From assembly GCA_964433345.1 (NCBI GenBank), contig CAYSQJ010000003.1, forward strand, positions 160,365-224,364: DNA of 64,000 nt. The letters run 5' to 3'. The notes beneath the pieces are model-generated. The model did no database searches, had not been told where the DNA came from, and saw nothing but the letters and a program-made list of their open reading frames with translations. Shown in pieces: positions 1-64,000 of the stretch. Position 1 is the stretch's first letter. The number at the start of each line of letters is the position of its first letter. The position numbers and the translations under genes are program-made. This DNA comes from an uncultured Bordetella sp. GTDB taxonomy: Bacteria; Pseudomonadota; Gammaproteobacteria; Burkholderiales; SG8-41.

Positions 1-1407
1 CATGCCGAAGTGCTGGTGCTCGGTGCCGGCCCCGGCGGCTATACGGCGGCCTTCCGCGCCGCCGACCTCGGCAAGAAGGTCGTGCTGGTCGAACGTTATC
101 CGACGCTGGGCGGCGTCTGCCTCAATGTCGGCTGCATTCCGTCGAAGGCGTTGCTGCACATGGCCAAGGTGATCACCGAAGCCGACGAAGCCGCCCATGC
201 CGGCATCACTTTCGGCAAGCCAAAAATCGAAATCGACAAGCTGCGCGCCTGGAAGGACGGCGTACTGGGCAAACTCACCAAAGGGCTTTCGGGCCTCGCC
301 AAGCAGCGCAAGGTGCAGGTGGTCACCGGCCGCGGCGAATTCGCTTCGCCCAACACGCTGCGTGTCGAAACCGCGGACGGGGTGAAAACTGTCGCTTTCG
401 AACACTGCATCATCGCCGCCGGTTCATCGGTCGCGCGCATCCCCGGTTTTCCGTACGACGATCCGCGCATCATCGACTCCACTGGCGCGCTGAAACTCGC
501 CGAAGTGCCGAAACGCCTGCTGGTGATCGGCGGCGGCATCATCGGCCTCGAGATGGCCACGGTCTACGACGCGCTGGGCTCGAAAATCACCGTCGTCGAA
601 CTGATGGACGGCCTGATCCCCGGCGCCGACAGGGATGTGGTGCGGCCGCTGGCGAAACGCATCGAGAAACGTTACGAAAAAATCCTGCTGAAGACCAAGG
701 TCGCGAAAATCGAGGCGCAGAAGGCCGGGCTCAAGGTCACTTTTGAAGGCACTGACGGAACAACCACCACCGATACCTTCGACGCCGCACTGATGGCCGT
801 CGGCCGCCGACCCAACGGCCGCGAGATCAAGGCCGAAGCAGCGGGCGTCACCATCAACGAGCGTGGCTACATCCCGGTCGACAAGCAGCAGCGCACCAAC
901 GTGCCGCACATCCACGCCATCGGCGATATCTGCGGCGAGCCCATGCTCGCGCACAAGGCGACCTACGAGGGCAAGATCGCCGCCGAAGTCATCGCCGGCC
1001 ACAAGGCCTTCTTCGATGCGCGCACTATTCCCTCGGTCGCCTATACCGATCCCGAGATTGCCTGGATGGGCCTCACCGAAACCCAGGCCCAGGCGCAGGG
1101 CATCGAGTTCGAGAAAGCGGTGTTCCCCTGGGCTGCCAGCGGCCGCGCGCTGGCCACCGGCCGCGACGAGGGCATGACCAAGCTGCTGATCGACAAGAAA
1201 ACACGCCGCGTGCTCGGTGCAGCCATCGTCGGCGTCAATGCCGGCGAACTGATCGCCGAAGCCGTGCTGGCGCTGGAAATGGGCGCCGACTCGCATGATC
1301 TCGGACTCACCATCCATCCGCATCCGACGCTGTCGGAAACCCTGTTCTTCGCCGCGGAAATGGCGGAGGGCACGATCACCGACCTCTACGTGCCGAAGAA
1401 AAAATAA
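1..1407 (+). CDS. lpdA: dihydrolipoyl dehydrogenase (E3), 5' end cut by window edge
   Basis: Frame open from nt 1 (HAEVLVLGAGPGGY); FAD motif GAGPGGY, redox disulfide CLNVGCIPSK, NAD motif GGGIIGLE, C-terminal HPHPTLSE. Confidence 0.92.
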   Translation, partial: HAEVLVLGAGPGGYTAAFRAADLGKKVVLVERYPTLGGVCLNVGCIPSKALLHMAKVITEADEAAHAGITFGKPKIEIDKLRAWKDGVLGKLTKGLSGLAKQRKVQVVTGRGEFASPNTLRVETADGVKTVAFEHCIIAAGSSVARIPGFPYDDPRIIDSTGALKLAEVPKRLLVIGGGIIGLEMATVYDALGSKITVVELMDGLIPGADRDVVRPLAKRIEKRYEKILLKTKVAKIEAQKAGLKVTFEGTDGTTTTDTFDAALMAVGRRPNGREIKAEAAGVTINERGYIPVDKQQRTNVPHIHAIGDICGEPMLAHKATYEGKIAAEVIAGHKAFFDARTIPSVAYTDPEIAWMGLTETQAQAQGIEFEKAVFPWAASGRALATGRDEGMTKLLIDKKTRRVLGAAIVGVNAGELIAEAVLALEMGADSHDLGLTIHPHPTLSETLFFAAEMAEGTITDLYVPKKK

Positions 1408-1653
1408 ATGCAGTTCCTCGTCAGCGCCGTGATCGGCATCACCGGCCTCTATGCGCTGGCCGTGGGTGGCTGGCACCTCGCTTATGGCAGCTGGTTCCCT
1501 TTCTTCCCGGCGCCGGTTGCAAGTCTCTACAACATGCTGCAAGCCGGATTCGGCGGAGCGTCATTCAAAGCCATGGCCATCACGCTGCTGATTTTCGGCG
1601 GGCTGATTTCCTTTTTTGCATTCCTGATTTACCCTCACCACAAAACGGATTGA
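1408..1653 (+). CDS. small hydrophobic protein (81 aa, about 2 TM helices), function unknown
   Basis: ATG directly abuts lpdA TAA; two long hydrophobic stretches; GC3-rich codons. Confidence 0.45.
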   Translation: MQFLVSAVIGITGLYALAVGGWHLAYGSWFPFFPAPVASLYNMLQAGFGGASFKAMAITLLIFGGLISFFAFLIYPHHKTD

Positions 1654-1768
1654 ATCCGGAACAGGGTGCGCTGCGCATAGCGCGCATGCGGCGATAATCA
1701 GAACCAGGCCGCATCCGGCGCCGAAAGCACTTCGGGCAAGGCTGCAATTTTCCGCGAGGAGGCTGAAA

Positions 1769-2758
1769 ATGGGCAAAACCGTAGCAGGCATGCTGATCGG
1801 GCTGGGCGGATGTGCCACGGCACTGATGCTCATGACGGGTATGGCGCAGGCACAGAAGTATCCCGAACGCCCGGTGCGTCTGGTGGTGCCCTACCCCTCC
1901 GGCGCCAGCTCCAACGACATCCTCGCCCGGCAGATCGCGCCCAAGCTCGCCGCCCGTCTCGGGCAGAACGTCGTCGTCGACAACCGTTCCGGCGCCAGCG
2001 GCAACATCGGTGCAGAACTGGTGGCCAAATCGCCTGCCGATGGCCACACCCTGCTCTACGGCACTGGCGGGCTGTTCTCGATCGGACCGCATCTCTACAA
2101 GAACCTGGCCTACAGCCCGGAGAAGGATCTGCAGCCGGTGGCACTGGTCGCCGTGGTGCCGTACCTGCTGGTGATCAACGCCTCGCTGCCGGTGAAAAAC
2201 CTGCAGGAATTCATCGCCTATGCCAAGGCACGGCCGGGCAAACTGTCCTTCGCCTCCTCCGGCGTCGGCGGCACACCGCACCTGTGCATCGAAATGCTCA
2301 AGACCATGGCCGGCATCGACCTCTTGCATGTGCCGTACAAGGGCGGCGCGCCGGCAGTGATCGACACCATCGGCGGACAGACCCAGGCCTATTGCGCCGG
2401 GCTTGCCGCGACGATGCCCCATGTCAATTCCGGCAAGCTGCGCGCGCTCGGCGTCACCACGCTGAAGCGTTCACCGGGGGCGCCTGACATGCCGACGCTC
2501 GACGAACAGGGCTTGAAGGGCTTCGACGTCAACTCCTGGGGCGCGATTTTCGTGCCGGCGAAAACGCCGAGGCACGCGGTCGACCAACTCCACAAGTCGC
2601 TGGCCGCGGTGATGGGCACGGACGAGATGCGCAGCGTGCTGATCAAACAGGGCATGGATCCGGTATTTCTCGGCCCGACACAGCTCGCCGACCTGATCCG
2701 GCGGGAATCCGCCGGCTGGGCCAAGGTGATCAAGTCAGCGGGCATACGCCTGGAATGA
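1769..2758 (+). CDS. Bug/TctC-family tripartite tricarboxylate transporter substrate-binding protein
   Basis: 329 aa, signal peptide, YPERPVRLVVPYPSGASSN / GTPHL / VPYKGG motifs typical of Bug family; GAGGAGG SD before ATG. Confidence 0.85.
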   Translation: MGKTVAGMLIGLGGCATALMLMTGMAQAQKYPERPVRLVVPYPSGASSNDILARQIAPKLAARLGQNVVVDNRSGASGNIGAELVAKSPADGHTLLYGTGGLFSIGPHLYKNLAYSPEKDLQPVALVAVVPYLLVINASLPVKNLQEFIAYAKARPGKLSFASSGVGGTPHLCIEMLKTMAGIDLLHVPYKGGAPAVIDTIGGQTQAYCAGLAATMPHVNSGKLRALGVTTLKRSPGAPDMPTLDEQGLKGFDVNSWGAIFVPAKTPRHAVDQLHKSLAAVMGTDEMRSVLIKQGMDPVFLGPTQLADLIRRESAGWAKVIKSAGIRLE

Positions 2759-3074
2759 CACCGTCGCGGGCCGGCGTTCTGTGCCGGCGACAGCAACCGA
2801 CGCATCGGCACTGTCGGGCTGATGGCCTGCGCGATGACTCGGTGCGAGGATGATGCCTGTACACGCCAGGGAAAATCCGACCTGGCGCCTCGCCTTCTCC
2901 CCAGTGTGAACATGGACTTACGAGTGCCACTCCGGGACTGCAATCGCTTGCAATGCGCTTTTCTTCCCCCTGCCAAAGGCGTAGACTTTGCGACACTTTC
3001 GAGAGCGTATCGCAAGAACGTAAATAGCCCAATAAAAACAAAAACATGTGGTCAACCGCAGGCAGGAGTGATTT

Positions 3075-4934
3075 TTGAAGCCGACCGATATTTCGCACCC
3101 CGATTACTTCCATAAAGTTGTCGATTGCCAGTGGGCCTGCCCTGCCCACACCCCCGTCCCCGAATACATCCGCTTGATCTCCGCAGGCCGCTACAGCGAT
3201 GCCTACATGGTCAACTGGAAATCGAATGTCTTCCCCGGCATTCTCGGCCGTACCTGTGACCGTCCCTGCGAGCCGGCCTGTCGCCGCGGCCGCGTCGAGG
3301 AGGGCAATGTCGAGATGCGCAAGCCGACCGCGCACGAAGACGGCCCCAAGCCCGAGCCGGTCGCGATCTGCCGCCTGAAGCGCGTCGCTGCCGACAACAA
3401 GGACGACGTCAGCGCACGCATGCCCAAGGCGCCGAAGCAGAAAAACGGCAAGCGCATTGCCTGCATCGGCGGCGGCCCGGCCTCGCTGACCGTCGCGCGC
3501 GATCTCGCACCGCTGGGTTACGACATCACCATTTATGAAGCCGATCCGAAAGCCGGCGGTTTCATGCGCTCGCAGGTGCCGCGTTTCCGCCTGCCGGAGT
3601 CCGTCATCGACGAGGAAGTCGGCTACATCACCGGCATCGGCAACATCACGGTGCGCACCGGCGAACGCGTCGACAGCCTGAAGAAGGTGCTCGCCGAAGG
3701 TTATGACGCCGTGTTCGTCGGCACCGGCGCCCCGCGCGGCCGTGACCTCGACGTGCCCGGCCGCAAGGATGCCGCGAACAACGTCCACATCGGCATCGAC
3801 TGGCTGGCCAGCGTGTCCTTCGGCCACATCGAAAAAGTCGGCAAGAAGGTCATCGTGCTCGGCGGCGGCAACACCGCGATGGACTGCTGCCGTTCGGCGA
3901 AACGCCTAGGCGGCGAAGACGTCAAGGTCATCGTCCGCTCCGGCTACGAGGAAATGAAGGCGAGCCCCTGGGAGAAGGAAGATGCCATCGAGGAAGGCAT
4001 TCCCATCCTCAACTACCTGGTGCCGAAATCTTGCAAGGTCGAGAACGGCAAACTGGTCGGCATGAGTTTCGAGAAGGTCAAGGCGGAATACGACGCCCAG
4101 GGCCGCCGCAAGCTGGTGCCCACCGGCGAGCCGGACCAGTATTTTGAATGCGACGATGTACTGGTCGCGATCGGCCAGGAAAACGCCTTTCCGTGGATCG
4201 AGCGCGACGCCGGCATCGAGTTCGACAAGTGGAGCATGCCGGTGGTCGACAAGATCACGTTCCAGTCGACCAATCCCAAGGTCTTCTTCGGCGGCGATGC
4301 CGCCTTCGGCCCCAAGAACATCATCTGGGCGGTGGCCCACGGCCACGAAGCCGCGGTGTCTATCGACAAGATGTTCAACGGCGAAGAGCTGAAGGAACGC
4401 CCGCTGCCGGCGGTCACCGTGATGTCGCAGAAAATGGGCATCCACGAATGGAGCTACGACAACGACATCTCAGCCGCACTGCGCCACAAGGTACCCTGGC
4501 AGGATCAGAAGCTGACGCTGAAGAACATCAAGGTCGAGGTCGAGCTCGGCTTCGACGCCAAGTCCGGCTTCGCCGAGGCCCAGCGCTGCCTGAACTGCGA
4601 CGTGCAGACGGTGTTCACGCCGCGGCTGTGCATCGAATGCGATGCCTGTGTCGACATCTGCCCGATGGACTGCATCACCTTCACCGAGAACGGCGAGGAA
4701 GCCGAGCTGCGCCAGCGCCTGACTGCGCCGGCACTGCGCCAGGACCAGGGGCTGTACGTGTCCGAGACGCTGCGCATGACCGGCCGCATCATGGCCAAGG
4801 ACGAGGACGTCTGCCTGCACTGCGGACTGTGCGCCGAACGCTGCCCGACGGGGGCATGGGACATGCAGAAATACCTGATCCAGATGACCCACGCCGGCCC
4901 GGGCTGCCGCAAACCGCAGCGCAAGGCGGCTTGA
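3075..4934 (+). CDS. GltD-like NAD(P)H flavoprotein with C-terminal 2x[4Fe-4S] ferredoxin domain (KorC-like partner of 2-oxoacid oxidoreductase)
   Basis: TTG start 6 nt after AGGAG; N-terminal Cys cluster, dinucleotide folds CIGGGPASL and VLGGGNTAMD, CIECDACVDICP and CLHCGLCAERCP ferredoxin motifs. Confidence 0.8.
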   Translation: MKPTDISHPDYFHKVVDCQWACPAHTPVPEYIRLISAGRYSDAYMVNWKSNVFPGILGRTCDRPCEPACRRGRVEEGNVEMRKPTAHEDGPKPEPVAICRLKRVAADNKDDVSARMPKAPKQKNGKRIACIGGGPASLTVARDLAPLGYDITIYEADPKAGGFMRSQVPRFRLPESVIDEEVGYITGIGNITVRTGERVDSLKKVLAEGYDAVFVGTGAPRGRDLDVPGRKDAANNVHIGIDWLASVSFGHIEKVGKKVIVLGGGNTAMDCCRSAKRLGGEDVKVIVRSGYEEMKASPWEKEDAIEEGIPILNYLVPKSCKVENGKLVGMSFEKVKAEYDAQGRRKLVPTGEPDQYFECDDVLVAIGQENAFPWIERDAGIEFDKWSMPVVDKITFQSTNPKVFFGGDAAFGPKNIIWAVAHGHEAAVSIDKMFNGEELKERPLPAVTVMSQKMGIHEWSYDNDISAALRHKVPWQDQKLTLKNIKVEVELGFDAKSGFAEAQRCLNCDVQTVFTPRLCIECDACVDICPMDCITFTENGEEAELRQRLTAPALRQDQGLYVSETLRMTGRIMAKDEDVCLHCGLCAERCPTGAWDMQKYLIQMTHAGPGCRKPQRKAA

Positions 4935-4971
4935 GTATCGACGTCAAAAAACAAAGTCAAAATCCAAAGCA

Positions 4972-5054
4972 GCCACAGAGAGCACAGAGAACTGCAAAAA
5001 CACCAAAACCTTTGCACTTCGGGTTTTCTCTGTGCCCTCTGTGACCTCTGTGGC
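4972..5054. repeat. heptamer-periodic palindromic element, CACAGAG/CTCTGTG variant (korC-like/korA spacer)
   Basis: GCCACAGAGAGCACAGAGAA ... TTCTCTGTGCCCTCTGTGACCTCTGTGGC; nested TGCAAA/TTTGCA stem in the loop. Confidence 0.8.
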
Positions 5055-5081
5055 TAAAAAGGTTTTTTACACCCTCACACA

Positions 5082-6920
5082 ATGACCCCCATCACCGCCA
5101 CCAACGATTTCGTCGTCAAGTTCGCCAACGTCAACGGCTCCGGCTCGGCCTCGGCCAATGAACTGTTCGCGCGCTCTATCCTGCGCATGGGCGTGCCGGT
5201 CAGCCCGCGCAACATCTTCCCCTCCAACATTCAGGGCCTGCCGACCTGGTACGAGGTGAGGGTCACCGAGAAGGGTTACCTCGGCCGCCGTGGCGGCGTC
5301 GACCTGATGGTGGCGATGAACCCGCAGACCTGGGACAACGACCTCAGGGAAATCGAGGCCGGCGGCTACCTGTTCTACGACAACTCCAAGCCGCTGCCCG
5401 AGAGCAAGTTCCGCGGCGACATCACGCGCATCGGCATGCCGCTGACGGAGATCTGCAACGCCACCTACAGCGATCCGCGCCAGCGCCAGCTGTTCAAGAA
5501 CATCATTTACGTCGGCGCGCTGTCGGCGATGCTCGAGATCGACCCCAAGGTGATCGAGCAGCTGTTCTCCGAGCAGTACAAAGGCAAGGAGGCGCTGCTG
5601 CAGTCAAACGTGAAGGCGCTGCATCTCGGCCGCGACTACGCGCTGAAAAACCTGCCCTGCCCGCTGGGCATCCGCATCAAGGCCGCGGACAACGTCGGCA
5701 ATCGCATCTTCGCCGACGGCAACAGCGCAGTGGCGCTGGGCGCGGTCTACGGCGGTGCCTCGGTCTGCGCCTGGTACCCGATCACGCCCTCGTCCTCGGT
5801 GGCGGAGGCCTTCATGGCCTACTGCAAGAAAATGCGCACCGATGCCGAAACCGGCAAGAACAAGTACGCAATCATCCAGGGCGAGGACGAACTCGCCTCG
5901 ATCGGCATAGCCATCGGCGCCGGCTGGAACGGCGCGCGCTCCTTCACCGCGACCTCGGGTCCCGGAATCTCGCTGATGACCGAGTTCATCGGGCTGGCCT
6001 ATTTCGCCGAGATCCCGGTGGTGCTGGTCGACGTGCAGCGCGGCGGCCCCTCGACCGGCATGCCCACTCGTACCCAGCAGTCGGACATTCTCGCCTGCGC
6101 CTATGCCTCCCACGGCGATACCAAGCATCCGCTGCTGTTCCCGGAGGACCCGACCGAGTGCTTCGAGTTCACCGCGCTGTCCTTCGACATCGCCGAACGC
6201 CTGCAGACGCCGGTGTTCGTGATGACCGATCTCGACATCGGGATGAACACCCGGCTGTCCCGGCCCTTCGCCTGGGACGACGGCAGGGAGTACGACCGCG
6301 GCAAGATCATGACCTACGAGAAGTTCGAGGCAGGCGCCGATTTCGGGCGCTACCTCGACGTCGACGGCGACGGCATCCCCTTCCGCACCTATCCCGGCAC
6401 CCATCCGACCAAGGGCGGCTATTTCACCCGCGGCACCACCAAGAACCGCTACGCCCAGTATTCGGAGGCAGGTCCCGACTACGTAGACAACATGCAGCGG
6501 CTGATGCGCAAGTTCGACACCGCGAAATCGCTGATGCCGAAACCCGTGCTGCACCAGGCCGCCAAGCCGGCCAGCTTCGGCGCGATCTATTACGGTTCGA
6601 CCAGCCCGGCGATGCTGGAAGCGCTGGACGTTCTTGCCGAGCGAGGCGTCCACATCAATGCGCTGCGCGTCCGCGGATTTCCGTTTGCCGACGAGGTCAA
6701 GGATTTCGTCGCCGCGCATTCCGGCGTGTTCGTCATCGAACAGAACCGCGATGCCCAGCTGAGAACCCTGCTGGTCAACGATGCGAAAATCAACCCCGCG
6801 CAGCTGATTGCGCTGCTGCACTACGACGGCACGCCGATCACCGCCCGCTTCATCGTTGACCAGATCGTACGCCACGTCGACTCGCACAGCGTCGTGCCGC
6901 TGAAAAAAGCCATGGCCTGA
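5082..6920 (+). CDS. korA: 2-oxoacid:acceptor oxidoreductase subunit alpha (fused alpha/gamma)
   Basis: 612 aa; N-terminal gamma-like domain followed by pyrimidine-binding alpha domain (ITPSSS, GPGISLM, QRGGPSTGMPT). Confidence 0.8.
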   Translation: MTPITATNDFVVKFANVNGSGSASANELFARSILRMGVPVSPRNIFPSNIQGLPTWYEVRVTEKGYLGRRGGVDLMVAMNPQTWDNDLREIEAGGYLFYDNSKPLPESKFRGDITRIGMPLTEICNATYSDPRQRQLFKNIIYVGALSAMLEIDPKVIEQLFSEQYKGKEALLQSNVKALHLGRDYALKNLPCPLGIRIKAADNVGNRIFADGNSAVALGAVYGGASVCAWYPITPSSSVAEAFMAYCKKMRTDAETGKNKYAIIQGEDELASIGIAIGAGWNGARSFTATSGPGISLMTEFIGLAYFAEIPVVLVDVQRGGPSTGMPTRTQQSDILACAYASHGDTKHPLLFPEDPTECFEFTALSFDIAERLQTPVFVMTDLDIGMNTRLSRPFAWDDGREYDRGKIMTYEKFEAGADFGRYLDVDGDGIPFRTYPGTHPTKGGYFTRGTTKNRYAQYSEAGPDYVDNMQRLMRKFDTAKSLMPKPVLHQAAKPASFGAIYYGSTSPAMLEALDVLAERGVHINALRVRGFPFADEVKDFVAAHSGVFVIEQNRDAQLRTLLVNDAKINPAQLIALLHYDGTPITARFIVDQIVRHVDSHSVVPLKKAMA

Positions 6921-6924
6921 GACC

Positions 6925-6988
6925 CGGATTGAGGATCGAGCGACCTTCGGGTTTTCTCACTCCTCACGCCTTACTCCTCACTCCTCCC
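6925..6988. repeat. heptamer-periodic element, CCTCAC arm with degenerate partner (korA/korB spacer)
   Basis: GGATTGAGGATCGAGCGA-CCTTCGGGTTTTC-TCACTCCTCACGCCTTACTCCTCACTCCTCCC. Confidence 0.7.
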
Positions 6989-6998
6989 AGAGGAATAA

Positions 6999-8054
6999 AT
7001 GACCTACATCGCAAAACCCAAGCTGCACCACCCCTCGCTGGCCCACAACGCCGCCGGCTACACCCGTCGCGACTACGAAGGCAAGATTTCGACGCTCTGC
7101 GCCGGCTGCGGCCATGACTCGATCTCGGCGGCGATCATCCAGTCCTGCTGGGAGCTCGACATCCAGCCGCACCGCGTCGCCAAGCTCTCGGGCATCGGCT
7201 GCTCCTCGAAAACCCCGGACTACTTCCTCGGCAACTCGCACGGTTTCAACAGCGTGCACGGGCGCATGCCGTCGGTATTAACCGGGGCAAATCTCGCCAA
7301 CCGCGAGCTGCTCTACCTCGGCGTCTCCGGCGACGGCGACTCGGCCTCGATCGGGTTGGGACAATTCGCGCACTGCATCCGCCGCGGCGTCAACATGGTC
7401 TACATCGTCGAGAACAACGGCGTCTACGGCCTGACCAAGGGCCAGTTCTCTGCAACCGCGACCAAGGGTTCCAAATCCAAGCGCGGCGTGATCAACCCCG
7501 ACGAACCGGTGGACCTGGTCGGCATGGCGCTGCTGCTGCGCGCAACCTTTGTCGCCCGCGCCTTCTCCGGCGACAAGAAGCAGCTGGTGCCGCTGATCAA
7601 GGCCGCGATCAAGCACCCCGGCCCCTCCTTCATCGACGTGATCTCGCCCTGCGTCGCCTTCAACAACCACGAAGGCTCGACCAAGTCCTACGAGTACGTG
7701 CGCCAGCACAATGCCGCGGTCAACCGCCTCGACTTCATCGAAGGCCGCGAGGAAATCACTGCGGACTACGCGCCGGGCGAACTGGTCAACATCACCCAGC
7801 ACGACGGCTCGGTGCTCAGGCTGCGCAAGCTGGCAGAAGACTACGACCCCACCGACCGCATCCGCGCGATGAACTACGTTCAGGAACGCGCCGCCGCCGG
7901 CGAGATCGTCACCGGCCTGCTCTACCTGTCGCCGGAACCTGCCGACCTGCACGAGTACATCAACACGGTTCCCACACCCCTCAATCAGCTCGGCACCAGG
8001 GACCTCTGTCCGGGCTCGGCGGCGCTGGAAAAAATCAACGCCGGCTTGCGCTGA
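6999..8054 (+). CDS. korB: 2-oxoacid:ferredoxin oxidoreductase subunit beta (TPP-binding)
   Basis: 351 aa; CAGCGH cluster ligands, TPP motif GVSGDGDSASIG...ENNGVYGLTKGQ; GAGGA SD. Confidence 0.85.
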   Translation: MTYIAKPKLHHPSLAHNAAGYTRRDYEGKISTLCAGCGHDSISAAIIQSCWELDIQPHRVAKLSGIGCSSKTPDYFLGNSHGFNSVHGRMPSVLTGANLANRELLYLGVSGDGDSASIGLGQFAHCIRRGVNMVYIVENNGVYGLTKGQFSATATKGSKSKRGVINPDEPVDLVGMALLLRATFVARAFSGDKKQLVPLIKAAIKHPGPSFIDVISPCVAFNNHEGSTKSYEYVRQHNAAVNRLDFIEGREEITADYAPGELVNITQHDGSVLRLRKLAEDYDPTDRIRAMNYVQERAAAGEIVTGLLYLSPEPADLHEYINTVPTPLNQLGTRDLCPGSAALEKINAGLR

Positions 8055-8235
8055 TCAATTGCCGGCCACCGGGCCGGCAGCAGCGGAGCGGATATCCAGC
8101 CGTTTGGGATGTTTCCGTGGTGTCCATGAGACATCGCCGGGACCCGTCGACAATCATGAGTTTATACAACTAATTGATTTTATTGGTTATTTTAATTTTT
8201 CCTAAAGTCAGTCTAGTCAGCGAGCACTAGCCCAC

Positions 8236-8264
8236 TTGTAATTTGTGCGTCGCAGCATCACAAT
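8236..8264 (+). promoter_or_regulatory. candidate sigma70 promoter for kup
   Basis: TTGTAA-N17-CACAAT. Confidence 0.35.
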
Positions 8265-8266
8265 CT

Positions 8267-8298
8267 TCGGCCTCCTCCATCACTGGAAAGGAGGCCGG
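8267..8298 (+). promoter_or_regulatory. Shine-Dalgarno-sequestering hairpin in kup 5' region
   Basis: 8267-8276 UCGGCCUCCU pairs with 8289-8298 AGGAGGCCGG (9 WC + 1 GU), 12-nt loop; SD AGGAGG entirely in stem; ATG at 8300. Confidence 0.5.
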
Positions 8299-8299
8299 T

Positions 8300-10186
8300 A
8301 TGGATACCGACCCGCGTTTCAAGGAATCCCGCGCCGCACTGACCCTCGCCGCCCTCGGCATCGTCTACGGCGACATCGGCACCAGCCCGCTCTACGCGGT
8401 GAAGGAAACCTTCGCCCCCGGTCACGCCATCCCCCTGCAGACCGGCACCATCCTCGGCGGCATCTCGGCCATCCTGTGGGCGCTGATGCTGGTGGTCTCC
8501 CTCAAGTACGTCGTCCTCATCATGCGCGCCCACAACAAGGGCGAGGGCGGCATCATGGCGCTGCTGGCGCTGGCCTCCTCGGCCTGCAAAAACCATCCCC
8601 GGCAGTACGCGGCGATCCTCTTCGCCGGACTCGCCGGCGCGGCGCTGTTCTACGGCGACGCGGTGCTGACCCCCGCGATCTCGGTGCTGTCCGCGGTCGA
8701 AGGCCTGGAAATAGGCACCTCCGCCTTCAAACCGTATGTGCTGCCGATTGCCTGCGGCGTGCTGATCGGACTGTTTTCCTTCCAGCGTTTCGGCACCGCG
8801 CGCGTCGGCGCGCTGTTCGGCCCGATCGTGATCCTCTGGTTCCTCGCGCTGAGCGCGGCGGGCCTGCAGGGCATCTCGCGCGCGCCGGAAATCCTGCGAG
8901 CGCTCGACCCGACCCACGCCTTCCATTTCGTCACCGGCCACGGCTTCGCGTCCTTCGTCGTGCTGGGCGCGGTGCTGCTGGCCTTCACCGGCGCCGAGGC
9001 GCTGTACGCGGACATGGGCCATTTCGGCAAGCAGGCGATCCGCAGCGCCTGGTTCGGCCTGGTGTTCCCCGCGCTGGCACTGAACTACCTCGGCCAGGGC
9101 GCACTGCTGCTGACCGAACCCTCGGCGGTGAACAATCCCTTCTATCTGCTCTACCCGGACTGGGCGCTGTACCCGATGGTGGTGCTCGCCACTGCGGCCA
9201 CCGTGATTGCTTCACAGGCGACGATCTCCGGCGCCTATTCGCTGACACGGCAGGCAATCCAGCTCGGCTACCTGCCGCGGATGAGCGTGCTGCAGACCTC
9301 GGCGAAGGAAGCCGGCCAGATCTACATGCCAGCGGTCAATTGGATCCTGCTTGCGGTGGTGATCGCCGCGGTGCTCGGCTTCGGCTCGTCATCCAGCCTC
9401 GCCTCGGCCTACGGCGTCGCCGTCACCGGCACCATGCTGGCGACGACCTTTCTCACCTTTTTCGTGATCCGTTACCACTGGGGCTACAACCTCGCGCTGT
9501 GCATCGCCGCCACCGGCTTTTTCATCGTCGTCGACCTCGCCTTCTTTTCCTCCAGCCTGCTCAAGGTCGCCGGCGGCGGCTGGTTCCCGCTGGCGCTGGG
9601 CTTGATGATGCTGGCGCTGATGCTGACCTGGCGCCGCGGCCGCCGCATCCTCGCCGACCGCCTGCGCGCCTCGGCGATTCCGGTCGAGGGTTTCTTCAAA
9701 TCGCTGCTGCGCTTCCCGCTGCACCGCGTGCCCGGCACCGCGGTGTTCATGGTCGCCGACGGCAACGCGGTGCCGCATGCGCTGCTGCACAACCTGTCAC
9801 ACAACAAGGTGCTGCATGAACGCGTGGTGCTGCTGACGGTGAGCGTCGCTGACGTGCCCTGGATTCCCTTCGGCGAACGGGTCACGGTGGAATCGCTGGG
9901 CAACGGCTGCTGGCGGGTGCGTCTGCATTTCGGCTTCAAGAACCGCACCGACGTGCCGCAGGCGCTGGAGCTGTGCCGTCAACACGGGCTCGAGTTCGAG
10001 ATGATGGAGACCTCGTTTTTCCTCAGCCGCGAAACGCTGGTGCCGGTGGCCGGCGGGGAGGACGGCATGGCGCTGTGGCGCGAGCGGCTGTTCGCGGCGA
10101 TGGCACGCAACGCCAGCAGCGTGGTCGAGTATTTCCACCTGCCGGCGAACCGCGTGATCGAACTGGGCACGCGCATCGAACTCTGA
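8300..10186 (+). CDS. kup: KUP/HAK/KT potassium uptake transporter
   Basis: GIVYGDIGTSPLY signature, multi-TM body, cytoplasmic C-domain; ATG at 8300 preceded by AGGAGG; track ORF start 8243 is an upstream extension. Confidence 0.9.
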   Translation: MDTDPRFKESRAALTLAALGIVYGDIGTSPLYAVKETFAPGHAIPLQTGTILGGISAILWALMLVVSLKYVVLIMRAHNKGEGGIMALLALASSACKNHPRQYAAILFAGLAGAALFYGDAVLTPAISVLSAVEGLEIGTSAFKPYVLPIACGVLIGLFSFQRFGTARVGALFGPIVILWFLALSAAGLQGISRAPEILRALDPTHAFHFVTGHGFASFVVLGAVLLAFTGAEALYADMGHFGKQAIRSAWFGLVFPALALNYLGQGALLLTEPSAVNNPFYLLYPDWALYPMVVLATAATVIASQATISGAYSLTRQAIQLGYLPRMSVLQTSAKEAGQIYMPAVNWILLAVVIAAVLGFGSSSSLASAYGVAVTGTMLATTFLTFFVIRYHWGYNLALCIAATGFFIVVDLAFFSSSLLKVAGGGWFPLALGLMMLALMLTWRRGRRILADRLRASAIPVEGFFKSLLRFPLHRVPGTAVFMVADGNAVPHALLHNLSHNKVLHERVVLLTVSVADVPWIPFGERVTVESLGNGCWRVRLHFGFKNRTDVPQALELCRQHGLEFEMMETSFFLSRETLVPVAGGEDGMALWRERLFAAMARNASSVVEYFHLPANRVIELGTRIEL

Positions 10187-10347
10187 ACGCGGGCCGAAGG
10201 TCTCGCAAGTCTGTTGAAAAAGTGATGCGCGAGCGCGTGGGGAGCGCAGCGACCAAGCGCACACGCGTACAAGCCATTGATTTAACGAGAGTCGAGAAAT
10301 CTTGTGCGCTAGCGAGCAACAACAATTTCGAGAACTTCAACATACTG

Positions 10348-10968
10348 CTAGAGCCGGCGGATCTCCAGGCGGCGCCAGCGGATCGGGCCGCCGGGCCGGC
10401 CGTCAAAACCGTTGCCGAACTGCAGCGCGATCGGGCCCGAGGCAAAGCGGACATCGCGCAATTGCACCGTCTGCACGCCATTGAGCCACACCCTGATCTG
10501 CGGACCCTCGGCGCGGATTTCCAGCAGATTCCAGCGCCCGCCGGCCTTATGCGGACCGGGAACCGGCACGCGCGCAAAACCGACAATCGCCCCCGTGCCG
10601 TACTCCGGGCCGGGGCGTTCATCATATATATTCACTTCATAACCGTGCATGGGTGTAATGTTTGAGGGATCGGACAGGCGCAGGAAAATGCCGCTGTTGG
10701 TCGCGGCCACGGCGAAAAACTCGGCACGCAGTTCGAAATCAGCGTAGGACTCCCGGGTCAGCAGGTAACCGCCCATGCCGCTGCCGCGGTCGGCGACGAT
10801 CGCACCGCCTTCGGCATGCCAGTTGGCATCGCCGCTGCGCGCGAAATTCGCCAGCCCGCGTTCGCCGTCGATCAGCGTGGTCCAGCCGGCCGGCCATTGC
10901 GCGCAGCCGGCAAACAGGACCAGTGCCGCCAGCCACAATCCATGCGGCCAACAGGATCTGCGTTTCAT
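10348..10968 (-). CDS. DUF1080 (3-keto-disaccharide hydrolase-like jelly-roll) lipoprotein
   Basis: Start MKRRSCWPHGLWLAALVLFAGC (lipobox LFAGC) with GGAG SD; DUF1080-like body (WxxxDG...NSGIFLR...YEVNI...WN..EI...G..I..WLNG); starts 26 nt after soxA stop. Confidence 0.7.
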   Translation of the reverse strand: MKRRSCWPHGLWLAALVLFAGCAQWPAGWTTLIDGERGLANFARSGDANWHAEGGAIVADRGSGMGGYLLTRESYADFELRAEFFAVAATNSGIFLRLSDPSNITPMHGYEVNIYDERPGPEYGTGAIVGFARVPVPGPHKAGGRWNLLEIRAEGPQIRVWLNGVQTVQLRDVRFASGPIALQFGNGFDGRPGGPIRWRRLEIRRL

Positions 10969-10994
10969 TTGTTCTCCGATGTTGTCGCGGGTGC

Positions 10995-11870
10995 TCAGCG
11001 CCGCACTCCCGGCGTTTCCACTTTCAGCCCTGAGCCGCGGCGCGCCAGATACAGCTCGAGGTCGAGCAGCTCCTCCGAACCAAAGGCCGGCTGTTCGGCG
11101 CGCACGCCGAAATAACAGGCGCGCAGCCGCCGCTGCAGGGAGCCGACTGCCTGCCATTCCAGGCGATACACCGGGTAGGCGTTGCCATGGCCTTCGCTGA
11201 TGGTGTCGGCCAGCAGCTTGCGCCCGGCGTTCTGAACATGGCAGTGGATGCAGGCAAGGTTCATCTGGCCCTGGCGCCGGTGGAAAATCTCGCGGCCACG
11301 TTGCAGCGCGGCCTGCTCTTCCTTCGCCGCCGGCTGCAAGGGCTGGCCGCGCGACTGGTGCGCGACGTAGGCAGTCAATGCCAGCAGTTCCTCCGATTCG
11401 TACCGCAGCGGAGCGGCCTGTTGCCGCTCAGTACGACAGCCGTTGATGCGTCCCTCGACATTGACCACTTTCGAGGTCGCCGCATCGACGCGGGGATAAC
11501 GCGGTGCGACATCCTTCATGCTCGCTGCCGCATCACCATGACAACTCGCGCAGGATTGCGCGCTGCGTCCCACAGGCGTACTCCAGAGTTTTTCACCGCG
11601 CACCACCCACAGCATGCCGGGATTGGCGAAATCGTCGGCCTGCATGGCGCGGATGTCCGGACTGGCAAATTCAATGCCGGATCTGGGTTTTGTTGTTGTG
11701 ATTGCCTGCTGTGCGAGCGCCGGTGGAATCAACACGACGCAACAAACCGCACAGACGTTGGGTAGCAGAGACAGTAAAAAACGTATGCGTTTCAGCAGCT
11801 TGGCGCATCGCTGCTGGATGCCTGTTGCCTCTGCCCAACAGCAGGGCCCCCGATGAAATGCATTAAGCAT
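10995..11870 (-). CDS. soxA: sulfur-oxidation c-type cytochrome SoxA (diheme type)
   Basis: Two CxxCH (CASCH, CIHCH), conserved C-terminal region LQRRLRACYFGVRAEQ...ELYL...VETPGVRR; start codon uncertain (only in-frame ATG, no SD, long N-region). Confidence 0.85.
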   Translation of the reverse strand: MLNAFHRGPCCWAEATGIQQRCAKLLKRIRFLLSLLPNVCAVCCVVLIPPALAQQAITTTKPRSGIEFASPDIRAMQADDFANPGMLWVVRGEKLWSTPVGRSAQSCASCHGDAAASMKDVAPRYPRVDAATSKVVNVEGRINGCRTERQQAAPLRYESEELLALTAYVAHQSRGQPLQPAAKEEQAALQRGREIFHRRQGQMNLACIHCHVQNAGRKLLADTISEGHGNAYPVYRLEWQAVGSLQRRLRACYFGVRAEQPAFGSEELLDLELYLARRGSGLKVETPGVRR

Positions 11871-11876
11871 TTGATT
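11864..11876 (-). promoter_or_regulatory. IHF-consensus site
   Basis: AATCAAATGCTTA (minus strand) exact match to WATCAANNNNTTR; overlaps soxA start codon. Confidence 0.4.
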
Positions 11877-11894
11877 TTAAACAACTATTTTTCC

Positions 11895-11910
11895 TGGCAC
11901 GGAATACGCT
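11895..11910 (+). promoter_or_regulatory. sigma54-type (-24/-12) promoter for the small secreted peptide gene
   Basis: TGGCACGGAATACGCT: GG-N10-GC spacing exact; 58 nt upstream of ATG 11968; flanking 45 bp resemble the glnK promoter region. Confidence 0.5.
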
Positions 11911-11967
11911 CATATCCAGTGGCAGGCAAGCATGTCTGTATTTTTGCAAATCAACAGGAGCATCTCC

Positions 11968-12144
11968 ATGAGCACGAAACATCTCCGCAAATTCACCCTT
12001 CCCCTTGCCGCAGCTGCCGTACTCGCCGTGAGCAGCGCGGCGTTTGCCGGCACTACCGCCAGCACGACGCCGCAGCAGTCCGCGGAAAAACCCGTCGACT
12101 GCAAGAAAACGCCGGATCACGATCGCTGCAAAGGCAAGAAGTAA
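11968..12144 (+). CDS. small secreted Cys-pair, Lys-rich peptide (58 aa precursor)
   Basis: AGGAG SD 7 nt upstream; signal peptide ...AVSSAAFA/GT; mature about 31 aa with C-X8-C and KGKK tail; GC3-rich codons; sigma54-type promoter upstream and hairpin downstream. Confidence 0.45.
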   Translation: MSTKHLRKFTLPLAAAAVLAVSSAAFAGTTASTTPQQSAEKPVDCKKTPDHDRCKGKK

Positions 12145-12181
12145 TCGTAGCGCGCCGGGGCACAATGATTCCCGGCAACTT

Positions 12182-12212
12182 CATACCGGCCGCGTAAATC
12201 GCGGCCGGTATG
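12182..12212. terminator. hairpin between convergent small-peptide gene and soxZ
   Basis: CATACCGGCCGCG-TAAAT-CGCGGCCGGTATG perfect 13-bp stem; followed by ATTT on + strand only. Confidence 0.5.
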
Positions 12213-12215
12213 ATT

Positions 12216-12539
12216 TCAGGCCGCGCTCACGGTGATGGCCGCTCGCGACTCGCCGCGCTCGCCCGAATCGTCACGCCACTCGAACACGAATTCTCCGCTC
12301 TCCTGCACCCGCACCGGAAACTGCAGCAGCGGGTTCGCGGCAATGCCCGAGCCCATCTCGGCCCTGAACACCTCGACCCCGTTGTAGCGACAGACCAGGG
12401 TGTTGATCACGTTTTTCGGAATGCGCCGGCCGAAATGATCCGGCCGGTAACCGGTCTCCATCGGATGCTGGATGGCGATGCGCAGTTGCACGATCTCGCC
12501 GCGTCGCGCGTTTGCAGGTACCTGTACGCGGGACAGCAT
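12216..12539 (-). CDS. soxZ: sulfur carrier complex protein SoxZ
   Basis: 107 aa from MLSRVQVPANARRGE; HPMETG motif and SoxZ-like C-terminus; start 1 nt after soxY stop. Confidence 0.85.
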   Translation of the reverse strand: MLSRVQVPANARRGEIVQLRIAIQHPMETGYRPDHFGRRIPKNVINTLVCRYNGVEVFRAEMGSGIAANPLLQFPVRVQESGEFVFEWRDDSGERGESRAAITVSAA

Positions 12540-12540
12540 C

Positions 12541-12990
12541 TCAGCCCTCGAGGCAAGCGAGTTCGGTGACAACCACGTGTGCCCCGCCCATCCACCAGCT
12601 GCCGTCGGACAGTTGCGCCAGTGCCAGCACATCCTGGATGTCGGCGAGCCGGATGCGTGTGGCAATTTCCGCCTTCCCGGAATGCGGTCCCAGCGAGAAA
12701 CTCGCGACCACCGGACGCGGATTGCGCTCGGCGAGCAGCGTGATGCGGCGCACGTGGTCCTGCGCCGTCATCGGGCTGTCGACCAGCACCCGCACCGCGA
12801 CCGAATGACCGTTGTCAGCCAGCGGCGGCGTGTCGACAGTGACCCTGCCGGCATTGACCGGAGCACCGCCGGTCACTTCACGCAGCAGCGCGGCACGCTG
12901 CGGATTCTGCTGGGCTGCAGCCAGGCGCGTGCACAGCAGTCCCCCGGCAAGCGCGGTGCTGGTCAGCAGGAAACGGCGGCGGTCAGGCAT
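12541..12990 (-). CDS. soxY: SoxY-family sulfur carrier protein with non-canonical C-terminal arm (…VVVTELACLEG)
   Basis: Tat signal MPDRRRFLL; SoxY fold-like body; single C-terminal Cys in ACLEG context instead of GGCGG. Confidence 0.8.
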   Translation of the reverse strand: MPDRRRFLLTSTALAGGLLCTRLAAAQQNPQRAALLREVTGGAPVNAGRVTVDTPPLADNGHSVAVRVLVDSPMTAQDHVRRITLLAERNPRPVVASFSLGPHSGKAEIATRIRLADIQDVLALAQLSDGSWWMGGAHVVVTELACLEG

Positions 12991-12997
12991 CAGCGGA

Positions 12998-13438
12998 TTA
13001 TTTCAGGGTTTGCAGGTAAGCGACCACGTCTTCGATCTGTGCGGCACTGAGCACCGGTTTGCCGCGGTAAGCCGCGGCCACCCGGTTCAGGCCGTCGATC
13101 CTGTAGTAAGACGGCATCACAGTCTCCGGGTTCAAACGCGACTGGTCAACGATACGCAACCGCAGCTGGGCCGCCGACAGCCGCGCACCTATGCCGGACA
13201 GCGGCGGCGCAATGTTGCCCATGAAGCGCTGTCCGGTTTCGGGCACCGCGTGGCAAAGCAGGCAATTGGCCTCGCGTCCCGCAATGATGTCGCGGCCGCG
13301 CAGCGGATCGCCCGGCTGCGCGGACAGCGGCGCGAGGATCGCATCGCCGTCGACCCGGTAGGGAACAAGAGCCTGCGGCGCCGCCACGGCACAGGCAGCC
13401 GTCGCGGCACACAGCAGGCTCCAGGCCGGAACGCGCAT
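12998..13438 (-). CDS. soxX: monoheme c-type cytochrome SoxX
   Basis: 146 aa from MRVPAWSLL (signal peptide); CLLCH heme site; GNIAPPLSGIG...LNPETVMPSYY...IEDVVAYLQTLK typical of SoxX; longer track ORF (to 14074) overlaps iorB out of frame. Confidence 0.8.
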   Translation of the reverse strand: MRVPAWSLLCAATAACAVAAPQALVPYRVDGDAILAPLSAQPGDPLRGRDIIAGREANCLLCHAVPETGQRFMGNIAPPLSGIGARLSAAQLRLRIVDQSRLNPETVMPSYYRIDGLNRVAAAYRGKPVLSAAQIEDVVAYLQTLK

Positions 13439-13449
13439 TGCGCCCCGGC

Positions 13450-15660
13450 TCAGACCAGCGTCAGCCCCTGCTTCGACAACGGCAGGCTGCGCACCGGCTT
13501 GCCGGTCGCGGCATGGATGGCATTGAGGATCGCCGGCACCACGACGCAGATCGTCGGTTCGCCGACACCGCCCCAGAAGTCGCCGGTCACCGGCAGAATC
13601 ACTTCGACCTTGGGCATTTCGGCGATTTTCATGACGCGGAAATTGTGGAAGTTGGTTTCCACGATGCGTCCGTTGGCCACCGAGATCTCGCTCTGCAGCG
13701 TGGTCATGCCGTAGGCCACCGAGCCCTCGATCTGCGCCGCCGTCTGGTCCGGATTGACCACGTTGCCGCAATCGAGCGCGAACACGCAGCGATGCACCTT
13801 CACTTCGCCCTTGGCGCTGACCGAAACCTCGGCCACCGCGGCGGAATAGCTGCCGTAACCCATGAACTGGGCAATGCCGCGGAATACGCCTTTCGGCAGC
13901 GGCTTGCCCCAGCCGGCCTTCTCGGCGGCGGCATTGAGCACACCCAGATGCTTCGGGCGTTCGCTCATCAGCGCGCGGCGGAACTCCAGCGGATCCCTGC
14001 CGGCCAGCCGCGCCACCTCGTCCATGAAACACTCGAGGAAGATGCCGTTCTGGTTGGTATTGACGCCACGCCACGGACCCACCGGCAGGTGAGTGTTGCG
14101 CATGGCGTATTCAGTGCGCAGGTTGGCGTGGGTGTAGCCGATCTGGGCATCGCCCTGCAGCGTCGGCCACAGGCCCTGCAGCTGGCGCCGGTCCTTGCCG
14201 TCCTTGATCGCCGCCGGATTGGCAAAGGCGTTGATCGACTGGCCGGACACGCGGATGTGCAGGCCGGTCAGGTTACCCTTGGCGTCGACACCCGCGGTCA
14301 TTCGCGCCTGGGCAATGGGCCGGTAGAAATCATGAGCCTGGTCTTCCTCGCGGCTCCACACCATTTTCACCGGCTGGCCGGGGAAAGCCTTGGCAATCGC
14401 GACACCCTGGCGCACCACGTCCTGGTTGCCGATGCGGCGGCCGAAGCCGCCACCCAGATCCATGACATAGACCTCGCACTTGTCGAGCGGCAGCCCTGAC
14501 GAGGAGGACAGCGCGGCGAGCGAAGCCTCGGCATTCTGGGTCGGAATCCAGATTTCGGCCCTGTCCGGCGACAGTTTCACCGTGCAGTTCATCGGCTCCA
14601 TCGTGGTGTGCGAGGTGAAGGGCACGCTGTAGACGGCCTCGATCTTCTTCGCCGAGGCGGCAATCGCCTTCGGCGCGTCGCCGGTGTCGATGTCGGCAAA
14701 GGCGTCGCTCGAGGTCAACCCCGATTCCAGGTGTTTCGCGATCGAGGCACTGTTGACCTTGGCATGAGGACCTTCATCCCAGACGATGGGCAGCGCGTCG
14801 AGCGCCTTCTTCGCCCGCCACCAGGTATCGGCCACCACCGCGACGGTGCTGTCGTTGATTTTCAGCACCCGCTTTACGCCAGGCATGCCCATGATCTTCG
14901 ATTCGTCAAAACTCAGCAGCTTGCCACCATAGACCGGACAGGCCTTGACGGTCGCGTGCAGCATGCCGGGCATTTTCAGATCAATGGCGTAGACCTTGGC
15001 ACCGTTGAGCTTGTCGGCGGTATCCAGGCGGCGCAGACCCTTGCCGGCGATTTTCCAGTCCTTGACCGGTTTGAGCTGGATGCTTTTCGGATCGGGCGGC
15101 GCAAGTTTCGCTGCCGCGGTCGCAACCTTGCCGTAGCTGGTACTGCGGCCGGAGCCGGCGTGGGTAATCACGCCGCTGGCAACGCGGAGCTCGCCGACCG
15201 GCACGCCCCATTCATTGGCTGCCGCCTGCAGCAGCAGCATGCGCGCCGCCGCACCGCCGCGCCGCACGTAGTCCTGCGATTCGCGGATACCGCGGCTGCC
15301 TGCAGTCGACATCACGCCCCAGGCACGCTTGCGTGCAAGGTTCTGGCCGGCGGTTATTTTCTCAGTCGTGACTTTTTTCCAGTCGCATTCCAGTTCCTCT
15401 GCCACCAGCTGGGCAAGACCGGTCAGCGTGCCCTGGCCCATTTCGGCCCGGGCAATGCGGATCACGCAGGTATCGTCGGGCTTCACCACCACCCAGATGT
15501 TGACCTCGGCATCCGCCGCAGCACCCTGTGCAGCGGCGCTGCCGATTCCGAAAGGCAGGTGGAATCCCAGCACGAGGCCGGTGCCGGCTGCCGCGCTGCC
15601 AACGAGAAACTTGCGACGGGAAACTTTCGGAGCTTGTCCGGGATTCATAAGGTCATTCAT
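13450..15660 (-). CDS. xanthine dehydrogenase-family molybdopterin-binding subunit (IorB-like), Tat-exported
   Basis: 736 aa; Tat motif SRRKFLVGSAAAGTGLVLG; aldehyde oxidase/XDH-type large subunit architecture; GGAGAG SD; starts 16 nt after iorA-like stop. Confidence 0.85.
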   Translation of the reverse strand: MNDLMNPGQAPKVSRRKFLVGSAAAGTGLVLGFHLPFGIGSAAAQGAAADAEVNIWVVVKPDDTCVIRIARAEMGQGTLTGLAQLVAEELECDWKKVTTEKITAGQNLARKRAWGVMSTAGSRGIRESQDYVRRGGAAARMLLLQAAANEWGVPVGELRVASGVITHAGSGRSTSYGKVATAAAKLAPPDPKSIQLKPVKDWKIAGKGLRRLDTADKLNGAKVYAIDLKMPGMLHATVKACPVYGGKLLSFDESKIMGMPGVKRVLKINDSTVAVVADTWWRAKKALDALPIVWDEGPHAKVNSASIAKHLESGLTSSDAFADIDTGDAPKAIAASAKKIEAVYSVPFTSHTTMEPMNCTVKLSPDRAEIWIPTQNAEASLAALSSSSGLPLDKCEVYVMDLGGGFGRRIGNQDVVRQGVAIAKAFPGQPVKMVWSREEDQAHDFYRPIAQARMTAGVDAKGNLTGLHIRVSGQSINAFANPAAIKDGKDRRQLQGLWPTLQGDAQIGYTHANLRTEYAMRNTHLPVGPWRGVNTNQNGIFLECFMDEVARLAGRDPLEFRRALMSERPKHLGVLNAAAEKAGWGKPLPKGVFRGIAQFMGYGSYSAAVAEVSVSAKGEVKVHRCVFALDCGNVVNPDQTAAQIEGSVAYGMTTLQSEISVANGRIVETNFHNFRVMKIAEMPKVEVILPVTGDFWGGVGEPTICVVVPAILNAIHAATGKPVRSLPLSKQGLTLV

Positions 15661-15676
15661 GTCGTCTCTCCCCGGC

Positions 15677-16171
15677 TCAGGCGTTCTGTTGATCGGCAAC
15701 CGGCATATCGACGGCAGCAACTTTGCCGCCGGCAGCCATGTGAACCGCAGCGCGAATGCGGTGGTAAGTGCCGCAGCGGCAGATATTGGTCATTGCTTCG
15801 TCGATGTCCTTGTCCGTGGGCTTCGGCTTTTTCGCCAGCAACGCCGCGGCCGCCATGATCTGGCCCGACTGGCAATAGCCGCACTGCGGCACGTCGATCG
15901 CCGCCCAGGCCTTCTGTACCGGATGCGAGCCGTCCTTCGACAGGCCCTCGATGGTGGTGATGCGGTCGCCCGGCTTGAGTGCCGAGACCGGCAACGCGCA
16001 GGAGCGCACGACTTCACCGTTAAGATGAATCGAGCAGGCACCGCACTGCGCCACGCCGCATCCGTACTTGGTACCGGTCAGTCCGACCTGTTCGCGGATT
16101 GCCCATAACAGCGGGGTATCGGCCTCGACGTTGACCTCGTAATTGCGGCCATTGATGTTCAGTTGCGCCAT
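15677..16171 (-). CDS. (2Fe-2S)-binding small subunit of molybdenum hydroxylase (IorA-like)
   Basis: 164 aa; CGVAQCGAC and CGYCQSGQ cluster motifs; GAGGAG SD. Confidence 0.85.
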
Positions 16172-16312
16172 GACTGCTCCTCAGCGGGTTGTTGAATAAC
16201 GGCATTGCAGGCCGTGCCGGACTGCGCGCGGCGGCTGGCTGAATTCCCCGGATGAGTCTTGTGGCCTGCGGTCGATCGCCGCATGGGCGCGCAAAGGAAT
16301 GCGCGAACGGCA

Positions 16313-16340
16313 GATTATGCCGCCCCATGGCCACGGTCAA
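16313..16340 (-). promoter_or_regulatory. candidate sigma70 promoter for the iorAB-soxXYZ transcription unit
   Basis: minus strand TTGACC-N16-ATAATC, about 135 nt upstream of the iorA-like ATG. Confidence 0.3.
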
Positions 16341-16431
16341 CAGGAACCGTGTTTACGGCGGCACCGTCCACAACAAACGCAGCAGGAATGTGCCGCGGCG
16401 CACCAGGAAGGCGGGCTGTCCGGGCGCTGTC

Positions 16432-17127
16432 TCAGGGCAGCTGCGCGCCGTTCATCCGGGCGAGAATGGTCTGGGTGCGGCGTTGCAGGTAGCCGGTGTT
16501 GCTGCCGGGACCGTAGCGGCGCGGACTCGGCACCACCGCGGCAAGACGTGCCGCCTGCTCCGGGGACAACGCGGCCGCGGTTGTCCCGTAGTGGTAACGC
16601 GCCGCAGCCTCGGCACCGAACACACCATCGCCCCATTCGATGACATTGAGATAGATCTCGAGTATCCGCCGCTTGCTCATCACGGTTTCGAGCATCACCG
16701 CGACCACCGCCTCCTGCGCCTTGCGCCACCAGGCCCGCTCCCCGGAGAAGAACAGGTTTTTTGCCAGCTGCTGGGTAATCGTCGAACCGCCGGCGACGAT
16801 TTCGCCCTCGCGCAGGTTCTTTTCGTAGGCTTTCTGGATGCCGTCCCAGTCGAAACCGTTGTGAGTCGCGAATTTCGCGTCCTCGGCGGCCACCACTGCC
16901 CGCTTCAGGTGCACCGAAATCCGCTGGTAGGGCACCCACTGGTGGCGCAGCCGCGCCCGCGGATCATCCTCCCGCAGGATTTCGAGGCGCGCACGCATGA
17001 AAGCCGTGGACTCCGGGTTATTGCCGCTCCAATACCAGACATGCACCAGGAACCAGAACTGCAGTGCGGTCAACACGATCAGCGCCAGCAGGATGATGCG
17101 CCAGGTCCAGCGCAGCAGGAATCTCAT
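16432..17127 (-). CDS. mtgA: monofunctional biosynthetic peptidoglycan transglycosylase
   Basis: N-terminal TM, GT51 motifs EDAKFATHNGFD and GGSTITQQLAKN. Confidence 0.9.
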   Translation of the reverse strand: MRFLLRWTWRIILLALIVLTALQFWFLVHVWYWSGNNPESTAFMRARLEILREDDPRARLRHQWVPYQRISVHLKRAVVAAEDAKFATHNGFDWDGIQKAYEKNLREGEIVAGGSTITQQLAKNLFFSGERAWWRKAQEAVVAVMLETVMSKRRILEIYLNVIEWGDGVFGAEAAARYHYGTTAAALSPEQAARLAAVVPSPRRYGPGSNTGYLQRRTQTILARMNGAQLP

Positions 17128-17136
17128 GGGCAGGAA

Positions 17137-17964
17137 TCAGGCGTCGCCGCGCAGCTGCTCGATCACCGGCGCGGTCTGCGGCCTGATGCCGCGCCAGATG
17201 AAAAACGATTCGGCAGCCTGTTCGACCAGCATGCCCAGACCGTCGGCGCAGGCCGCGCCACGCGCCCGCGCGAATCCGAGGAAGGCCGTTTCACGGCCGT
17301 ACATCATGTCGTAAGCCAGCGCGCCCGGCGCGAACAGGCCGTCGGGCAAGGGCGGCATCGTACCGTCGAGACCCGCCGCAGTGGCGTTGATCACCAGGTC
17401 GAACTGCAGGCCGGACAGGTCCGAGTACGGCCGCGCAGCCAGACCCTGTTCCGCGAACGCGGCGTAGCGCTGAAAGTGGCGCACCAAGGCCTCGGCACGG
17501 TCCGGCGTCCGGTTGGCCACGACCAGAGAGGCAGGCCGGCGCTCGAGCAGGGGCTGCAGCACGCCGTGGGATGCGCCGCCGGCACCCATCAGCAACACCC
17601 GGCGGCCGGCAATCGCGACGCCGAGATTGAACTCCAAATCGCTGACCAGGCCGATGCCGTCCGTGTTATAGCCCAGCAGCTCTCCGCCTTCGAACTTGAT
17701 GGTGTTCACCGCTTCGGCAGCGAGCGCACCACCCTTGCAGCGGTCGACCAGATCCCAGGCCTCGCGCTTGAACGGCACCGTCACGTTCAGCCCATGTCCG
17801 CCTTCATGGAAAAACTCGCGCACCGTATGCTCGAATCGGTCGAGGGGCGCGAGCAGGCGGTCATAGCGGATGTCCTGGCCGGTCTGGCGCGCGAAGGCAG
17901 CATGGATCAGCGGCGACTTGCTGTGGCTGACCGGGTTGCCGATCACTGCATAACGATCACTCAC
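17137..17964 (-). CDS. aroE: shikimate dehydrogenase
   Basis: YAVIGNPVSHSKSP, NVTVPFK, NTDGIG, GAGGA motifs; GTG start at 17964 chosen because upstream gene ends at 17975. Confidence 0.85.
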   Translation of the reverse strand: MSDRYAVIGNPVSHSKSPLIHAAFARQTGQDIRYDRLLAPLDRFEHTVREFFHEGGHGLNVTVPFKREAWDLVDRCKGGALAAEAVNTIKFEGGELLGYNTDGIGLVSDLEFNLGVAIAGRRVLLMGAGGASHGVLQPLLERRPASLVVANRTPDRAEALVRHFQRYAAFAEQGLAARPYSDLSGLQFDLVINATAAGLDGTMPPLPDGLFAPGALAYDMMYGRETAFLGFARARGAACADGLGMLVEQAAESFFIWRGIRPQTAPVIEQLRGDA

Positions 17965-17974
17965 CGCGCCGGGC

Positions 17975-18985
17975 TCACTGGCTGACGAACTGGTCGGCCC
18001 GCGTGAAAGTCCAGGTGCGGGTGATGTGCAGGATATCGGTGTCGCGGGCGATGTTTTCCGGGAAGGCGGCGTAGGGCGCCGCCAGCGTGACGATGCGCAC
18101 CGTTGCCTCGTCGAGCAGCTTGCTGCCGGAAGAGCGGTCGATCTGCACCCGCTCCAGGCTGCCATTGGCCTTGATCGATACCGTCGCCACCAGGCTGCCG
18201 TAGATGCGCTGCTCGCGCGCCGCATGCGGATAGTTCAGTTCGCCGATGCGTTCGATCTTCTGCCGCCAGTCCTCGACATAGCGCGCAAAACGGTATTCCT
18301 GGGTGCGCGCCCCGACGAATTTGCGGCGCGGGCGCTCCTGGTAGGCGTTCCAGTCCTTGCTGATTTGTGCTTCCAGACGCGCGATGGCGAGGCTGCGCTG
18401 AACCAGATCGGTGGCGTTCACCGTCGGCGCCTTCTCATTTGCCTGCGGCGACGGTTTGTCCGGGGTGCTGGCCACTTCGCTCTTCGCGCCCTTTTTGGTC
18501 AACAGCTCGCGGGCCTCCCGCTCCAGTTCCGCCACCCGCTTCTGCGCCAGCTGCAGTTCGGTGGTCTGGGTGTCGCGGGTCGTCGCCGGCAAGGGGCTTT
18601 TCGCGCGCTGCGGGGTGTCGGCATTGCCGCCGCCATCAAGATTGTGCTGGGCCAGAGCATCGGCTTTCGCCGGCTTCGCCGGGGATTTCGCATTGACCAG
18701 CACCACCTCCAACGGCGCCGAGTTCTGCAACTGGCGCAGTTCGGGCACCGTGAACGTCAGCCCGAAAATGACAAAAGCGTGGAATAGCAGCGACACCGCG
18801 CCGGCCGCGCCGAACCGCGTGCGCACGGTCATCCGCGCATAACGGCGGTCGAAATCGGCAATACGCCGTTCCACTTCCGCAACGCGCGCGTCCAAGCGGT
18901 CCACCGCGCTCGCCCAGGAACCGCGGCGTGGATGTTTCGCACGACGCGGCAGGTCAAACACGCGGGCAATGGGCTTCGGACTCAT
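17975..18985 (-). CDS. TonB C-terminal domain-containing membrane protein
   Basis: 336 aa; single TM (AVSLLFHAFVIFGLTF), Lys/Pro/Ala-rich and coiled-coil linker, TonB_C-like end (YP..A......G.V...V.I...G....V.I..SSG...LD.A). Confidence 0.7.
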   Translation of the reverse strand: MSPKPIARVFDLPRRAKHPRRGSWASAVDRLDARVAEVERRIADFDRRYARMTVRTRFGAAGAVSLLFHAFVIFGLTFTVPELRQLQNSAPLEVVLVNAKSPAKPAKADALAQHNLDGGGNADTPQRAKSPLPATTRDTQTTELQLAQKRVAELEREARELLTKKGAKSEVASTPDKPSPQANEKAPTVNATDLVQRSLAIARLEAQISKDWNAYQERPRRKFVGARTQEYRFARYVEDWRQKIERIGELNYPHAAREQRIYGSLVATVSIKANGSLERVQIDRSSGSKLLDEATVRIVTLAAPYAAFPENIARDTDILHITRTWTFTRADQFVSQ

Positions 18986-18991
18986 GCCGCT

Positions 18992-19019
18992 ATTCTAGAC
19001 AAGGCCGGGGAAATGGCAA
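18992..19019 (-). promoter_or_regulatory. candidate sigma70 promoter giving a leaderless TonB-like mRNA
   Basis: minus strand TTGCCA-N16-TAGAAT-AGCGGC-ATG(18985). Confidence 0.45.
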
Positions 19020-19028
19020 TAAAAACTC

Positions 19029-19045
19029 TAATTATCAGATAATTA
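19029..19045. promoter_or_regulatory. perfect 17-bp AT-rich palindrome
   Basis: TAATTATC-A-GATAATTA, centred about 52 bp upstream of the TonB-like start. Confidence 0.4.
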
Positions 19046-19101
19046 AGATTGTTGTTTAAAGTCGACTCTAGATTTTGACCTGGGGTTGGCATCCACTCAC
19101 A

Positions 19102-20955
19102 TCAGAGCGTATCCAAGACTTTTCTGAATTCCAGTTCGACCCCCAGATCCAGCAAGTCAAGCGCACCGACCGCCAGTTCGACCCGCGCGCCAGGCAGGGC
19201 GTTCACCAGCGAGGGCACGCGCTGGACTATCGGCACCGCGTCGAGCCGCACCAGATTTTCCCGGATCACCGTGCCGCTTACCGCCGCCAGTTGCTCCTGC
19301 TGCAACCAGCGCAGGCTCCAGTAGCGCTCCATGCCGCGCTGGAACTCGCCGTAGATTTCGTAGGCGGCCTCGAAATCGCGCATGGCCGCCAACAGCGCGC
19401 TGTCCTTGCCGGCGTATACCGGCGGTTCGCCGCGCACCCGCGCGATCAGCTGGCGCTGGTTGACCAGGTCGGCATAGCGGCGCAGCGGCGATGTCGCCCA
19501 CAGGTACTGCGCGACGCCCAGTCCGTCGTGCGGACCGGCTGCAGTGCTGGTGCGCACCTTGCCGCCGTTCTGCACGCGGTAGAGAGCCGGCTGGCCGGCG
19601 GCGTGCAATTCGCCGGCCCAGGTGCTGTTGGCGAGAATCATCAGTTCGGCCACCGACTGGTCGATCGGGGTACCGCGGGGACGCCGGCCAATGGTCACCC
19701 GACCGCTGGCGTCCACCTGAAAGGTGAATTCGGGCCGGTCCTGCTGCGGGGGCGCATCACCCTTGCGCGCATGCAGCCGGCTGCCCGAGAACTGCCACAG
19801 CCAGGCCAGCGCCTCGCCCTGCGGATGGTCAATCGCGCCGCCGGCAGCCAGCACAGCGGCGTTGAACACCGGCTCCAGCGCATCGTGGCGCAGATTGCCG
19901 GCGATGCGCACGCGCTCGATGCGGGTCTCGTGGGACAGGATCGAAAAATCCGCGGCAATATCGAAATAGATCGACAGCGCCGGGCATTCGCGCCCCGCCG
20001 CCAGCGTATAAGCCTCCACCGCGGCATCGGGCAGCATCGTGATCTTGCCGCCGGGAAAATAAACCGTCGACAGGCGCTCGCGTGCCACCGCTTCCAGCGG
20101 CGTATCCGGCACGATGCCCAGCGCCGGCGCGGCAATGTGGATACCGAGCCGGCGCGCGCCGCCGGGCAGCATCTGCAGCGAAAACGCATCGTCGATCTCG
20201 GTCGTTGCCGCGTCGTCGATGCTGTAGGCCTCGACTTCCGCCAGCTGCAGTCCTTCCGGCAGCGGTACCGGCGGCAACTCGGGGAATCCGGCGCCGCGCG
20301 GGAAGTGCTCGTGCAGGAAGCGGTTCAGGTGGTAAGCGTGGATGTCCGGCAGCGCCCCGCAACGTTCGAGCAGACGCACCGGCGTCAGCTTCGCCGCGGC
20401 GGCAGCCTCCTCCAGTGCCTTCCACTCGATGCCGTTCCTGTCCGGCTTGTAGAGCAGCTGGTCCAGCAGCGGCGTGAAGGCCCGGGGCAGTTTTTGCGCG
20501 GACAGTTCGGCCACATACGCCGCCTTGGCCTCGGCCTGCAGCCTCTTGCGTTCGACACTCGCCAGCGCCGCCTTCAGCGCTTCCTCGGGCGCCGCCCTGT
20601 AATGGCCGCGGCCCTTCTTGTAGAAATACATCGGCGCGCCGTGCAGGCGCATCAGCACCGCCGCCGATTCCACCGCCGACGGCACATGGCCGAAATATTC
20701 GGCGGCCAGTCCCTCGTAGCCGAACTCCTCCGCCCCGCAGCACTGCCACAGGAAATCGACATCGATGGCATCGGCCTCGCGCTGCGCCTCGGCCATGAAC
20801 ACGTTGTGGGCCGGCGATTCGAAACGCAGCAGTACAGCGGAAGACTTGACCTTGGAGCGCTTGCCATGGGGCGCTTCGACCTGCAGCGAAGTGTCGTTGT
20901 CGGCCATCACCAGGCCAACCTTGAATTCGCCGCTTTCTTCGTAAAAAACGTTCAT
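19102..20955 (-). CDS. RNB-domain exoribonuclease (RNase II/R family)
   Basis: 617 aa; RNB catalytic motif YSIDDAATTEIDDAFS and downstream RNB conserved blocks. Confidence 0.8.
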   Translation of the reverse strand: MNVFYEESGEFKVGLVMADNDTSLQVEAPHGKRSKVKSSAVLLRFESPAHNVFMAEAQREADAIDVDFLWQCCGAEEFGYEGLAAEYFGHVPSAVESAAVLMRLHGAPMYFYKKGRGHYRAAPEEALKAALASVERKRLQAEAKAAYVAELSAQKLPRAFTPLLDQLLYKPDRNGIEWKALEEAAAAAKLTPVRLLERCGALPDIHAYHLNRFLHEHFPRGAGFPELPPVPLPEGLQLAEVEAYSIDDAATTEIDDAFSLQMLPGGARRLGIHIAAPALGIVPDTPLEAVARERLSTVYFPGGKITMLPDAAVEAYTLAAGRECPALSIYFDIAADFSILSHETRIERVRIAGNLRHDALEPVFNAAVLAAGGAIDHPQGEALAWLWQFSGSRLHARKGDAPPQQDRPEFTFQVDASGRVTIGRRPRGTPIDQSVAELMILANSTWAGELHAAGQPALYRVQNGGKVRTSTAAGPHDGLGVAQYLWATSPLRRYADLVNQRQLIARVRGEPPVYAGKDSALLAAMRDFEAAYEIYGEFQRGMERYWSLRWLQQEQLAAVSGTVIRENLVRLDAVPIVQRVPSLVNALPGARVELAVGALDLLDLGVELEFRKVLDTL

Positions 20956-20966
20956 GTGTTTTTAAT

Positions 20967-21042
20967 TCCCCCTCGCCCCGCTTGCGGGGGAGGGTCGGTG
21001 TGAGGGGCTACCGGAAAACAGTGAGTGACAGCGGGTTTCCGG
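20967..21042. repeat. related GTGAGG-containing structured spacer (yqiA/RNB)
   Basis: CCCCCTCGCCCCGC-TTGC-GGGGGAGGG hairpin, GGTGTGAGGGG, CCGGAAAAC...GGTTTCCGG stem. Confidence 0.5.
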
Positions 21043-21063
21043 ACGTAAAAGCAGGGCCGCGAA

Positions 21064-21651
21064 TTATACGCGCCCGCGCTGCCAGAACCTGACGACGGTA
21101 TCGAGGTAAGCGGAGAACCCGCGGAATCCGTGATCGCTGCCCGGCACGACGATCTGCTCGCAGCCGGCATAACGTTCGACGCCGGCGCGGTAATCCAGCA
21201 CTTCGTCACCGGTGGCGGTGATCAGCAGATAACGCGAAGGCGTGATGGTTTCCACCTCCAGCGCACGCAGCCCGGCAATGTGCTGCGGGGTCAGCTCATA
21301 AGCCTCGCCGGTGTAGAGGTTTTTCTGCGGGCCGAGATAGCCGGCAAGCAACTGATACGGCTTCACCGCAGGATTGACCAGCACCGCGCGCGCGCCGAAG
21401 CGCTCGACCAGCGCCGTCGCATAAAATCCGCCGAGCGAGGAACCCACCAGCGTCACGCCGCGCGGATCCTGCAGCGAGATGAGCGTCTCGAGCTGCTCCA
21501 TCGCCTCGTTCGGCCGGTGCGACAGTTCGGGGCAGACGTAGTGATCGGCCAGCCCCAGCTTTGCCATGTGTTCGCGCAGCAGGCCGGCCTTGTACGACAG
21601 CGCGGAGCTGTTGAAGCCGTGGATGTAAATCAGCACTGTCTCAAGCGGCAA
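21064..21651 (-). CDS. yqiA: YqiA/YcfP-family alpha/beta hydrolase (esterase)
   Basis: IYIHGFNSS, nucleophile elbow GSSLGG, C-terminal GSDHGF; start ambiguous (TTG 21651, GTG 21636 or ATG 21681). Confidence 0.7.
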   Translation of the reverse strand: MPLETVLIYIHGFNSSALSYKAGLLREHMAKLGLADHYVCPELSHRPNEAMEQLETLISLQDPRGVTLVGSSLGGFYATALVERFGARAVLVNPAVKPYQLLAGYLGPQKNLYTGEAYELTPQHIAGLRALEVETITPSRYLLITATGDEVLDYRAGVERYAGCEQIVVPGSDHGFRGFSAYLDTVVRFWQRGRV

Positions 21652-22819
21652 TTCGCCGCGCCAGCGCCAGCAGCAGTACATCGTTGCCCCGCCCGGCAAG
21701 CAGCGACAGGCCCAGCGGACAACCGTTCAGTGTCGCCAGCGGCAAGGTCACCTGCGGCAGCCCGGCGAGGCCGGCAATGCACAGCAGGCTCATCGCCCGC
21801 GCGCGGAAATCGTCGAGCTGCGCCGGCGGCGTGTTCAGCAGCGGCGCGATGTCGGGTACCGTCGGCAGCAGCAGCACGGCGTTGTTCGCGAGCAGCGCGT
21901 CCATGCGCGCGCGCGCCGCATCGCGCATGGCCTGCGCCTGCGCGATCTCCGCGTGTTTGATCGTTGCCGTCCACTCGATGCGTTCCTTCACGCCCGGGCC
22001 CAACTTCGGCTTCACCTGCGCAACCCATTCCCCCAGTTGCGTATGGACCTCCGCACCCTGCAGCACGCGGAAGGCCTGGAACCACTGCGGCAGGCCTTCG
22101 GCACTGACAGTCACCTTTCGCGGTACACCCAGCACCGCTGTTGCGCGATCCAGCGCGGGCTGCAGGGCTTCGCCTGCTGCGGAATCCAGCAACGCAAAAG
22201 CATCCTCGGCCAGCAGCACGGGACCCTGCGCGGGCAACGGCGAATCGCCGAGCAGCACACGCCCGACGCGTTCGAGCAGCGCCGCGTCGCGCGCGAACCA
22301 GCCCGCGGTGTCGAAGCTTTTCGCGAGGGCACAGACACCTTCGAGCGAAACACGGCCGTGAGTCGGCCGGATGCCGTAGAGCCCGCAGAAACTCGCCGGT
22401 GCGCGTACTGATCCGCCGGTGTCGCTGCCCAGCGCAAAATCGACCAGTCCGCCGGCGACCGCCGCAGCCGAGCCGCTGGAGGAGCCGCCGGGAATGCGTC
22501 CCGGCGCGTTGACGTTCACCGGGGTGCCGTAATGCGCGTTTTCGCCATTGAGGCTGTAGGTCAGCTCGTCGGTCTGGGTCTTGCCAGGCATGTCGGCGCC
22601 GGCGGCGAGCAACGCAGCCACGGTTGGCGCAGTACGCGTCGCCGGTTCATGCGTCGCCAGCCAGTCGGGGCTGCCGAAGCCGGTCTTGTGCCCGGCGATG
22701 TCGTAAATGTCCTTGACGCCGAAACTGAGCCCCTTGAGCGGACCGCTGCCGGAACCTTTCAGCGCGACATGGGTATGGCGGCAGAACGCGCCGAGTGCGT
22801 CGTCGGGTATGTCGGCCAT
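21641..22819 (-). CDS. amidase-signature family amidase (short, AMI1/Toc64-like subfamily)
   Basis: 392 aa; GVKDIYDIAGHKTGFGSPDW, GGSSSGSAAAVA, GSDTGGSVRAPA. Confidence 0.85.
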   Translation of the reverse strand: MADIPDDALGAFCRHTHVALKGSGSGPLKGLSFGVKDIYDIAGHKTGFGSPDWLATHEPATRTAPTVAALLAAGADMPGKTQTDELTYSLNGENAHYGTPVNVNAPGRIPGGSSSGSAAAVAGGLVDFALGSDTGGSVRAPASFCGLYGIRPTHGRVSLEGVCALAKSFDTAGWFARDAALLERVGRVLLGDSPLPAQGPVLLAEDAFALLDSAAGEALQPALDRATAVLGVPRKVTVSAEGLPQWFQAFRVLQGAEVHTQLGEWVAQVKPKLGPGVKERIEWTATIKHAEIAQAQAMRDAARARMDALLANNAVLLLPTVPDIAPLLNTPPAQLDDFRARAMSLLCIAGLAGLPQVTLPLATLNGCPLGLSLLAGRGNDVLLLALARRIAA

Positions 22820-22821
22820 GA

Positions 22822-24168
22822 TCAGCGCGCGAGCTGTTCCAGCAGCTTGCCGTGGATGCCGCCAAAGCCGCCGTTGCTCATCACCAGCACGTGGTCGCCG
22901 TCGCGCGCGGCCGCGGCAATCGCGGCAGTCATCGCGTCAAGATCCTCATGCACCGCGGCCTTCGCGCCCAGCGGAGCCAGCGCCTCGGCGGCGTTCCAGC
23001 CCAGCCCGCCACCGTAGCAATAGACGAGATCGGCATCCTTCAGGCTGCCCGGCAGCGCCTGCTTCATGACGCCGAGCTTCATCGTGTTCGAACGCGGCTC
23101 GATCACGGCAAGAATGCGTGCAGCGCCGACCTTGCGCCGCAGCCCGGCGATGGTGGTGGCGATCGCCGTAGGATGATGTGCAAAATCGTCGTAAACCGTG
23201 ATGCCACGCTCGGTGCCGCGGATTTCCATCCTGCGGCGGACGTTCCTGAACTGGCTGAGCGCGTCGACCGCGCCGGCCGCCGGCACGCCGGCATGGCGCG
23301 CGGCGGCAATCGCCGCCAGCGCATTCATCCGGTTATGCGCTCCGATCAGGTCCCACAGCACGCGGCCGCGCGAGGCATTCTCGTGGAACACCTCGAAGCT
23401 GCCGCCATCGTCGGGCTCACCGGCCTGCCAGGCACCCTCGCCGCCGAAACGCTCCACCGGTGTCCAAGCGCCGCGCGCCAGCACGCGATCCAGCGCGGGC
23501 TCCGCGCCGTGGGCAACGATCAGTCCGTTGCCGGGTACGGTGCGTACCAGGTGGTGGAACTGGGTCTCGATCGCGGCGAGATCGGGAAAGATGTCGGCGT
23601 GATCGTACTCGAGATTGTTCAGCACGAGGGTACGCGGTGCGTAGTGCACGAACTTCGAGCGCTTGTCGAAAAATGCGGTGTCGTACTCGTCGGCCTCGAT
23701 CACGAAAAACGGTGTCTCGGTCAGTCGCGCCGAGATGCCGAAGTTCTGCGGTACGCCGCCGATCAGGAAACCGGGGTTGAGCCCGGCATGCTCGAGGATC
23801 CACGCCAGCATCGAGCTGGTGGTGGTCTTGCCGTGAGTGCCCGCCACCGCCAGCACCCAGCGTCCCTGCAGTACATGCTCGCGCAGCCACTGCGGACCGG
23901 AAACGTAGGGCAAACCGCGGTTGAGGATGGCCTCCATCAGCGGATTGCCGCGGGTCACCACATTGCCGATCACGAACAGATCGGGATTGAGATTCACCTG
24001 ATCCGCCTCGTAACCGGTGATCAGCCTGATGCCCTGCGCCTCGAGCTGCGTGCTCATCGGCGGATAGACATTGGCGTCGCAGCCTGTAACCGTATGGCCC
24101 GCCGCACGCGCGATCACCGCGAGACCGCCCATGAAGGTGCCGCAGATGCCGAGGATGTGGATGTGCAT
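22822..24168 (-). CDS. mpl: UDP-N-acetylmuramate:L-alanyl-gamma-D-glutamyl-meso-DAP ligase
   Basis: 448 aa; MHIHILGICGTFMGGLA N-terminus and Mur-ligase GTHGKTTT motif. Confidence 0.9.
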   Translation of the reverse strand: MHIHILGICGTFMGGLAVIARAAGHTVTGCDANVYPPMSTQLEAQGIRLITGYEADQVNLNPDLFVIGNVVTRGNPLMEAILNRGLPYVSGPQWLREHVLQGRWVLAVAGTHGKTTTSSMLAWILEHAGLNPGFLIGGVPQNFGISARLTETPFFVIEADEYDTAFFDKRSKFVHYAPRTLVLNNLEYDHADIFPDLAAIETQFHHLVRTVPGNGLIVAHGAEPALDRVLARGAWTPVERFGGEGAWQAGEPDDGGSFEVFHENASRGRVLWDLIGAHNRMNALAAIAAARHAGVPAAGAVDALSQFRNVRRRMEIRGTERGITVYDDFAHHPTAIATTIAGLRRKVGAARILAVIEPRSNTMKLGVMKQALPGSLKDADLVYCYGGGLGWNAAEALAPLGAKAAVHEDLDAMTAAIAAAARDGDHVLVMSNGGFGGIHGKLLEQLAR

Positions 24169-24191
24169 GATGGGTGCGGAGGATAGCAGAT

Positions 24192-24298
24192 GAGTAAGGC
24201 GTGAGGGGTCAGGTGTGAGGGGTGAAAAACAAGGGACAAAGCCCCTCTCATCACTCCTTACGCCTCACGCCTCACGCCTCACGCCTCACGCCTCACGC
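24192..24298. repeat. heptamer-periodic palindromic element with 5.4 tandem CGCCTCA units (DMT/mpl spacer)
   Basis: GAGTAAGGCGTGAGGGGTCAGGTGTGAGGGGTGA ... TCATCACTCCTTA(CGCCTCA)x5CGC. Confidence 0.85.
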
Positions 24299-24306
24299 TT
24301 TACATC

Positions 24307-24657
24307 TCACGACTTGAAAATAAAATAGACCGCGCCCAGCAGGCAAAGTCCTGCGTACAGGTAATTCATCTTCAGCCCTTGTCCCATGTACAGGATTGCG
24401 AAAGGCACGAACACCGTCAGCGTGATGACTTCCTGCAGGATTTTCAGTTGCGCGAGGCTCAGCGTGGTGTAGCCGATGCGGTTGGCGGGCACCTGCAGCA
24501 GGTATTCGAACAGCGCGATGCCCCAGGACACGAAGGCCGCGATCCACCAGGGCGAGCTGTTGAGGTGTTTCAGGTGGCCGTACCAGGCGAAGGTCATGAA
24601 CACATTGGAAGCGGTCAGCAGAACAACGGTGGTCAGCAGCGGCGGCACTGAAGTCAT
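24307..24657 (-). CDS. DMT-superfamily small membrane protein (DUF486-like)
   Basis: 116 aa, 4 TM; NVFMTFAWYGHLK motif. Confidence 0.75.
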   Translation of the reverse strand: MTSVPPLLTTVVLLTASNVFMTFAWYGHLKHLNSSPWWIAAFVSWGIALFEYLLQVPANRIGYTTLSLAQLKILQEVITLTVFVPFAILYMGQGLKMNYLYAGLCLLGAVYFIFKS

Positions 24658-24723
24658 ATCGTAACCATTTGTTTTAATTGATATTTATATGGCTCTCATT
24701 GTAGCGCAGAAACCCTGCGGCCC

Positions 24724-24735
24724 TATAATGCCGGC
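24724..24735 (+). promoter_or_regulatory. -10 hexamer 6 nt upstream of the CobW-like start codon
   Basis: TATAAT-GCCGGC-ATG; only a weak -35 (TTGTAG, 19-nt spacer). Confidence 0.35.
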
Positions 24736-25314
24736 ATGCCTCCCGTATCCTGCTGCCTCGTAACCGGGCTGACCGGCGCCGACAAGCGCGGCTTCCTCGT
24801 AGCGCTTTCAGGAGTGCGTCCTGCGAATGCCGCCTGGGCGCTGCTCGACAACGACGGCGGCGGCAGTGCCCGCGACCTCGCCAACAGCGGCATCGCGACT
24901 GCCGTCGTCAACGGCTGTGCCTGTTGCAGCGGCCAGGTCATGCTGCAGACCGGCATCGTGCAGCTGCTGCGCCGGACCCGACCGCAGCTGCTGATCATCG
25001 CCGTCGACGGCGCTGCGGAACCGGAAGCGCTTGAGCGCGTGCTGCGGCAACCCGGGATCGCCGGCAGCATCGAGCTTGCGTTGCGCTTGTGCATTGCACC
25101 GGCACAATGGCTCGACGTGCTGCCGGGCCACGCACGCGAGCGGCTGCAGCGCCAGATTAAGGCCGTCGACGGCGTGATAGCCGGTGACAGAAATACCGCC
25201 GCGAAGCTGCATGCCGCGGGCGCGGAACGGTTGCTTCAGGCGGAGGAAGCCATCAGGCGGGTGTCCGCCGTTGCCTCCGGTGTCAGCGCCAGCGCCTCGC
25301 GTATCGCTTCGTAG
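24736..25314 (+). CDS. CobW/G3E-GTPase-like protein with degenerate P-loop, no CobW C-domain
   Basis: 192 aa; VTGLTGADKRG in place of GFLGAGKTT, GCACC in place of GCICC, IIAVDGAAEP in place of IIETSGLADP; no upstream in-frame start (TGA at 24679). Confidence 0.55.
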   Translation: MPPVSCCLVTGLTGADKRGFLVALSGVRPANAAWALLDNDGGGSARDLANSGIATAVVNGCACCSGQVMLQTGIVQLLRRTRPQLLIIAVDGAAEPEALERVLRQPGIAGSIELALRLCIAPAQWLDVLPGHARERLQRQIKAVDGVIAGDRNTAAKLHAAGAERLLQAEEAIRRVSAVASGVSASASRIAS

Positions 25315-26543
25315 CGCGCCTGCAGGTCGCCGGCGTCCTTCCCGCCGAGATTGAGCACGGCATAGCGGTGGCTGCCCAGCCATTTCATCTCCCGCGCGAG
25401 TCCGGCACCGCGCTTCAGGTAGAACATCAGCCGCGCATCCGGATAGCGCCGGTGCACGGCCTCGATCTGCTCACGGCTCGGCAGCGGGCCGTGGGGGCGG
25501 CCATCAAAACGTCTGAACACGAAACTTGCCGCTGCGCGGAACTCGCCGGCTCCGCGCACCAGGCGCGGCGTCTCTCCGGTGGCCAGGTCCAGCAGCATCG
25601 AGTAAGGATCGCATCCGTCGACACGGCGGTAAAGGTTGACGATCTGGGTGGCCATGCGCGGATTGACCTCGACGATGCGGATTGCGCCGCTCGCCGGATC
25701 GTGGATCAACTCGATGTTGAAAAAGCCATGGGCATAATCCATCCCCGCCAGCAGGCGCTCTGCCAATGCCGACATGCGCTCGAGCAAATCCGCCGGCAGC
25801 CGAGAGGGATACTCGAAGCGCATGAAGGCCTGGGTGCCGGGATACATCACTTCATCAACGATGCCGAGCACGGTAACGCGGCCACGGTGCACATAGCCGT
25901 CGATGTTGACCTGCACGCCGTCGAGCAGCTCTTCCGCGACCAGCGCGCGGGCGCCGATGTCAAAGGGCGTGTACAACGGCATCAGGTCATCGAAGGGCTT
26001 CACCAGCCGGCCGAGCACCAGGCGCTCCAGCGGGGAAAATGCGGTCAGCGCACGCAGCTGCCCGGGGTTGTCGATGCGCCGCGCCAGCACCGAGTAGGTC
26101 GCCTTGACCGGCTTCACGAAACAGGGAAATCCCAGATGCGGCGGCGCCACCGGTCCGCCGGTATACGGCAAGGCCTCGAAATGCGGAACGGCCTCGGGCA
26201 CGATGCGGCGCTGCAGGCAACGCGCGTAGTACTTGTGCTGGGCGGCAATCACCACCGCCGGATCGGTGCCCGGCAGCCCCAGCCGCTGCGCAAGCACCGC
26301 GGCGATCAGGGCACCGAAATGCTCGTTGTTGCTGATCACGCCATCAATGCGGCCGCGGTAGCGGCGTTCGAGGCGGTCGATGTAGCGACGCGCGTCGAAA
26401 AAAAGCAGGCGCACGCTTTCGGGAAAACGGAACAGGTCGAAGCCTTCAAGCAGGAATTCGTAGCGGCCGCGATAGCGCGGATGGTCCAGTTCCGCGCTAT
26501 CCCAGTCCTTGGGGAACAGCACCAGTATTCGTTTGACGGCCAT
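25236..26543 (-). CDS. ATP-grasp domain protein
   Basis: 435 aa; pre-ATP-grasp region then FPCFVKP...AEELLDG...FNIELI...IVEVNPR motifs. Confidence 0.8.
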   Translation of the reverse strand: MAVKRILVLFPKDWDSAELDHPRYRGRYEFLLEGFDLFRFPESVRLLFFDARRYIDRLERRYRGRIDGVISNNEHFGALIAAVLAQRLGLPGTDPAVVIAAQHKYYARCLQRRIVPEAVPHFEALPYTGGPVAPPHLGFPCFVKPVKATYSVLARRIDNPGQLRALTAFSPLERLVLGRLVKPFDDLMPLYTPFDIGARALVAEELLDGVQVNIDGYVHRGRVTVLGIVDEVMYPGTQAFMRFEYPSRLPADLLERMSALAERLLAGMDYAHGFFNIELIHDPASGAIRIVEVNPRMATQIVNLYRRVDGCDPYSMLLDLATGETPRLVRGAGEFRAAASFVFRRFDGRPHGPLPSREQIEAVHRRYPDARLMFYLKRGAGLAREMKWLGSHRYAVLNLGGKDAGDLQARYEAIREALALTPEATADTRLMASSA

Positions 26544-26624
26544 GAAGGTTTCCGGGGTCGCTTGTGAGTATGTATCTTGAGTCGAAGTTGTTGCGGCGCC
26601 CTTACAACAGCGCCGGGCAGCTGC

Positions 26625-27269
26625 TTATTCCCCTTGCACCGGATCAAAAGCACCCCATGCGATGTAGCCGGTGCCGAACAGCGTCGGCTCGACCTGGAGA
26701 TCCGGCACCCGGCTCTGCAGCAGGTCCCAGGGCCGGTCGAGTCCTTCATGGCGCGTGTAACAGCCGCGCGACTTGAAACGGCGATACAGGCGCAAGGGGT
26801 CGAGCCAGCGCGGCGGGTGCTTGATGCCGGCGGCTGCGACGCGGGCGCCGGGGCTGGCCTGGGAGAACGCTGCATCCAGCGCGTCCGGGGATCTCAGGAT
26901 GTCGTGGACATAGTTGAAAAGCAGGGCATCGGCCATTGCCGGCCAGCGCGCGGACTGCATCGGTGATTCAATCAGCAGCACGTTGTCCCAGCCGGCGGCA
27001 GCCACACGCTGCCGCGCCAGTGCCATCATCTCCGGGCTGGCCTCGACGCCGATCACCCGCCCCGAGGCGCCCACCGCGGCACGCAGCAGGTCGAAACCGA
27101 GGCCGGTGCCGCAACCGGCATCGACCACGGTGTCGCCGGGCTGCAGCCGGAGGTGCCCGATCGTGCGCCGGCGCAAAGCCATGGTGCGCCGGGCGCTGCG
27201 GTCGTAGCCTGCAGCAATGCCCCGGTAATCGGCAGTCCCGCTGTCGTTTGGCCGCGTCATGCCGGTCAT
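26625..27269 (-). CDS. class I SAM-dependent methyltransferase
   Basis: 214 aa; motif I VVDAGCGTGL, post-I VIGVE. Confidence 0.8.
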   Translation of the reverse strand: MTGMTRPNDSGTADYRGIAAGYDRSARRTMALRRRTIGHLRLQPGDTVVDAGCGTGLGFDLLRAAVGASGRVIGVEASPEMMALARQRVAAAGWDNVLLIESPMQSARWPAMADALLFNYVHDILRSPDALDAAFSQASPGARVAAAGIKHPPRWLDPLRLYRRFKSRGCYTRHEGLDRPWDLLQSRVPDLQVEPTLFGTGYIAWGAFDPVQGE

Positions 27270-27317
27270 CTTAACTCCGTGCGATACTCATCACGGCATC
27301 TCCGCCGGAGTCCGCGC

Positions 27318-28643
27318 ATGACCGCTCGAACCGCAAGCCCGCACCGCATCGTCATCGTCGGCGGAGGTGCCGGCGGCCTCGAACTCGCGACACGATTGGG
27401 CGACCGCCTCGGCCGCCGCGGACGGGCGCAGGTCACGCTGGTGGACCGCTCGCGCACCCATCTGTGGAAACCGCTGCTGCACGAGGTCGCCGCCGGCAGC
27501 ATGGACGTCGACCAGCACATGCTCGATTACCTGGCGCAGGCGCGCTGGCACCATTTCCGCTTCCAGCTCGGCGCGATGTGCGGTCTCGATCGCGGCCGGC
27601 GCGTCCTGCGCGTGGCCCCGACCCATGACGACGAGGGACGGCTGCTGATCGACGAGCGTGAAATTCCCTACGACACCCTGGTGATCGCCGTCGGCAGCGG
27701 CAGCAACGATTTCGGCACGCCCGGGGCGAAGGAACATGCGATCAGCCTCGACACGCCGCCGCAGGCGGAACGCTTCCACAACCGGCTGATCAACGCCTGC
27801 ATCCGCGCCAACGCACAATCCGAACCGCTGCGGCCGGAACAGCTGCAGGTCGCGATCATCGGCGCCGGCGCGACCGGTGTCGAACTGGCCGCCGAGCTGC
27901 ACCACACGACACGCGAACTGCTTGCCTACGGGCTCGAAAAAATCGATGCCGGGCGCGACATCCGCATCACGTTGATCGAGGCCGGACCGCGCGTGCTGCC
28001 CGCACTGCCGGAGCGGCTGTCGCAATCAACCGAGCAACTGCTGACCGCGCTCGACGTGCAGGTGCTGACCGGCGCGCGGGTCACCGCCGTCGAGCGCGAC
28101 GGCGTGCAGCTCGTCGACGGACGCCGGATTCCCGCGGAACTGACGGTTTGGGCAGCCGGCATCAAGGCGCCGGATTTCCTGAAGGATATCGACGGCCTCG
28201 AGACCAACCGCCTCAATCAGCTGGTGGTGACTGAAACGCTGCAAACCACGCGCGACGCCAACATATTCGCATTGGGCGACTGTGCGGCCTGTGCCTGGCC
28301 CGGTCGCGAACACAATGTGCCGCCGCGGGCACAGGCTGCGCACCAGCAGGCGACTCGGCTCGCCGACAACCTCAGCCGCCGGCTCGACGGCAAACCGCTG
28401 CGCGCATTCGTCTATCGCGATTTCGGTTCGCTGGTGTCGCTGGGAGAATATTCCACCGTGGGCAGCCTGATGGGCGCGCTGATCGGCGGCAGCCTGTTCA
28501 TCGAAGGACTGTTCGCACGCCTCATGTACGTGTCGCTGTATCGCATGCACCTCTACGCACTGCACGGTTTCGCCAAGGTTTTTTTCGACACTCTGGCGCG
28601 GATGATCACGCGGCGCACCGAGCCCCGTGTGAAATTGCACTAA
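27318..28643 (+). CDS. ndh: type II NADH dehydrogenase
   Basis: 441 aa from MTARTASPHRIVIVGGGAGGLE; second dinucleotide fold IIGAGATGVELA; GDCAA motif. Confidence 0.9.
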   Translation: MTARTASPHRIVIVGGGAGGLELATRLGDRLGRRGRAQVTLVDRSRTHLWKPLLHEVAAGSMDVDQHMLDYLAQARWHHFRFQLGAMCGLDRGRRVLRVAPTHDDEGRLLIDEREIPYDTLVIAVGSGSNDFGTPGAKEHAISLDTPPQAERFHNRLINACIRANAQSEPLRPEQLQVAIIGAGATGVELAAELHHTTRELLAYGLEKIDAGRDIRITLIEAGPRVLPALPERLSQSTEQLLTALDVQVLTGARVTAVERDGVQLVDGRRIPAELTVWAAGIKAPDFLKDIDGLETNRLNQLVVTETLQTTRDANIFALGDCAACAWPGREHNVPPRAQAAHQQATRLADNLSRRLDGKPLRAFVYRDFGSLVSLGEYSTVGSLMGALIGGSLFIEGLFARLMYVSLYRMHLYALHGFAKVFFDTLARMITRRTEPRVKLH

Positions 28644-28646
28644 AAG

Positions 28647-28676
28647 TTGTTTATAATCAAATACTTATAAAACAAC
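28647..28676. terminator. AT-rich hairpin between convergent ndh and PhyH genes, containing an exact IHF-consensus match
   Basis: GTTGTTTATAA-TCAAATAC-TTATAAAACAAC; AATCAAATACTTA at 28655-28667; overlaps PhyH stop codon. Confidence 0.4.
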
Positions 28677-29426
28677 ATCAGGCAGACCAGCGGAGCGCGA
28701 ACCGGGCAGCGGCAAGTTGTCGAGCGCGCGGTAGGTGAACACCGCGGAAAACTTGGTCTGCGTGCCGCGGTTGTGACCGGCAGCGTGGAACAGCCGGCAG
28801 TGGAAAAACAGCACGTCGCCGGGATCGAGTTCGACCGCGACCTGGGTTCGCAGCAGTTCAGCGTTTTCTGCGGCATCGCTGCGCAGGAACTGCGCAGCGT
28901 CGAGACGCGAGGGATCGAAATCCATGACATGCGTGCCGGGCAGCACCAGCAGGCAGCCGTTGTCGATGCGTTCCGCGCCCAGTGCGAACCACACCGACAC
29001 CAGCTCCGGGCGCGCATAGGACCAATAGCGGATGTCGCGATGCCAGCTGGTCAGGCTACTGTATGCCGGATCCTTGGTCATCACGCAGTTATGGTGGGCC
29101 TGGGCCAGTGCGATCCGCTGCCCGAGCAACTGGCGCAGCCGCCCGGCCACCGGCCCGGCCGTCGCCCATTCCCTGAATACCGCATCGCGGGCATAGGCCT
29201 GAAGCAGCCGGCGCACGGTGCGCCCGCCCGGCGCATCGCGTGACTCCGGGGCACCGGGATACTGGGTATCGGCCTCGTACTCGACCGGTGCTGCCGCGGC
29301 AGCAAGGTCGCGCTCGGCAATCGCGCGCATGCGCCCGCGCGCAGCCGCCGGCAGCAGGCCGCGCACGATGCAATAGCCGTCGCGCGCGAACTGCGCAAGT
29401 TCATCCCGCGAAAAAAGTCCGCTCAT
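28665..29426 (-). CDS. phytanoyl-CoA dioxygenase (PhyH) family Fe(II)/2OG oxygenase
   Basis: 253 aa from MSGLFSRDEL; WHRD facial-triad region, later H in FFHCRLFHAAGHN; start chosen 1 nt after upstream stop. Confidence 0.8.
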   Translation of the reverse strand: MSGLFSRDELAQFARDGYCIVRGLLPAAARGRMRAIAERDLAAAAAPVEYEADTQYPGAPESRDAPGGRTVRRLLQAYARDAVFREWATAGPVAGRLRQLLGQRIALAQAHHNCVMTKDPAYSSLTSWHRDIRYWSYARPELVSVWFALGAERIDNGCLLVLPGTHVMDFDPSRLDAAQFLRSDAAENAELLRTQVAVELDPGDVLFFHCRLFHAAGHNRGTQTKFSAVFTYRALDNLPLPGSRSAGLPDVVL

Positions 29427-29427
29427 C

Positions 29428-30266
29428 TCATGTCCGTGGTCTGCGGAAAAACCAGCCATAAAACAGCATTGCGCCCGCCAGCAGCGTCACCAGCGAATAT
29501 ACGGGATCAAGAGCGCCGGCGGTGAACACCGCAGGCGTCTCGAACACCGAGTCCTGGTAATGGATGAACAGGACAAGCAGCAGGTTGTTGCCGGCGTGCG
29601 CCCCGATCGCCAGCTCGAGCCTTCCGTCGCGCAGCGTCACCGCGGCGAGAAACAATCCCATCGCAAAATAGTTGGCGGCCATCAGCGTGAGCCCGTAGGC
29701 CGCCACTTCCGGATTGTAGAGATGGGGCAGCGTGAACAGGACGCTGCTGAACAGCGCCGGCACGGCGGGATGGCGGCACAGGCGGCCGGCGGCCTGCATC
29801 AGATAGCCGCGGAATACCAGTTCTTCCGCCGCACATTGCAGCGGCGTCAGCAGCAGGGCCGCGGCGACAAAAGGCAGCCAGCGCCGTAACTCGAGGTTCC
29901 AGGCATAGCGGCCGGGATAGAGCAGGCTCTCGACCAGGCAAAAGAACGCGGCCAGCACCACCCAGGCCGCGGCGCCCTGCAGCATCCGGTGCCAGTCCAC
30001 GCGCGGATAAGGCGTTACCAGCGTGCGCCAGGAACGGCCATGCAGCAGCGTAATGACGACCAGCACGCCGGGCAGCAGCATCAGGATGCTGGCATTGATC
30101 GCCGCGAATTCGGTGATCGCACCCAGCGGCAGGCCCAGCACCAGTGCATGAGCCCAGGCTCCGCCGAAGATCCAGATCGCCACCACCAGCGCGAGGCCCG
30201 GCACATAGCGCCAGCCAGCGCTGCGGCCGGTATCGGCCAGCGCAAGGTAACGCGCCGCAGGCGTGA

Positions 30267-30270
<4 letters not shown>
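29428..30270 (-). CDS. CPBP-family intramembrane glutamic endopeptidase
   Basis: Multi-TM; EELVFRGY and FxxxH / HAGNN motifs; only plausible start is TTG at 30270 overlapping metH TGA. Confidence 0.7.
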
Positions 30271-33971
<3,701 letters not shown>

Positions 33972-34034
33972 GGATTGCGATGCTGGCCTGGGCGGCCGCA
34001 GGACTTCATGGAAAGTGCGAATTTTATCATGGGC

Positions 34035-34063
34035 TTACACCACCATCCGGGCACGCCTATAAT
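34035..34063 (+). promoter_or_regulatory. candidate sigma70 promoter for rhodanese gene
   Basis: TTACAC-N17-TATAAT. Confidence 0.5.
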
Positions 34064-34096
34064 GCCTTCTTCCCGATACTGGCTACTGCTCGCCCC

Positions 34097-34483
34097 ATGA
34101 AACACCTCGAACCGAAACAGGCTTTTGAATTCCTGAAACAGAACCCCAACGCGGTGTTCATCGACTGCCGCAGCGAAATGGAATACCTGTTTGTCGGACA
34201 TCCGGTGGGCGCCATCCACGTCGCATGGAACGACGGTCCGAACTGGGAAATCAATCCGCATTTCGTGGCCCATGTCAAAAAAGCGACCAGCGTGGACCGG
34301 CCGATCGTGGTGATCTGCCGCAGCGGCAACCGCTCGCTCGACGCCGGCCATGCGTTGGAAGAAGCCGGCTTCACACAGGTCTACAACGTGCTGCACGGTT
34401 TCGAGGGCGAACTCGATGAAAACCACCACCGCGGCTCGAAAACCGGATGGCGCTTCGAGGGCTTGCCCTGGGAGCAGTGCTGA
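34097..34483 (+). CDS. rhodanese-like domain protein
   Basis: 128 aa from MKHLEPKQAF; active-site loop CRSGNRS. Confidence 0.8.
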   Translation: MKHLEPKQAFEFLKQNPNAVFIDCRSEMEYLFVGHPVGAIHVAWNDGPNWEINPHFVAHVKKATSVDRPIVVICRSGNRSLDAGHALEEAGFTQVYNVLHGFEGELDENHHRGSKTGWRFEGLPWEQC

Positions 34484-34555
34484 GCCGCAAGGGCTCCGCA
34501 TTCTCCGGTTCCGAATACGGCCCGGCACAGCGGATGTGCGGGAATCAATGCCCGT

Positions 34556-35770
34556 TCAGCGCCCGCTCTGCTGCAGGCGCAGATAGCTTAACCACGACAG
34601 GCCGCCGAGCAGCAGCAGGCCGGCCATGCCCATGGCCAGCGCAAGCGCGCTGGCAGACACCAGCGGCGACACCACCCCTGCGGTGACACCCGCGAAAAGG
34701 CTGTGCGCGAACCCCTGGAAAGAGGACGTCATGCCGCGCAGGCGGGGAAAGCGGTCGAGGGTGATCAGCGTCAGACTCGGCATCGCGAGCGCCATGCCGA
34801 CGGTGTAGAGCATCACCGGCAGCACGGTCCAGGGAATCGCCGGCGGGAACAGCGCGCAGTACGCCAGATTGGCGGCGGCGGCAGTGCACATCGTCAGATA
34901 ACCGGCCAGCACGGTGCGACGCGGGCTCAGGCGCTCAGCGAGGCGACCGGACAGGAATGCACCGATCATGACCCCGGCAATGCCGGGCACGAACAGCCAT
35001 GCAAAGTGTCTTTCGGTCAACCCGAGCAGGTCGTAGATCACCGCCGGAGCGGACACAACATATAGAAAGAATCCGGAAAAGTTGAAGGCGACCGTCAGGC
35101 ACAACAGCAGCAGCCGGACATCCCTGCCCAGGCTCAGATAATTGCGCAACAGGGGCGCCGCGCGAAAAGGCTGGCGCGCCGGTAGCGGATGGGTTTCCGG
35201 CAGGCGCCTGAGGGCAACGACAAACAGCACTGCGCCATAGGCGGTGAGGAACCAGAACACCGATCGCCAGCCGAAGGCACCCTGCAGCCAGCCGCCGATC
35301 ACCGGCGCGATGGCCGGCGCAATGCCGAAAATCATGGTCACCAGCGACATCAGACGCTGCGCCTCGTGGCCCGCGAAACTGTCGCGGATGATCGCGCGGC
35401 CGACAATGATGCCGGCGCCGGCCGCAAGTCCCTGCAGCGCCCGCCACAACAGCAGTTGCGGCAGGCTTGCCGCCATTGCGCAGCCCGCGGAAGTCACCAC
35501 GTAAAGCACAAGGCTGGCGAGTATCACCGGCCTTCGGCCGAAAGAATCGGATAGCGTGCCGTGGAACAGCGTCATCAGCGCCACGGTGAACAGGTAGAGG
35601 CTGAGCGTCTGCTGCAGCTGCGCCGGCGTCGCCCGCAGATCGCTGCCGATGTACGGAAATGACGGCAGGTAGGTATCGATCGTGAACGGGCCGATCATCG
35701 CCAGCGCGGCGAGGATGACCGCCAGCAGCGGCACTGCAAGCGGCGCGGCGTGCCGCGGTCCCGCGCTCAT
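34556..35770 (-). CDS. MFS transporter, Bcr/CflA drug-resistance subfamily
   Basis: 404 aa, 12 TM, GTLSDSFGRRP motif; ATG overlaps upstream stop (ATGA). Confidence 0.85.
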   Translation of the reverse strand: MSAGPRHAAPLAVPLLAVILAALAMIGPFTIDTYLPSFPYIGSDLRATPAQLQQTLSLYLFTVALMTLFHGTLSDSFGRRPVILASLVLYVVTSAGCAMAASLPQLLLWRALQGLAAGAGIIVGRAIIRDSFAGHEAQRLMSLVTMIFGIAPAIAPVIGGWLQGAFGWRSVFWFLTAYGAVLFVVALRRLPETHPLPARQPFRAAPLLRNYLSLGRDVRLLLLCLTVAFNFSGFFLYVVSAPAVIYDLLGLTERHFAWLFVPGIAGVMIGAFLSGRLAERLSPRRTVLAGYLTMCTAAAANLAYCALFPPAIPWTVLPVMLYTVGMALAMPSLTLITLDRFPRLRGMTSSFQGFAHSLFAGVTAGVVSPLVSASALALAMGMAGLLLLGGLSWLSYLRLQQSGR

Positions 35771-37263
35771 CTGCGGTCGAGCCTGCGGTACTGGATCGCC
35801 TCGGCGACGTGATTGCCGGATATCGAGTTCTCGCCGGCAAGGTCGGCGATCGTGCGCGCCACCCGCAGTATCCGGTGATAGGCTCGTGCAGACAACCCGA
35901 GCCGCGAGATGGCCTGCTTGAGCAGGGCCTCGCCCGGGGCATCGGGGGCACAGTGGCGATCAATCTCGCGTACCGCCAGCCGGGCATTGGGCAGGCCCTG
36001 CCGCGCCAGCGCCCGCTTGCGGGCGGCTTCGGTGCGCGCGCGCACGGTCGCAGAGGATTCACCATCGCCGCCGCGGGTCAGTTCATCCTCTTTCATCGCC
36101 GGCACCTCGATCTGCAAGTCGATGCGGTCGAGCAGCGGCCCCGAAATGCGCGAACGGTAACGCGCCACCTGGTCGGGCGTGCAGCGGCAACGGCCGCTGT
36201 AGTGGCCAAGATAGCCACAGGGACAGGGATTCATAGCCGCGACCAGCTGGAACTGCGCCGGGAAGTCGGCCTGGCGCGCCGCGCGCGATACCGTGATGCG
36301 ACCCGACTCCAGGGGCTCGCGCAGCACCTCCAGCACGCGGCGCTCGAACTCGGGCAATTCGTCGAGGAACAGCACACCGTGCATGGCCATAGAAATTTCT
36401 CCGGGCCGCGGTGTTCCGCCACCGCCGACCAGGGCGACCGCGGAGGCCGTGTGATGGGGCGCGCGATAGGGCCGCCGGCGCCAGGCCCTGACATCGAATC
36501 CGTTCGAGCCCAGTGACTGCACCGCCGCGGATTCGACGGCCTCCGCGGTGGTCATCGAAGGCAGGATCCCGGGCAGCCGCTGCGCGAGCATGGTCTTGCC
36601 GGTGCCCGGAGGACCCACCATCAGCAGGCTGTGGCCGCCGGCGGCGGCGATTTCAAGCGCGCGCCGTGCCTGCAGCTGTGCCTTGATGTCGATCAGGTCC
36701 GGATATTCGAAGTGGCCGGCCGTCGCAGCAGCCTGGACGGGGGACAGCACCGAACGTCCCGCGAGATGTGCACAAACCTCGCCCAGCGTCGAAGCGGCAA
36801 GAACCCGCGTGTCCTCCGCCAGCGCGGCCTCGGTGGCGCTTGCAGCCGGCAACACGAAGGCCCTGCCGTCGCGGGCCACCGCCAGCGCCATTGCCAGCGC
36901 CCCCCTCACCGGGCGCAGTTCTCCGGTCAGCGCAAGCTCCCCGGCAAATTCGAGTTCTGCGACCTTTTCGCCGGGTATCTGCCCCGAAGCCAGCAATATG
37001 CCCAGCGCAATCGGCAGGTCGAAGCGTCCCGATTCCTTGGGCAGATCGGCCGGCGCCAGATTGACGGTGATGCGGCGTGCGGGAAATTCGAAGCGGGCAT
37101 TGAGCAGCGCCGCACGCACGCGATCCTTGGCTTCCTTCACCTCGGCCTCGGGCAGGCCGACGATGGTGAAGGACGGCAAACCATTCGCCAGATGCGCCTC
37201 GACCGTCACCAGCGGGGCATCCATGCCCGACAGGGCGCGGCTGTACAAAACGGCCAGGGACAC
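35767..37263 (-). CDS. YifB/ComM-family Mg-chelatase-like AAA+ ATPase
   Basis: 498 aa, GTG start; Lon-like N-domain, Walker A GPPGTGKTM, C-terminal ChlI region. Confidence 0.9.
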   Translation of the reverse strand: MSLAVLYSRALSGMDAPLVTVEAHLANGLPSFTIVGLPEAEVKEAKDRVRAALLNARFEFPARRITVNLAPADLPKESGRFDLPIALGILLASGQIPGEKVAELEFAGELALTGELRPVRGALAMALAVARDGRAFVLPAASATEAALAEDTRVLAASTLGEVCAHLAGRSVLSPVQAAATAGHFEYPDLIDIKAQLQARRALEIAAAGGHSLLMVGPPGTGKTMLAQRLPGILPSMTTAEAVESAAVQSLGSNGFDVRAWRRRPYRAPHHTASAVALVGGGGTPRPGEISMAMHGVLFLDELPEFERRVLEVLREPLESGRITVSRAARQADFPAQFQLVAAMNPCPCGYLGHYSGRCRCTPDQVARYRSRISGPLLDRIDLQIEVPAMKEDELTRGGDGESSATVRARTEAARKRALARQGLPNARLAVREIDRHCAPDAPGEALLKQAISRLGLSARAYHRILRVARTIADLAGENSISGNHVAEAIQYRRLDRR

Positions 37264-37341
37264 TTGGGATCAGCGCATTCGGTGGGGGAAAGGAATCTTC
37301 TAAACGCCCGCCGGGGCCCCGCGGCTGACGCTGCCACGCCG

Positions 37342-37596
37342 CTATGGAGCGGAACCGGCGGAACGGGAAGCGGCCTGCTCGAGCTCAGCCAGCTTCTTCT
37401 CAAGAGCGTCCAGTTTCGTCCGGGTCCGCAGCAGGACTTCGCGCTGCACGTCGAATTCCTCCCGCGTCACCAGGTCCAGCCGGCTGAACAAGCCGCCGAG
37501 CATCGCCCTGAGGTTTTTGTCGAGGTCAGCCGCCGGGCTTTGGGCCAGCGCGGCTTTCACTTTTTCGTTGATTTCGTCGAGCAGTCTTTGATCCAT
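37342..37596 (-). CDS. ubiK: ubiquinone biosynthesis accessory factor UbiK (YqiC/BMFP family)
   Basis: 84 aa from MDQRLLDEINEKV; coiled-coil LVTREEFDVQREVLLRTR motif; upstream part of track ORF is non-coding regulatory DNA. Confidence 0.75.
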   Translation of the reverse strand: MDQRLLDEINEKVKAALAQSPAADLDKNLRAMLGGLFSRLDLVTREEFDVQREVLLRTRTKLDALEKKLAELEQAASRSAGSAP

Positions 37597-37688
37597 GTGC
37601 GTCCACCGTCGGGTTTGGTCGAAGAGTCTACCAAGATTGCCCCGCGCGCCCGGTGTCCACATGGTACGCATCAGACTGGGGCAGGCAC

Positions 37689-37736
37689 ACCACCAGATTG
37701 GTGCACCACGGGAGGGCGCCGCACCGCACTGGTGCA
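37689..37736 (+). promoter_or_regulatory. two NtrC-like enhancer sites
   Basis: ACCACCAGATTGGTGCA (37689-37705) and CGCACCGCACTGGTGCA (37720-37736), each 12/14 to TGCACCANNNTGGTGCA, centres 31 bp apart, about -128 and -97 from the predicted start. Confidence 0.6.
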
Positions 37737-37768
37737 CAAAAATTTTCCAACATCACCAAGAGTGAGTA

Positions 37769-37781
37769 TAAGTATTTGTTT
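37769..37781 (-). promoter_or_regulatory. IHF-like site between NtrC sites and -24/-12 promoter
   Basis: AAACAAATACTTA on minus strand, one mismatch to WATCAANNNNTTR, inside a 35-bp AT-rich patch. Confidence 0.4.
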
Positions 37782-37798
37782 TTAAACAATATTTAATC

Positions 37799-37814
37799 TG
37801 GCACGGTACCTGCT
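37799..37814 (+). promoter_or_regulatory. sigma54 (-24/-12) promoter for porin-glnK-amtB
   Basis: TGGCACGGTACCTGCT: GG-N10-GC spacing exact, 57 nt upstream of the porin ATG. Confidence 0.7.
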
Positions 37815-37870
37815 GATTGTTGAGCGCAGTTTTATTGCACATGTGCCAACACTCTCAGAAAGGGAAGAAC

Positions 37871-38668
37871 ATGCTTAAGAAAACCATCATCGCCGGACTC
37901 GTTGCTGGCGCCTTCGCACCCGCCCTGGCTTCAGCTGCGGATTCGCCGCATTCGCTAAGCGGCAATGTCGGCATCTACAGCCAGTACATATTCCGCGGAC
38001 TGATGCAGACCAACAACGATCCGGCGCTGCAGGGCGGTTTCGACTACAGCCACTCCAGCGGTTTCTATGCCGGCACCTGGGCCTCCAACGTCAGCTGGCT
38101 GACTGACGCAACCGCCTACAGCAGCAGCAGTCTGGAAATGGACTTCTATGCCGGCTTCAAGGGCAGCATCGGCAAGAGCGACTTCGGCTACGACGTCGGC
38201 CTCCTGCAATACTACTACCCGGGCAAAGTGGTCGCCGGCGGCATCAAGGCCGACACGCTGGAGCTCTACGGCGCGCTGACCTGGAAATGGCTGTCCGCCA
38301 AATACTCCCACAGCATCGACAACAAGACTTTCGGCGTGGCCAACAGCGACGGCACCTACTACTTCGACCTGAGCGCGAACTTCCCGGTCACCGACAAGCT
38401 GACGCTCAGCGCCCATTACGGCATCCAGAAGTTCAAGGGCACCAGCAATGCCTGCGGCGCGAACACCTCCAACGACATCTGCGCGTCTTATGACGACTGG
38501 AAAATCGGCGCGTCCTACGCTCTGCCCCAAAGCTTCACCGTCGGCGCATTCTTCACCGGCACCGACATGAGTGCTGCCCAGAAGGCCTTCTATACCAACC
38601 CGGCAGCAGCAGGCTCGCGCTTCCTCGGCAAGGACACCGTCACGGTCTACCTGTCGAAAACCTTCTAA
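37871..38668 (+). CDS. TorF-family putative outer-membrane porin
   Basis: 265 aa from MLKKTIIAGL (signal peptide); SQYIFRG...GGFDY..SSGFYAGTW motif; C-terminal F. Confidence 0.75.
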   Translation: MLKKTIIAGLVAGAFAPALASAADSPHSLSGNVGIYSQYIFRGLMQTNNDPALQGGFDYSHSSGFYAGTWASNVSWLTDATAYSSSSLEMDFYAGFKGSIGKSDFGYDVGLLQYYYPGKVVAGGIKADTLELYGALTWKWLSAKYSHSIDNKTFGVANSDGTYYFDLSANFPVTDKLTLSAHYGIQKFKGTSNACGANTSNDICASYDDWKIGASYALPQSFTVGAFFTGTDMSAAQKAFYTNPAAAGSRFLGKDTVTVYLSKTF

Positions 38669-39067
<399 letters not shown>

Positions 39068-39079
39068 TTGGAGAACAAG

Positions 39080-40561
39080 ATGAGAAAACTGATCGCAGCT
39101 CTGGCCCTGTTCGGCGTGCTAGGCTTTGCCGGCGCACCGGTCATGGCACAGGACAAACCCGCTGAAGCGCCGGCGGCCACTGCCGAGGCCGCCCCCGCGG
39201 CAGCATCGGCCGCCGCAGCCGCTCCTGCGGCCCCCGCGGCTGCACCGGCACCGACGCCCGACAAGGGCGACACCGCCTGGATGATGGTCGCCACGATCCT
39301 CGTGATCATGATGACCATTCCCGGGCTTGCACTGTTCTACGGCGGCATGGTCCGCGCCAAGAACACGCTGTCGGTGCTGATGCAGGTCTACATCGTGTTT
39401 TCGATGTGCGTGGTGCTGTGGGCCATCTACGGCTACACGGTGGCTTTCGGCGGCTCGGGCACTTTCTGGGGCAGCTTCGACAAGCTCTTCCTGTCGGGTG
39501 TGACACCGGACTCGGTGGGCGCGACCTTCAGCAAGGGCGTGGTCATTCCGGAATATGCCTTCATCGCCTTCCAGGCAACCTTTGCCGGCATCACCCCGGC
39601 GCTGATCGTCGGCGCATTTGCCGAGCGGATGAAATTCTCCGCGGTTCTGCTGTTCGTCGTGATCTGGTTCACCTTCGCCTACCTGCCGATGGCGCACATG
39701 GTCTGGTACTGGGATGGTCCGGATGCGGTCACTGACGCGGCCTCGCTCGAGAAAGTGGTCGAAGGCGCAGGTTTCCTGTGGGCCAAGGGCGCGCTGGACT
39801 TCGCGGGCGGCACGGTGGTGCACATCAACGCCGGCATTGCCGGCCTGGTCGGCGCCTACCTCGTCGGCAAGCGCGTGGGCTTCGGCAAGGAAGCGATGTC
39901 ACCGCACAACCTGACGCTGACGATGGTCGGTGCCGCGCTGCTGTGGGTGGGCTGGTTCGGCTTCAACGCCGGCTCCAACCTCGAAGCGACCGGACTGGCA
40001 ACGCTCGCAGTGGTCAACACGCTGCTCGCGACCGCCGCCGCCACGATGTCGTGGATGATCTTTGAGTGGATGCTCAAGGGCAAACCCTCGATGCTCGGCG
40101 CGGCGTCCGGCTCGATCGCGGGCCTGGTGGCCATCACCCCGGCAGCCGGCTTCGTCGGCCCGATGGGCGGCATCATCATCGGCCTGATCGCCGGTGTGGT
40201 CTGCCTGTGGGGTGTCAACGGCCTCAAGCGCATGCTGGGTGCGGACGACGCGCTCGACGTGTTCGGTGTGCATGCGGTGGGCGGCATCGTCGGCTCGATC
40301 CTGACCGGCGTGTTCGTTTCGCCGGCGCTGGGCGGCACGGGTGTCTGGGACTACGTGGCCAACAAGGTTGCCGACTTCGACATGGCGGCGCAGCTGACCG
40401 CGCAGTTCTGGGGTGTCGGCGTGGCGGTCCTCTGGTCGGGCATCGTCGCATTCATCGCCTACAAGATCGTGGACGTGATCGTCGGGCTGCGCGTGACCGA
40501 GGAAGTCGAGCGCGAAGGCCTTGACATCAACGAGCACGGCGAGAAGGCCTACCACATGTAA
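39080..40561 (+). CDS. amtB: ammonium transporter
   Basis: 493 aa from MRKLIAALAL (signal), Ala/Pro-rich linker, Amt signature DFAGGTVVHINAG and twin-His region. Confidence 0.9.
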   Translation: MRKLIAALALFGVLGFAGAPVMAQDKPAEAPAATAEAAPAAASAAAAAPAAPAAAPAPTPDKGDTAWMMVATILVIMMTIPGLALFYGGMVRAKNTLSVLMQVYIVFSMCVVLWAIYGYTVAFGGSGTFWGSFDKLFLSGVTPDSVGATFSKGVVIPEYAFIAFQATFAGITPALIVGAFAERMKFSAVLLFVVIWFTFAYLPMAHMVWYWDGPDAVTDAASLEKVVEGAGFLWAKGALDFAGGTVVHINAGIAGLVGAYLVGKRVGFGKEAMSPHNLTLTMVGAALLWVGWFGFNAGSNLEATGLATLAVVNTLLATAAATMSWMIFEWMLKGKPSMLGAASGSIAGLVAITPAAGFVGPMGGIIIGLIAGVVCLWGVNGLKRMLGADDALDVFGVHAVGGIVGSILTGVFVSPALGGTGVWDYVANKVADFDMAAQLTAQFWGVGVAVLWSGIVAFIAYKIVDVIVGLRVTEEVEREGLDINEHGEKAYHM

Positions 40562-40592
40562 CAGAATCTCCTGGGTAATCTCCCCTGGGTTT

Positions 40593-40620
40593 GCGGGCGC
40601 TTCGGCGCCCGCTTTTTTTT
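40593..40620 (+). terminator. rho-independent terminator after amtB
   Basis: GCGGGCGC-TTCG-GCGCCCGC followed by T8. Confidence 0.88.
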
Positions 40621-40671
40621 GGGGCTGCCGGCAACCGGGCAGCCTCTCCGGATGGGCTACAATCCACCGTC

Positions 40672-41979
40672 ATGACCGTACCCCGCCTCACTACCGCGCT
40701 GACCGGACCGCTGCAGGAACTGGAAAGCCACATCCTCAGGGCCACACCCGACATCGAGCACTGGCTGCGCAGCCAGTGGCAGGACCACGCCGCGCCGTTC
40801 TACGCCTCGGTCGACCTGCGCAACGCGGGATTCAAGCTTGCGCCGGTGGACACCAACCTGTTTCCCGGCGGATTCAACAACCTCAGCCCGGACTTCCATA
40901 CGCTGTGCGTGCAGGCGGCGATGACTGCGATCGAAAAGGCCTGCCCCGATGCGCATGGCATCGTGCTGGTGCCGGAGAACCACACTCGCAACCAGTTTTA
41001 CCTGCAGAACGTCGAAAAACTCGCGGCAATCCTGCGCCATGCCGGCGTCGAGGTGCGCATCGGCAGCCTGCTGCCGGAAATCACGGCGCCGACAGAACTC
41101 ACGCTGCCCGATGGCGGCACGCTGCGGCTGGAGCCCTTGCGCCGAGAAGGCAACCGGCTCAAGGTCGCCGATTTCGATCCCTGTGTCGTGCTGCTGAACA
41201 ACGATCTCTCGGGCGGCGTGCCGGCGATACTGCAGGGATTGGAGCAGACGGTGCTGCCGCCGGTACAGGCCGGTTGGGCCACGCGCCGCAAGTCCGCGCA
41301 TTTCGCCGCCTACGACGATGTGACCCGGGAATTCGCGCAGCTGATCGGCATCGATCCCTGGGTGATCAACCCCTACTTCGAGAAGTGCGGCAAGATCAAC
41401 TTCCGCGAGCGGATGGGCGAGGAGTGCCTGGAGGGTTACGTATCCGAAATCCTCGGCGACATTCGCAAGAAATACGCCGAATACGGCATCACCGAGGAAC
41501 CCTTCGTCATCGTCAAGGCCGATGCCGGCACCTATGGCATGGGCATCATGACCGTCAAGGATCCGTCGGAGGTGAAGGGCCTCAACCGCAAGCAGCGCAA
41601 CAAGATGGCCGTGGTCAAGGAAGGCCTCGAGGTTCACGACGTCATAGTGCAGGAAGGTGTCTACACCTTCGAGAACATCGGCGACGCAGTCGCGGAGCCG
41701 GTTGTGTACATGATCGACCATTTCGTCGTCGGCGGTTTTTACCGGGTGCACACCGAACGCGGCAAGGACCAGAACCTCAATGCGCCGGGCATGCAGTTCG
41801 CGCCGCTCGCCTTCGACGAGCCCTGCTCCTCGCCCAATCCCAACGACCCCGGCTGCCCGCCCAACCGCTTTTATTCCTATGGCGTGATCGGTCGGCTCGC
41901 GCTGCTGGCCGCGGCCATCGAACTCGAGCGCATGGCCGAAGCCGCGGAAACACCGGTGCTGCTGCGCGCCGCGCCATGA
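40672..41979 (+). CDS. gshA: glutamate--cysteine ligase (proteobacterial GshA, PF08886 type)
   Basis: 435 aa from MTVPRLTTAL; FYASVDLRNAGFKLAPVDTNLFPGGFNN; overlaps gshB start (ATGA). Confidence 0.85.
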   Translation: MTVPRLTTALTGPLQELESHILRATPDIEHWLRSQWQDHAAPFYASVDLRNAGFKLAPVDTNLFPGGFNNLSPDFHTLCVQAAMTAIEKACPDAHGIVLVPENHTRNQFYLQNVEKLAAILRHAGVEVRIGSLLPEITAPTELTLPDGGTLRLEPLRREGNRLKVADFDPCVVLLNNDLSGGVPAILQGLEQTVLPPVQAGWATRRKSAHFAAYDDVTREFAQLIGIDPWVINPYFEKCGKINFRERMGEECLEGYVSEILGDIRKKYAEYGITEEPFVIVKADAGTYGMGIMTVKDPSEVKGLNRKQRNKMAVVKEGLEVHDVIVQEGVYTFENIGDAVAEPVVYMIDHFVVGGFYRVHTERGKDQNLNAPGMQFAPLAFDEPCSSPNPNDPGCPPNRFYSYGVIGRLALLAAAIELERMAEAAETPVLLRAAP

Positions 41980-42914
41980 AGCTGGCGTTCATCGTCGATC
42001 CCCTCGACGAATTCAAGCTGGAAAAGGACACGACCTACGCCATCATGCGCGAGGCGGCGGCACAGGGTCATGCCTTGTACACGATGCAGCAAGGCGACCT
42101 GGCCTGGCACAAACACGTTGTCACCGGCAACGCCGCCCGTCTGCACCTCACCGGGGAACGGCAGGCCTGGTACCGGCTTGATCCCGCGGAAGAAACGCCG
42201 CTGGAACGCTTCGACGCGGTGCTGATGCGCAAGGATCCGCCCTTCGACATGGAGTATGTCTACAGCACCTATCTGCTCGAGATCGCGGAAGGCCGCGGCG
42301 CGAAGGTGTTCAACCGGCCGCGGGCGATCCGCGACCACAACGAGAAAATGGCGATTGCCCGGTTCAGCGAATTCACCGCCCCGACGCTGGTCACCCGCCG
42401 CACGGAGCTGCTGCATGCCTTCCTCGCCGAGCATGCCGACATCATCCTCAAGCCGCTCGACGGCATGGGCGGCAGCTCGATATTCCGCGTCCGCGCGGGG
42501 GATCCGAACCTGAACGTGATCATTGAAACCCTCACCGGCGAGGGACAGCGCACCATCATGGCCCAGCGCTACATCCCGGAAATCAGCAACGGCGACAAGC
42601 GTGTCCTGGTCATCGGCGGCGAAGCGGTGCCGTATTGCCTCGCACGCATACCCAAGGCCGGTGAGACCCGCGGCAATCTCGCAGCGGGCGGCACCGGGGT
42701 GGCCCGCGAACTGACGGCTCGCGACCGGCAAATCGCCGAGACCCTCGGGCCGCAGTTGCAGGCGGCCGGTCTGTTGCTGGTCGGACTGGATGTGATCGGC
42801 GACAACCTGACCGAGGTCAATGTCACCAGTCCGACCTGTTTCCAGGAAATCACCGCCCAGACCGGCTTCAATGTGGCCGCCATGTTCTTGAATAAATTGG
42901 GAAAATGCCTCTGA
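41976..42914 (+). CDS. gshB: glutathione synthetase
   Basis: 312 aa; MKLAFIVDPL, prokaryotic GSH synthetase ATP-grasp motifs (ILKPLDGMGG, NVTSPT). Confidence 0.9.
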   Translation: MKLAFIVDPLDEFKLEKDTTYAIMREAAAQGHALYTMQQGDLAWHKHVVTGNAARLHLTGERQAWYRLDPAEETPLERFDAVLMRKDPPFDMEYVYSTYLLEIAEGRGAKVFNRPRAIRDHNEKMAIARFSEFTAPTLVTRRTELLHAFLAEHADIILKPLDGMGGSSIFRVRAGDPNLNVIIETLTGEGQRTIMAQRYIPEISNGDKRVLVIGGEAVPYCLARIPKAGETRGNLAAGGTGVARELTARDRQIAETLGPQLQAAGLLLVGLDVIGDNLTEVNVTSPTCFQEITAQTGFNVAAMFLNKLGKCL

Positions 42915-43010
42915 TTCAGGCGGGTGTCGCTATCCTGTGACAACCATGTTGCAGTGCAAGAAAAGGGGGCGTAGAGTATGGCGCTTTCGTGACAGCGGCA
43001 CCTCCACTCC

Positions 43011-43433
43011 ATGATCGGCATTCTGATTATCAGCCACGGCACCCTCGGCGAAAGCCTGATCCACTGTGCCTGCCACATGCTCAACAAGCGTCCGCCCCGG
43101 CTGCGCCAGCTGGGTGTCACCGCGCAGGACGATCCGGTGCTGCTGGTGCCCCAGGCGCGGAAAATGATCAAGGAGCTGGACGAAGGCAGGGGCGTGCTGG
43201 TGCTCACCGACATGTATGGCGGCTCCCCGTCCAACATCGCCGCCAAACTGGTGATTCCCGGCCGCGTCGAAGCTGTCGCCGGAGTCAACCTGCCGATGCT
43301 GATCCGCGCCCTGACCTACCGCGACAAGACGCTGTCGGTGATGATGACCAAGGCCATCAGCGGCGGCTGCGAGGGCGTGCTGAGGGTACCCCCGACTTTC
43401 ACGACCATTCAAAATGCTGCAACAGGAAGCTGA
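43011..43433 (+). CDS. PTS EIIA component, mannose/fructose family
   Basis: 140 aa; MIGILIISHGTLGE with phospho-His; TDMYGGSPSN. Confidence 0.8.
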   Translation: MIGILIISHGTLGESLIHCACHMLNKRPPRLRQLGVTAQDDPVLLVPQARKMIKELDEGRGVLVLTDMYGGSPSNIAAKLVIPGRVEAVAGVNLPMLIRALTYRDKTLSVMMTKAISGGCEGVLRVPPTFTTIQNAATGS

Positions 43434-43683
43434 GATCATCAACAAGCTGGGCCTGCATGCCCGGGCTTCCGCAAAACTCACGCAGGTCGCCGGCGGCTAC
43501 GCCAGCGAAATCTGGCTGAGCCGCAACGGTCGGCGCGTCAACGCGAAAAGCATCATGGGAGTGATGATGCTGGCCGCGGCAAAGGGATCGAAGGTCCTGA
43601 TCGAAACCAGCGGCAGTGACGAAACAGCGGCAATGCAGGCGCTGCAGCAACTGATCGCCGACCGCTTCGGCGAAGGGGAATGA
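43414..43683 (+). CDS. ptsH: HPr-family phosphocarrier protein
   Basis: 89 aa; GLHARAS (His15 region), SIMGVMML. Confidence 0.85.
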   Translation: MLQQEAEIINKLGLHARASAKLTQVAGGYASEIWLSRNGRRVNAKSIMGVMMLAAAKGSKVLIETSGSDETAAMQALQQLIADRFGEGE

Positions 43684-43772
43684 GCGGGAAGCATTGAGGG
43701 GCCGGCCGGCAACGGGCAGAATGCAGACTGTCATTCCGCCCGCAGACAAACAAGAGCACCCCGGCTTCCAAC

Positions 43773-45500
43773 ATGAGTCTCACGATCCACGGCATCGGCG
43801 TATCCGGCGGCATCGCCATCGGCCATGCCCACCTGGTCTCGCACACCAAACTCGAGGTTGCGCATTACGACATACCAGCGGAACAGGTCGCCGATGAGGC
43901 TGCACGCTTCGATGCGGCCGTAAAAACCGTAAGAGACGAACTCGAGCTGCTGCGCGGCTCTGTTCCGGCCGGCGCGCCGGCGGAATTCGGCGCCTTCATC
44001 GATCTGCACCTGATGATCCTTGCCGACTCGACGCTGTCGGAAGCACCGCGCAGGATCATCCAAAGCGAGCTCTGCAACGCCGAATGGGCGCTGAAGGTCC
44101 AGACCGACGAGCTGCTGCAGCAGTTCGACGCCATCGAGGACAGTTATCTGCGCGAGCGCCGCACCGACGTCATCCAGGTCGCGCAGCGCGTGATGAAGGC
44201 GCTCTCCGGACAGCCCGGCTACGCACCGCCGCCGGCGGGCGACTCCGAACGCAACCTGGTGCTGGTCGCCCACGACCTGTCACCCGCGGACGTCGTGCTG
44301 TTCAAGCAGCACCACTTCGCGAGCTTCGTCACCGACCTCGGCGGTGCCACCTCCCATACCGCGATCGTCGCGCGCAGCCTCAACATTCCCTGCATCGTGG
44401 CGCTGCACCACGCGCGCCAGCTGGTGCGCGAGAACGAAATCATCATCGTCGACGGCACCCAGGGCGTGGTGATCGTCGATCCCGATCCGCAGGTGCTCGC
44501 CGAGTACCAGCTGCGGCAGCGCGAATTCGGTCTGGAGCGGCAGAAACTGCGGCGGCTGCGCGACACCCCTGCGCGCACACTCGACGGCATTGATGTCGAG
44601 CTGCACGCCAACATCGAGCTGCCGGGCGATGTTGCACTGGCGCTGGACGGCGGCGCGACCGGCATCGGCCTTTTTCGCACCGAGTTCCTGTTCCTGAACC
44701 GCCCCAGCCTGCCGGACGAGGACGAGCAGTACGAGGCATACCGCCAGGTCCTCGAGGAGATGGACGGGAGACCGGTCACCATTCGCACCTATGACCTCGG
44801 CGCCGACAAGCAGATCGACGACAGCGCGAGGCTCGCGACCAACCCCGCCCTCGGTCTGCGCGCGATCCGGCTGTGCCTCACCGAGCCCAAGCGCTTCATT
44901 ACCCAGCTGCGCGCGATGCTGCGTGCCTCGCGTCATGGAAAGATGAAAATCCTGATCCCGATGCTGATGAATGCATCGGAAGTCGACCAGGCGCTGCTGC
45001 TGCTGGAGCAGGCGAAGCGCAGCCTCGATGACGATGGAATCGCCTACGACCGCAGCGTACCGGTGGGCGGCATGGTCGAGATCCCGGCAGCCGCCCTCGC
45101 GCTCGGACTGCTGACAAAACGCCTGGATTTCCTGTCGGTGGGCACCAACGACCTGATCCAGTACATGCTGGCGATCGACCGCACCGACGACACCGTGGCC
45201 CACCTCTACGACCCGCTGCACCCGGCGGTGCTGACCGTGCTGGCGCACATCTTCAAGACTGCCGGCAAGGCGGGCATCCCGGTGGCGGTCTGCGGCGAGA
45301 TGGCCGGCGACGTCGCGCTGACCCGCCTGCTGCTGGGGCTGGGCCTGCGCCAGTTCTCGATGCACTCGGCCCACCTGCCGGATGTCAAGCAGCGCGTGCT
45401 GAAAACCAGCCTCGCCGACGCCGAGCCTTACGCCCGGCGCATGCTGCGGGCGACTGATCCGTCGCGGCTCCACGCCATGCTCGAACGGATGAACGGCTGA
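43773..45500 (+). CDS. ptsI: phosphoenolpyruvate--protein phosphotransferase (Enzyme I)
   Basis: 575 aa; GGATSHTAIVARSL phospho-His, GLFRTEFLF, SVGTNDLIQY. Confidence 0.92.
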   Translation: MSLTIHGIGVSGGIAIGHAHLVSHTKLEVAHYDIPAEQVADEAARFDAAVKTVRDELELLRGSVPAGAPAEFGAFIDLHLMILADSTLSEAPRRIIQSELCNAEWALKVQTDELLQQFDAIEDSYLRERRTDVIQVAQRVMKALSGQPGYAPPPAGDSERNLVLVAHDLSPADVVLFKQHHFASFVTDLGGATSHTAIVARSLNIPCIVALHHARQLVRENEIIIVDGTQGVVIVDPDPQVLAEYQLRQREFGLERQKLRRLRDTPARTLDGIDVELHANIELPGDVALALDGGATGIGLFRTEFLFLNRPSLPDEDEQYEAYRQVLEEMDGRPVTIRTYDLGADKQIDDSARLATNPALGLRAIRLCLTEPKRFITQLRAMLRASRHGKMKILIPMLMNASEVDQALLLLEQAKRSLDDDGIAYDRSVPVGGMVEIPAAALALGLLTKRLDFLSVGTNDLIQYMLAIDRTDDTVAHLYDPLHPAVLTVLAHIFKTAGKAGIPVAVCGEMAGDVALTRLLLGLGLRQFSMHSAHLPDVKQRVLKTSLADAEPYARRMLRATDPSRLHAMLERMNG

Positions 45501-45510
45501 AACCGCCGAT

Positions 45511-45539
45511 TTGACAAGGCTGCGCACCGGGGGTAACTT
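45511..45539 (+). promoter_or_regulatory. candidate sigma70 promoter of metX leader
   Basis: TTGACA-N17-TAACTT. Confidence 0.4.
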
Positions 45540-45619
45540 TCACCGCACAGTTTTCGCGCCGATTTGAAATCAGCTTGCGGGCGCGTAATAAATCCGGCTA
45601 AAGAGATCAGCAATTCTCG

Positions 45620-45651
45620 GAACCCCGGCGCGCAGGCTTCGGGGTTTTTTT
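45620..45651 (+). terminator. intrinsic terminator ending 1 nt before the metX ATG (attenuator/riboswitch expression platform)
   Basis: GAACCCCG-12 nt loop-CGGGGTTT then T-run (7 T) running into ATG 45652. Confidence 0.65.
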
Positions 45652-46815
45652 ATGACCAGCAACGACACCAGCAACGACGCCAATACCGCCTCGGTCGGGA
45701 TCGTCCGGCCGCAGACCGCGCGCTTCACCGAACCGCTGACTTTGCGCGGCGGCTCGGTGCTGCGCGGGTACGAACTGGTCTACGAGACCTATGGCCGGCT
45801 GAACGCGGACTGCTCCAATGCCGTGCTGGTCTGCCACGCCCTCAACGCCTCCCACCATGTCGCCGGCCATTACGAGGATGACCCCGAAAATGCCGGCTGG
45901 TGGGACAACATGATCGGCCCCGGCAAACCGCTGGACACCGACCGTTTCTTCGTCATCGGCGTCAACAACCTCGGCGGCTGCCACGGCTCCACCGGACCGT
46001 CGAGCATAAACCCCGACACCGGCAAACCCTGGGGCGGCGATTTCCCCGTGGTCACCGTCGAAGACTGGGTCGATGCCCAGGCGCGGCTCGCCGACCACCT
46101 CGGCATCACCCGCTTCGCAGCGGTGATGGGCGGCAGCCTCGGCGCGATGCAGGCGCTGGCCTGGGCGACCCGCTATCCGGACCGGCTGCGCCACAGCATC
46201 GTGATTGCCTGCGCACCCAATCTCTCGGCACAGAACATCGCCTTCAACGAGGTCGCGCGGCAGGCGATCATCACCGACCCGGATTTTCACGGCGGCGCCT
46301 ACCAGTTGCAGGGCACCGCACCCAAGCGCGGGCTGCGCGTCGCGCGCATGGTCGGGCACATTACCTATCTGTCCGACGACGAAATGGCCAGCAAATTCGG
46401 CCGCCAGCTGAAACACGGCAAGCTGGGCTACGGCTTCGACACCGAGTTCCAGATCGAGTCCTACCTGCGCCACCAGGGCAACAAGTTCGCCGATTATTTC
46501 GATGCCAACACCTACCTGCGCATCACCAAGGCGCTCGACTACTTCGACCCTGCCTTCGCCTGCGGCGGCGACCTGTCGGCGGCACTGAAGGACGTGTCCG
46601 CGGGGATGCTGGTGGTGTCCTTCACCACCGACTGGCGGTTCTCGCCGGAACGCTCGCGCGAGATCGTCCGCGCGCTGCTCGACAACCGCGCCCGGGTGAC
46701 TTACGCGGAAATCGACGCGCCGCACGGCCATGATGCCTTCCTGCTCGAGGATCCTCGCTATCACCGGCTGGTGGCCGCCTATTTCAGGCGCATCGCCGCG
46801 GAGACCGGAACATGA
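45652..46815 (+). CDS. metX: homoserine O-acyltransferase (MetX family)
   Basis: 387 aa; [20 protein letters not shown] nucleophile, HGHDAFL. Confidence 0.9.
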
Positions 46816-47408
46816 CCGGCGCCAACGGCAGCCAGCGCCCGGATTTCGCGGCCATCGCGCAGTGCATACCACGCGCCGCGCATGTGCTCGACCTCGGCTG
46901 CGGCGACGGCACGCTGCTGAAATATCTGCAGCAATCGCGCGGCGTCACCGGCTACGGGGTGGAGATCGACGACGGCAACGTGCTCGCCTGCGTCAACAAC
47001 GGCGTCAATGTCATCCAGGGTGATCTCGAGCACGGCCTCGCCGAGTTCGCCGACGGGTCCTTTGATTTTGTCGTGCTGTCACAGACCCTGCAGGCGATGC
47101 GCAACACCGAGCGCATCGTGCGCGAGATGCTGCGCGTCGGACGCGCCGGCATCGTCACCTTCCCCAATTTCGGCCACTGGAAAAACCGCCTGCAGATCCT
47201 GCGCGGACGCATGCCGGTGTCGGACAAGCTGCCCTTTGAGTGGTTCGACACGCCGAACATCCACCTCTGCACGATCGCCGATTTCGAGCGTTTCTGCGAG
47301 GAACGCGGCATCCGCATCGTCAGCCGCGCGGTGCTGAGCGGCGGCAGGCCGGTGCAGAGACTGCCCAACCTGTTCGGCGAGCTCGCCGTCTATCACTTCT
47401 CCGGCTGA
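46812..47408 (+). CDS. metW: methionine biosynthesis protein MetW
   Basis: 198 aa; [12 protein letters not shown]; ATGA overlap with metX. Confidence 0.9.
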
Positions 47409-48643
47409 GCCGCCGCCAGCGCGATGACCCGGCGCAGCAGCAGCAGGCCGGGAATCGCGATCAGTGCGCAGAGCAGGAAAAAGCCCGGCCAGCCGAGCAT
47501 TTCCGCGAACCAGCCGGTGGGCGCCGACAGCAGCACCCGCGGCACCCCCATCAGGCTGGACAGCAGCGCATATTGCGTGGCAGTGAAGCGGCGGTCGGTC
47601 AGTGCCGCCATGAATCCGACAAAGGCAGCAGTACCCATGCCGGCCGTCAGGTTCTCGACCGCCACCACGGTGGCCAGCGCGCCGACATGGTGCGGCAGCA
47701 GCGCGAGCACGACAAAACCCAGCGTCGACAGCATCTGGCCGAAACCGAACAGCCACAGCGCGCGATGGGTGCCCACCCGCAGTATCCACAGCCCGCCCAG
47801 CGTGCCGCCGGCGATGGTCGCCCAGAATCCGAACAGCTTGACCACGGTGCCGATCTCGGTCTTGCTGTAGCCGAGGTCGAGGTAGAAGGGCGTGGTCATC
47901 GCCGAAGCCATGGTGTCACCCAGCTTGTAGAGCAGGATGAAGGCGAGGATCAGCCAGGCACCCTGGCGCGCAAAGTAGTCGCGGAAGGGCAACAGCACCG
48001 CCTCGCGCAGCGTGCGCGGCCGGCCCTCGGGCAGCGGCGGCTCCGGCGCCAGCAGCGTCACCGCGATGCAGGCGATCATGCACATCGCCATGATCCGGTA
48101 CATCGTGCCGAAGGACAGCCAGTCGGCGAGGATCAGTCCGCCACCGCCGGCGAGCAGCATGCCCAGCCGGTAGCCGTTGACGTACATCGCCGAGCCCAGA
48201 CCCAGTTCCGCCTCGTGCAGGCTCTCGCGGCGGTAGGCATCGACGACGATGTCCTGCGATGCCGAAAACAGTGCCACCAGCAGGCTGGCCAGCATCACCC
48301 AGCCGAGCTGGTCTGCGGACGGCTGAGTTGCAGCGAGCAGCAGCAGCGCGCCGGCCACGGCGAACTGGGTCAGCGCCAGCCAGCCGCGGCGCCTGCCCGG
48401 TGGCGGCGCATAACGGTCGAACAGCGGCGACCACAGGAATTTGAGGGTGTACGGCAGCCCCACCAGCGCGAACAGCCCGATGCGCGCGAGATCGACGCCG
48501 CCGTCCTTGAGCCAGGCCTGCAGCACCGAGCCGGTCAGCAGCAGGGGCAGGCCCGAGGCAAAGCCCATCAGCAGGGCAATCAGCATGCGGCCGCTGAACA
48601 CGGCCTGCGCGGTCTCGCGCCAGGACAGGCGCCGGTCGCTCAA
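47393..48643 (-). CDS. ampG: AmpG-family muropeptide MFS transporter
   Basis: LLMGFASGLPLLLTGSVLQAWL, YTLKFLWSPLFDRY; TTG start at 48643 overlapping xth TGA gives an E. coli-like N-terminus length. Confidence 0.8.
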   Translation of the reverse strand: MSDRRLSWRETAQAVFSGRMLIALLMGFASGLPLLLTGSVLQAWLKDGGVDLARIGLFALVGLPYTLKFLWSPLFDRYAPPPGRRRGWLALTQFAVAGALLLLAATQPSADQLGWVMLASLLVALFSASQDIVVDAYRRESLHEAELGLGSAMYVNGYRLGMLLAGGGGLILADWLSFGTMYRIMAMCMIACIAVTLLAPEPPLPEGRPRTLREAVLLPFRDYFARQGAWLILAFILLYKLGDTMASAMTTPFYLDLGYSKTEIGTVVKLFGFWATIAGGTLGGLWILRVGTHRALWLFGFGQMLSTLGFVVLALLPHHVGALATVVAVENLTAGMGTAAFVGFMAALTDRRFTATQYALLSSLMGVPRVLLSAPTGWFAEMLGWPGFFLLCALIAIPGLLLLRRVIALAAAQPEK

Positions 48644-49422
48644 GCGGCGTTCCCGTCGTAGTGGATGGTCAGCGGCGCGTGGTCGGAGAAACGCTCGTCC
48701 TTGTAGATCGCCGCCCGCTTCGCCCTTGCCGCGATGCCCGGCGTCGCGATCTGGTAGTCGATGCGCCAGCCGACATTCTTTGCCCAGGCCTGGCCGCGAT
48801 TCGACCACCAGGTGTACGACGCATCGGTCGTCTCCGGATGCAGTCTGCGGTAGACATCGACCCAGCCCAGTTCATCGAAAATCCGCGTCATCCAGTCGCG
48901 TTCTTCGGGCAGAAAACCGGAGTTCTTGCGGTTTCCCTTCCAGTTCTTGAGGTCAATCTCGCGATGCGCGATGTTCCAGTCGCCGCAAAGCACTACTTCA
49001 CGGCGCGACTTGCGCAGCTGTTTCAGGTGCGGATAGAAGGCATCGAGGAAGCGAAACTTGGAGGCCTGGCGGTGCTCGCCGCTCGATCCCGAAGGCAGGT
49101 ACAGCGAAATCACCGACAGTCCGCCGAAATCGGCGCGCAGATAACGTCCTTCATCATCGAACTCGGCGACGCCGAAGCCGGCGGCCACCCGGTCCGGCGC
49201 GGACTTCGAATAGATTCCGACCCCGCTGTAGCCCTTCTTTGCCGCGTAATGGAAATGACCGTGGTAGCCGGCAGGCGCCAGCAGCTCCGCGGTCATGTCG
49301 GCGGCCTGCGCCTTGATTTCCTGCACGCAGACCACGTCAGCGCGCTGTCGCGACAGCCATTCGAGGAAACCCTTGCGCGCCGCAGAACGGATGCCGTTGA
49401 GATTCAGGGTTATAATTTTCAT
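48640..49422 (-). CDS. xth: exodeoxyribonuclease III
   Basis: 260 aa; MKIITLNLNGIRSA, VCVQEIK, GDWNIAH, SDHAP. Confidence 0.92.
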   Translation of the reverse strand: MKIITLNLNGIRSAARKGFLEWLSRQRADVVCVQEIKAQAADMTAELLAPAGYHGHFHYAAKKGYSGVGIYSKSAPDRVAAGFGVAEFDDEGRYLRADFGGLSVISLYLPSGSSGEHRQASKFRFLDAFYPHLKQLRKSRREVVLCGDWNIAHREIDLKNWKGNRKNSGFLPEERDWMTRIFDELGWVDVYRRLHPETTDASYTWWSNRGQAWAKNVGWRIDYQIATPGIAARAKRAAIYKDERFSDHAPLTIHYDGNAA

Positions 49423-49504
49423 CGTTTTCGATCCGGCGGAAACGTGCCACCGCCTGCGTTGCCGAACTCACCTTGCCGCGGGCACGCCGGCATGTTCATC
49501 CACC

Positions 49505-50155
49505 ATGGCCGCCAGCTTCCGACAGGAATTCATCCGTTTCGCCATCAGCACCAGGGTCCTGCTCTTCGGCGAGTTCAAAACCAAGGCCGGGCGTCTGTCC
49601 CCGTATTTTTTCAACGCCGGGCTGTTCTGCGACGGCAACTCGCTGCGCGAACTCGCCCGATTCTACGCGAAAGCGATTTCCGCGGCGGATGTGCCTTTCG
49701 ACATGCTGTTCGGTCCCGCCTACAAGGGCATTCCGCTGGTCGCGGCAGTGGCGATCGCGCTTGCGGATGCCGGACGCAACGTCCCGTTCAGCTACAACCG
49801 CAAGGAAGCCAAGGATCACGGCGAGGGCGGCAGCGTGGTCGGCGCCGCCCTCGCAGGACGCACGCTGATTGTCGACGACGTGATTTCCGCGGGCACCTCG
49901 GTGCGCGAGTCGGTCGGCCTGATCCGCGCCGCAGGCGCCGTACCCGCCGGCGTGCTGATTGCGCTCGACCGCATGGAGCGCGGCGCCGCGGAACTGTCGG
50001 CCACGCAGGAGGTCGGAAAACTGTACGACATCCCGGTCATCAGCATCGCGACGCTGGACGACCTGATCGGATACCTGGGCAACGAGAAAGGCATGGGACC
50101 GCAGCTGGCCGCGGTTGACGCCTACCGGAAAAAATACGGAGTACATGATGTCTGA
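49505..50155 (+). CDS. pyrE: orotate phosphoribosyltransferase
   Basis: 216 aa from MAASFRQEFI; FGEFKTKAGRLSPYFFN, PRPP motif LIVDDVISAGTS. Confidence 0.92.
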   Translation: MAASFRQEFIRFAISTRVLLFGEFKTKAGRLSPYFFNAGLFCDGNSLRELARFYAKAISAADVPFDMLFGPAYKGIPLVAAVAIALADAGRNVPFSYNRKEAKDHGEGGSVVGAALAGRTLIVDDVISAGTSVRESVGLIRAAGAVPAGVLIALDRMERGAAELSATQEVGKLYDIPVISIATLDDLIGYLGNEKGMGPQLAAVDAYRKKYGVHDV

Positions 50156-50825
50156 GCGCCTGAATACCCTGTCCCTGGCCGCGGTGATGGCCGCAACGGT
50201 GCTGCTTGCCCTGCCGGCCTCGGCCCAGAAAATCGTCTGCTGGAAAGACAAGTCCGGCAAGGTCATCGGCTGCGGCGACCGCGTGCCGCCGGAATACCGG
50301 CAGAACGAATCCAAGACCCTGGACAGCCGCGGCATCACCCGGGAAACCAAGGTCTCCGCCGAGGAGGCAGCGCGGCTGAGGGAGGAGGAAAAGAAAAAGG
50401 CCGCGCTCAAAGTCGAGGAAGACCGCCGCATCGCCGAGCAGCGCCGCCAGGACACCGCGCTGATCAACACCTACACCGCGGCCAAGGAAATCGACGTCCG
50501 GCGCGACCGCGAACTGCAGGTGGTCGACCTGCAGATCCAGCAGCTGCAGGCCCAGCTGAAGAATGCCGCCGACGCGCACAACTCGCAGAAGGCACGCTAC
50601 GCCAGTTTCGAGAAGCGCGGCAAGATCCCCGACAACGTCAGGGACGATCTGCGCAACGCCGCGGCGGCAGAAGAAAACGTCAAGGCGCGCATCGCTGACC
50701 GCGAAAAGGACAAGGAAAGGATAGCCGCGAGCTACGCCGCGCAGAAAGCGCGTTACATCGAACTCAAGGGCGGCGCCGCACCGGGTTCCGTACCCGCGGA
50801 AGCCAAACCCGCCCCGAAAAAATGA
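50145..50825 (+). CDS. DUF4124 domain protein (secreted, coiled-coil)
   Basis: 226 aa from MMSERL; signal peptide, KIVCWKDKSGKVIGCGDRVPPEY (DUF4124-like), charged coiled-coil tail; GGAG SD. Confidence 0.65.
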   Translation: MMSERLNTLSLAAVMAATVLLALPASAQKIVCWKDKSGKVIGCGDRVPPEYRQNESKTLDSRGITRETKVSAEEAARLREEEKKKAALKVEEDRRIAEQRRQDTALINTYTAAKEIDVRRDRELQVVDLQIQQLQAQLKNAADAHNSQKARYASFEKRGKIPDNVRDDLRNAAAAEENVKARIADREKDKERIAASYAAQKARYIELKGGAAPGSVPAEAKPAPKK

Positions 50826-50837
50826 GGCTGCGCCGGC

Positions 50838-52274
50838 TCAGCCGGCGAGCTTGCCGCGCAGGATATCGTTGACCTGCTGCGGATTGGCCTTGCCGCGGGT
50901 CGCCTTCATGACCTGCCCGACCAGCGAGTTGAAAGCCTTTTCCTTGCCGGCCCTGAAATCGGCGACCTGCTGGGCATTGGCCGCCAGCACCTGATCGACG
51001 ATTTTTTCGATTTCCCCGCTGTCTGAAATCTGTTTGAGCCCCTTCGCCGCGATGATCGCGTCGGCATCGCCCTCGCCAGCCCACATCGCGTCGAACACGT
51101 CCTTGGCCATCTTGCCGGAAATCGTGCCGTCGGCAATGCGGTCGACGAGCCCCCGCAGCTGCCCGGCCTTCACCCGGCTTTGCGTGACCTCCAACCCTTC
51201 CTCGTTCAGGCGCGCGCTCAGCGCACCGTTGATCCAGTTTGCGCAGAGTTTGCCGGTCCGGGTATCGGCGCCAGCGGCGGATTCGGTGAAATAGTCCGCC
51301 AGTTCCCGGCTTGCCGTCAGCAGTCCCGCATCGTAAGGCGTCAAGCCGTACTGCGCGCAAAACTGCTCCCGGCGCGCGCCCGGCAGCGCAGGCATCGCCG
51401 CCCGCACCGCGGCGATGCGTTCAGTGGTCACTTCCAGCGGCAGCAGGTCGGGATCCGGGAAGTAGCGGTAGTCATGCGCATCTTCCTTGGTGCGCATCAT
51501 CCGCGTCTCGCCGGTATCCGGATCGAACAACACCGTCGCCTGCTGGATCTTGCGGCCGTCCTCGATTTCCCCGATCTGCCAGCGCACTTCGTATTCAATG
51601 GCCTGCTGCAGGAAGCGGAAACTGTTCAGGTTCTTGATTTCACGGCGGGTACCGAGCTCGGTGCTGCCCGCGGGACGCACCGAAACGTTGGCATCGCAGC
51701 GGAACGACCCTTCCTGCATGTTGCCGTCGCAGACGTCGATCCAGCGCACCAGCGCATGCAGTGCCTTCGCGTAAGCCACCGCCTCCTCCGCCGAGCGCAT
51801 GTCGGGCTCAGAGACGATTTCGAGCAGCGGCGTCCCGGCGCGGTTGAGGTCGATGCCGGTCTGCCCGTGGAAATCCTCGTGCAGCGACTTGCCGGCGTCC
51901 TCCTCGAGATGGGCGCGGGTCAGGCGCACCGTTTTCTCGGTGTCACCAACCTGGATCGTGATCGTGCCGCCCTCGACGATCGGCCTTTCGTACTGGCTGA
52001 TCTGGTAACCCTTGGGCAGATCGGGGTAGAAATAATTCTTGCGCGCGAAAATCGAGGGCGAGTTGATTTTCGCGTCGACCGCGAGGCCGAAACGGATCGC
52101 GCGTTCCACCGCTCCGGTGTTGAGCACCGGCAGTACGCCCGGCAGCGCGATGTCGACGCCGCAGGCCTGGGTGTTGGGCTCGGCACCGAAAGCCGTCGAG
52201 GCGCCCGAGAAAATCTTCGACACCGTAGACAGCTGGGCATGCGTCTCGAGACCGATGACGACCTCCCATTTCAT
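50838..52274 (-). CDS. gatB: Asp-tRNA(Asn)/Glu-tRNA(Gln) amidotransferase subunit B
   Basis: 478 aa from [15 protein letters not shown]; canonical GatB blocks. Confidence 0.95.
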
Positions 52275-52291
52275 CAGCTGGCGCTCCGCAA

Positions 52292-52388
52292 GGTGTGAGG
52301 CGTGAGGCGTGAGGCGCAAAAGCAAGTCCCCTCCCTGCTCGGCGTCCGCACAAGAAGACTGGTGTTGTTGATCTTCACACTTGACTCC

Positions 52389-52401
<13 letters not shown>
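52292..52401. repeat. heptamer-periodic palindromic element (gatA/gatB spacer), one arm overlapping the gatA stop codon
   Basis: GGTGTGAGGCGTGAGGCGTGAGGCG ... GACTCCTCACCCCTGACCC. Confidence 0.8.
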
Positions 52402-55328
<2,927 letters not shown>

Positions 55329-55417
55329 TGCCATTCCCGCCGGCCCGCATTCGCGCCCTTGCCTTGAACGGCAGCGAATGCGGGCCGGCTGCATTTCCGG
55401 CCGCCGACTGACGCTTC

Positions 55418-56317
55418 ATGGAATACACGCCGCCGCCGCTGTTCCGCACCGGGCTCACGCCGCTCGCGCGGCTGATGATTTTCGCCATGCTGTCCATCGT
55501 CCTGCTGATCGCCGATGCGCGCTTCAACTACCTGACGCCGCTGCGGCAGGTCGTCGGCGTGATCCTTTATCCGCTGCAGCGCATCGCCGCGGCGCCGGCG
55601 GCAATGGGTACGCGCATCGCCGATTTTTTCGTGAGCCATGCCACCCTGCGCCAGGACAAGGAGCGCCTTGCGGCGCAGAACCTCGAACTGGCAATGACCG
55701 CGCAACGCACCGCGGCCCTGCAGCAGGAGAACGCGCGCCTGCGTGGCCTGCTCGACATGCGCGAACGCATCACCGCGCCCTCTGTCGCCGCCGAGATTCT
55801 GTACGCCGCACGGGATCCGTTCTCGCGCAAGCTGATGATCGACCAGGGCCAGCTGGGCGGCGTCGAGGCCGGCCGCGCAGTGGCCGATCACGTCGGCATC
55901 ATCGGCCAGGTCACCCGGGTCTATCCCTGGCTGTCCGAAGTGACACTGATCACCGACAAGGGCCAGCTGGTGCCCGTGCTCAACGTGCGCACCGGACTGC
56001 GCGCGGTGCTGGCGGGCACCGGGGACGAAGGCCGGCTCGAGCTGCGTTTCATCCCGTTGACCGCAGACTTCCAGGCCGGCGACCAGCTGGTGACTTCCGG
56101 CATCGACGGCACTTATCCGCCGGGGCTGCCGGTGGCGGAGGTGACGCAGGTCCAGCGTGATACGGCCTTCCTTTTTGCCAGCATCGCCTGCAAGCCCCTC
56201 GCCGCGCCCAGCGCCGGCACCCAGGTCCTGGTGCTGGGTCTGCAGCCCGCGCTGCCGGAGCAGCCGGCGGAACAGCCGGCCGCTGCACCGGCGAAAAAGA
56301 AAAAGGGCAAATCCTGA
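55418..56317 (+). CDS. mreC: rod shape-determining protein MreC
   Basis: 299 aa; N-terminal TM, coiled coil (ENARLRGLL), TSGIDGTYPPGLPV motif. Confidence 0.88.
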   Translation: MEYTPPPLFRTGLTPLARLMIFAMLSIVLLIADARFNYLTPLRQVVGVILYPLQRIAAAPAAMGTRIADFFVSHATLRQDKERLAAQNLELAMTAQRTAALQQENARLRGLLDMRERITAPSVAAEILYAARDPFSRKLMIDQGQLGGVEAGRAVADHVGIIGQVTRVYPWLSEVTLITDKGQLVPVLNVRTGLRAVLAGTGDEGRLELRFIPLTADFQAGDQLVTSGIDGTYPPGLPVAEVTQVQRDTAFLFASIACKPLAAPSAGTQVLVLGLQPALPEQPAEQPAAAPAKKKKGKS

Positions 56318-56838
56318 TGGCCGCGCGCCCGATGACACCGCAGGAACTGCTGCTGCCGGTCAAACCCGGCTTCATCATGCTGACCCTCGTCGCCGCGCTG
56401 CTCGCCAACCTGCTGCCGTGGTCGGGATGGGGCGCCTGGCTGGCGCCGGACTTTGTTGCGCTGGTGGTGCTCTACTGGTGCATCGAGGAACCGCGCAAGA
56501 TCGGCTTCCTCGCAGCCTGGAGCCTGGGACTGCTGATGGACATCGCCGATGGCAGCCTTTTCGGCCAGCATGCGCTGGCCTACAGCATTCTCGCCTTCGC
56601 CGGCATCGCCCTGCACCGACGGGTGCAGCGCTTCTCGCTGGCGCCGCAAATACTGCACGTCATCCCGCTGCTGCTGTTCACCGACTTCGTCGTGCTGCTG
56701 GTGCGCGCGCTGGCCGGCGCGGATTTCCCCGGCTACGCCTATTTCATCGGCAGTTTCACCGGGGCCGCGCTGTGGCCGGTCCTGTACTACCTGCTGAAGC
56801 TGCCGCAACGGCCGCGCCCCGATCCCGACCGTGTCTGA
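56317..56838 (+). CDS. mreD: rod shape-determining protein MreD
   Basis: 173 aa multi-TM; ATGA overlap with mreC. Confidence 0.8.
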   Translation: MAARPMTPQELLLPVKPGFIMLTLVAALLANLLPWSGWGAWLAPDFVALVVLYWCIEEPRKIGFLAAWSLGLLMDIADGSLFGQHALAYSILAFAGIALHRRVQRFSLAPQILHVIPLLLFTDFVVLLVRALAGADFPGYAYFIGSFTGAALWPVLYYLLKLPQRPRPDPDRV

Positions 56839-58714
56839 ACTGTCGATCAATCCGGGCATCGAGATCCGGGACTCGGAACGCGATCTGCAGCGTTTCCGCT
56901 GGCGGCTGGTGCTGCTCGGGGGCTTCGTGCTGCTGCTGTTCGGCCTGCTGTTCCTGCGCTTCTTCTACCTGCAGGTGGTGCAGCATCGCCACTACAGCAC
57001 GCTGGCCGAAGCCAACCGCATTTCGGTGCTGCCGATCGCCCCCCATCGCGGCGTCATCCTCGACCGCAACGGCGTGCTGCTCGCGCACAACTACTCGGCC
57101 TATACGCTGGAGATCACGCCGAGCAGGGCCGGCGACCTCGAAGCCACGATCGACGGGCTGGCTGAAATCGTCGAGATCACTCCGCGCGACCGCCGGCGCT
57201 TCCGCAAGCTGCTCGAGGAAAGCAAGCGCTTCGAGAGCCTGCCGATCCGCACCCGGCTGTCGGACGAGGAAATCGCGCGCTTTGCCGTGCACCGCTACCG
57301 CTTTCCCGGTGTCGAGGCCAAGGCGCGGCTGTTCCGGCAGTACCCGCAGGGCGAGATCTTCTCCCACGTCGTCGGCCACATCGGACGCATCAACCAGCGC
57401 GAAATCGACCAGCTCGAGGATGCGGGCCGGCTTGCCAACTACCGCGGCAGCGACTACATCGGCAAGACCGGCCTCGAGCAAAGCTACGAGGCGGCACTGC
57501 ACGGCACCACCGGCGTCGAGGAAGTCGAGGTCGATTCGGGCGGGCGCGCGGTACGCGTGCTGTCGCGAACGCCGCCGGTTCCCGGCGACAACCTGGTGCT
57601 CAACCTCGATGCGCAGCTGCAGGAAGTCGCCTATCAGGCCTTCGGCGACCGCCGCGGCGCGCTGGTCGCGATCGACCCGCGCAACGGCGGCGTGCTGGCG
57701 CTGGTCAGCAAGCCCGGCTTCGACCCCAACCTGTTCGTCGACGGCATCGATCCGCAAAGCTGGAGCGAGCTCAACGGCTCCCCCGACAAGCCGCTGCTGA
57801 ACCGCGCGGCCGCCGGCACCTATCCGCCGGGATCGACCTTCAAGCCCTTCATGGCGCTGGCGGCGCTGTTCTACGGCAAGCGCCCGCCACAGCAGGTGAT
57901 CAGCGACCCCGGATATTTCGTGTTCGGCGGCCATCGCTTCCGCGACGGACGCCCGGTGCCGCTGGGTGCGGTCGACATGCACCGCTCCATCGTGGTGTCC
58001 TCCGACGTCTACTACTACACGCTGGCCAACGAACTCGGCATCGATCCGATCGCGAAATTCATGGCGCTGTTCGGATTCGGCAGCCGCACCGGCATCGACA
58101 TCGCCGGAGAATCCGCCGGCGTGCTGCCATCAACCGAGTGGAAGCTGCGCCGCTTCAAGCAGAAGTGGTATGCCGGCGAGACCATCAGCGTCGGCATCGG
58201 CCAGGGCTACAACAGCTACACGCCGCTGCAGCTCGCCTCGGCCACCGCGACGCTTGCCAACGACGGTGTGATGTACAGGCCGCATATCGTCAACTATGTC
58301 GAGGACATCCGCAGCGGCGGGAAGACGCCGGTGGAACCGGCACCGCTGCGCGACCTGAATCTCAAGCCCGGGCACCTCAAGGTGGTCAAGGACGCGATGG
58401 TCGGCGTCAACAAGGAGGGAACCTCGGCACGGATCTTCGCCGATGCGCCATACGTCGCCGCCGGCAAGACCGGCACGGCACAGGTCATCGCCATCAAGCA
58501 GGGTGAGAAGTACGTCGAGAGCCGCGTCGCCGAACGGCACCGCGACCACTCCCTGTTCATCGCCTACGCGCCTGCCGACAATCCGACCATCGCGCTGGCG
58601 GTGATTGCGGAGAACTCCGGTTTCGGTGCGCGCGCCGCCGCACCGATCGCCCGCCAGGTGCTCGACTACCACATCCTCGGCAAGCTGCCGGAAAAACCGG
58701 CGGTGATCGACTGA
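56831..58714 (+). CDS. mrdA: penicillin-binding protein 2 (elongasome transpeptidase)
   Basis: 627 aa, GTG start; STFKP, SSD, KTGTA motifs. Confidence 0.92.
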   Translation: MSELSINPGIEIRDSERDLQRFRWRLVLLGGFVLLLFGLLFLRFFYLQVVQHRHYSTLAEANRISVLPIAPHRGVILDRNGVLLAHNYSAYTLEITPSRAGDLEATIDGLAEIVEITPRDRRRFRKLLEESKRFESLPIRTRLSDEEIARFAVHRYRFPGVEAKARLFRQYPQGEIFSHVVGHIGRINQREIDQLEDAGRLANYRGSDYIGKTGLEQSYEAALHGTTGVEEVEVDSGGRAVRVLSRTPPVPGDNLVLNLDAQLQEVAYQAFGDRRGALVAIDPRNGGVLALVSKPGFDPNLFVDGIDPQSWSELNGSPDKPLLNRAAAGTYPPGSTFKPFMALAALFYGKRPPQQVISDPGYFVFGGHRFRDGRPVPLGAVDMHRSIVVSSDVYYYTLANELGIDPIAKFMALFGFGSRTGIDIAGESAGVLPSTEWKLRRFKQKWYAGETISVGIGQGYNSYTPLQLASATATLANDGVMYRPHIVNYVEDIRSGGKTPVEPAPLRDLNLKPGHLKVVKDAMVGVNKEGTSARIFADAPYVAAGKTGTAQVIAIKQGEKYVESRVAERHRDHSLFIAYAPADNPTIALAVIAENSGFGARAAAPIARQVLDYHILGKLPEKPAVID

Positions 58715-59817
58715 TGCCCATACTGCTGCGACGCTTCCTGGTTTTTATGACCCGGCACCTCGACGGCGTGCTGCTGTCGGCGATTCTGCTGCTGATGTTC
58801 ACCGGAGTGCTGGCACTGCTCAGCGCCTCCAACGGCAGTTACGTCCGGGTATCCGGCCAGCTGATGAACATGATGGTGGCACTGGCCGTGATGTGGGTGT
58901 TCGCCAACATTCCGCCGCATTACCTGATGCGGATGGCGGTGCCGCTGTTCCTGACCGGCTGCGCGCTGCTGGTCGGCGTCGCTGTGGCCGGCGAGGTGGT
59001 CAATGGCGCGCGGCGCTGGCTGAACATCGGCGTCACCCGCATCCAGCCTTCGGAGCTGATGAAAATCGCGGTGCCGCTGATGCTCGCCTGGTATTTCAAC
59101 CGCAACGAAGCCTCGCTGAAGCTGCGCAACTACCTGATTGCCGCGGTTATGCTGGCGATCCCGGCGGCGCTGATCCTGCGCCAGCCCGACCTCGGCACCG
59201 CGCTGCTGATCAGCGCCAGCGGCGCCTACCTGATTTTCCTCGCCGGCCTGCCGTGGCGGATCATCGCGACGCTGGCCGTCGCCGGCGGCGCCTGCCTGCC
59301 GCTGCTGTGGTCCTTGATGCACGACTACCAGCGCCGGCGGGTGCTGACGCTGCTCGACCCGGGCTCGGATCCCCTGGGCGCCGGTTACCACACCATCCAA
59401 TCCACGATCGCCGTCGGCTCGGGCGGACTGCTCGGGAAGGGCTGGATGAACGGCACCCAGACCCACCTCGACTTCATCCCGGAGCGCACCACCGACTTCA
59501 TTTTCGCGGTCTACGCCGAGGAGTTCGGCCTGCTCGGCAACGCCGTGCTGCTCGCGATGTACCTGTTCCTGATCGGACGCGCAATGGTGATCACCGCCAA
59601 TGCGCCGACACTGTTCTCGCGGCTGCTGGCCGGATCGATCACGCTGACCTTCTTCACCTATGCCTTCGTCAACATGGGCATGGTATCGGGCATCCTGCCC
59701 GTGGTGGGCGTGCCGCTGCCGCTGGTCAGCTACGGCGGAACTTCGCTGGTGTCGATCTGTCTCGGCTTCGGTATCCTGATGAGCATCAACACCCACAAGA
59801 AGCTGGTGCAGACATGA
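58714..59817 (+). CDS. rodA: SEDS-family peptidoglycan polymerase RodA
   Basis: 367 aa; FtsW/RodA/SpoVE family, IQPSELMK, ATGA overlap with mrdA. Confidence 0.92.
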   Translation: MPILLRRFLVFMTRHLDGVLLSAILLLMFTGVLALLSASNGSYVRVSGQLMNMMVALAVMWVFANIPPHYLMRMAVPLFLTGCALLVGVAVAGEVVNGARRWLNIGVTRIQPSELMKIAVPLMLAWYFNRNEASLKLRNYLIAAVMLAIPAALILRQPDLGTALLISASGAYLIFLAGLPWRIIATLAVAGGACLPLLWSLMHDYQRRRVLTLLDPGSDPLGAGYHTIQSTIAVGSGGLLGKGWMNGTQTHLDFIPERTTDFIFAVYAEEFGLLGNAVLLAMYLFLIGRAMVITANAPTLFSRLLAGSITLTFFTYAFVNMGMVSGILPVVGVPLPLVSYGGTSLVSICLGFGILMSINTHKKLVQT

Positions 59818-59825
59818 TTGAATTC

Positions 59826-59858
59826 GGTGAGGGGCGAGGAGTGAGGAGTGAGGAGCGG
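59826..59858. repeat. GTGAGG heptamer array, single arm (rodA/rlpA spacer)
   Basis: GGTGAGGGGCGAGGAGTGAGGAGTGAGGAGCGG then GAAAACC-ATG. Confidence 0.7.
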
Positions 59859-59864
59859 AAAACC

Positions 59865-60881
59865 ATGGGTGGCGGTCATCGCCCTGCGTTCATCACTTAT
59901 CGCCGGGCGGCGGTTTTTCTGCTCGCCGCCCTGCTTACCGCCTGCGGCAGCGCCCCGAAACGCGGCGGCATCGAACGCGCGCCGGGCGGCAGCACGGAAG
60001 CTCCGGCGCGCGGGGGCGGTTATTACCTCGACGACGGCCCCGGCGCCAATGCGCCGGCAAATCTCGATGCGGTTCCCGATGCCGTGCCGAGGGTGGAGCC
60101 GCTGCACCGCGGCACCCAGCGTCCGTACACCGTGATGGGCCGCAGTTACACGCCGATGACGCGGCTCGAGCCGTACCGGGCGCGCGGCATCGCCACCTGG
60201 TACGGCCGGCGTTATCACGGCAAGTCGACGGCCTCCGGCGAGCCCTACGACATGTACGCGATGACCGCCGCGCACACCGTGCTGCCGATCCCGAGTTACG
60301 TGCGTGTCACCAACGTCGCCAACGGCCGCTCGGTGGTGGTGCGCGTCAACGACCGCGGCCCCTTCATCGGCGACCGCCTGATCGACCTCTCGTACACCGC
60401 GGCGCACCGGCTGGGCATCATCGGCGCAGGCAGCGGCATGGTCGAAGTGGAAAGCATCATCCCCGGCGTGACGCCTGCCGCAGCACCGCCGGTGGCCAGT
60501 GCACCGGTGCCGGTGCCGACCCCCGCGCCTGTCATCGAAACCGTGGCGCTCCCGCCCCCGGCGCCGGTGACGGCAAGTCCGCTGCCTGCGAGCACCCCGG
60601 CTCCAGCTCCGGTCCCAGCCGCTGCCACCGCCACTGCGCCGGTCGCCGCGGGCGGCACCTGGCTGCAATTCGGCGCCTTCGGCGTGCAGGCCAATGCCGA
60701 AACCTATCTCGCACGACTGCAGGCACAGGCCGACTGGCTCGCCGGCACGCTGCGCATCCACCACGGCGACGGCCTCTACCGCGTGCAGGCAGGCCCCTAT
60801 GCCAGCGATGCCGCAGCGCGTGAAGCCGCGGAACGCGCCGGCCAGGCGCTGGGCGCGAAGCCGGTGGTCATCAGCCGCTGA
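59865..60881 (+). CDS. rlpA: septal ring lytic transglycosylase RlpA-family lipoprotein with SPOR domain
   Basis: 338 aa; lipobox LLTAC; DPBB block GIATWYG...GKSTASGE...AAH..LP.PSYVRVTN..NGRSVVVRVNDRGPF; Pro/Ala linker; C-terminal SPOR-like WLQFGAF. Confidence 0.85.
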   Translation: MGGGHRPAFITYRRAAVFLLAALLTACGSAPKRGGIERAPGGSTEAPARGGGYYLDDGPGANAPANLDAVPDAVPRVEPLHRGTQRPYTVMGRSYTPMTRLEPYRARGIATWYGRRYHGKSTASGEPYDMYAMTAAHTVLPIPSYVRVTNVANGRSVVVRVNDRGPFIGDRLIDLSYTAAHRLGIIGAGSGMVEVESIIPGVTPAAAPPVASAPVPVPTPAPVIETVALPPPAPVTASPLPASTPAPAPVPAAATATAPVAAGGTWLQFGAFGVQANAETYLARLQAQADWLAGTLRIHHGDGLYRVQAGPYASDAAAREAAERAGQALGAKPVVISR

Positions 60882-60886
60882 AAATC

Positions 60887-61360
60887 TCAGTGGGCGTGGT
60901 GGGCCTTCATGGGCTGGCCCTTGACGTCACGCACTTCGACTGACAGTTCGACCGACTCGCGCTTCCTGTCCGCCAGTTCGAAGGTCAGCGACAGCGGCAC
61001 CCTGTCGCCGGGCTTCAGGGGTTTCTGCAACTGCATCAGCATCACGTGATAACCGCCGGAAGCGAGCTTCACGCTCTTGCCGGCGGGAATGTCGATGCCA
61101 CTCACCGGAAACATGCGCATCACGCCGTTATCCATGCGCATGTTGTGCACCTCGGCGACCTTTGCAGCGGGAGTGGAGGCCGCAACGAGGCGCGCATTGG
61201 CCTTGGCGGTCAGTTCCATGAATGCGCCGGTGGCGCTCTGTCCCTGCACGGTGCCGCGGATCCAGGCATCTCTGACGGTTACGGTTTGCGCCTGCACAGC
61301 CGTTGCGCAGAGCATGGCGAAGAGCAGACCGCAGGATTTCAGCAGATTGGCGTGAAACAT
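60887..61360 (-). CDS. copper chaperone PCu(A)C
   Basis: 157 aa; signal peptide; H/M copper motif (VHNMRMDNGVMRM ... GGYHVMLM). Confidence 0.8.
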   Translation of the reverse strand: MFHANLLKSCGLLFAMLCATAVQAQTVTVRDAWIRGTVQGQSATGAFMELTAKANARLVAASTPAAKVAEVHNMRMDNGVMRMFPVSGIDIPAGKSVKLASGGYHVMLMQLQKPLKPGDRVPLSLTFELADRKRESVELSVEVRDVKGQPMKAHHAH

Positions 61361-61365
61361 AAAAT

Positions 61366-61390
61366 ATCCTTTAAAAACAAATACTTATAT
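61366..61390 (-). promoter_or_regulatory. AT-rich conserved motif immediately upstream of the PCu(A)C start codon
   Basis: minus strand TATAAGTATTTGTTTTTAAAGGATATTTT-ATG; first 20 nt identical to 37767-37786. Confidence 0.4.
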
Positions 61391-61457
61391 AGAGTCTTCC
61401 CGCCAAGCTGCGGAAAGATCGGGCGCACCCGGGGTGCACAATATTGCGGAGCGGGAA

Positions 61458-61823
61458 TCAGGCGCGCGGCGGTGCGCGCGGATTCAGCGGCTGGAATGAC
61501 GCGGAATCATGGGCGGCAAACGGCGCGGGAGCTGCAGGCAGAAGCAGCTCGGGAACCATCGCCACCAAATGGAAAACGGGTGTCGCCGCCGGCGGCAGCG
61601 CCGATCCCATGCACATCAGGCAATGCGCGGACTGGAGCTTGGTCTGCGGCGATCCCGGCAAGGACGCATCGCCGGTGATGCCGGTATCGACACGGCAGAT
61701 CGTCGCGAACGCCGTCGGATCGACGGCCTGGCGCACCACCGCAAGCGCCGGAAATGCGGTCGCGAACAGGAACGCCAGCAGGGCGGTCCCGGCGATCAGC
61801 CGGCGATGGATGAACAGGCGCAT
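61458..61823 (-). CDS. DUF2946-family protein
   Basis: 121 aa from MRLFIHRRL; N-terminal TM, HCLMC motif; usual partner of PCu(A)C genes. Confidence 0.6.
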   Translation of the reverse strand: MRLFIHRRLIAGTALLAFLFATAFPALAVVRQAVDPTAFATICRVDTGITGDASLPGSPQTKLQSAHCLMCMGSALPPAATPVFHLVAMVPELLLPAAPAPFAAHDSASFQPLNPRAPPRA

Positions 61824-61883
61824 GGGGCCGGATGTTACGCGCCGGCCGCGAAATGCGTCAAACACCGCGCCGGCACGCAGGCC

Positions 61884-63197
61884 TCACAGCACGTAGCGCG
61901 CGAGATCCTCGCTCTGCGCGAGATCCTTCAGCCGCGCATCGACATAGGCGGCATCGATGGTCACCGTCTCCTTGCGCCGGCCGGCGTTGAAGGACAGGTC
62001 TTCGAGCAGGCGCTCCATCACCGTGTGCAGGCGGCGTGCGCCGATGTTCTCGGTACGCTCGTTGACCTGCCAGGCGATCTCCGCCAGCCGTTTCACCGCA
62101 TCGGGCGTGAACACCAGCTCGACATCCTCGGTCCTGATCAGCGCCTCGTACTGGCGGATCAGGCAGGCATCGGTGCTGGTGAGGATGCGCTCGAAATCAT
62201 CGACGGTAAGATTCTGCAGCTCGACGCGGATCGGCAGCCGCCCCTGCAGTTCGGGTATCAGGTCCGAAGGCTTCGACAGGTGGAAGGCACCGCTGGCGAT
62301 GAACAGGATATGGTCGGTCCTGATCATGCCGTACTTGGTGGTCACCGTCGTGCCTTCGACCAGCGGCAGCAGGTCGCGCTGCACGCCCTGGCGCGAGACA
62401 TCGGCGCCCGACACCTCGGAACGCGTGGCGACCTTGTCGATTTCATCGATGAACACGATGCCGTTCTGCTCGACGTTGGCGACGGCCTCGAGCTTCAGCT
62501 CCTCGTCGTTGACGCGCTTCGCCGCCTCCTCGTCGATCAGCTGTTTCATCGCATCGGCGATTTTCATCTTGCGCGTCCGGCGCCGTCCCGCGCCGAGGTT
62601 CTGGAACATGCCCTGCAGCTGCGAGGTCAGGTCTTCCATGCCCGGCGGCGTCAGTATCTCCATCTGCGCCGGCGCTGCGGCAACCTCGATCTCGATTTCA
62701 CGCTCGTCGAGCGCGCCCTCGCGCAGCATCTTGCGGAATTTCTGCCGCGTCGCCGATTCGCTGTCGGTGGCGGTGTCGCGCGCCGGCGTCAGCAGCGCGT
62801 CGAGCACGCGCTCCTCGGCGCCGTCCTGCGCCTGGTGCTTGACCCGGCGCATCGCCTCGACCCGGGCGTCCTTGATCGCAGCATCAACCAGATCGCGGAT
62901 GATGGTGTCGACGTCGCGCCCGACATAGCCCACTTCCGTGAACTTGGTCGCCTCAACCTTGATGAAGGGCGCATTGGCCAGCCGCGCCAGCCGCCGCGCG
63001 ATCTCGGTCTTGCCGACGCCCGTCGGCCCGATCATCAGGATGTTTTTCGGCGTGATTTCCTGACGCAGCGGATCCGGCACCTGCTGCCGCCGCCAGCGGT
63101 TGCGCAGCGCGATGGCCACCGCGCGTTTGGCGGCATTCTGCCCGACGATGTGCTTGTCGAGTTCGTGGACGATTTCCTGCGGGGTCATGGGAGTCAT
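61884..63197 (-). CDS. hslU: ATP-dependent protease ATPase subunit HslU
   Basis: 437 aa; [17 protein letters not shown], Walker [16 protein letters not shown]; alternative ATG at 63188. Confidence 0.96.
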
Positions 63198-63217
63198 GAG
63201 GGGCGGCTTGGTAAAAG

Positions 63218-63314
63218 TCAGGGGTGAGGGGTGAAGCGTTAGGGGTCAGGAGTGAGGAGTAAGTGCTAAGGCGAATGTCTCACTCCTTACTCCTCACTCC
63301 TGATCCCTTGCTCC
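63218..63314. repeat. heptamer-periodic palindromic element (hslV/hslU spacer)
   Basis: TCAGGAGTGAGGAGTAAG pairs with CTTACTCCTCACTCCTGA; further GTGAGGG/CCTTAC units on both sides. Confidence 0.85.
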
Positions 63315-63857
63315 TTACTCAAGTGTCTCAATAAGGTGTTGCTGGTTGGTATAGATGCAGAGATCGCCGGCAATCTCCAGCGATTTCTTGACGATGTCGG
63401 CCGGTGCGAGATCGGTGTTCTCGAGCAGCGCGCGCGCTGCGGACTGCGCATAGGCGCCGCCGCTGCCGATGGCGACCAAACCGTATTCCGGCTCCAGCAC
63501 GTCGCCGTTGCCGGTGATCACCAGCGAATGTTCACGGTCGGCCACCGACAGCATGGCTTCAAGGCGGCGCAGCATGCGGTCAGTGCGCCAGTCCTTAGCC
63601 AGTTCCACTGCGGAGCGCATCAGGTTGCCCTGGTGTTTTTCCAGTTTCGACTCGAAGCGCTCAAACAAGGTGAAGGCATCGGCGGTGCCGCCGGCAAAAC
63701 CGGCGAGGATGCGGTCCTGGTAGAGGCGGCGGATCTTGCGCGCGGTGGCCTTGACCACGATGTTGCCCAGGGTAACCTGGCCGTCGCCGCCGAGCGCCAC
63801 GCGCTTGCCGCGTCGTACGGAAAGTATGGTCGTGCCGTGAAAAACAGTGTCTGCCAT
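63315..63857 (-). CDS. hslV: ATP-dependent protease peptidase subunit HslV
   Basis: 180 aa from [16 protein letters not shown]; [12 protein letters not shown] motifs. Confidence 0.95.
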
Positions 63858-63917
63858 GGAATGCAAGCTCTTGATTATTGAAGGAATGCAGCGGCGGGGA
63901 TAAGACCTGCCTCTGTG

Positions 63918-63944
63918 ATATGAGGGCGGCGGCCGCGGTTTCAA
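63918..63944 (-). promoter_or_regulatory. sigma32-like heat-shock promoter for hslVU
   Basis: minus strand TTGAAA-N13-CCTCATAT versus consensus CTTGAAA-N13/14-CCCCATNT. Confidence 0.5.
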
Positions 63945-64000
63945 CCCGGCCGCGGATCAGGACTCCAGCCTGAACGATACCGGCACCCGCACCCAGGCTT

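Follow-up and report, generated by a model that had tools for sequence, protein, structure and literature searches.

A SoxY-type carrier with an acidic cysteine arm encoded beside a xanthine-oxidase-family molybdenum enzyme

SoxY', the carrier subunit encoded on the minus strand at 12541..12990 of the window (the whole 64-kb stretch of DNA analysed here), combines a Tat signal and a SoxY-type beta-sandwich with the C-terminal arm T-E-L-A-C-L-E-G. Canonical sox operons encode SoxB and SoxCD, whereas the operon in the window has a xanthine-oxidase-family molybdenum (Mo) enzyme instead. Together with its partner SoxZ', SoxY' may serve as carrier in a Sox-like pathway of the periplasm other than thiosulfate-to-sulfate oxidation, with the Mo enzyme in place of SoxB/SoxCD to process the carrier-bound adduct, and we put the probability of this reading at roughly one in two. 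The substrate is probably not thiosulfate, and where the module carries flavocytochrome c sulfide dehydrogenase, a likelier candidate is sulfide or a thiol.

The SoxY' carrier, its arm and its family

SoxY' is 149 aa long and begins with MPDRRRFLLTS, which contains a twin-arginine motif (RRRFLL), and its C-terminus is ...GGAHVVVTELACLEG. The arm as read from the sequence comprises residues 143-149, E-L-A-C-L-E-G (12544..12564, minus strand), and Cys146 (codon 12553..12555) is the sole C-terminal cysteine of the protein. The body matches Pfam SoxY at 104.8 bits (cutoff 28.4), and the PDB sequence match is the SoxY chain 2ox5_Y (E 1.6e-16). In the AlphaFold (AF2) model the body has a pLDDT of 88-96, which drops to ~63 across the last nine residues, and its best fold matches in the PDB are SoxY chains of Paracoccus (2oxg_Y, target-normalised TM 0.83, 41% identity). 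These results bear out the sequence-only reading, which had described a protein with a Tat signal and a SoxY-like body, lacking the GGCGG arm, with its only C-terminal Cys in the context E-L-A-C-L-E-G and followed by a normal soxZ.

Canonical SoxYZ (Paracoccus pantotrophus 2ox5/2oxg; Thermus SoxYZ-SoxB complex 4uwq) has the same fold and shares with the window the Tat signal, the SoxZ partner, a C-terminal arm cysteine and SoxXA encoded alongside. Pathway intermediates of the canonical Sox system ride on the arm cysteine (PMC5336275). The canonical arm is T-I-G-G-C-G-G, in contrast to T-E-L-A-C-L-E-G in SoxY', and 3-5 residues follow the arm Cys across the acidic-arm family compared with 1-2 in canonical SoxY. 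The arm has lost the glycines, gained an Ala-Cys-hydrophobic-acidic sequence and kept the invariant cysteine.

All 120 of the closest database homologues of SoxY' (68-93% identity) end in TELAC[LV][ED]..., and the terminus is therefore conserved and is neither a frameshift nor an assembly artefact. In an alignment of 38 homologues, conservation is complete at E143, L144, A145 and C146 and reaches at least 90% at L147 and E148, and the acidic arm is kept in 98 of the best 150 representatives at 50% identity. The profile of the acidic-arm family is V-T-[LEI]-[AS]-A-C-[LVI]-[DE], with A in 94% of arms at -1, C in 100%, L/V/I in 87% at +1 and D/E in 93% at +2 (n=154), while a few homologue arms are without an acidic residue. 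An artefactual origin of the odd terminus, by frameshift, mis-assembly or pseudogene decay, can be dismissed as next to impossible, since none of the six reading frames of the window encodes GGCGG or GGCG-stop, independent metagenome contigs carry the identical protein in the same gene neighbourhood, the arm residues are common to the homologues and invariant in alignment, and the fold model is confident. On the strength of its sequence, SoxY' can be regarded as confirmed to be a genuine sulfur-carrier-type protein with a cysteine-bearing tail unlike the textbook one.

The best SoxY-type model for SoxY' is NCBIfam TIGR04487, "SoxY-related AACIE arm protein" (SoxY_para_1), at 160.6 bits, compared with 88.5 bits for TIGR04488, the model of true GGCGG SoxY, and 69.9 bits for TIGR04557. 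Both of the first two scores lie below the curated cutoffs (172 for TIGR04487; 125 for TIGR04488, an equivalog), while a genuine GGCGG SoxY from another locus (L062) reaches 142 bits on TIGR04488. Among the proteins scored, only an alphaproteobacterial Microvirga protein passes the TIGR04487 cutoff (221.5 bits); betaproteobacterial proteins score 104-161 bits and none of those tested reaches 172. The arm L-A-C-L-E nevertheless agrees with the motif of TIGR04487 (small residue, Ala, Cys, aliphatic, acidic). The earlier assignment to the AACIE-arm subfamily thus holds as regards the best model and the rejection of canonical SoxY, but not as regards the curated cutoff. Since SoxY' falls short of 172 bits, the betaproteobacterial clade is a divergent relative of TIGR04487, and SoxY' is a divergent member of a known, named and widespread family. 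The TIGR04487 member WP_273564934.1 (Methylobacterium sp. NMS14P) is like SoxY' in body, Tat signal and Ala-Cys-hydrophobic-acidic arm. In a neighbour-joining tree of ~140 non-arm columns the acidic and Gly-Gly-Cys arms do not split cleanly, and the SoxY' body is ~42-43% identical to both groups. Public records label the proteins of this clade plain "SoxY" or "thiosulfate oxidation carrier protein SoxY". A text search across about 8 million papers did not find the term "AACIE", and a literature search returned no defined substrate for the acidic-arm carrier, in agreement with the sequence-only reading, no functional study of that carrier and no functional study pairing SoxYZ with a xanthine-oxidase-family enzyme.

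The operon and its molybdenum enzyme

The gene order is 2Fe-2S subunit, Mo large subunit, SoxX, SoxY', SoxZ' and then SoxA, all on the minus strand, and the gaps between the first five genes are 16, 11, 7 and 1 nt, with SoxX starting 11 nt past the stop of the large subunit. All six module products have an export signal or are encoded beside a Tat-signal partner. The most informative context of the carrier, absent from the sequence-only reading, is the xanthine-oxidase-family Mo enzyme immediately upstream in the same operon (13450..16171).

The first module gene (15677..16171) encodes the [2Fe-2S] small subunit of this enzyme, a protein without a signal peptide that matches Pfam Fer2 (36.4 bits) and Fer2_2 (101.8 bits). 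Its NCBIfam matches are the iron-sulfur subunits of aldehyde and xanthine dehydrogenases, and homologues occupy the same position in most related loci. The molybdopterin-binding large subunit (MoL; 13450..15660; Pfam MoCoBD_1 and MoCoBD_2) has a Tat signal, SRRKFLVGSAAAG, and is 736 aa long from the ATG at 15660, with the ORF reaching a TTG at 15720. The closest solved relative of MoL is 8gy3_C, the large subunit of the Gluconobacter membrane-bound aldehyde dehydrogenase (E 9e-75), and MoL aligns with PaoC at the GGGFGRR motif and at the catalytic Glu of GVGEP. Xanthine-oxidase-family enzymes hydroxylate free aldehydes and heterocycles at C-H carbons, and we know of none that acts on a protein-bound or sulfur substrate.

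The enzyme resembles Mo hydroxylases of the IorAB/AldFGH type (isoquinoline 1-oxidoreductase; 8gy3) in its two-cluster 2Fe-2S subunit and Tat-signal Moco subunit, in the lack of an FAD subunit and in the conserved catalytic Glu. It is, however, ~40% or less identical to the classical members; the carrier-linked Mo subunits form a separate clade, at 51-59% identity compared with at most 41% for the classical FeS-MoL-cytochrome c type. The ~430-aa cytochrome c of the classical type, present as a multihaem third subunit in a classical Caballeronia locus, is replaced in the window operon by SoxX, Y'Z' and SoxA, and tblastn found it neither in the window nor in any Y'-linked locus. XdhC/MocA maturation genes were considered as part of the module and rejected, as none occurs in any linked locus. 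Within the linked clade, the enzymes of Sinorhizobium meliloti and Methylosinus OB3b nest without adjacent Y'Z', and the sole SoxY match on the same Methylosinus plasmid is an IS-disrupted canonical soxY adjoining soxZ-soxB. Exclusive dependence of the clade on Y'Z' was rejected on account of these members, and since only c-type cytochromes stand beside the enzyme in both, the Mo enzyme probably can work without the carrier.

SoxX (12998..13438) is a monohaem c-type cytochrome (CLLCH) that scores 79 bits on TIGR04485 (cutoff 61). SoxZ' (12216..12539), the 107-aa partner without a signal peptide, scores 84.2 bits on the equivalog model TIGR04490 (cutoff 76) and 90.1 bits on Pfam SoxZ. At the junction of the two carrier genes, GGC TGA G ATG (TGAGATG), soxZ' begins 1 nt past the stop, and SoxZ' is predicted to be translationally coupled to SoxY'. 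SoxA (10995..11870) is a dihaem c-type cytochrome (CASCH, CIHCH) that reaches 231.7 bits on TIGR04484 (cutoff 110) and aligns full-length to Rhodovulum SoxA 1h31 (E 3e-47). Both CxxCH motifs align and the active-site haem Cys ligand is kept (RLRAC aligned to RFRGC of 1h31). The signal-peptide-like stretch KRIRFLLSLLPNVCAVCCVVLIPPALA lies ahead of mature SoxA, and the true start probably lies downstream of 11870.

A lipoprotein of the DUF1080/3-keto-disaccharide-hydrolase family (10348..10968, minus strand; Pfam PF06439, 112.8 bits) begins 26 nt past soxA. It holds that position only in the closest relatives (L001-L004) and appears to be a clade-specific add-on whose membership of the module is uncertain. 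No Rfam riboswitch or RNA element was matched on the operon, the only match in the window being an unrelated SAM-II riboswitch; a promoter and terminator scan of 10000..16700 gave chance-level results, and the other large ORFs scanned in the window are housekeeping genes only.

Linkage across genomes and the missing SoxB and SoxCD

The MoL gene lies directly upstream of the carrier in every acidic-arm locus with enough flank (46/46), defined as at least 2.5 kb of upstream sequence, in loci that were chosen by similarity to the query. A Mo subunit is therefore found beside the carrier in 46/46 acidic-arm loci compared with 1/4 Gly-Gly-Cys-arm loci (Fisher p = 2e-4, for loci that are phylogenetically non-independent). 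One linked locus, L036, has a Gly-Gly-Cys arm. The linkage spans Beta-, Alpha- and Gammaproteobacteria and Binatia. Of the 58 acidic-arm loci, 46 encode SoxXA, either as separate proteins or as a fusion, and SoxXA was not found in the locus DNA of the other 12, all from Comamonadaceae or Limnohabitans-like genomes, so that SoxXA loading is either not universal or works in trans.

Of a full Sox thiosulfate system the window holds SoxXA with its Cys-ligated haem, and SoxB and SoxCD are absent. In tblastn searches SoxB was missing from the 64-kb window, in keeping with the absence of soxB stated in the sequence-only reading, and from the 10-kb flanks of every acidic-arm locus, and SoxC and SoxD were missing from the window and from every acidic-arm locus. 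As the queries were validated (SoxB, 818 bits to TIGR04486; SoxC, 632 bits to TIGR04555), the possibility that these genes are hidden nearby was rejected for the window and all acidic-arm loci.

The order FeS-MoL-(cytc-FCSD)-SoxX-Y'-Z'-SoxA is found in Microvirga (L020/L022), Methylobacterium (L065) and Neorhizobium (L066), and MoL-cytc-FccB-SoxX-Y', with the arm AACVED, in a Telmatospirillum MAG (L014). In Alphaproteobacteria the module also takes in FCSD flavoproteins (Pfam FCSD_central, 156 bits), and the betaproteobacterial module (Burkholderiales MAG) is without the alphaproteobacterial pair of cytochrome c and FCSD flavoprotein.

Clusters of this kind are on record in two bacterial species. 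Starkeya novella has soxX2Y2Z2A2F2 (Snov_1982-1977) with the xanthine-oxidase-family Mo enzyme Snov_1975/1976 and no SoxB/CD in the cluster (PMC3797975), and Telmatospirillum siberiense has soxEFXYZA with a Mo enzyme of the same family and no other sox genes reported (PMC5786683). Both match the window at the level of gene content but differ from it in gene order and in the presence of a flavocytochrome c (SoxEF-like), which the window lacks. Neither paper gives a function for the cluster or mentions an altered arm (PMC3797975; PMC5786683).

What the carrier may serve

In the proposed pathway SoxXA, its active site intact, would load a sulfur-linked group on Cys146 through an oxidative S-S bond, as in the canonical system. 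The arm would then insert the adduct in the Mo enzyme's substrate funnel. In place of SoxB/SoxCD, the Mo enzyme would oxidise the sulfur-attached carbon or the sulfur itself and hand the electrons on to c-type cytochromes by way of its 2Fe-2S clusters. The change in the arm would be an adaptation to a different docking partner. That an altered arm should change which enzymes dock had been proposed from the sequence, and this inference gains concrete support from the conserved Mo-enzyme linkage. More tentatively, the FeS-MoL-(SoxX)-Y'Z'-(SoxA) module may constitute a distinct and widespread periplasmic pathway in which a xanthine-oxidase-family Mo enzyme processes a protein-bound sulfur adduct generated by Sox-type S-S coupling.

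Xanthine-oxidase-family enzymes need a terminal sulfido (Mo=S) ligand, and the carrier could instead serve the maintenance of the enzyme. A Y'Z' persulfide, loaded from sulfide or thiosulfate by SoxXA, plus flavocytochrome c sulfide dehydrogenase where present, would install or repair this labile ligand in the periplasm, and the Mo enzyme would use a free small molecule. Such a donor would account for the clade members that work without Y'Z', for the dispensable SoxB/SoxCD and for the sulfide-handling FCSD flavoproteins of the alphaproteobacterial module. It is also favoured by the unlinked Methylosinus Mo-enzyme locus, which, unlike every linked locus, has XdhC/MocA maturation genes, and by the dedicated chalcogen delivery to Mo hydroxylases that has been proposed for cytoplasmic selenium-dependent enzymes. 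However, four to six genes with two cytochromes would be a heavy investment for repair, and the classical FeS-MoL-cytochrome c enzymes, which are far commoner, do without any helper of this kind. The XdhC-type factors are active in the cytoplasm, and their genes could lie elsewhere, and to our knowledge no periplasmic resulfuration system has been described. Taken as a whole, a sulfur-donor role appears rather unlikely.

That the closest solved relative of MoL is an aldehyde dehydrogenase raises the speculation that the arm thiol captures reactive aldehydes of the periplasm as thiohemiacetals and offers these to an aldehyde-dehydrogenase-like Mo enzyme. Parallels would be the thiol-dependent oxidation of formaldehyde and perhaps the SoxYZ-like carriers associated with quinoprotein dehydrogenases. 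The latter, the TIGR04557 family (PP_2677 of the Pseudomonas putida ped cluster), are also derived from SoxY and SoxZ, stand beside a non-Sox periplasmic dehydrogenase and are tied to periplasmic PQQ alcohol dehydrogenases, and several hosts of the module are methylotrophs, e.g. Methylobacterium and Starkeya. The TIGR04557 proteins are, however, fused SoxY-SoxZ found with PQQ dehydrogenases and a SoxH-like hydrolase, whereas the window encodes separate subunits with a Mo-enzyme partner; Y' and Z' score 69.9 and 48.5 bits on that model (cutoff 140), and no PQQ dehydrogenase was found in the SoxY' neighbourhood. Moreover, Mo aldehyde oxidoreductases need no thiol to oxidise free aldehydes, and aldehyde capture does not account for the presence of genuine SoxXA and of a sulfide dehydrogenase flavoprotein in the module. 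The Starkeya cluster was also uninduced on methanol (PMC3797975), and we regard this role as improbable.

It is slightly less probable still that Y'Z' is a second SoxYZ serving SoxB/SoxCD encoded elsewhere, the arm change being minor and the Mo enzyme an unrelated neighbour. SoxX, SoxZ and SoxA do pass the equivalog models of the thiosulfate pathway, the labels in public records say as much, the search for SoxB/SoxCD covers 64 kb of this genome, and Starkeya novella has a complete sox cluster elsewhere in its genome (PMC3797975). Nevertheless, the altered arm is strongly conserved across a large family, SoxY' fails the true-SoxY cutoff (88.5 vs 125) and Mo-enzyme linkage in 46/46 loci across phyla is unexpected for a chance neighbour. 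The reported lack of other sox genes in T. siberiense (PMC5786683) argues in the same direction. The second Starkeya cluster was expressed very weakly on thiosulfate, methanol or glucose, and its SoxAX and SoxYZ products went undetected by proteomics (PMC3797975), and soxY2 of B. diazoefficiens, cited here without regard to arm type, is dispensable for thiosulfate oxidation (PMC5748708).

In genomes and metagenomes, matches to SoxY, SoxZ, SoxX and SoxA are routinely taken to indicate thiosulfate oxidation, and a large study of SoxY diversity dropped all sequences without "GGC" (PMC11237559). If the carrier works with the Mo enzyme instead of SoxB/SoxCD, such annotations give too much weight to thiosulfate oxidation and overlook a common periplasmic pathway. 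The enzyme would then be the first of the xanthine-oxidase family shown to use a substrate tethered to a carrier protein, perhaps a sulfur-centred or organosulfur one, and would extend carrier-protein chemistry to this family. Heterotrophic freshwater and soil Proteobacteria would gain a means of oxidising sulfide, thiols or organosulfur compounds, which current sox-gene surveys would miscount as thiosulfate oxidation.

Hosts of the module include Limnohabitans, other Comamonadaceae, uncultured Burkholderiales, Methylobacterium, Microvirga, Bosea, Starkeya and Telmatospirillum, and as cultured, genetically tractable bacteria carry it, the question is directly testable. On a Methylobacterium plasmid in RefSeq the order 2Fe-2S subunit, Moco subunit, SoxX, carrier, SoxZ and SoxA is the same as in the window, and the carrier is named "SoxY-related AACIE arm protein"; the arm to which this name refers, A-A-C-I-E, reads L-A-C-L-E-G in the window. 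The gene arrangements in Neorhizobium and Roseomonas are similar to that of this plasmid.

The carrier and its arm

SoxY' (12541..12990, minus strand) is a carrier of 149 residues that begins MPDRRRFLLTSTALAGG..., with a twin-arginine signal, and ends ...GGAHVVVTELACLEG. Its description from sequence alone as a Tat-exported SoxY-family protein lacking the GGCGG arm holds, as the Pfam SoxY model scores 104.8 bits, alignment with Paracoccus SoxY in the PDB gives an E value of 1.6e-16, and GGCGG is not encoded in any frame of the entire 64-kb window. The AlphaFold model of SoxY', with 38 homologues as input, has a body pLDDT of 88-96 and a pLDDT of ~63 across the final nine residues, which constitute the arm; its top structural matches are Paracoccus SoxY chains (2oxg_Y, target-normalised TM 0.83, 41% identity). 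Comparison of C-termini found the ending TELAC[LV][ED] in 120/120 of the nearest database homologues (68-93% identity), and independent metagenome contigs encode the identical protein beside the same neighbour genes. The arm is real and conserved, and that it should be an artefact is extremely improbable.

The sequence-only reading also saw a resemblance to the AACIE-arm subfamily. The best NCBIfam model is indeed TIGR04487, 'SoxY-related AACIE arm protein' (160.6 bits, versus 88.5 for the true-GGCGG SoxY model and 69.9 for the quinoprotein-associated SoxYZ-like model), but the score lies under the curated cutoff of 172. Among the relatives scored, this cutoff was passed only by the alphaproteobacterial Microvirga protein (221.5 bits); betaproteobacterial relatives reached 104-161 bits, and consequently their clade bears the public name 'thiosulfate oxidation carrier protein SoxY'. 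Records P0002, P0007 and P0107 and a carrier at 8599..9039 of related locus L071 are so named, as are some alphaproteobacterial members likewise below the cutoff. SoxY' is a divergent member of an already named family, twice noticed in genome papers, and no mention of 'AACIE' was found in the literature searched. The acidic-arm family is systematically mis-annotated, with cultured organisms among its hosts, and sox-gene surveys can take its mis-named members as evidence of thiosulfate oxidation; a 2024 survey of SoxY diversity excluded every sequence without 'GGC' (PMC11237559).

Among representatives at 50% identity, searched exhaustively, the altered arm is common: of the best 150, 98 have Cys-aliphatic-Asp/Glu and 21 have Gly-Gly-Cys. 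The altered-arm profile (n=154 sequences) is V-T-[L/E/I]-[A/S]-A-C-[L/V/I]-[D/E]-x, usually with 3-5 residues after the Cys, compared with 1-2 in the Gly-Gly-Cys group. The carrier of L036, a Burkholderiales MAG (5803..6579), does not follow the arm rule, ending ...VTVGGCAP despite linkage to the 2Fe-2S and molybdopterin subunits; it scores 160 bits with TIGR04487 and 115 with the true SoxY model. The arm of a Halioglobus MAG (...TLAACVV) is without an acidic residue. On Sinorhizobium meliloti pSymA (L075, 6893..9334), a four-gene cluster of SoxY, SoxZ, a c-type cytochrome and a flavoprotein resembling that of flavocytochrome c sulfide dehydrogenase (FCSD) has the arm variant ...VAVATNGCL.

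Gene order in the window and in related loci

In the window, the minus-strand genes for a 2Fe-2S subunit (15677..16171), a xanthine-oxidase-family molybdopterin subunit with a Tat signal (Mo subunit, 13450..15660), SoxX (12998..13438), SoxY' and its partner SoxZ' (12216..12539) are separated by 16, 11, 7 and 1 nt. SoxA (10995..11870, minus) follows after a 345-nt gap. The carrier had been said to precede a normal soxZ, and SoxZ' scores 84.2 bits with the SoxZ equivalog model (cutoff 76), starting one base beyond the SoxY' stop (GGC TGA G ATG). SoxX and SoxA likewise exceed their equivalog cutoffs; SoxA aligns over its full length with Rhodovulum SoxA and retains both CxxCH motifs and the Cys ligand of the active-site haem. 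Among solved structures, the Mo subunit is closest to the Gluconobacter membrane-bound aldehyde dehydrogenase large subunit (8gy3_C, E 9e-75), and both its catalytic glutamate and its Moco motif, GGGFGRR, are retained. From these signals, equivalog passes and retained motifs, every module component is predicted to reside in the periplasm with its catalytic function intact. A DUF1080 / 3-keto-disaccharide-hydrolase-family lipoprotein gene (10348..10968, minus), 26 nt past soxA, is found here only in L001-L004, the nearest relatives, and so may have been added to the module in this clade alone.

A scan of one genome per species yielded 64 loci, the closest being from a Burkholderiales MAG (98% identity, same flanking genes). 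Acidic-arm loci occur in betaproteobacteria (uncultured Burkholderiales, Comamonadaceae, Limnohabitans), in alphaproteobacteria (Microvirga, Bosea, Rhodomicrobium, Telmatospirillum, Azospirillum-like) and in one Halioglobus and one Binatia MAG. All 46 acidic-arm loci whose upstream sequence reaches 2.5 kb or more have the Mo subunit directly upstream of the carrier, compared with one of four loci with a Gly-Gly-Cys arm (Fisher p = 2e-4; phylogenetically, these loci are not independent). SoxXA is present in 46/58 acidic-arm loci, four of which (L024 10744..11931 (-), L025, L026 and L030) encode a SoxX-SoxA fusion of ~390 aa divergently, just downstream of SoxZ'. A further fusion is found at L018 12978..14075; the layout is an N-terminal CVSCH...MPPYG domain, then a SoxA domain with the haem-ligand motif RRIRAC. 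Eleven loci, mostly alphaproteobacterial, also encode a small cytochrome c together with a flavoprotein that, having both FCSD-specific Pfam domains, is assigned to FCSD. The RefSeq order on a Methylobacterium plasmid is (2Fe-2S)-binding protein, Moco-binding protein, cytochrome c, FAD oxidoreductase, SoxX, 'SoxY-related AACIE arm protein', SoxZ and SoxA, and the arrangement on Neorhizobium and Roseomonas plasmids is similar; a Telmatospirillum MAG has Mo subunit, cytochrome, flavoprotein, SoxX and acidic-arm carrier. In one uncultured proteobacterium (L016, 245..8089), three tandem Mo-subunit paralogues, two with their own 2Fe-2S gene in front, lie directly upstream of FCSD-SoxX-Y'-Z'-SoxA. 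SoxB, SoxC and SoxD queries from the sole canonical locus in the set (SoxB validated at 818 bits, SoxC at 632) matched neither the window nor any of the acidic-arm loci, bearing out the absence of soxB noted earlier.

The molybdenum enzyme as a proposed processing step

The comparison shows a conserved periplasmic module in which a remodelled-arm carrier and intact SoxXA are accompanied by an intact Mo hydroxylase in the place of SoxB and SoxCD; at least one published genome has the module without any SoxB or SoxCD. We give roughly even odds to the reading that SoxXA loads a sulfur-linked group onto Cys146, the arm cysteine, and that the arm would present this group to the Mo enzyme, which would replace SoxB/SoxCD as the processing step. 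The arm would be fitted to this partner by having lost the glycines and acquired, beside the Cys, one hydrophobic and one acidic residue. The earlier interpretation, that such an arm should alter which enzymes dock, is supported, with the conserved Mo-enzyme partner as an addition. No characterisation of a SoxYZ and xanthine-oxidase-family pairing was found in the literature. In Starkeya novella, a second cluster, soxX2Y2Z2A2F2, lacks SoxB/SoxCD and lies in one operon with the genes of a xanthine-oxidase-family Mo enzyme; the cluster was expressed at a very low level on thiosulfate, methanol and glucose, and proteomics did not detect its SoxAX and SoxYZ products (Kappler and colleagues, PMC3797975). 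Both the accompanying sulfide dehydrogenase and the absence of induction by thiosulfate speak against thiosulfate and for sulfide or a thiol/organosulfur compound.

Plasmid-borne Mo-subunit homologues have a sharp identity break, with ~36 records at 51-59% and the others at 41% or less. The latter are the classical three-gene enzyme with a ~430-aa cytochrome c (Caballeronia), a cytochrome found in no carrier-linked locus, and neighbour-joining places the carrier-linked Mo subunits in a single clade apart from the classical type. Nested within it are Sinorhizobium meliloti and Methylosinus trichosporium OB3b enzymes adjoined by c-type cytochromes but not by the carrier, so that the Mo enzyme can probably function without it. 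These members tell most strongly against a strict carrier-substrate model, and are better accounted for if the carrier is a persulfide donor maintaining the Mo=S ligand of the enzyme, an unlikely alternative overall. Presentation of aldehydes as thiohemiacetals is more doubtful again. Marginally less probable still is an ordinary thiosulfate paralogue with SoxB supplied in trans. The remaining probability belongs to an explanation not yet conceived.

Minor features

The S. meliloti enzyme without adjoining carrier is on plasmid pB (L069), in a strain other than that of L075. Genes for an arylsulfatase and a multihaem cytochrome c of 650 aa come before that of M. trichosporium OB3b (L070, plasmid pOB3b1, 1257..9769), and after it, in the opposite orientation, are XdhC/CoxI-family and nucleotidyltransferase genes, putatively for Moco maturation; ~95 kb away on pOB3b1, a canonical soxY adjoining soxZ-soxB (L073) is apparently disrupted by an IS6 element. 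In the window, a small ORF with a predicted signal peptide (11932..12144, plus) lies within the 345-nt soxZ'-soxA gap, on the opposite strand. Its mature part, with two Cys, ends ...VDCKKTPDHDRCKGKK, and Pfam gives no match; the most closely related loci (L001, L003 and L004) retain it at 51-88% identity, and gene prediction done independently on metagenome contigs gives it as a 58-aa gene. The sole Rfam match in the window is a SAM-II riboswitch (SAM_alpha, 45546..45622, plus; 41.6 bits, gathering score 36), just upstream of ORFs (45652..47408) that by appearance are putative metX and metW.
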